Shown here: one piece after another, positions 1 through 5,605 of the stretch
Layout of the letters: each line of letters begins with the position of its first letter
Numbering within the stretch: the stretch's first letter is position 1
Source of the DNA: a virus
DNA: 5,605 bases
Direction: 5' to 3' (one strand)
IMG/VR virus record: IMGVR_UViG_3300011730_000006
Span: 1-5,605 of that record
Notes under the pieces: model-generated
The model's database searches: none
Told to the model about the DNA's origin: nothing
What the model saw: the letters and a program-made list of their open reading frames with translations, nothing else
Program-made: the position numbers and the translations under genes

Positions 1-69
1 AATTTAAATGCACTACTTCAAAAAGATAGTTTTGTTATTGATGACAATTCTTTTCAGCTTCAAAAGTAG
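1..69 (+). CDS. 3' fragment (redundant copy) of the g5p-like ssDNA-binding protein gene at 5300-5551
   Basis: In frame from base 1 it reads NLNALLQKDSFVIDDNSFQLQK then stop. This is the same sequence as 5483-5551. Confidence 0.9.
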   Translation, partial: NLNALLQKDSFVIDDNSFQLQK

Positions 70-123
70 GTTTTAAAAAATGGCATATGTCTGTGAAGTT
101 TTAGACGCTGCACAAGCCTGTGT
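1..123. repeat. Terminal overlap (left copy) from reading past the circular junction
   Basis: By eye, the 123-nt string aatttaaatgcactacttc...cacaagcctgtgt is identical to 5483-5605. Confidence 0.95.
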
Positions 124-265
124 CCAATGGGTTGAACAGGTAACTCTACTTGAGCAACTCGCAATAACTAAAACGCAGATGGCACAACTGGGGGCACCAA
201 TTATTGGTATTTACGGCTTAATCATCGCGTTTGCAATGTTCAATAACTTTTCTAAGAGGGCATGA
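80..265 (+). CDS. Small membrane protein, candidate minor coat protein (g7p/g9p-position analogue), 61 aa
   Basis: It lies between the ssDNA-binding gene and the major coat gene. The C-terminal hydrophobic segment APIIGIYGLIIAFAMF is followed by a basic tail SKRA. Its TGA stop overlaps the ATG at 262 (ATGA), suggesting translational coupling. No clear SD site is visible. Confidence 0.5.
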   Translation: MAYVCEVLDAAQACVQWVEQVTLLEQLAITKTQMAQLGAPIIGIYGLIIAFAMFNNFSKRA

Positions 266-267
266 AA

Positions 268-525
268 ATGTCAAATCAACTAGCTGTACAAGAAAAACGT
301 GGTGTTTTAACTCTGCGTAATGTTTCAACTTATGGTCTTGGTGCAACAATCGGCGGTGCTATGGCCCTTGCACCTGCTGCTAATGCTGAATCTGTTCTCG
401 ATTTCGCCGGTGCATCAGGTGAATTAGACGGTGTTAAAACTGCTGTTGTCGGAATTATCGGCACGTTAGTTGTTCTTATCGGCATAGGTATTGCCTGGTC
501 TTACTTTAAACGTACTGCCAAGTAA
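268..525 (+). CDS. Major coat protein (g8p-like) precursor
   Basis: The leader ends in an AxA cleavage motif (APAANA/ES). The predicted mature peptide of about 45 aa has an acidic N-terminus (E,D,E,D), a hydrophobic core AVVGIIGTLVVLIGIGIAW and a basic C-terminus SYFKRTAK, the classic inovirus coat architecture. The SD site GAGG at 256-259 is well spaced for ATG 268. The ORF-track ATG at 262 is only 2 nt from it. Confidence 0.85.
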   Translation: MSNQLAVQEKRGVLTLRNVSTYGLGATIGGAMALAPAANAESVLDFAGASGELDGVKTAVVGIIGTLVVLIGIGIAWSYFKRTAK

Positions 526-532
526 TGCAGAT

Positions 533-561
533 AAATGCCTCCGCTTGGGGGCATTTTTATT
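533..561 (+). terminator. Rho-independent terminator downstream of the major coat gene
   Basis: A 10-bp stem aaatgcctcc / gggggcattt (one G-U pair) has a GCTT loop at 543-546 and is followed by ttTTaTT. The same placement is known for the strong terminator after gVIII in Ff phages. Confidence 0.8.
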
Positions 562-571
562 GGGGTGAAAT

Positions 572-652
572 ATGGAAGAAGCATCAATCTTATACTGGAT
601 TCCGTTGGTGGTTACATGGGTCGCATTACATCTTTTAGCAAGCAAGTTGTAA
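572..652 (+). CDS. Hypothetical 26-aa hydrophobic peptide MEEASILYWIPLVVTWVALHLLASKL (not in ORF track)
   Basis: ATG 572 is preceded by GGGGTG at 562-567. It has one predicted transmembrane (TM) segment and a size comparable to Ff g7p/g9p (32-33 aa). It overlaps the start of the g3p-like gene in another frame. This is speculative. Confidence 0.25.
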   Translation: MEEASILYWIPLVVTWVALHLLASKL

Positions 653-1911
653 AAGTTCTAATCTGCTTTTGTCTTGTTTACATACCTTTTTTTGCGAATG
701 CTGCAAGTCTTGGCGGTTGGTCTCTTGGTTCTCCAGTAGCTTCCGGCGCTTCCGCAATCGTCAATGGAACAAAAGAAATCATTTTGAATGGTGCATCTAA
801 AATTGCAAAAGGCACTGCAAAAATAACACCGAATGCTTCACAAGTTGCAAATGTACTTAAACGTGGTGCAGCCGGTTATGCGCTTTCTGTCGCTGTAGAA
901 CAGCTTTTGGGTGCAGTCGATTGGGTTTTAGATCCGGCGAATAATCAGATTGTTTATACAAAGCCTTCTGATTTACCAGCGCCTAATGGCGCTTTCGTCT
1001 GGATTTGGGCGGGCTGCTCAAGTTATCAAGCATGTACGGTCGAGGGTATTATAGGTTCTACACCACAGGCTGCTTGTCAAAAATGGGCTGATGCACGTCA
1101 ACCCCTCACTGTATCTAGAACTATTTCAATGTCAGAAATTCGAGCTAGATGTATCTTTAGTGATAATACACAGCAAGATGTACAACGTGTTGCAAACCCT
1201 GCTTATGATCCGGACGCAGAAGATCAGAAGAAAACATTACCGCTTGAAACTGTAGCTCAAAAAGTAATTTCGAATGCTGCCGGCGGTGATGTATCAGCAC
1301 AACAAGCAATTACTGCTGCTGCACAAGATGTAATTAATGAAGCAGAAAATGACAGTGTTAAAGCTGCTCCAATTGTTCAGCAGCTAGAAGCATCAAAAGC
1401 AATTGAAGCTGAAAATACGGCAACTGGTGAACAGACACAAAACCCTGATAAACCCAATGTCACAAACATAAAGTTAGAATTTCCAGCTTTCTGCGGCTGG
1501 GCACCGCTTGTCTGCGAAGCTGCACAAACTGTAATTTCATTTCCGATTACTCTGACGAGTTGGTGGAATACAGTAAATCAATGGTGGCTTACACTTAATG
1601 AAAAAGCTGATCGATGGGCACGATCTATTAGTGAAGCTTGGTCTGAATTTAATGACACACCACCAAAAAATGAAGATACAGAACTCGAAATCGAACAGCC
1701 TGAAATTGAAGTAGATACAGACATAAATTTCGGCGGTGCTTGTCCATCTCCTCTTTCAACATCGTTCTCCATGTTTGGAAGCACACATACTATGGAATTT
1801 TCATTCGATCCAGTTTGTGAAATTGCTTCTTTTATAAAACCCGTTGTTGTTTCTATTTCTGCATTTAGTGCTGCACTCATTATTGGTGGCATCAGAACGG
1901 AGGATGACTAA
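616..1911 (+). CDS. Adsorption/minor coat protein (g3p-like), 431 aa from ATG 616
   Basis: It is the large gene immediately after the major coat gene. From ATG 616 (SD site GGTGG at 606-610) there is a signal peptide MGRITSFSKQVVKVLICFCLVYIPFFANA/AS. It has Cys-containing N- and C-terminal domains joined by an Ala/Gln/Glu-rich linker. The C-terminal hydrophobic anchor VVVSISAFSAALIIGGI is followed by RTEDD. The ORF-track start at 535 lies inside the terminator stem. Confidence 0.7.
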   Translation: MGRITSFSKQVVKVLICFCLVYIPFFANAASLGGWSLGSPVASGASAIVNGTKEIILNGASKIAKGTAKITPNASQVANVLKRGAAGYALSVAVEQLLGAVDWVLDPANNQIVYTKPSDLPAPNGAFVWIWAGCSSYQACTVEGIIGSTPQAACQKWADARQPLTVSRTISMSEIRARCIFSDNTQQDVQRVANPAYDPDAEDQKKTLPLETVAQKVISNAAGGDVSAQQAITAAAQDVINEAENDSVKAAPIVQQLEASKAIEAENTATGEQTQNPDKPNVTNIKLEFPAFCGWAPLVCEAAQTVISFPITLTSWWNTVNQWWLTLNEKADRWARSISEAWSEFNDTPPKNEDTELEIEQPEIEVDTDINFGGACPSPLSTSFSMFGSTHTMEFSFDPVCEIASFIKPVVVSISAFSAALIIGGIRTEDD

Positions 1912-2189
1912 TGTGGTCAAAACTTGCTGATCTTTTTACGTCACTTCAAAAGGGTACTTTAAAAAATGTTCTTACTGGTGCCGGCTTAATGCTAGGTACT
2001 AACGCTATATTTTTAACGACGTTTTCTGCTGCTGTGAATGCATTAAAAAACTCTGTTAATTCAGTTTCAGTCGATGTTCTATCGCTTGCTCATATAGCAG
2101 GTTTCGACATAGCTATGTCACTCATCTTGGGTGCAATTGTCACCCGACTAACCATGAATTCTTCAAAATTGGTATTAAGAAAACAGTAG
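1911..2189 (+). CDS. Small hydrophobic minor coat protein (g6p-like), 92 aa
   Basis: It follows the g3p-like gene with a TAATG overlap. A strong SD site GGAGGA at 1899-1904 sits 6 nt upstream. Several hydrophobic segments are present (GAGLMLGTNAIFLTTFSAAV, IAGFDIAMSLILGAIV). The assignment is positional. Confidence 0.6.
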   Translation: MWSKLADLFTSLQKGTLKNVLTGAGLMLGTNAIFLTTFSAAVNALKNSVNSVSVDVLSLAHIAGFDIAMSLILGAIVTRLTMNSSKLVLRKQ

Positions 2190-2257
2190 CGACCAAAAGA
2201 CATCCGCGTCCGCTATCCCGTCGGCTCGCGCGGGTGCGGAGCGGTGTCTAGGGTCGC
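2189..2257 (+). other. GC-rich long imperfect hairpin (candidate packaging signal, minus-strand origin or attachment sequence)
   Basis: Hand-folded pairs are gcgacc(2189-2194)/ggtcgc(2252-2257), agaca(2198-2202)/tgtct(2245-2249), ccgc(2204-2207)/gcgg(2241-2244), ccgc(2210-2213)/gcgg(2236-2239) and cccg(2217-2220)/cggg(2231-2234). GC content is far above that of the neighbouring genes. Confidence 0.6.
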
Positions 2258-2273
2258 GATAGGGTAAAAAATT

Positions 2274-3713
2274 ATGTTGCATTTTATTACTGGTACACCT
2301 GGTGCGGGTAAAACTCTTTACGCTGTATCTTTAATTGTTAAATATGAAAATGAAAATGATAGGGCATTAATATATAACGCTGCTGCTATTAAACATAATC
2401 AAGAAATTATTGAGAAAAATAAACTACAGTCTTATTTTCTTTTATATACATATTTCAGTAAAAAGACTAAAAAACAAGAAACTGTTTTATTCGAACCTGA
2501 TCATTTTAATTATTTAACTGAGCAGAAAAGAACAGATAATATTTTTCTTGATATTCAGTTTTATAATGGTATCTGTAAATCTATTAAAAATGATTTAGAT
2601 ATTGATTTAAAACATTTAAAAGATGTACGTCATATATATGCCAATATTGATGGTTTAAAAGTACCTAATGTTAAACCTGCTGAAATTGATTGGCGTAAAT
2701 GTCCTGATGGTTCTATTATTTTCTATGATGAGATTCAGTTAATTCCTGAATATTCTACTGATAATAAGCAGGACAGAGAAAATATAATAAAAGAATTAAC
2801 TATTCATCGTCATCGAGCTTTTGATATATATGGAATCACTCAGTTTCCTTCCTTGGTTAATACAAATTATCGTGCTGTTGTCGGTTTACATTATCACTTG
2901 CATCGTGGCTGGGGTGCGCCTTCCGCAACAGTTTACGTTTGGGCAAATTGTCGAGATAAGCCTAATAGTCTGGGTAATAAGCTTACTGCTGAACGTGATT
3001 TTCGATTTAATTATCCTAAAAAGTTGTATCAATACTACGAATCAGCTACTGCAAATACCGTTAAGTTGCGCGTACCTCTTAAATTATTCGCAATCCTTCT
3101 TATTCCAGTGGTCGGACTTGTTATGGTTGGTAATATGCTTTTTGGTGGCGGTAATAACTTTTTCGGTACAATTTTTGGAACAAAAGAAAAAACAGCGGAA
3201 GTAAAAAAAGAAACTTCCAATGTACCTACGGAAGTGAAAAAAGAAACTTCCAATCCTGATCTACTTGCTAACTCTCTCTCAGATCTATCACAAGAATGTC
3301 GAAAGGCTATCAATTTAGAAAAGCCTGAGTGTGTTAAATGGTTTAATGATTTAACTGCTACTAATGCATCAGTTTCAAAAAATGGTGTTGTAACAGTTTC
3401 ATATAACCCTGATCGTCCTTATGACTTTCATCCAGAGCCACAAGTACAAGTTCGTGACTATCCACGTTTAACCGGATGCGCACAATTTAATGGTACTTAT
3501 CGTGCTTATGATCAGCAGGGAAATGTTATGCCTAACATCTCACAAAGTGATTGTAAGCGCTGGATGAACGGTGAAAGAACGTTTGATTATACTAGAGCGC
3601 CTATTCAAGTTAGTGCACAACCTCAACAGCCTAAGCAAGAACAACAGACTACTAAATATGATGCTGAGTTCTTAGCTAAATATCAGCAAGCTAAAGCAGA
3701 GGGCTTGATATGA
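2274..3713 (+). CDS. Zot/pI-family phage assembly ATPase, 479 aa
   Basis: It has an N-terminal Walker A motif GTPGAGKT and a Walker B motif IIFYDE. The NIDGL motif and HRHRAFDI are typical of the Zot N-terminal domain. A single TM segment LFAILLIPVVGLVMVGNMLFGG is followed by a periplasmic C-terminal domain of about 185 aa. Its position after the g6p-like gene fits inovirus gene order. Confidence 0.92.
   Translation: MLHFITGTPGAGKTLYAVSLIVKYENENDRALIYNAAAIKHNQEIIEKNKLQSYFLLYTYFSKKTKKQETVLFEPDHFNYLTEQKRTDNIFLDIQFYNGICKSIKNDLDIDLKHLKDVRHIYANIDGLKVPNVKPAEIDWRKCPDGSIIFYDEIQLIPEYSTDNKQDRENIIKELTIHRHRAFDIYGITQFPSLVNTNYRAVVGLHYHLHRGWGAPSATVYVWANCRDKPNSLGNKLTAERDFRFNYPKKLYQYYESATANTVKLRVPLKLFAILLIPVVGLVMVGNMLFGGGNNFFGTIFGTKEKTAEVKKETSNVPTEVKKETSNPDLLANSLSDLSQECRKAINLEKPECVKWFNDLTATNASVSKNGVVTVSYNPDRPYDFHPEPQVQVRDYPRLTGCAQFNGTYRAYDQQGNVMPNISQSDCKRWMNGERTFDYTRAPIQVSAQPQQPKQEQQTTKYDAEFLAKYQQAKAEGLI
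3198..3254 (+). repeat. Tandem direct repeat with 33-nt period inside the Zot-like gene (EVKKETSN twice)
   Basis: gaagtaaaaaaagaaacttccaat (3198-3221) and gaagtgaaaaaagaaacttccaat (3231-3254) differ at 1 of 24 positions. They lie just after the TM segment. Confidence 0.9.
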
Positions 3714-3726
3714 ATTACAGAATTTC

Positions 3727-3740
3727 TTTTCCTTGATTAC
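3727..3740 (+). other. Degenerate second copy of the origin nick motif (ttttcCTTGATTac)
   Basis: It shares tttt(c)cttgat with the main motif at 3871-3881, in the same orientation, 143 nt upstream. Confidence 0.4.
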
Positions 3741-3771
3741 TTACCTTAATTTACTTCTAATATTAATTTAC

Positions 3772-3846
3772 AAAATTTTCGTTCAGGGGAATTCGAGACG
3801 GGTGAGTGCGCGAACCTGCGAGAAGGCGTAGTCTACGAAAAATTTT
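3772..3846 (+). other. GC-rich structured element closed by an A/T stem (candidate single-strand origin or packaging signal)
   Basis: aaaattttcgt (3772-3782) pairs with acgaaaaatttt (3835-3846) with one bulge. The enclosed approximately 52 nt is GC-rich (gagacgggtgagtgcgcgaacctgcgagaaggcg) within an AT-rich intergenic region. Confidence 0.5.
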
Positions 3847-3867
3847 CCGTGGTTTTTGCTTCTAGAA

Positions 3868-3893
3868 TCCTTTTCTTGATAATTAAGGGATAA
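3868..3893 (+). other. Putative double-strand origin (dso) nick region, pC194/phiX174-like: tccttttCTTG/ATAattaagggataa
   Basis: It contains the CTTGATA core (3875-3881) flanked by a T-rich tract and AAGGG. As I recall it, this closely matches the pC194 origin (tcttatCTTGATAataagggtaac) and the phiX174 nick site (aCTTG/ATA). It is on the same strand as the genes and directly upstream of a Rep_1-type rep gene. Confidence 0.65.
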
Positions 3894-3948
3894 TTCCACG
3901 TTATTAAAATATGTTGTATTATATGTGTGGCAAGGGTTTCGGGCTTGT

Positions 3949-3977
3949 TTGCAAGATCAAAAAAAATCCCGTATTAT
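3949..3977 (+). promoter_or_regulatory. Sigma70-like promoter for rep: TTGCAA - 17 nt - TATTAT
   Basis: The -35 element TTGCAA is at 3949-3954 and the -10 element TATTAT at 3972-3977, with an exact 17-nt spacer. It lies 17-38 nt upstream of the candidate rep ATGs. Confidence 0.5.
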
Positions 3978-4014
3978 TCAAAGTGCTTACTCAATGAATA
4001 TATCCGGGATTTGT

Positions 4015-4998
4015 ATGTCAAATATAACAGATTTGACTGCACTGCCCAAGTTTTTTCTTGTTGACTACTCCAAAGATGACAATATCTGGGATAAACAACG
4101 GGCGACAGCTCAGGCCGTGCAGGAGATTTATCATAAGACTAGCTTCGATGCTTATCAATTTGGTTATCTTACTTTCTTTAAATATGCTCAGCGTATAGAA
4201 AAATGTTCTAATATTCTCAAATTCGGTTTTACTGATGATGAGAAATTGAAGCTTAAGCAGACTTTTTTTTGCCGTGTTCGCTATTGTCCTGTCTGCCAAT
4301 GGCGCAGATCTATGATGTGGCGTGCTCGCTTTTTTCAGATGATGCCTGAGTTACAACAGAACTATCCTACTCATCGTTGGGTATTTTTAACATTAACAGT
4401 TAAGAACTGTGATATTTCCGAACTTAGGCTAAATTTATCTAGAATGTCTAAAGCCTGGAACAAGTTTATTAAATATAAAAAACTTTCTGCTATAGATGGT
4501 TGGGTTCGTACCACTGAAGTTACTCGTTCTAAGGATGGTTCTGCTCATCCACATTTTCATTGCTTACTTATGGTAAAACCCAGTTTTTTTTCTGGTAAAA
4601 GCTATGTTAAGAACTCTGAATTTCGCGAATTATGGGCTAAAGCTTTAGAAGTTGATTATTTACCTATTACTCATGTTAAAGCTGTTAAGGGTGATTCTCC
4701 AGATAAGGCTGTTCTTGAAACTTTGAAATATAGTACTAAGCCTGATGATTTTTTTGACGATCATGATTGGTTTCGTCAGCTCACTCAGCAAACTCATAAG
4801 CTTCGTTTTGTTGCTACTGGTGGAATTCTTAAAGGTTGTCTTAAGAATGAAGATGATATAACTAATGAGGATATGATTAATACTGAAGGTGAAACTGAGG
4901 ATGATACAGATAAAAGACGCCTTGCATTTTTTTATAATGATGATTTAAGACGTTATCATCGTGCTCCAAATTATGATGAAAATATAGATGATGATTAA
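4015..4998 (+). CDS. rep: Rolling-circle replication initiator, Rep_1 (pC194/pUB110) family HUH endonuclease
   Basis: The conserved motifs appear in order: the Cys cluster CRVRYCPVCQWRR, motif 1 FLTLTV, the HUH motif HPHFHCLL (4546-4560 encodes HPHFH), and the catalytic Tyr motif LETLKYSTK (Tyr codon 4729-4731). The start is uncertain. ATG 4015 has a weak GGGA SD site, ATG 3994 is also possible, and the track's GTG at 3925 overlaps the predicted promoter. Confidence 0.9.
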   Translation: MSNITDLTALPKFFLVDYSKDDNIWDKQRATAQAVQEIYHKTSFDAYQFGYLTFFKYAQRIEKCSNILKFGFTDDEKLKLKQTFFCRVRYCPVCQWRRSMMWRARFFQMMPELQQNYPTHRWVFLTLTVKNCDISELRLNLSRMSKAWNKFIKYKKLSAIDGWVRTTEVTRSKDGSAHPHFHCLLMVKPSFFSGKSYVKNSEFRELWAKALEVDYLPITHVKAVKGDSPDKAVLETLKYSTKPDDFFDDHDWFRQLTQQTHKLRFVATGGILKGCLKNEDDITNEDMINTEGETEDDTDKRRLAFFYNDDLRRYHRAPNYDENIDDD

Positions 4999-5018
4999 AG
5001 GGGCTTTAGCCCCTTTTT
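4997..5018. terminator. Bidirectional rho-independent terminator between convergent rep and the minus-strand regulator gene
   Basis: aaaGGGGC-ttta-GCCCCttttt forms a 5-bp G/C stem (5000-5004 with 5009-5013) flanked by an A-run and a T-run. It is therefore functional in both orientations. Confidence 0.8.
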
Positions 5019-5181
5019 AATTTTCAAATAAACTTTGTTGTTTTTCTCTTTTTAACTGCTCTGATAAAAATAATCTAAACATTTTATTTAATTCTCTATT
5101 ACTACGTAATTGTAGTAATTGTTCTGCTTCTTTTGGATATGATTTGGGATCGATTTTAATATTTGCTTGAATATATCTCAT
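5017..5181 (-). CDS. 54-aa putative transcriptional regulator, RHH-like (not in ORF track)
   Basis: The hand translation is MRYIQANIKIDPKSYPKEAEQLLQLRSNRELNKMFRLFLSEQLKREKQQSLFEN. The SD site GAGGG (plus-strand 5189-5193) is 7 nt upstream of the ATG (5181-5179). The pattern of a short N-terminal beta-strand (YIQANIKI), helix, turn (RSN) and helix fits the RHH fold. It is the only minus-strand gene and is divergent from the ssDNA-binding/structural operon, like the repressors of temperate inoviruses. Confidence 0.55.
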   Translation of the reverse strand: MRYIQANIKIDPKSYPKEAEQLLQLRSNRELNKMFRLFLSEQLKREKQQSLFEN

Positions 5182-5203
5182 TACTTTGCCCTCATATAAT
5201 AGC

Positions 5204-5263
5204 TTTCTATTCTATTATATTAACAACCTCTTTTAAACAAAAATAAATTAAATAGAATAGAAA
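5204..5263. promoter_or_regulatory. Divergent control region with a 13-bp perfect inverted repeat (putative operators)
   Basis: tttctattctatt (5204-5216) and aatagaatagaaa (5251-5263) are exact reverse complements. Each arm contains a tandem pentamer (TCTAT x2). A minus-strand TATAAT (plus-strand 5214-5219) overlaps the left arm. The region lies between the divergent regulator gene and the ssDNA-binding gene. Confidence 0.55.
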
Positions 5264-5299
5264 ATATAACAAAGCAGTAATATTAAATGAGGAATCTGC

Positions 5300-5551
5300 A
5301 TGTCTATTCACGAAATTCGAGTACCATTAAATAATGTAGTTATTAAGACTAAAAATAATAAATCGGGTAATCCTTTTTATTATTTTGAAGTGTTAGAACC
5401 GCAATGGAAATTTTTACAAGTTAATAATAATCCTCGTGTTGAATCTCTCCTAGCTGAGTTTGCTAAAACTCAGCAGCCAATTAATTTAAATGCACTACTT
5501 CAAAAAGATAGTTTTGTTATTGATGACAATTCTTTTCAGCTTCAAAAGTAG
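5300..5551 (+). CDS. ssDNA-binding protein (g5p-like), 83 aa
   Basis: The SD site GAGGA (5289-5293) is 6 nt upstream. Its size and its position at the head of the structural operon match g5p (87 aa in Ff). The N-terminal pattern MSIHEIRVP...KNNKSGNPFYYFE is reminiscent of Ff g5p MIKVEIKPS...SRQGKPYSLNE. This is a positional and weak-motif assignment. Confidence 0.55.
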   Translation: MSIHEIRVPLNNVVIKTKNNKSGNPFYYFEVLEPQWKFLQVNNNPRVESLLAEFAKTQQPINLNALLQKDSFVIDDNSFQLQK

Positions 5552-5605
5552 GTTTTAAAAAATGGCATATGTCTGTGAAGTTTTAGACGCTGCACAAGCC
5601 TGTGT
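5483..5605. repeat. Terminal overlap (right copy), identical to 1-123
   Basis: Direct comparison with bases 1-123. The offset is 5482 nt. Confidence 0.95.
5562..5605 (+). CDS. 5' fragment (redundant copy) of the 61-aa membrane protein gene at 80-265
   Basis: It is identical to 80-123 because of the terminal overlap. Confidence 0.5.
   Translation, partial: MAYVCEVLDAAQAC

Follow-up and report, generated by a model that had tools for sequence, protein, structure and literature searches.

A conserved bulged DNA hairpin between the g6-like and Zot-like genes of a small inovirus, shared with tiny rolling-circle Acinetobacter plasmids, as a candidate single-strand origin

The GC-rich hairpin between the g6-like and the Zot-like genes of the filamentous phage genome analyzed here is a real member of a conserved folded-DNA cassette, which is carried by small Acinetobacter-type filamentous phages and by tiny rolling-circle plasmids. 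Based on its sequence, its predicted fold and its positions in these replicons, we suggest with a probability of about one half that the hairpin is a cassette-type single-strand (minus-strand) origin and that the function of the phage copy is presumably that of the plasmid copies. An additional role as packaging signal, and hence a dual role, is possible. The DNA under study, referred to below as the window, is the whole stretch of 5,605 nucleotides from IMG/VR virus record IMGVR_UViG_3300011730_000006. Its features are listed in Table 1, in which H denotes the whole hairpin in its phage form.

Table 1. Coordinates of the hairpin, its parts and the neighboring features in the window
Feature	Position	Strand	Basis or remark
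Whole bulged hairpin (H), phage form	2189..2257	+	69 nt; ssDNA fold -25.5 kcal/mol, z -5.4
Conserved core hairpin, 41 nt, common to plasmids	2204..2244	+	Alignment A1 columns 24-64
Apex ATCCCGnCGnCTCGCGCGGGTGCG	2215..2238	+	Invariant in 21/23 family members
5' halves of two basal helices	2189..2202	+	GCGACC 2189-2194, AGACA 2198-2202
3' halves of two basal helices	2245..2257	+	TGTCT 2245-2249, GGTCGC 2252-2257
Two small genes	80-265 and 262-525	+	ORF list
g3-like gene	535-1911	+	ORF list
g6-like gene (DUF2523)	1911..2189	+	Pfam PF10734, E 7.9e-10
Zot / g1-like assembly ATPase gene	2274..3713	+	Pfam PF05707, E 1.4e-13
Box A (TTCCTTGATTACTTACC), conserved non-coding box	3728..3745	+	Common to relatives and plasmids
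Second GC-rich island, 5' of nick site	3786..3840	+	No significant fold, z +0.33
CTTGATA, probable plus-strand nick site (dso)	3875..3881	+	Direct reading
Rep_1-type rolling-circle initiator gene	4015..4998	+	Pfam PF01446, E 1.6e-81; ORF open from 3925

Bases 1-123 of the window recur as an exact repeat at 5483-5605, which indicates that the window is a circle of 5482 nt read past its junction; the record is a complete virus record with direct terminal repeats. The genome is that of a circular inovirus with 36.8% GC, and all of its long ORFs lie on the + strand. The original prediction had called the genes on either side of the hairpin g6-like and Zot-like, and both assignments were confirmed by Pfam (Table 1). 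Among named phages, the highest Zot identities are only about 31% (Dulem virus 65 and Acinetobacter phage M02), and BLAST searches of 50,697 phage records, with the full genome and with the hairpin as queries, returned nothing useful. Considering that the nucleotide matches of the structural genes are Acinetobacter records throughout and that the plasmid Reps closest to that of the window come from 1.4-1.7-kb Acinetobacter plasmids, we suggest that the host of the phage is very probably Acinetobacter or a close relative. The nearest of these Reps, from plasmids L168 and L169, are about 50% identical to that of the window, and these two plasmids share with the window the CTTG..TTAAGGGATAA surroundings of its probable nick site. 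The C[CT]TGATTAC portion of Box A is found in phage intergenic regions and in nearly all of the tiny plasmids. The main intergenic region of the window contains no significant fold (z 0.13 for the whole region). The second GC-rich island was considered as a decayed copy of the hairpin and rejected, as it has neither a match to the family model R1 nor a significant fold; BLAST of this island gave only a weak match to Box A (E 0.8).

The hairpin was originally predicted as a GC-rich island of 69 nt starting at the last base of the g6-like stop codon, and both the coordinates and the composition hold. The stop codon is the TAG at 2187-2189, the final G of which doubles as the first base of the hairpin, and 16 nt separate the end of the hairpin from the Zot ATG, leaving the ribosome-binding site free. 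The GC content of the hairpin is 69.6%, compared with 37% for the g6-like gene and 25.5% for the first 430 nt of the Zot-like gene. When the segment 2180-2270 was folded and scored against shuffled sequences, the + strand as ssDNA reached -25.5 kcal/mol against -14.1 +/- 2.1 for the shuffles (z = -5.36), and none of the 200 shuffles was as good, so that the fold is far stronger than that of the controls. The - strand as ssDNA gave -24.2 kcal/mol (z = -4.86), and the RNA fold of the segment gave -43.6 kcal/mol (z = -4.66). In all, 27 pairs are predicted for the stem; they form seven short helices, interrupted mostly by single-base bulges on the 5' arm, and the loop is GCTCG. This is close to the stem of about 25 bp in five segments that had been proposed. 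In a scan of the genome, the hairpin was the top 80-nt fold, the runner-up (-17.9 kcal/mol) lying inside coding sequence, and the same scan placed the hairpin at rank 1 in five relatives.

The stem is followed by GATAGGGTAAAAAA and thus not by a T-run, and no terminator-like site was found in 1800-2500. This is in agreement with the earlier view that the element is not a typical terminator, and an intrinsic terminator was rejected on the same grounds. No promoter-like site with -35/-10-like hexamers was found within or adjoining 2189-2257, indicating that the hairpin is not an RNA-polymerase origin of the Ff type; 1800-2500 holds two promoter-like sites elsewhere, a number equal to the shuffle expectation. 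No Rfam covariance model matched at E <= 1 in overlap with the hairpin, and model R1, which was built from the family, detected no additional copy, whether in the window or in the more distant relatives. The word TAGCGA occurs at the 5' foot of the hairpin (2187-2192 in the window) and also in several plasmid copies.

The hairpin was found by pattern scans at the identical junction between the g6 stop and the Zot start in six phage contigs (L004, L005, L006, L024, L151 and L154) and in 15 further small metagenome contigs of 1.7-6.3 kb. Small contigs of the rolling-circle type account for 17 of the 18 metagenome matches; one candidate, L160, was rejected as a chance match within GC-rich DNA. 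When the hairpin was compared by BLAST with 72,556 plasmid records, only two carriers were obtained, both of which are tiny circular Acinetobacter plasmids from cultured strains (1601 bp in A. indicus and 1398 bp in A. chinensis). The whole hairpin is 93% identical in phages L004, L005 and L151. The core is 78-90% identical to the copies in phages and plasmids that have a full apex, and 68-71% identical to those in L006 and L155b; a 5-nt apical deletion is present in phage L006 and in plasmid contig L155. The junction itself differs in more distant relatives. There is no spacer between g6 and Zot in L013, L014 and the 6.4-kb Acinetobacter 'plasmid' pANC7912.4, which bears out the earlier remark that the hairpin sits in an unusual place, and another distant relative, L015, has a different GC-rich hairpin at this junction.

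An almost gap-free alignment (A1) of 23 distinct copies was used to examine the stem. The invariance of the apex is partly a matter of ascertainment, because the apex, alignment columns 35-58, was itself the search pattern. The pairs of the core are all kept across the family, and several of those outside the search pattern vary in a compensatory manner. The pair 24:64 is UA in 9 copies and CG in 7, the pair 30:59 is CG in 15 and UA in 8, and the pairs 26:62 and 28:60 show GC/AU swaps on both sides in two copies each. In total, eight pairs in the stem show compensatory changes, the covariation score was reached by none of 500 shuffles, and slid registers drop to a third; covariation in relatives, which had been suggested as a check, is thus present. 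For the outermost basal helix (helix 1) the paired fraction over all members is 28%, compared with 87.5% of the cells in the 21-pair stem above it. The basal helices are paired in the window, L004, L005 and L151, adding 11 bp of stem in these four of the six phage copies, and this addition is absent in L006 and L024. In the plasmid copies the same positions are mostly unpaired and form single-stranded boxes instead, with AGCGAC flanking the core 5' and GGA(A)GCGA flanking it 3'.

The replicons that carry the hairpin use three unrelated initiator families. Rep_1 is found in the window, L005, L152, L164 and L165, Rep_trans in L004, and Phage_CRI/G2P in L158, which was scanned, and in L156, L166 and L167, which were assigned by ORF clustering with L158. 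This diversity argues that the hairpin is not a Rep-binding site, and the trait common to all carriers is a single-stranded stage. In all plasmid-type copies the hairpin lies on the rep strand, which, judging from the nick motifs, is probably the displaced strand, and in the phages it lies on the strand of all phage genes. A plus-origin-like motif starts 6-40 nt 3' of the hairpin in at least 12 of the 17 distinct plasmid or satellite contexts. This motif is of two kinds: an Ff-like nick hairpin with GTCCAC-TTATTTAATA-GTGGAC or GTCTAGTAATA loops, and a CTTGAT/CTTGNTAA site. The first kind, in the form GTCCAC-TTATTTAATA-GTGGAC, accompanies the hairpin in L003, a Rep-less circle of 1398 bp; a Pfam scan of the small accessory ORFs of the plasmid contigs found only an RHH protein, which is encoded in L003.

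The slot 5' of the plus origin is also occupied by other hairpins. Two tiny A. baumannii G2P plasmids, L172 (-21.4 kcal/mol) and L173 (-17 kcal/mol, z -4.4), have different strong hairpins there, and one tiny A. baumannii G2P plasmid encodes a Rep with 77% identity to the Rep of L158. Other strong hairpins also fill this slot in the Rep_1 plasmids L169 and L168, and each of the tiny plasmids examined has some strong hairpin in this position. In the window and its phage relatives, the hairpin lies 1.6 kb away from the probable nick site, which in the window is the downstream CTTGATA. Zot is 63-76% identical among the hairpin-bearing phage relatives, whereas the Reps of the window and L005 are only 27% identical over 102 residues, and L004 has a Rep_trans initiator. 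These comparisons indicate that the hairpin stays with the assembly genes while the replication modules are exchanged.

If the hairpin is a minus-strand origin, it would act in cis on single-stranded (+) DNA, at the stages at which the viral strand is exposed, namely following infection and following each round of rolling-circle synthesis. The GC-rich bulged hairpin would stay duplex while the AT-rich remainder is coated by SSB, and a host priming enzyme, for which RNA polymerase, DnaG primase and the PriA primosome are candidates, could then recognize it and lay a primer for the synthesis of the complementary strand. The hairpin is a portable cassette, the 41-nt core of which lies directly 5' of the plus origin in tiny Acinetobacter plasmids and satellites of three initiator families; in the phage clade the cassette would have been inserted at the g6/g1 junction and extended at its base by two helices.

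Several observations point to this function. The position of the hairpin 5' of the plus origin in the plasmids is the place of an sso relative to a dso. The hairpin is carried by Rep-only plasmids of cultured Acinetobacter strains, and a Rep-only plasmid needs a lagging-strand origin and does not need a packaging signal. The turnover of different hairpins in the same slot, as in L172 and L173, is cassette-like, and such turnover is known for ssoA, ssoU, ssoT and ssoW. A further argument is that the main intergenic region of the window offers no significant fold as a substitute. It has also been proposed independently that the Acinetobacter SPHINX/BMMF group 2 and pTS236-type Rep_1 circles carry a putative CS-6 sso upstream of a CTTGATA dso (PMC10378824), which supports the minus-origin reading, although that proposal rests on a motif match (TAGCGA/T) and a drawn stem-loop only. 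These circles share with the replicons described here the host group and the Rep_1/CTTGATA origin type, as judged from their description. No p4ABAYE/pTS236-type plasmid was among the BLAST matches of the hairpin in the plasmid records, suggesting that these plasmids probably have a different cassette.

The single-strand origins of Firmicutes plasmids (ssoA, ssoU, ssoT and ssoW) resemble the hairpin in many respects. They are non-coding, strand-specific, imperfect hairpins, are swapped as cassettes among replicons with unrelated Reps, keep their stem through compensatory changes, contain a TAGCGA (CS-6-like) word and lie a short distance 5' of the double-strand origin, as the plasmid copies of the hairpin do. 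However, there is no detectable sequence relation, the hairpin is about 41-69 nt long compared with 130-300 nt for the Firmicutes origins, the host is Gram-negative, and the phage copy lies 1.6 kb from the dso within the structural operon. The ssoA type in particular, which is defined by an RSB and a CS-6 (TAGCGT/A) in the loop, was rejected, as the hairpin has no RSB-like element and its TAGCGA is at the 5' foot rather than in the terminal loop.

The hairpin can also be compared with the complementary-strand origins of ssDNA phages, namely hairpins B/C of Ff (RNA polymerase), oric of G4 (DnaG) and the n' site of phiX174 (PriA), all of which are SSB-resistant hairpins of the viral strand, as H would be. 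The phiX174 and G4 sites lie between the structural genes F and G, which is a precedent for a location away from the plus origin, and in M13 hairpins B/C lie beside the nick hairpin, which, by positional homology with Ff in the G2P replicons, is the position of the plasmid copies. Primosome assembly sites may share the word AAGCGG, which would resemble the AAGCGA of the flanks, a similarity to which no weight is given here. The hairpin differs from these origins in having no promoter-like hexamers and no conserved CTG at a fixed distance; none was found 3' of the hairpin across the 23-copy family.

Other findings count against a minus-strand origin. The phage hairpin does not adjoin the nick site, it has been inherited with the assembly genes while the replication module was swapped, its TAGCGA is not placed as in ssoA, and at -25.5 kcal/mol it resembles the packaging hairpin of M13 more than the M13 minus-origin hairpins. 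The conserved boxes A, B and C near the origins could alternatively be the true minus origin.

The rival that has to be weighed most seriously, which we regard as only somewhat less probable, is that the hairpin is a packaging (morphogenetic) signal of the Acinetobacter filamentous-phage clade, which would have been captured beside their origins by 1.4-2.4-kb plasmids and Rep-less circles of three Rep families. The hairpin would then be a duplex tip that escapes the ssDNA-binding protein of the phage and is recognized by g1/Zot and small tip proteins so that extrusion starts, and the tiny plasmids and Rep-less circles that bear it would be satellites or natural phagemids that borrow the signal for their own packaging. 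M13, the one calibrated system for the comparison of folds, lends weight to this proposal. The same scan of M13 gave as the top fold the packaging hairpin A (5496-5575, -28.0 kcal/mol, 69% GC), which starts at the stop codon TAG of gene IV, as H does at that of g6, and the minus-origin hairpins were much weaker (-16.7 and -13.4 kcal/mol). Hairpin A and H are thus both the most stable fold of their genome, have about 70% GC in an AT-rich genome, are of similar length (about 78 and 69 nt), and form an imperfect stem that starts at the TAG of a morphogenesis gene on the packaged strand. The dominance of a single fold in the window and five relatives, the retention of H in the morphogenesis module through the exchange of three replication modules, and the 11 bp of extra basal stem in four of the six phage copies, by which plasmid-type flanks become helix, are also consistent with a role in packaging. 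The same can be said of the Rep-less circle L003, which retains the hairpin together with an Ff-like origin, and of one air-metagenome run that holds both the phage and an L002-like plasmid contig. That plasmid-like circles can be packaged by a helper filamentous phage has precedents in the Vibrio satellites RS1 and TLC.

A packaging signal would, however, require that many tiny plasmids of three Rep families are satellites of phages, and it explains neither why most plasmid contexts have the hairpin 6-40 nt ahead of the plus origin nor the strong hairpins that fill this slot in every tiny plasmid examined. The best 24 public runs of the L165-type plasmid do not overlap with the best 23 of the phage, which is weak evidence in the same direction, as the comparison covers these best runs only; set against the one shared run, co-occurrence is uninformative. 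Model R1 also sees no similarity to the M13 signal, its best match in M13 (7.8 bits, E 2.2) being elsewhere in that genome. Further differences from the Ff signal are that H lies between g6 and g1 rather than in the main intergenic region and that its core is also found in Rep-only plasmids beside their origins, a form of carriage for which the Ff signal has no known counterpart. We rank priming slightly ahead of packaging, since it accounts for the plasmid data without having to invoke a new phenomenon. A variant in which one hairpin is both the minus-strand origin and the packaging signal is possible. The original prediction of an ssDNA cis-element for packaging or priming stands to the extent that the hairpin is conserved, covarying, strand-locked and common to rolling-circle replicons, and the choice between these two functions, which it had left open, is not separable by sequence.

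The remaining explanations fit the distribution of the hairpin less well. At the RNA level, a stable hairpin in the g6/g1 mRNA might shield the g3-g6 message on its upstream side from 3' exonucleases, or act as an attenuator of read-through, and thereby keep the level of a toxic assembly ATPase low. The strong RNA fold (-43.6 kcal/mol, z -4.7), the position 16 nt 5' of the g1 start with the ribosome-binding site free, and the different GC-rich hairpin of L015 at the same junction would agree with this, as would the importance of low gene I expression in Ff. We nevertheless consider it unlikely, in view of the missing T-run and terminator-like site, the presence of the core in plasmids, beside origins and in unrelated transcriptional settings, and the more distant relatives that do without any g6/Zot spacer; a side effect of the hairpin on expression is possible. 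An accessory site of the replication initiator, either an enhancer or a termination signal of rolling-circle synthesis, would account for the hairpin adjoining the plus origin in most plasmid contexts. The initiators that accompany the hairpin nevertheless belong to three unrelated families and include deeply divergent Rep_1 proteins, and in the phages the hairpin is 1.6 kb from the nick site, which makes this reading very improbable. The sharp contrast in GC content with the surrounding phage DNA had also led to the suggestion of a host-derived sequence, such as a REP-like element or an attachment sequence taken up from the chromosome, and this part of the original prediction is not supported and receives the least credence of all the readings. 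The hairpin is a single copy in the genome and contains no dif-like arms, only two tiny plasmids among the 72,556 plasmid records carry it, and 17 of the 18 metagenome matches are on small rolling-circle-type contigs. A scan of bacterial genomes with a loose pattern gave no true case among the 120 matches listed, which were chance matches from GC-rich taxa with a median of 68% GC, and the result speaks for those taxa only; chromosomal copies in Acinetobacter are conceivable. A dif-mimicking attP of the CTX type (XerCD) was rejected for the same lack of dif-like arms in H. XerC/XerD-like arms are found in a separate hairpin of the integrating relatives L009, L012 and L171, and the long AT-rich hairpins of distant relatives, which have such arms, were for this reason interpreted as integration sites and rejected as counterparts of H.

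Hairpin-type single-strand origins and packaging signals are known kinds of elements. Experimental knowledge of the cis signals in filamentous phages is almost confined to Ff, and single-strand origins have been characterized almost only in Gram-positive plasmids. The present sequence family is new in that it occurs in a Gram-negative genus, is common to phages and plasmids with three different Rep families, and is placed within a structural operon; none of these features is described in Rfam or in the literature searched. For sso or primosome sites in Acinetobacter replicons, the only report found in the literature was the CS-6 proposal (PMC10378824).

The hairpin provides a compact link, which can be aligned and modeled, between Acinetobacter inoviruses and the very small cryptic plasmids that are frequent in Acinetobacter, a group that takes in plasmids of clinical A. 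baumannii as well as the SPHINX/BMMF circles from food and cattle. Should it prove to be a minus-strand origin, few if any sso families defined by sequence would have been proposed earlier for the Gram-negative genus Acinetobacter, as judged from the literature searched, and it would offer a handle for vector design. If its role is packaging instead, the tiny plasmids would travel with the phage as natural phagemids, passing from cell to cell in filamentous virions, and the view of how they spread would change.

Three conserved non-coding boxes occur both in these phages and in nearly all of the tiny plasmids: Box A, TTCCCTGATTACAAGCTCCC; Box B, ACAGAG-(small covarying GC hairpin)-CGAACTGA; and Box C, CGAGTGTCTACGAG(T/C)GAC. 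In the more distant relative L015, a B-A-B group lies immediately 5' of a tyrosine-integrase gene, and several phages have the beginning of a hydrophobic ORF of about 30 codons after Box B. The true minus origin may lie in these boxes, or they may form a recombination site or a promoter/leader. Several tiny plasmids that differ in Rep family have short ACATGACA / ACAACATG tandem repeats close to their origins, and these may be iteron-like binding sites.

The circular 1398-bp A. chinensis plasmid L003 (NZ_CP032130.1, 1-1398) has no rep gene. Besides an RHH gene and Boxes B and A, it carries the GC-rich hairpin; its origin hairpin, GTCCAC-TTATTTAATA-GTGGACTC, is nearly identical to the nick hairpin of M13/f1. 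Replication of L003 must rely on a G2P-type Rep provided in trans, and it is therefore a satellite replicon. In the plasmid-type contig L156 (minus strand, oriented 1530-1650), a direct repeat of Box C, GAGTGTCTACGAGCGAA, is present on either side of the GC-rich hairpin; insertion of the cassette could have duplicated it, or the two copies could each be a binding site. This metagenome contig and four others (L152, L153, L159, and L165) carry two or three diverged rep genes with origin regions in tandem, which would make them co-integrates or multimers of related tiny plasmids, unless they are assembly chimeras.

A form of the GC-rich hairpin with a 5-nt apical deletion (CCCGACTCGCGGG) is the same in one phage contig and one plasmid contig, which suggests either that the phage and plasmid pools exchange it or that the hairpin tolerates a second form. 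Public runs contain close phage variants with C2210A, which breaks a stem pair; G2224T, which is in the loop and is the same as in the related phages L024 and L151; and C2257T, which changes a G-C pair to G-T. At short distances, variation in the hairpin is about as high as in the flanking genes. The phage or its close relatives are found in metagenomes from air, food, mammals, indoor settings and wastewater.

Positions of the repeats, boxes and hairpins in phages and plasmids
Feature	Location	Strand
Tandem repeats, tiny plasmid	L002:901-925	
Tandem repeats, A. baumannii plasmid	L172 (NZ_CP114384.1), about 100-150 of record	
Tandem repeats, plasmid-type contig	L166:1568-1590	
Conserved boxes, window	3728-3745; 3796-3830	
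Conserved boxes, plasmids	L002:985-1050; L003:590-660	
Conserved boxes, relatives	L024:3320-3440; L015:3885-4010; L171:1225-1350	
Region grouped with the Rep-less L003	L155:2800-3200	minus
Apical deletion, phage	L006:2248-2275	
Apical deletion, plasmid contig	L155, oriented position 2135	minus
Long AT-rich intergenic hairpins, more distant relatives	L009:2940-3050; L012:4470-4570; L171:1625-1725	

The long AT-rich hairpins of three more distant relatives bear XerC-like arms (ATTTCGCATAA / ATTTCGTATAA) and XerD-like arms (TTATGTTACAT) on both sides of the stem, as judged against the dif/pdif consensus. They look like the folded single-stranded attP sites of the CTX type, whose arms mimic dif. 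The phage clade of the window lacks these XerC/XerD-armed hairpins and may be non-integrating.

What the first reader, a model, noticed from the sequence alone, without database searches (positions are those of the whole stretch)
3721..3900. pC194/phiX174-like CTTGATA nick site upstream of a Rep_1-type Rep, with a second degenerate copy 143 nt upstream
The Rep carries the Rep_1 family signature (CxxxxCPxCxWRR, FLTLTV, HPHFH, KY). The intergenic region contains tccttttCTTGATAattaagggataa. As I recall them, this nearly matches the pC194 dso (..tcttatCTTGATAataagggtaac..) and the phiX174 nick core. The predicted nick is between G3878 and A3879 on the coding (packaged) strand. A second copy ttttcCTTGATTac lies at 3727-3740 in direct orientation. 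Next to it, ccttaatt (3744-3751) is complementary to aattaagg (3881-3888) next to the main site, so in ssDNA the two motifs could be brought together. Two Rep sites in direct orientation could act as separate initiation and termination signals. Alternatively they could allow Rep-mediated excision of the 143-nt segment that holds the GC-rich hairpin.
Basis: partly seen in the sequence, partly recalled or inferred. Interest (0 to 1): 0.7.

Follow-up and report, generated by a model that had tools for sequence, protein, structure and literature searches.

The report
Rolling-circle origin of a filamentous phage
The CTTGATA site at 3875-3881 is very probably the genuine plus-strand replication origin of a small filamentous phage that uses a plasmid-type (pC194/pKYM-like) Rep protein, which is ordinary, whereas the proposed "second copy" 143 nt upstream is a different conserved box that resembles a nick site only through one base change.

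Summary
The window is a circular 5,482-bp inovirus-like genome (Zot, DUF2523, coat-like genes) with a Rep_1 initiator (Pfam E 1.6e-81). Rep keeps the pC194 catalytic residues: E168/E235/Y239 align with E142/E210/Y214.

The main site is real. CCTTTTCTTGATAATTAAGGGATAATTCCAC (3869-3899) is the genome's best match to the 36-nt pC194 origin. It scores 39.5 bits against a matrix built from 18 related origins; shuffled genomes reach at most 15.1. It sits 140 nt before rep, as in relatives and in small Acinetobacter and pKYM-like plasmids.

The two-site idea is not supported.
- The upstream CTTGATT scores -11.6 bits.
- No relative has CTTGAT there. It aligns to a conserved box, YYCCCTGAYTAC, in which one C-to-T change creates CTTGAT.
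- The 8-nt complementarity is window-specific (P about 0.05).
- The "GC-rich hairpin" folds no better than shuffles.
- Two near-identical strains keep the whole segment.

Extras: the nick core is either CTTG or ATTT across 28 aligned origins, never mixed, which is a compensatory pair. A candidate antisense RNA and a candidate minus-strand origin are shared with tiny plasmids.

Verdict: new member of a known kind; modest interest.

The parts
3869..3899 (+). Double-strand (plus-strand) origin block, CCTTTTCTTGATAATTAAGGGATAATTCCAC
   Evidence: Best match in the genome to the pC194 36-nt origin: score 29, reached by 1 of 300 genome shuffles and 0 of 2000 intergenic shuffles. It scores 39.5 bits on a matrix built from 18 relatives, against a shuffle maximum of 15.1. 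It is conserved in relatives and plasmids.
3875..3881 (+). Nick core CTTGATA. The nick is predicted between G3878 and A3879.
   Evidence: Inferred by homology to pC194 and to the phiX174 origin, which is annotated at the A of CTTG|ATA. The cleavage position itself was not tested.
3871..3882 (+). Short imperfect inverted repeat, TTTTC-TT-GATAA, centred on the invariant TT just 5' of the nick
   Evidence: The -4/-1 pair is C:G in 13 and A:T in 15 of 28 related origins, and never unpaired. The window has a T.T mismatch at -6/+2.
3883..3893 (+). TTAAGGGATAA, the most invariant part of the origin; probable Rep-binding element (inferred)
   Evidence: Invariant columns in 28 origins and in 11 aligned intergenic regions. 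It corresponds to AAGGGTAAC of pC194.
4015..4998 (+). rep gene (Rep_1, 327 aa from ATG 4015). The 357-aa GTG start at 3925 is probably too long.
   Evidence: Pfam PF01446, E 1.6e-81. E168, H180, H182, E235, K238 and Y239 are invariant against pC194 RepA and pUB110 Rep. Most relatives' genes are called at or near the ATG equivalent. A conserved promoter lies inside the longer ORF.
3949..3977 (+). Sigma-70-like rep promoter, TTGCAA-N17-TATTAT
   Evidence: It reads TTGACA-N17-TAGTAT or TAAATT in relatives and Acinetobacter plasmids.
3959..4012 (-). Long hairpin followed by a T-run on the minus strand: terminator-like end of a candidate ~55-nt antisense RNA covering the rep ribosome-binding site
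   Evidence: Fold z -5.70, 0 of 200 shuffles. Arms at 3964-3974 and 4002-4012. Both arms change together in relatives and plasmids.
4021..4048 (-). Promoter-like site that would start the candidate antisense RNA at about 4014
   Evidence: A site at the same position (-10 ending at ATG+6) is found in L048, L049 and L054, and one at ATG+0 in L005. It was not detected in L051, L052, L053, L055 or L057.
3723..3740 (+). It is homologous to the family box YYCCCTGAYTAC and is a candidate part of the minus-strand origin.
   Evidence: Plus strand only, upstream of the origin, in L048, L053, L054 and plasmids L057 and L059. A looser variant ending TAA is in L041. 11 columns are invariant in the 6-sequence alignment; 7 lie within the 10-nt box core CCCTGAYTAC and 3 more in the pyrimidine run. 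Origin-matrix score -11.6.
3786..3836 (+). GC-rich island (61% GC) containing GGTGAGTGCGCGAACCTG. It resembles the hairpin-plus-GAACTG element of relatives, but the stem is degraded here.
   Evidence: Composition. No significant fold, z +0.33. Relatives have GGGGGCGGAGTGCCCCCGAACTGAC, with stem bases that change together.
3744..3751 (+). CCTTAATT, complementary to 3881-3888; judged a chance match
3704..3710 (+). It has no origin context.
   Evidence: Origin-matrix score -34.5. Absent at this place in the relatives.
2189..2257 (+). The genome's strongly stable ssDNA hairpin, in the gap between the DUF2523 gene and zot. Candidate packaging signal or minus-strand origin.
   Evidence: -25.5 kcal/mol, z -5.29, 0 of 200 shuffles. 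Long hairpins occur at the same gap in L050 (z -8.06) and L049 (z -2.80), but not in L052 or L053.

Best explanation
The window is a circular 5.5-kb filamentous phage whose plus strand is replicated by a plasmid-type Rep_1 initiator acting at one double-strand origin, 3869-3899.

**Proposed mechanism (inferred by homology).**
1. Rep is made from the promoter at 3949-3977.
2. Rep recognises the invariant TTAAGGGATAA element.
3. Using Tyr239, Rep cuts the plus strand between G3878 and A3879 and stays linked to the 5' end.
4. Host polymerase and helicase extend from G3878 around the circle.
5. The regenerated copy of the same site is cut and the ends are joined. Glu235 plays the role of pC194 Glu210. 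A single-stranded plus circle is released, for conversion to the double-stranded form or for export through Zot.

One site serves both initiation and termination, as in pC194.

**The upstream CTTGATT (3732-3738).** It is not a second Rep site. It lies in a conserved pyrimidine-rich box (family consensus YYCCCTGAYTAC). Together with adjacent GC-rich elements, this box is shared with Rep-only 1.4-1.7-kb Acinetobacter plasmids. It is most likely part of the minus-strand (single-strand) origin. A single C-to-T change in this genome makes it read CTTGAT.

**What is shown:** family membership of Rep, homology and uniqueness of the origin, non-conservation of the second motif.

**What is inferred:** the exact nick position, the Rep-binding element, and the minus-origin role of the box.
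For: **Rep.** Rep_1 at E 1.6e-81. The catalytic Glu/His/Glu/Tyr residues are aligned and invariant against pC194 RepA and pUB110 Rep, and the numbering matches E142/E210/Y214.

**Origin.**
- It is the single best match in the genome to the pC194 36-nt origin.
- It scores 39.5 bits on a matrix built without the window, against a shuffle maximum of 15.1. The next best site in the genome scores 4.6.
- The core starts 140-142 nt before the rep ATG in the window, L048, L053 and L054. In plasmid p130D3 the TTAAGG anchor lies 132 nt before the ATG, as in the window.
- Origin and rep are on the same strand, as in pC194 and pUB110.
- 12 metagenomic sites with this motif have a Rep_1 gene downstream.

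**Experimental precedent.** In an Acinetobacter Rep_1 replicon (pTS236), RepA nicks the plasmid, binds the origin, needs its Tyr, and an ssDNA intermediate is seen (PMC3715749). CTTGATA is recognised as the Rep_1 nicking site in Acinetobacter-like circles (PMC10378824).

**Second motif.** It scores -11.6 bits. It aligns to the conserved box. The box and a hairpin are shared with a 1,425-bp Rep-only plasmid whose non-coding DNA has little to hold beyond replication signals. The stretch AGAGGGGGCGGAGTGCCCCCGAACTGAC is identical in phage L048 and plasmid L059.

**Segment retained.** The intergenic region is intact in two other strains.
Against: - No cleavage or 5'-end mapping exists for this element. 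The nick position rests on homology.
- In about half of the related origins the base before the predicted nick is T, not G (ATTT|ATA). The G is therefore not itself essential.
- The window's box now carries a perfect CTTGAT core. HUH enzymes can cut single-stranded DNA at short cores (my knowledge, not tested here), so occasional cleavage there cannot be ruled out.
- The minus-origin role of the box is an inference. The window's GC island does not fold significantly. The ssoA hallmark TAGCGW is at chance level. Relative L049 lacks box and island in its zot-rep gap.
Confidence: 0.75

Rival explanations
1. 3732-3738 and 3875-3881 are both functional Rep sites in direct orientation. They serve as separate initiation and termination signals, or they mediate programmed excision of the 143-nt segment, helped by pairing of 3744-3751 with 3881-3888 in ssDNA.
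For: - Both motifs contain CTTGAT on the same strand, after T/C-rich runs: 13-nt direct repeat, 85% identical.
- The 8-nt pairing appears in the minimum-energy and centroid folds.
- P for such a complement is about 0.047.
Against: - The second motif scores -11.6 bits and lacks the invariant TTAAGGGATAA.
- No relative has CTTGAT there.
- No relative has the complementary 8-mer.
- The fold z-score is -1.29.
- A better partial copy lies inside zot at 2540-2553.
- L049 lacks the segment altogether.
- Strains L061 and L062 retain it.
- pC194-type replicons need only one site (my knowledge of the pC194 literature).
Confidence: 0.06
2. Accidental pseudo-sites. The CTTGAT-containing sequences at 3704, 3732 and 2547 are not selected features. 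They occasionally act as weak termination sites for Rep on the displaced strand and give rise to rare deletion (miniphage-like) genomes. Illegitimate recombination of this kind is described for the pC194 origin (my knowledge). This is compatible with the best explanation.
For: - Exact core matches on the displaced strand.
- The window's box has the full CTTGAT core and satisfies the -4/-1 pairing rule.
- Termination is known to need less sequence than initiation in pC194 (my knowledge; the paper is not held).
Against: - No deletion variants are seen in three independent assemblies, although assemblies would not show minor species.
- The flanks differ from the origin at positions that are nearly invariant in 28 origins.
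Confidence: 0.15
3. The conserved block 3869-3899 is mainly a transcriptional element (a promoter or operator for rep, or for a leader transcript), and the true nick site lies elsewhere.
For: - TTCCAC-N17-TATTAT overlaps the block, read directly from the sequence. The promoter scan did not list it.
- In pTS236 the -10 of the repA promoter lies within the origin motif (PMC3715749).
Against: - The block is homologous to the experimentally used pC194 origin over 24 nt, not only to a promoter.
- It is kept in plasmids where the downstream -10-like hexamer is not (L057).
- The better conserved promoter is 3949-3977.
- No other site in the genome resembles any Rep_1 origin.
Confidence: 0.04

Closest known systems
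pC194 double-strand origin and RepA (Staphylococcus aureus; Rep_1 prototype)
   Same: - Rep_1 fold family, with E142/E210/Y214 equivalents present.
- The origin is upstream of rep and on the same strand.
- CTTATCTTGATAA-TAAGGG-TAA against CTTTTCTTGATAATTAAGGGATAA: 21 of 22 aligned bases, two 1-nt gaps.
   Different: - Only 30% protein identity.
- The window lacks the pC194 inverted repeat AAGGGTAACTA...TAGTTACCCTT to the right of the nick (read directly).
- The host element is a phage, not a plasmid.
pKYM-like small plasmids of Enterobacteriaceae (2,089-bp Shigella sonnei plasmid L058) and 1.4-1.7-kb Acinetobacter Rep-only plasmids (L057 p130D3, L059 pANC7881.5)
   Same: - Closest characterised-type Reps: about 46-51% in the plasmid search, 50-52% in the alignment.
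- Same origin block, CCTTGTATTTAT(A/T)(C/A)TTAAGGGATAA.
- p130D3 and pANC7881.5 also share the anchor-to-ATG spacing (132 nt), the promoter and the pre-ATG hairpin. These two Acinetobacter plasmids share the box and GC elements as well.
- The pKYM origin is described as a core plus a downstream enhancer, 173 bp (PMC4439123). This fits the roughly 140-nt conserved stretch here.
   Different: - The core is ATTT|ATA instead of CTTG|ATA.
- In L058 the origin lies about 260 nt before the rep ATG, not 132, and no box is present.
- These plasmids carry no phage genes.
- I could not verify that L058 is pKYM itself, and the pKYM papers are not held.
pTS236 / Sphinx 2.36 / BMMF group 2 circles (Acinetobacter-associated Rep_1 replicons)
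   Same: Rep_1 plus a CTTGATA origin upstream of rep, in Moraxellaceae-type DNA. Experimental nicking, origin binding and an ssDNA intermediate are reported for pTS236 (PMC3715749; PMC10378824).
   Different: They are 2.2-2.4 kb without Zot or coat genes. The window is a full inovirus-like genome.
phiX174 gene A origin
   Same: Shares the heptamer CTTGATA, and the origin is annotated at the A after CTTG.
   Different: Protein A is a different family (Phage_GPA; PMC5714925). Similarity is confined to the core. The resemblance is functional, not membership.
Inoviruses with Rep_1 initiators (Clostridium phage CAK1; porcine and lemur gut 'Inovirus sp.' / Dulem viruses; Acinetobacter phage M02 for Zot)
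   Same: Filamentous-phage gene set combined with a Rep_1 gene. Zot is 31% identical to Dulem virus 65 and about 32% to Acinetobacter phage M02.
   Different: - Reps are only 25-45% identical over partial length.
- No nucleotide match to any deposited phage.
- This Rep is closer to small plasmid Reps than to any deposited phage Rep.
Ff (M13/f1) intergenic region
   Same: A single non-coding region before or near the replication gene holds the plus origin. Structured ssDNA elements are present for minus-strand synthesis or packaging (general knowledge).
   Different: The initiator family is different (gpII, not Rep_1), and the nick sequence is unrelated. The strongest hairpin here lies in a different gap, 2189-2257.

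Membership tests
pC194-family (Rep_1, PF01446) rolling-circle replicon | Initiator matches PF01446 above the curated cut-off | tested here: met
   273.9 bits against a cut-off of 33.2, E 1.6e-81, covering profile positions 2-252 of 253
pC194-family (Rep_1, PF01446) rolling-circle replicon | HUH metal-binding motif, plus the catalytic Tyr with Glu four residues before it and a second Glu (pC194 Y214, E210, E142) | tested here: met
   H180/H182, E168, E235, K238 and Y239 are invariant in the alignment with pC194 RepA, pUB110 Rep, the pKYM-like Rep and p130D3 Rep
pC194-family (Rep_1, PF01446) rolling-circle replicon | Origin with the CTTGATA-type core on the rep strand, upstream of rep, similar to authentic origins beyond chance | tested here: met
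   1 of 300 genome shuffles and 0 of 2000 intergenic shuffles reach the score. 39.5 bits on the family matrix.
pC194-family (Rep_1, PF01446) rolling-circle replicon | Rep cuts between G and A of the core, and single-stranded circles are produced | not testable with these tools
   Needs in vitro nicking, primer extension on replicative form, or detection of ssDNA
Inovirus (filamentous phage) | pI/Zot-type morphogenesis ATPase, the marker used to define inoviruses (PMC6813254) | tested here: met
   PF05707, E 1.4e-13. PHROG Zot-like, E 4.8e-65.
Inovirus (filamentous phage) | Small circular genome, genes on one strand, small membrane-type coat proteins and minor coat genes | tested here: met
   1-123 repeats 5483-5605, giving a 5,482-bp unit. 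DUF2523 / minor protein PHROG. Relatives' 68-100-aa ORFs hit Phage_Coat_B: a full hit in L051, weak hits in L048, L049 and L054. The window's own coat ORF has no family hit.
Two-site origin (second functional Rep site at 3727-3740) | The second site resembles related origins beyond chance | tested here: not met
   -11.6 bits, and 200 of 200 shuffled genomes have a better site. It lacks TTAAGGGATAA.
Two-site origin (second functional Rep site at 3727-3740) | The second site and the pairing partner are conserved in relatives | tested here: not met
   Relatives read CCCTGATTAC, CTCTGATTAC or CCCTGACTAC. CCTTAATT is absent in 11 relatives.
ssoA-type single-strand origin | CS-6 (TAGCGT/A) in a hairpin loop, plus an RSB element | tested here: inconclusive
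   TAGCGW occurs 3 times against 3.9 expected, none in the zot-rep gap. One lies at the base of the 2189-2257 hairpin. RSB was not tested.
Antisense-RNA (countertranscript) copy control of rolling-circle plasmids | A short minus-strand transcript unit overlapping the rep translation start: a promoter, then a hairpin with a U-run | tested here: inconclusive
   Hairpin z -5.70 with T8. Promoter-like site at the same position in the window, L048, L049 and L054, but not detected in five other relatives. No Rfam family matches. No transcript data.

The most novel reading that the evidence does not exclude
The nick core of this whole Rep_1 clade exists in only two forms, CTTG|A and ATTT|A. The bases at -4 and -1 always change together so that they stay complementary. 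In many members they extend a short inverted repeat (TTAT-C-TT-G-ATAA or TTAT-A-TT-T-ATAA). This would mean that Rep_1 initiators read a tiny hairpin, or a single base pair closing a TT turn, at the cleavage site rather than the G itself. No solved Rep_1 structure could be found.

In addition, the phage shares its complete replication cassette with Rep-only 1.4-1.7-kb plasmids: origin, promoter, antisense-RNA hairpin, box and GC hairpin. Those plasmids could therefore be satellites that are packaged by such phages.
Probability: 0.25. Interest if true: 0.55.

Novelty: new member of a known kind. Interest (0 to 1): 0.3.

Why it matters
**The finding itself.** It annotates the plus-strand origin of an undescribed inovirus lineage, probably of Moraxellaceae. 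It shows that the lineage's replication module is the same cassette found in tiny cryptic plasmids of Acinetobacter and enterobacteria. This fits the known pattern of gene exchange between inoviruses and plasmids. The annotation is useful but not a surprise.

**The two side observations.**
- If the paired -4/-1 positions reflect a structural requirement at the cleavage site, they give a simple, testable rule for Rep_1 origin recognition. The test is single against double mutants.
- If the Rep-only plasmids carry the phage's cis signals, they may move as phage satellites. This bears on how the very common small Acinetobacter and SPHINX/BMMF-like circles spread.

Tried and rejected
- **Megablast of the genome against deposited phages:** no match.
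- **Rfam at permissive threshold:** only two sub-threshold snoRNA hits, which are chance.
- **tRNA/tmRNA scan:** none.
- **PDB sequence search with Rep:** nothing relevant.
- **Classic papers** on the pC194 and pKYM origins and the Khan and del Solar reviews are not held. Statements about the 18-bp termination signal, Glu210 hydrolysis and pC194 illegitimate recombination therefore rest on my own knowledge.
- **ssoA hallmark TAGCGW:** at chance level.
- **Terminator scan:** it found nothing in 3600-4300 because its loop limit is 8 nt. The pre-ATG hairpin has a longer loop and was evaluated by folding instead.
- **The window's GC island as a homologue of the CGGAGTG-loop hairpin:** there is sequence resemblance (GAGTGC..CGAAC.TG), but no stem and no significant fold. 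It is left as "degraded or different".
- **Rep residues that segregate with CTTG against ATTT cores:** none found in 24 sequences. Only hypervariable columns rank high. My ORF extraction lost 7 sequences, so power is low.
- **A DnaG-primase (CTG) reading of the box and of GAAC(C)TG next to the hairpins:** this was only read by eye and was not tested, so it is not claimed.
- **IHF-site reading of the TTGAT motifs:** checked by eye against the consensus as I remember it. It does not fit.
Full report
**What the window is.** Bases 1-123 repeat at 5483-5605, so the window is one circular unit of 5,482 bp with 36.7% GC.
- All large ORFs are on the plus strand.
- 2274-3713 is a Zot/pI-type ATPase. 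Pfam gives E 1.4e-13 and the PHROG Zot-like family gives E 4.8e-65.
- 1911-2189 is a DUF2523 minor virion protein. 535-1911 matches a phage family of unknown function at E 3.4e-91.
- 4015-4998 is a Rep_1 initiator with E 1.6e-81.
- This is an inovirus-like genome. It has no nucleotide match among deposited phages.
- Its Zot is 31% identical to Dulem virus 65 and about 32% to Acinetobacter phage M02.
- Rep_1 genes do occur in deposited inoviruses (Clostridium phage CAK1 and porcine "Inovirus sp."), but at 25-45% identity.
- The closest annotated Reps are in 1.4-1.7-kb Acinetobacter plasmids (about 50%) and in 2.09-kb pKYM-like plasmids of Shigella and E. coli (46.5%).
- Moraxella, Psychrobacter, Tatumella and many cyanobacterial contigs follow.

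**Checking the observation.** The recalled pC194 origin is also right. The pC194 record contains TTCTTTCTTATCTTGATAATAAGGGTAACTATTGCC on the rep strand, about 190 nt upstream of repA. A paper that uses this origin lists the same 36-nt string (PMC7072734). The phiX174 record annotates its origin at the A after CTTG.

- CTTGATA occurs four times in the window against 1.2 expected. Exact plus-strand copies lie at 3704-3710, in the last codons of zot, and at 2547-2553.
- The "GC-rich hairpin" between the two motifs is not a significant structure. Its z-score is +0.33, and 119 of 200 shuffles fold as well.

**Is the main site more than chance?** Yes, by three independent tests.
- *Match to pC194.* Local alignment of the pC194 36-nt origin against both strands of the genome puts its single best hit exactly at 3870-3893. 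CTTTTCTTGATAATTAAGGGATAA aligns with CTTATCTTGATAA-TAAGGG-TAA at score 29. Only 1 of 300 dinucleotide shuffles of the genome reaches this, and 0 of 2000 shuffles of the intergenic region do.
- *Match to relatives.* I built a position matrix from 18 related origins, excluding the window. It scores 3867-3896 at 39.5 bits. The next best site in the genome scores 4.6, and the best site in 200 shuffled genomes scores at most 15.1.
- *Conservation.* Eight related phage contigs (Rep 71-85% identical) carry the block. In L048, L053 and L054 the core starts 140-142 nt before the rep ATG, as in the window. The Acinetobacter plasmid p130D3 has the TTAAGG anchor 132 nt before the ATG, as in the window. 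pANC7881.5, the Shigella plasmid (about 260 nt upstream), Moraxella and several cyanobacterial contigs also carry it. In 28 aligned origins the invariant columns are TT at -3/-2, A at +1, and T.AGG.ATAA downstream.

**Rep.** In an alignment with pC194 RepA, pUB110 Rep, the pKYM-like Rep and p130D3 Rep, the window protein keeps E168, H180, H182, E235, K238 and Y239. These align with pC194 E142, the HUH histidines, E210 and Y214, and that numbering is reproduced by the pC194 ORF. From my knowledge of the pC194 literature, those are the catalytic residues. Tyr makes the covalent link at initiation, and Glu210 replaces a second Tyr at termination. The 357-aa GTG start at 3925 used by the automatic gene call is probably too long. 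Most relatives' genes are called at or near the ATG equivalent, and a conserved promoter lies inside the extension.

**The proposed second copy.**
- On the origin matrix, 3732 scores -11.6 bits, 3704 scores -34.5 and 2547 scores -21.0. Every shuffled genome contains something better.
- Against the pC194 origin these three sites score 14-18, below the mean best score of shuffles, which is 21.2.
The total count of 4 is reached by 9 of 200 shuffles, and that count includes the origin itself.
- None of the relatives has CTTGAT in the zot-rep gap apart from the origin.
- Instead, 3723-3740 aligns with a box found on the plus strand upstream of the origin. The box reads TTTCCCTGACTAC in L048, CCCCTCTGATTAC in L053 and L054, and TTCCCTGATTAC or CCTCCCTGATTAC in plasmids L057 and L059. 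A looser variant, TCCCTCTGACTAA, is in L041.
- In a six-sequence alignment, 7 of the 11 invariant columns lie within the 10-nt box core CCCTGAYTAC and 3 more in the pyrimidine run before it.
- The window differs from CCCTGATTAC by one C-to-T change, and that change is what produces CTTGAT.

**The pairing idea.** The 8-mer CCTTAATT does pair with AATTAAGG in the minimum-energy and centroid ssDNA folds of the intergenic region. However, the fold as a whole is not better than shuffles, with z -1.29. A complement of 8 nt or more to the 26-nt site arises in 4.7% of shuffled upstream regions. None of 11 related elements has it, and their longest complements are 6-7 nt.

Two independent assemblies of nearly the same phage, at 97.4% and 98.4% genome identity, keep the whole intergenic region. 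There is one substitution in 347 nt (A3753T) and no deletion. Relative L049 has a 168-nt gap with no box and no GC island, yet it keeps the origin. I conclude that the two-site and excision interpretation is not supported. Rare accidental cleavage at CTTGAT cores cannot be excluded.

**What the upstream elements probably are.** The box lies next to GC-rich hairpins whose loop CGGAGTG is constant while the stem changes on both sides. The stem is GGGGG/CCCCC in L048 and L059, a longer G/C run in L052, GCTCAG/CTGAGC in L053 and GGGG/CCCC in L055. The string AGAGGGGGCGGAGTGCCCCCGAACTGAC is identical in phage L048 and in the 1,425-bp plasmid L059. That plasmid encodes only Rep, so its non-coding DNA has little to hold except the plus origin, the minus origin and copy control. 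The shared box and hairpin are therefore most simply parts of a minus-strand (single-strand) origin.

This is an inference. The window's own GC island keeps only the sequence GAGTGC..CGAAC.TG without a stem. The ssoA hallmark is at chance. The genome's strongly stable hairpin is elsewhere, at 2189-2257, with -25.5 kcal/mol and z -5.29. Comparable hairpins lie in the same gap in L050 and L049.

**Between origin and rep.** The roughly 130 nt from the nick to the ATG are conserved across the phages and the Acinetobacter plasmids.
- They contain a promoter, TTGCAA-N17-TATTAT (3949-3977; TTGACA in most relatives).
- They contain a long inverted repeat (3964-3974 and 4002-4012) whose arms change together in relatives.
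- Read on the minus strand, this repeat is a stable hairpin (z -5.70) followed by T8.
- A minus-strand promoter-like site ends 6 nt inside rep in the window, L048, L049 and L054.
- This looks like a short antisense RNA over the rep ribosome-binding site, as in many rolling-circle plasmids. It is unproven.
- The extended conserved region agrees with the description of the pKYM origin as a core plus a downstream enhancer of 173 bp in total (PMC4439123).

**An unexpected regularity.** Across the related origins, the four bases before the predicted nick are either CTTG or ATTT.
- In the 28-sequence alignment the -4/-1 pair is C:G 13 times, A:T 15 times and never anything else. No column shuffle (0 of 500) reaches the observed covariation, and shifted registers score far lower.
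- A scan of metagenomes for TTNATAATTAAGGGATAA found 12 sites with a Rep_1 gene downstream, 7 CTTG and 5 ATTT. Matches without a Rep gene show every combination, including ATTG 9 times and CTTT 8 times.
- On a neighbour-joining tree of the Reps, the two forms are interleaved and need at least about five switches.
- In pC194, L075 and L012 the pair extends the inverted repeat TTATC-TT-GATAA. In L051 and L149 the repeat is TTATA-TT-TATAA. The window has TTTTC-TT-GATAA, with one mismatch.
- Possible readings are a very small hairpin or a base pair at the cleavage site, a symmetric protein contact, or two origin alleles exchanged by recombination.
- I found no Rep column that segregates with the two forms, but the test was weak. 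No Rep_1 structure is available.
- The practical consequence for the finding is that the G at 3878 is not essential as such across the family. The position of the nick is inferred, not shown.

**Comparison with what is known, and verdict.** CTTGATA origins upstream of Rep_1 genes are textbook for pC194 and pUB110 (PMC5714925). They are already described for Acinetobacter-type circles (PMC10378824). For pTS236 there is biochemical support (PMC3715749). Exchange of replication genes between inoviruses and plasmids is also established (PMC6813254).

The finding is therefore a correct but ordinary annotation of the plus origin of a new inovirus. The part that would have made it unusual, a functional second site, fails the tests. 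I rate it a new member of a known kind with interest 0.3. The paired nick-core positions and the plasmid-phage sharing of the whole replication cassette are the items worth a follow-up.

Noticed in passing
window 3875-3878, and origins in L005, L010-L015, L042, L048-L059, L068-L180: The nick core is either CTTG or ATTT, never CTTT or ATTG. Positions -4 and -1 stay complementary: 13 C:G, 15 A:T and 0 other in 28 origins, with at least about 5 switches on the Rep tree. The pair often extends a short inverted repeat, TTAT(C/A)-TT-(G/T)ATAA.
   Followed up: yes
window 3959-4048, minus strand: A stable hairpin (z -5.7) plus T8 lies on the minus strand immediately before the rep ATG. A minus-strand promoter-like site ends at ATG+6. 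Together they are a candidate ~55-nt antisense RNA over the rep ribosome-binding site. The hairpin arms change together in relatives and in Acinetobacter, Moraxella and Tatumella plasmids.
   Followed up: partly
L048 1222-1350; L059 470-600; L057 1296-1425; L052, L053, L055; window 3723-3836: The box YYCCCTGAYTAC and the GC hairpins with constant loop CGGAGTG are shared between phage contigs and 1.4-1.7-kb Rep-only Acinetobacter plasmids. A 28-nt stretch is identical in L048 and L059. This is a candidate minus-strand origin. It raises the question of whether such plasmids are phage satellites.
   Followed up: partly
window 2189-2257: A 61%-GC island between the DUF2523 gene and zot folds into a long hairpin (-25.5 kcal/mol, z -5.3). 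Long hairpins occur in the same gap in L050 (z -8.1) and L049 (z -2.8), but not in L052 or L053. It is a candidate packaging signal or minus origin.
   Followed up: partly
window 3925-4014: The automatic 357-aa Rep call starts at GTG 3925 and runs through the conserved rep promoter. Most relatives' genes are called at or near the ATG equivalent to 4015, so the real protein is probably 327 aa.
   Followed up: partly
window 5017-5181, minus strand: A small minus-strand ORF (54 aa) lies just after rep. It is present at the same place in all eight relatives (52-58 aa; 85 aa in L052) and has no family match. It is possibly a regulator. A stem-loop-like sequence, aaaggggctttagcccctttt, lies between it and rep.
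   Followed up: no
window about 3196-3260 (within zot): A direct repeat encodes EVKKETSN twice (AEVKKETSNVPTEVKKETSNPD) in the linker after the predicted membrane segment of Zot.
   Followed up: no
L051 1-30: Five tandem GCTTTT units lie directly upstream of the origin in this relative.
   Followed up: no
L015 about 4797-4850: In a cyanobacterial contig, two origin-like halves (..TTATTAGGGATAAATGGCGGAT..) face each other as an inverted repeat just upstream of rep. This recalls the AAGGGTAACTA/TAGTTACCCTT palindrome of pC194.
   Followed up: no
L061 and L062 against the window: Two other sequencing runs contain the same phage at 97-98% identity. The zot-rep intergenic region has 1 change in 347 nt, so it is more conserved than the genome average.
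   Followed up: yes

Follow-up and report, generated by a model that had tools for sequence, protein, structure and literature searches.

A conserved 54-aa minus-strand gene and a tandem TCTAT motif as a candidate autoregulatory module of a small circular inovirus

We identified a conserved 54-aa gene on the minus strand of an inovirus DNA (the window, which is the whole stretch of 5,605 nt that was analysed), lying opposite the virion operon across an intergenic region with a tandem TCTAT motif. The gene is a real one that selection maintains, relatives share the motif as well as its geometry, the type of motif co-varies with the type of protein, and the predicted topology of the protein fits a ribbon-helix-helix monomer. 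The reading that we favour, and hold to be probable with moderate confidence, is that the gene product is a small dimeric ribbon-helix-helix-type repressor that regulates its own gene, acts also on the virion operon and belongs to an exchangeable, immunity-like module.

Bases 1-125 of the window are found again at 5481-5605, so that it assembles as a circle, and the genome is that of a circular inovirus of about 5.48 kb, whose host is probably a member of the Moraxellaceae (Acinetobacter or Psychrobacter). Pfam search assigned the rep product to Rep_1 (PF01446), which is the pC194/pUB110 family, whereas RepB of pMV158 belongs to a different Pfam family. The divergent virion operon starts with a gene for an 83-aa protein (5300-5551, plus strand, from the ORF list) which stands in the gene-V position and has no Pfam match. 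No integrase was found among the window's ORFs, and the single match to the dif pattern in the window carries 3 mismatches and is at chance level. The longest contig for any regulator homologue was 5,963 bp, all recovered contigs measured 0.6-6 kb, and no homologue was seen inside a larger, chromosome-size contig among the recovered members. With integrase and dif-like site absent and contigs of at most 6 kb, the phage appears non-integrating, showing no sign of integration, and the lysogeny switch suggested by the first-pass annotation found no support. Searches of GenBank phages with the genome and the 54-aa protein gave no match, a P0013 query returned only chance-level matches, and the Rfam search was negative. 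Scans of IMG/VR and JGI metagenomes, queried with Rep and the 83-aa protein and with alignments of the regulator and of the 83-aa family, yielded no further loci.

The regulator gene occupies 5017-5181 on the minus strand (ATG at 5181-5179, TAA at 5019-5017) and is preceded by the Shine-Dalgarno sequence GAGGG (5189-5193, minus strand, read from the sequence) 7 nt before the ATG, just as the first-pass annotation had described; relatives carry GAGG, GGGG or GGAG at the matching place. The assignment draws on the ORF list, homologues, synteny, dN/dS and AlphaFold2. Homologues were found in 17 or about 18 cluster representatives, and the gene order is shared by 10 other lineages of ~5-kb Rep_1-type inoviruses. 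When the count is taken over the recovered loci that span both flanks, every one of them has a minus-strand ORF of 51-58 aa between rep and the 83-aa gene. Pairwise dN/dS between lineages ranged from 0.05 to 0.6, with 0.05 for L001 against L004, and comparison of the window with L001 gave a pS of 0.88 and a pN of 0.22, meaning that synonymous sites are saturated while the amino acids are kept. The 54-aa ORF is a real, conserved gene under purifying selection, and the reading as a spurious ORF was rejected because of the conserved homologues and the low dN/dS.

The gene is convergent with rep and located downstream of it. Between the two stop codons (rep, 4996-4998; regulator, 5017-5019) lies a hairpin with a GC stem and A-run and T-run flanks (4997-5016), which is probably a bidirectional terminator shared with rep, as had been claimed, and an equivalent hairpin stands between rep and the regulator in 10 of the 10 lineages examined. 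The minus-strand T-run of this hairpin is short (TTTAAT). No co-transcribed toxin gene of a type II toxin-antitoxin pair was found directly downstream, where the terminator hairpin abuts the stop codon. L011 alone carries a downstream ORF of 188 aa (phrog_12600) in the same operon as the small gene, and the other 10 of 11 lineages have no partner gene.

This gene order bears on the original proposal, in which the module would control copy number in the manner of CopG or serve as a true repressor of lysogeny. Small ribbon-helix-helix repressors do control rep in some rolling-circle plasmids. In the episomal filamentous phage PMBT54, ORF13 is annotated as an omega-like ribbon-helix-helix protein for which a role in copy control has been suggested (PMC10534721). 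Moreover, we found no strong plus-strand terminator between the assembly genes and rep, so that partial read-through from the regulated promoter might reach rep. However, the gene and rep converge, with the gene on the downstream side, Rep is a Rep_1 protein, and no TCTAT tandem occurs near rep or near its candidate promoter (3949-3977), which speaks against the analogy to CopG and pMV158; the missing integrase and dif-like site and the absence of any member in a chromosome-size contig count against lysogeny. We regard copy control or lysogeny control as improbable. The TCTAT motif was also considered as a replication origin, and this was rejected because a pC194-type nick-site-like sequence, TTCTTGATA, stands upstream of rep instead.

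We then turn to the protein. The 54-aa family has no match in Pfam, PHROGs, NCBIfam or PADLOC, and by these searches it is an orphan, previously unclassified family. None of the 11 or 18 members matched a ribbon-helix-helix family of Pfam or NCBIfam at E values up to 10, and sequence and profile searches of the PDB, with the single sequence and with the alignment profile, returned chance matches only. A weak PDB candidate, PfiT (E = 0.58), was discarded after it disappeared with the larger profile. Using hhalign against ribbon-helix-helix sequences, together with decoys, the probability stayed below 4% and no signal rose above the decoys. The AlphaFold2 monomer prediction from an 18-sequence alignment (pLDDT 90.7) placed residues 1-15 in an extended segment, followed by helices at 16-27 and 31-53. 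This order of strand, helix and helix is that of a ribbon-helix-helix monomer, and the predicted topology is compatible with that fold. Proteins of the MetJ/Arc superfamily have this order over about 45 residues and are obligate homodimers, their two strands forming an antiparallel ribbon. The strand residues I4-Q5-A6-N7-I8-K9-I10 show the hydrophobic/polar alternation of a ribbon-helix-helix strand; the alternation is conserved, and the N-terminal segment is the best-conserved part of the protein. The inter-helix turn G-x-S/T/N of that superfamily, after which the N-terminus of helix B contacts phosphate, was not found, the turn being R26-S27-N28-R29 with no glycine in any member, and S/N and basic residues are conserved there among the members. 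No helix-turn-helix family matched, and only two helices are predicted. Foldseek against the PDB gave no match for either model, the query being a 54-residue monomer with an unpaired strand and hence a weak one. The sole good Foldseek match, in BFVD, was a 60-aa viral protein (TM 0.90, 35% identity), which is probably a member of the same family. The earlier suggestion of a ribbon-helix-helix-compatible protein thus gains a predicted topology from one AlphaFold2 model, and neither sequence, profile nor Foldseek searches linked it to a solved or curated ribbon-helix-helix protein.

The divergent intergenic region between the 54-aa ORF and the 83-aa gene spans 118 nt (5182-5299), the length given before. 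Its left arm, the proposed operator O_L (5204-5216, TTTCTATTCTATT), contains the conserved 12-mer TTTCTATTCTAT (5204-5215) made of two TCTAT units, and its right arm, the proposed operator O_R (5251-5263, AATAGAATAGAAA), repeats O_L exactly in inverted orientation and holds a plus-strand TAGAAT (5253-5258). The inverted repeat of the first-pass annotation, with two TCTAT per arm, was present: it is perfect over 13 bp with 34 nt between the arms, and matches at 16 of 18 positions over 5204-5221 and 5246-5263. When the 118 nt were shuffled 5000 times with dinucleotides preserved, only 4 shuffles produced a perfect inverted repeat of 13 bp. No other copy of the pattern with fewer than 2 mismatches occurs in the genome, and outside 5204-5263 none has fewer than 3. 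Measured between their centres, the arms are separated by 48 bp or about 4.6 helical turns, a distance that does not favour looping.

Candidate promoters overlap both arms. On the minus strand, two overlapping -10-like hexamers (5209-5219) could serve the regulator: TAGAAT (5214-5209), which lies inside the left arm, and TATAAT (5219-5214), which overlaps that arm as had been noticed before. The minus-strand TTTAAA (5237-5232) stands 17 nt upstream of TAGAAT. By this hexamer and the geometry, the -35-like hexamers of the two outward promoters would overlap on opposite strands at 5230-5237, around the dyad centre at 5233/5234. The -35 elements of both candidate promoters are weak. An alternative candidate for the plus-strand -10, TATAAC (5265-5270), is seen just 3′ of the right arm in the sequence and in the alignment with relatives.

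Such an inverted repeat might also work as a hairpin in single-stranded DNA, either as a promoter-mimic minus-strand origin of the kind used by Ff phages or as a packaging signal, and not as an operator for a protein. In Ff phages RNA polymerase recognises the minus-strand origin, a hairpin that resembles a promoter; here both arms carry -10-like hexamers, and 5190-5280 as single-stranded DNA folds into the 13-bp stem (-7.8 kcal/mol, z = -2.6). However, this stem is AT-only with a loop of 34 nt, and the hairpin is absent from most relatives, while an essential origin should be conserved. A GC-rich hairpin elsewhere in the genome, at 2189-2257, is far more stable (-25.5 kcal/mol, z = -4.84), and several relatives have GC-rich structured counterparts at the same position. 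We regard a hairpin function of the repeat as very improbable.

Comparison with relatives separated the conserved part of the region from the particular one. TTTCTATTCTAT is invariant in six lineages (window, L001, L003, L004, L005 and L012), besides the near-identical L002, and in most of its lineages it lies at a distance of 18-27 nt from the ATG. Around it, the intergenic alignment has a mean column identity of only 56%. Each intergenic region has TCTAT 3-4 times, where 0.6-1.3 copies are expected, and some copies lie outside the hexamer. The position of the minus-strand -10-like hexamer is kept across lineages, and an outward plus-strand -10-like hexamer follows 38-41 nt from it in 10 of 10 aligned lineages, varying freely (TAGAAT, TATAAT, TAAAAT, TACAAT) at this fixed offset. 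Most relatives lack the inverted repeat, and the longest inverted repeats there are no better than chance. Only the window and L010 have the full repeat, both with a unit spacing of 36 nt; in L010 the units are TGTAT, and its mirrored repeat was reached in 16 of 2000 shuffles. From these alignments the mirrored arrangement arose twice, independently, in the window and in L010, and the feature conserved among relatives is the left tandem unit with a mirrored -10-like hexamer rather than paired operators. The paired operators first proposed therefore hold for the window and are not general. The left 12-mer is conserved beyond promoter needs; since it holds a -10 hexamer, part of its conservation may be promoter function alone.

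The motif changes together with the protein. Seven lineages carry N/K on the putative recognition strand, and in each of them TCTAT is present and TGTAT absent; the 3 lineages with H/S there all have TGTCT or TGTAT units and no TCTAT. This co-variation represents some two or three independent events. The C-to-G change is found in both units of the H/S lineages, and in all four units of L010, whose protein has H/S where the window protein has N/K. The regulators of the window and L012 are 71% identical and share the motif, while their 83-aa proteins are 41% identical; conversely, L012 and L010 have 83-aa proteins of 76% identity, while their regulators are 48% identical and the motifs differ. 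By these comparisons the motif follows the regulator and not the neighbouring operon. The co-variation may also reflect linkage, because the regulator gene and the motif adjoin.

A different account is that the small protein is real and does not bind this DNA. TTTCTATTCTAT would then be a -10/initial-transcribed region and the repeat two copies of a promoter core, and the protein would have its action elsewhere, its target being for instance Rep, the 83-aa protein or a factor of the host, or its role that of an antitoxin-like or exclusion protein. Indeed, the motif reads as TAGAAT (TACAAT in L010) on the sense strand of the regulator, 18-27 nt from the ATG, and the mirrored -10-like hexamer stands at 38-41 nt in all lineages, so that promoter geometry alone accounts for much of the symmetry. 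It also agrees with such an account that no DNA-binding family is detectable for the 54-aa protein, and that L011 has the 188-aa phrog_12600 gene in the operon of the small gene. However, the rightward -10 is variable whereas the left 12-mer is invariant well past a hexamer, extra TCTAT copies lie outside the hexamer, and in 10 of 11 lineages a terminator directly follows the stop with no partner gene. In sigma-70 promoters, the -10 position hit by the C-to-G change is the least constrained one, and it is at this position that the change in every repeat unit matches N/K to H/S on the predicted recognition strand. We consider a protein that does not bind this DNA rather unlikely.

On the repressor reading that we favour, we infer dimerisation, DNA binding, repression and the choice of the real promoter hexamers. 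The N-terminal strand I4-Q5-A6-N7-I8-K9-I10 would form a ribbon with its counterpart in another subunit, and this ribbon would be inserted into the major groove over TAGAATAGA. There Q5, N7 and K9 would recognise the tandem TCTAT-TCTAT (ATAGAATAGA when read on the opposite strand). Conserved TCTAT repeats over -10-like hexamers, co-varying with strand residues, are candidates for the repeated subsites that such binding would use. The O_L unit lies over the -10/start region of the regulator's putative leftward promoter, and binding there would therefore give negative autoregulation, the bound protein repressing its own gene. The exact inverted copy, 36 nt away, would cover the -10/start region of the rightward promoter of the 83-aa, coat and assembly genes, and the protein would therefore throttle virion production too. 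With back-to-back promoters whose -10 hexamers are 38 bp apart, RNA polymerase probably cannot hold both. Regulator and operators would then act as an exchangeable specificity cassette, immunity-like in character. A more specific version, which we put forward tentatively as possible and far from assured, is that operator and -10 hexamer are the same DNA (ATAGAATAGA, with the -10 TAGAAT inside), for which the repressor and sigma-70 would compete at a pair of promoters that mirror and exclude each other. One -10 change tolerated by sigma-70 (G to C), with N to H and K to S, would reset the specificity, giving heteroimmune classes of non-integrating inoviruses whose cassette is shuffled between backbones.

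With these results the inovirus regulators gain a small protein family of about 18 cluster representatives that was unclassified so far, and there is a compact model for the way in which a filamentous phage of 5.5 kb that does not integrate may keep its virion production low. The naturally occurring pairs of TCTAT with N/K and TGTAT with H/S suit specificity swaps in DNA recognition by a beta-strand, and hint at immunity groups. A small, divergent, autoregulated repressor is a well-known phage principle, built here from a protein family not classified before; the result therefore refines knowledge and does not overturn it.

Compared with known systems, the likeness to CopG of pMV158 is that of a small protein with a proposed ribbon-helix-helix fold on a rolling-circle replicon. 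The gene for CopG stands upstream of rep on a shared transcript, and the protein represses their common promoter, where its operator lies. The window gene, by contrast, lies downstream of rep in convergent orientation, the Rep is of the Rep_1 type, and no operator-like repeat occurs near rep. Omega of pSM19035 is a ribbon-helix-helix protein that recognises short non-palindromic repeats, direct or inverted (PMC9499535). The window shares with Omega/ParB systems short non-palindromic units that would be workable in both orientations, and differs in that no sequence similarity was detected, the units are of 5 bp and not 7, they number 2-4 and do not form long contiguous arrays, and there is no partition ATPase.

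Arc of P22, with 53 aa, is similar in size to the window protein and shares the predicted order of strand, helix and helix. In Arc, Gln9/Asn11/Arg13 read the TAGA box and TAGA boxes overlap promoter elements (PMC12645479); Q5/N7/K9 fall in the same register, and the ATAGAATAGA unit carries TAGA twice. In contrast to Arc, with which we found no sequence or profile similarity, the window protein has no inter-helix glycine, and its second helix, of 23 residues, exceeds Arc's in length. In the window the TAGA boxes are direct repeats with a 5-bp period and sites 48 bp apart, whereas the operator of Arc spans 21 bp and consists of two half-sites that abut.

The arrangement of the module is like that of RstR/ig-2 of CTXphi and FpsR of SW1, in which a single reverse-oriented repressor gene stands opposite the main phage operon. 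FpsR is a Cro/cI-type helix-turn-helix protein that did not bind its own promoter, and RstR is of the helix-turn-helix type too; RstR/ig-2 of CTXphi exists as exchangeable immunity types. In CTXphi, two promoters and three RstR sites lie within a compact 138-bp region, and RstR represses its own gene (PMC4762005). The divergent partner of RstR and FpsR is a replication gene heading the operon, whereas in the window it is the 83-aa gene, with rep convergent and no sign of integration in the phage. A reverse-oriented repressor-type gene sharing a compact region (118 nt) with the main operon is nevertheless found in the window and kept in its relatives, and the cassette-like mosaicism seen here resembles that of the exchangeable RstR/ig-2 types.

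The minus-strand ORF at 5017-5181, proposed in the first-pass annotation as a 54-aa regulator, was found as described, together with its SD site (GAGGG, 7 nt upstream of the ATG) and a hairpin common to rep and the regulator (4997-5016), which fills the gap between the two convergent stop codons. A word-indexed search returned 2 homologues, an exhaustive profile search 4 more, and an 11-sequence profile 17 cluster representatives, for which the longest recorded contig was below 6 kb. In every recovered locus spanning both flanks, an opposite-strand ORF of 51-58 aa lay between rep and the 83-aa gene. An SD-like motif preceded the regulator start in all lineages, and a hairpin with an A-run, a GC stem and a T-run followed the gene in 10 of 10 lineages examined. 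Pairwise Nei-Gojobori counts gave 20 synonymous and 11 non-synonymous differences between L001 and L004, two relatives from ~5-kb Rep_1-type inovirus lineages (dN/dS 0.05); the window and L001 differed with a pS of 0.88 (saturated) and a pN of 0.22, and the remaining pairs had dN/dS values of 0.14-0.6. Judged from these sequence comparisons, the regulator protein is under purifying selection and the ORF is a real gene. In L011 only, among the lineages compared, the regulator operon is extended by a 188-aa ORF (L011:1248-1814), which overlaps the regulator stop, matches a function-unknown PHROG (phrog_12600, E = 5.6e-68) and has no Pfam or PADLOC match; it looks like cargo inserted into the regulator transcript.

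The regulator family had no match in Pfam, PHROGs, NCBIfam or PADLOC, and sequence and profile searches of the PDB returned nothing relevant. AlphaFold2 reached a pLDDT of 72.6 with 3 sequences, and of 90.7 with a pTM of 0.63 with 18 sequences. In the 18-sequence model, residues 1-15 were confident and non-helical, followed by a helix at 16-27, a three-residue turn and a helix at 31-53, a predicted topology that corresponds to a ribbon-helix-helix monomer whose strand is without its partner. Conservation in the family is highest in the N-terminal x-[IV]-Q-[AV]-[NH]-[IL]-[KS]-[IV]-D, whose alternation places Q5, N7 and K9 on one face, matching in register the residues by which Arc reads a TAGA box (Gln9, Asn11 and Arg13; PMC12645479). 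The ribbon-helix-helix pattern proposed at first reading was thus upheld in part: the AlphaFold2 topology fits it, but no library matched, Foldseek with the model matched no solved structure, hhalign against hand-entered ribbon-helix-helix sequences was null, and the usual loop glycine is missing. The sole structural neighbour was a BFVD entry, an unnamed viral protein of 60 aa (TM 0.90) that is probably a member of the regulator family.

The 118-nt divergent region between the regulator ORF and the 83-aa gene did carry the perfect 13-bp inverted repeat (5204-5216 and 5251-5263, 34 nt between the arms), with a minus-strand TATAAT (5219..5214) overlapping the left arm. The repeat extends to 16 of 18 matches; when the region was shuffled with dinucleotides preserved, 13 bp were reached in only 4 of 5000 cases. 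It is highly improbable that the repeat acts as a hairpin in single-stranded DNA, for instance as a minus-strand origin: its stem is weak (-7.8 kcal/mol, z = -2.6), the hairpin is not conserved, and a much stronger GC-rich one lies elsewhere, at 2189-2257. Within the left arm we identified a second -10-like hexamer, TAGAAT (5214..5209), with TTTAAA 17 nt upstream on the minus strand. A comparison covering the intergenic regions of eleven lineages did not extend the claim of paired operators to the relatives, whose inverted repeats, except in L010, were no better than chance. The 12-mer TTTCTATTCTAT was invariant in the window, L001, L003, L004, L005 and L012 and shortened to one unit in L006, with the left copy usually 18-27 nt from the regulator ATG. 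On the regulator sense strand this left motif reads TAGAAT-AGAAA, which by its sequence is a -10 hexamer plus start region. An opposite-strand -10-like hexamer is offset from it by 38 nt in 7 of 10 lineages, by 39 nt in two and by 41 nt in one, while any other offset between 15 and 69 occurred in at most 2 lineages. This near-constant offset of 38-41 nt argues for a back-to-back promoter pair with fixed geometry, whose weak -35 regions would overlap at the dyad (5233/5234). The rightward -10 is variable (TAGAAT, TATAAT, TAAAAT, TACAAT) and the left motif is fixed across 12 bp; the latter appears to be constrained by something beyond sigma-70. TCTAT is enriched, with 3-4 copies per intergenic region where 0.6-1.3 would be expected (p = 0.003-0.03 per locus); in L001, L003 and L005 the additional copies immediately precede the rightward -10. 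The ribosome-binding site of the 83-aa gene is flanked by GCAG (5274-5277) and CTGC (5295-5298), a bracket that recurs in L003, L005 and L013 and may pair as a small hairpin in the leader, influencing how this gene is translated.

The motif co-varies with the protein. In L009, L010 and L011, H and S replace N7 and K9, TTTGTCTTGTAT or TTTGTATTGTAT stands at the left-motif position and TCTAT is wholly absent; TGTAT, in turn, is absent from all seven N/K lineages. L010 carries a perfect 12-bp inverted repeat (TTTGTATTGTAT / ATACAATACAAA), a length matched in only 16 of 2000 shuffles, and its 36-nt spacer equals exactly the distance between the window's 12-mer cores (5204-5215 and 5252-5263). Between L012 and L010 the 83-aa proteins are 76% identical, but the regulators are 48% identical and the motifs are different. 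The window and L012 have the same motif and the same regulator type (71% identity), with 83-aa proteins only 41% identical. Across these loci the motif is found to track the regulator, not the adjacent operon. The pattern, which amounts to ~2-3 independent events, is that expected of an exchangeable protein-operator cassette, and linkage could contribute to it because the regulator gene and motif adjoin. The left motif might instead be merely a promoter, with the small protein acting elsewhere. We consider this unlikely, though a real contender: it would suit the -10 reading of the motif and the absence of family matches for the regulator, but would leave the 12-bp invariance and the coordinated C-to-G change unexplained. 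As whole loci, L012, L010 and the window are mosaic. The 83-aa proteins form several sharply distinct types, with 31-50% identity from one type to another and one type common to L010 and L012; Rep is 65-94% identical throughout, and regulator type assorts independently of both.

The window is circular (~5.48 kb, bases 1-125 being repeated at 5481-5605), and its plus-strand gene order is of the filamentous phage type: the 83-aa gene (5300-5551), a 61-aa gene, a coat-like gene, a 458-aa adsorption-like protein (phrog_7568), a DUF2523 (pVI-like) gene, a Zot/pI gene and the Rep_1 replication gene (3925-4998; PF01446, E = 1.6e-81). No close relatives were found among GenBank phages, the nearest Rep being that of Clostridium phage CAK1 (31% identity). 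Orf3 of Acinetobacter phage M02 shares 29% identity with the adsorption-like protein, and a Psychrobacter cibarius assembly contains a Rep fragment 46% identical to the window Rep; these similarities point to a member of the Moraxellaceae as the probable host. As listed, Rep starts at GTG 3925 and has 357 aa, and the relatives' Reps have 319-338 aa; ATG 4015 (MSNITDL...), giving 327 aa, is probably the true start, and a promoter-like TTGCAA-17-TATTAT (3949-3977) is a candidate rep promoter. Upstream of rep, TTCTTGATA (3879-3887), identical to a 9-mer upstream of rep in L005 (56-64), is the likely plus-strand origin; it resembles CTTGATA, the site nicked by Rep proteins of the pC194/phiX174 type. 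At 535-560, directly downstream of the coat-like gene (ATGCCTCCGCTTGGGGGCATTTTTATT), lie an imperfect GC hairpin and then TTTTTATT; this element overlaps the start listed for the 458-aa ORF and resembles the attenuator 3' of the major coat gene in Ff phages. The imperfect hairpin at 2189-2257 (plus strand, between the DUF2523 and Zot genes) folds as ssDNA at -25.5 kcal/mol (z = -4.84; 0 of 200 shuffles equally stable) and is a candidate for either a packaging signal or a minus-strand origin; the same gap has 54-58% G+C in L005, L010, L011 and L012 and folds strongly in the first two of these.

We infer dimerisation, DNA binding and repression by the regulator. Autoregulation would result from a dimer binding the tandem TCTAT unit, which covers the -10 and start of the regulator's own promoter. 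In the window genome the dimer would also occupy the mirrored copy, where the -10 and start of the rightward promoter lie. The rightward promoter is predicted to drive the 83-aa, coat and assembly genes, so binding would reduce virion output. The outward-facing promoters, with -10 hexamers 38 bp apart, would probably be mutually exclusive, and the arm centres are 48 bp (~4.6 helical turns) apart, at which independent occupancy rather than looping would be expected. A CopG-like copy controller or a lysogeny repressor, the roles first suggested for the module, finds no support and is improbable. The regulator gene and rep converge, neither rep nor its candidate promoter has a repeat copy nearby, and Rep belongs to Pfam Rep_1; RepB of pMV158 belongs to another Pfam family. 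As for lysogeny, we found no integrase among the window genes, no dif-like site above chance and no family member within a contig of chromosome size. A switch for production or immunity in an episomal phage is a better description of the module, in which the natural specificity pair and the mirrored design of promoters and operators most deserve testing.

Functionally, the module resembles the CTXphi (RstR with ig-2) and SW1 (FpsR) divergent repressor modules (PMC4762005), but differs from them in its predicted fold, in its divergent partner and in showing no sign of integration. Its DNA logic is similar to that of Arc, in which TAGA boxes are read by a Q/N/R strand, and to that of pSM19035 omega, which acts through short non-palindromic units whatever their orientation (PMC9499535). 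Among filamentous phages, PMBT54 has previously been described with an omega-like ribbon-helix-helix ORF (PMC10534721). Given these likenesses, we therefore regard the regulator as an orphan sequence family with a familiar job.
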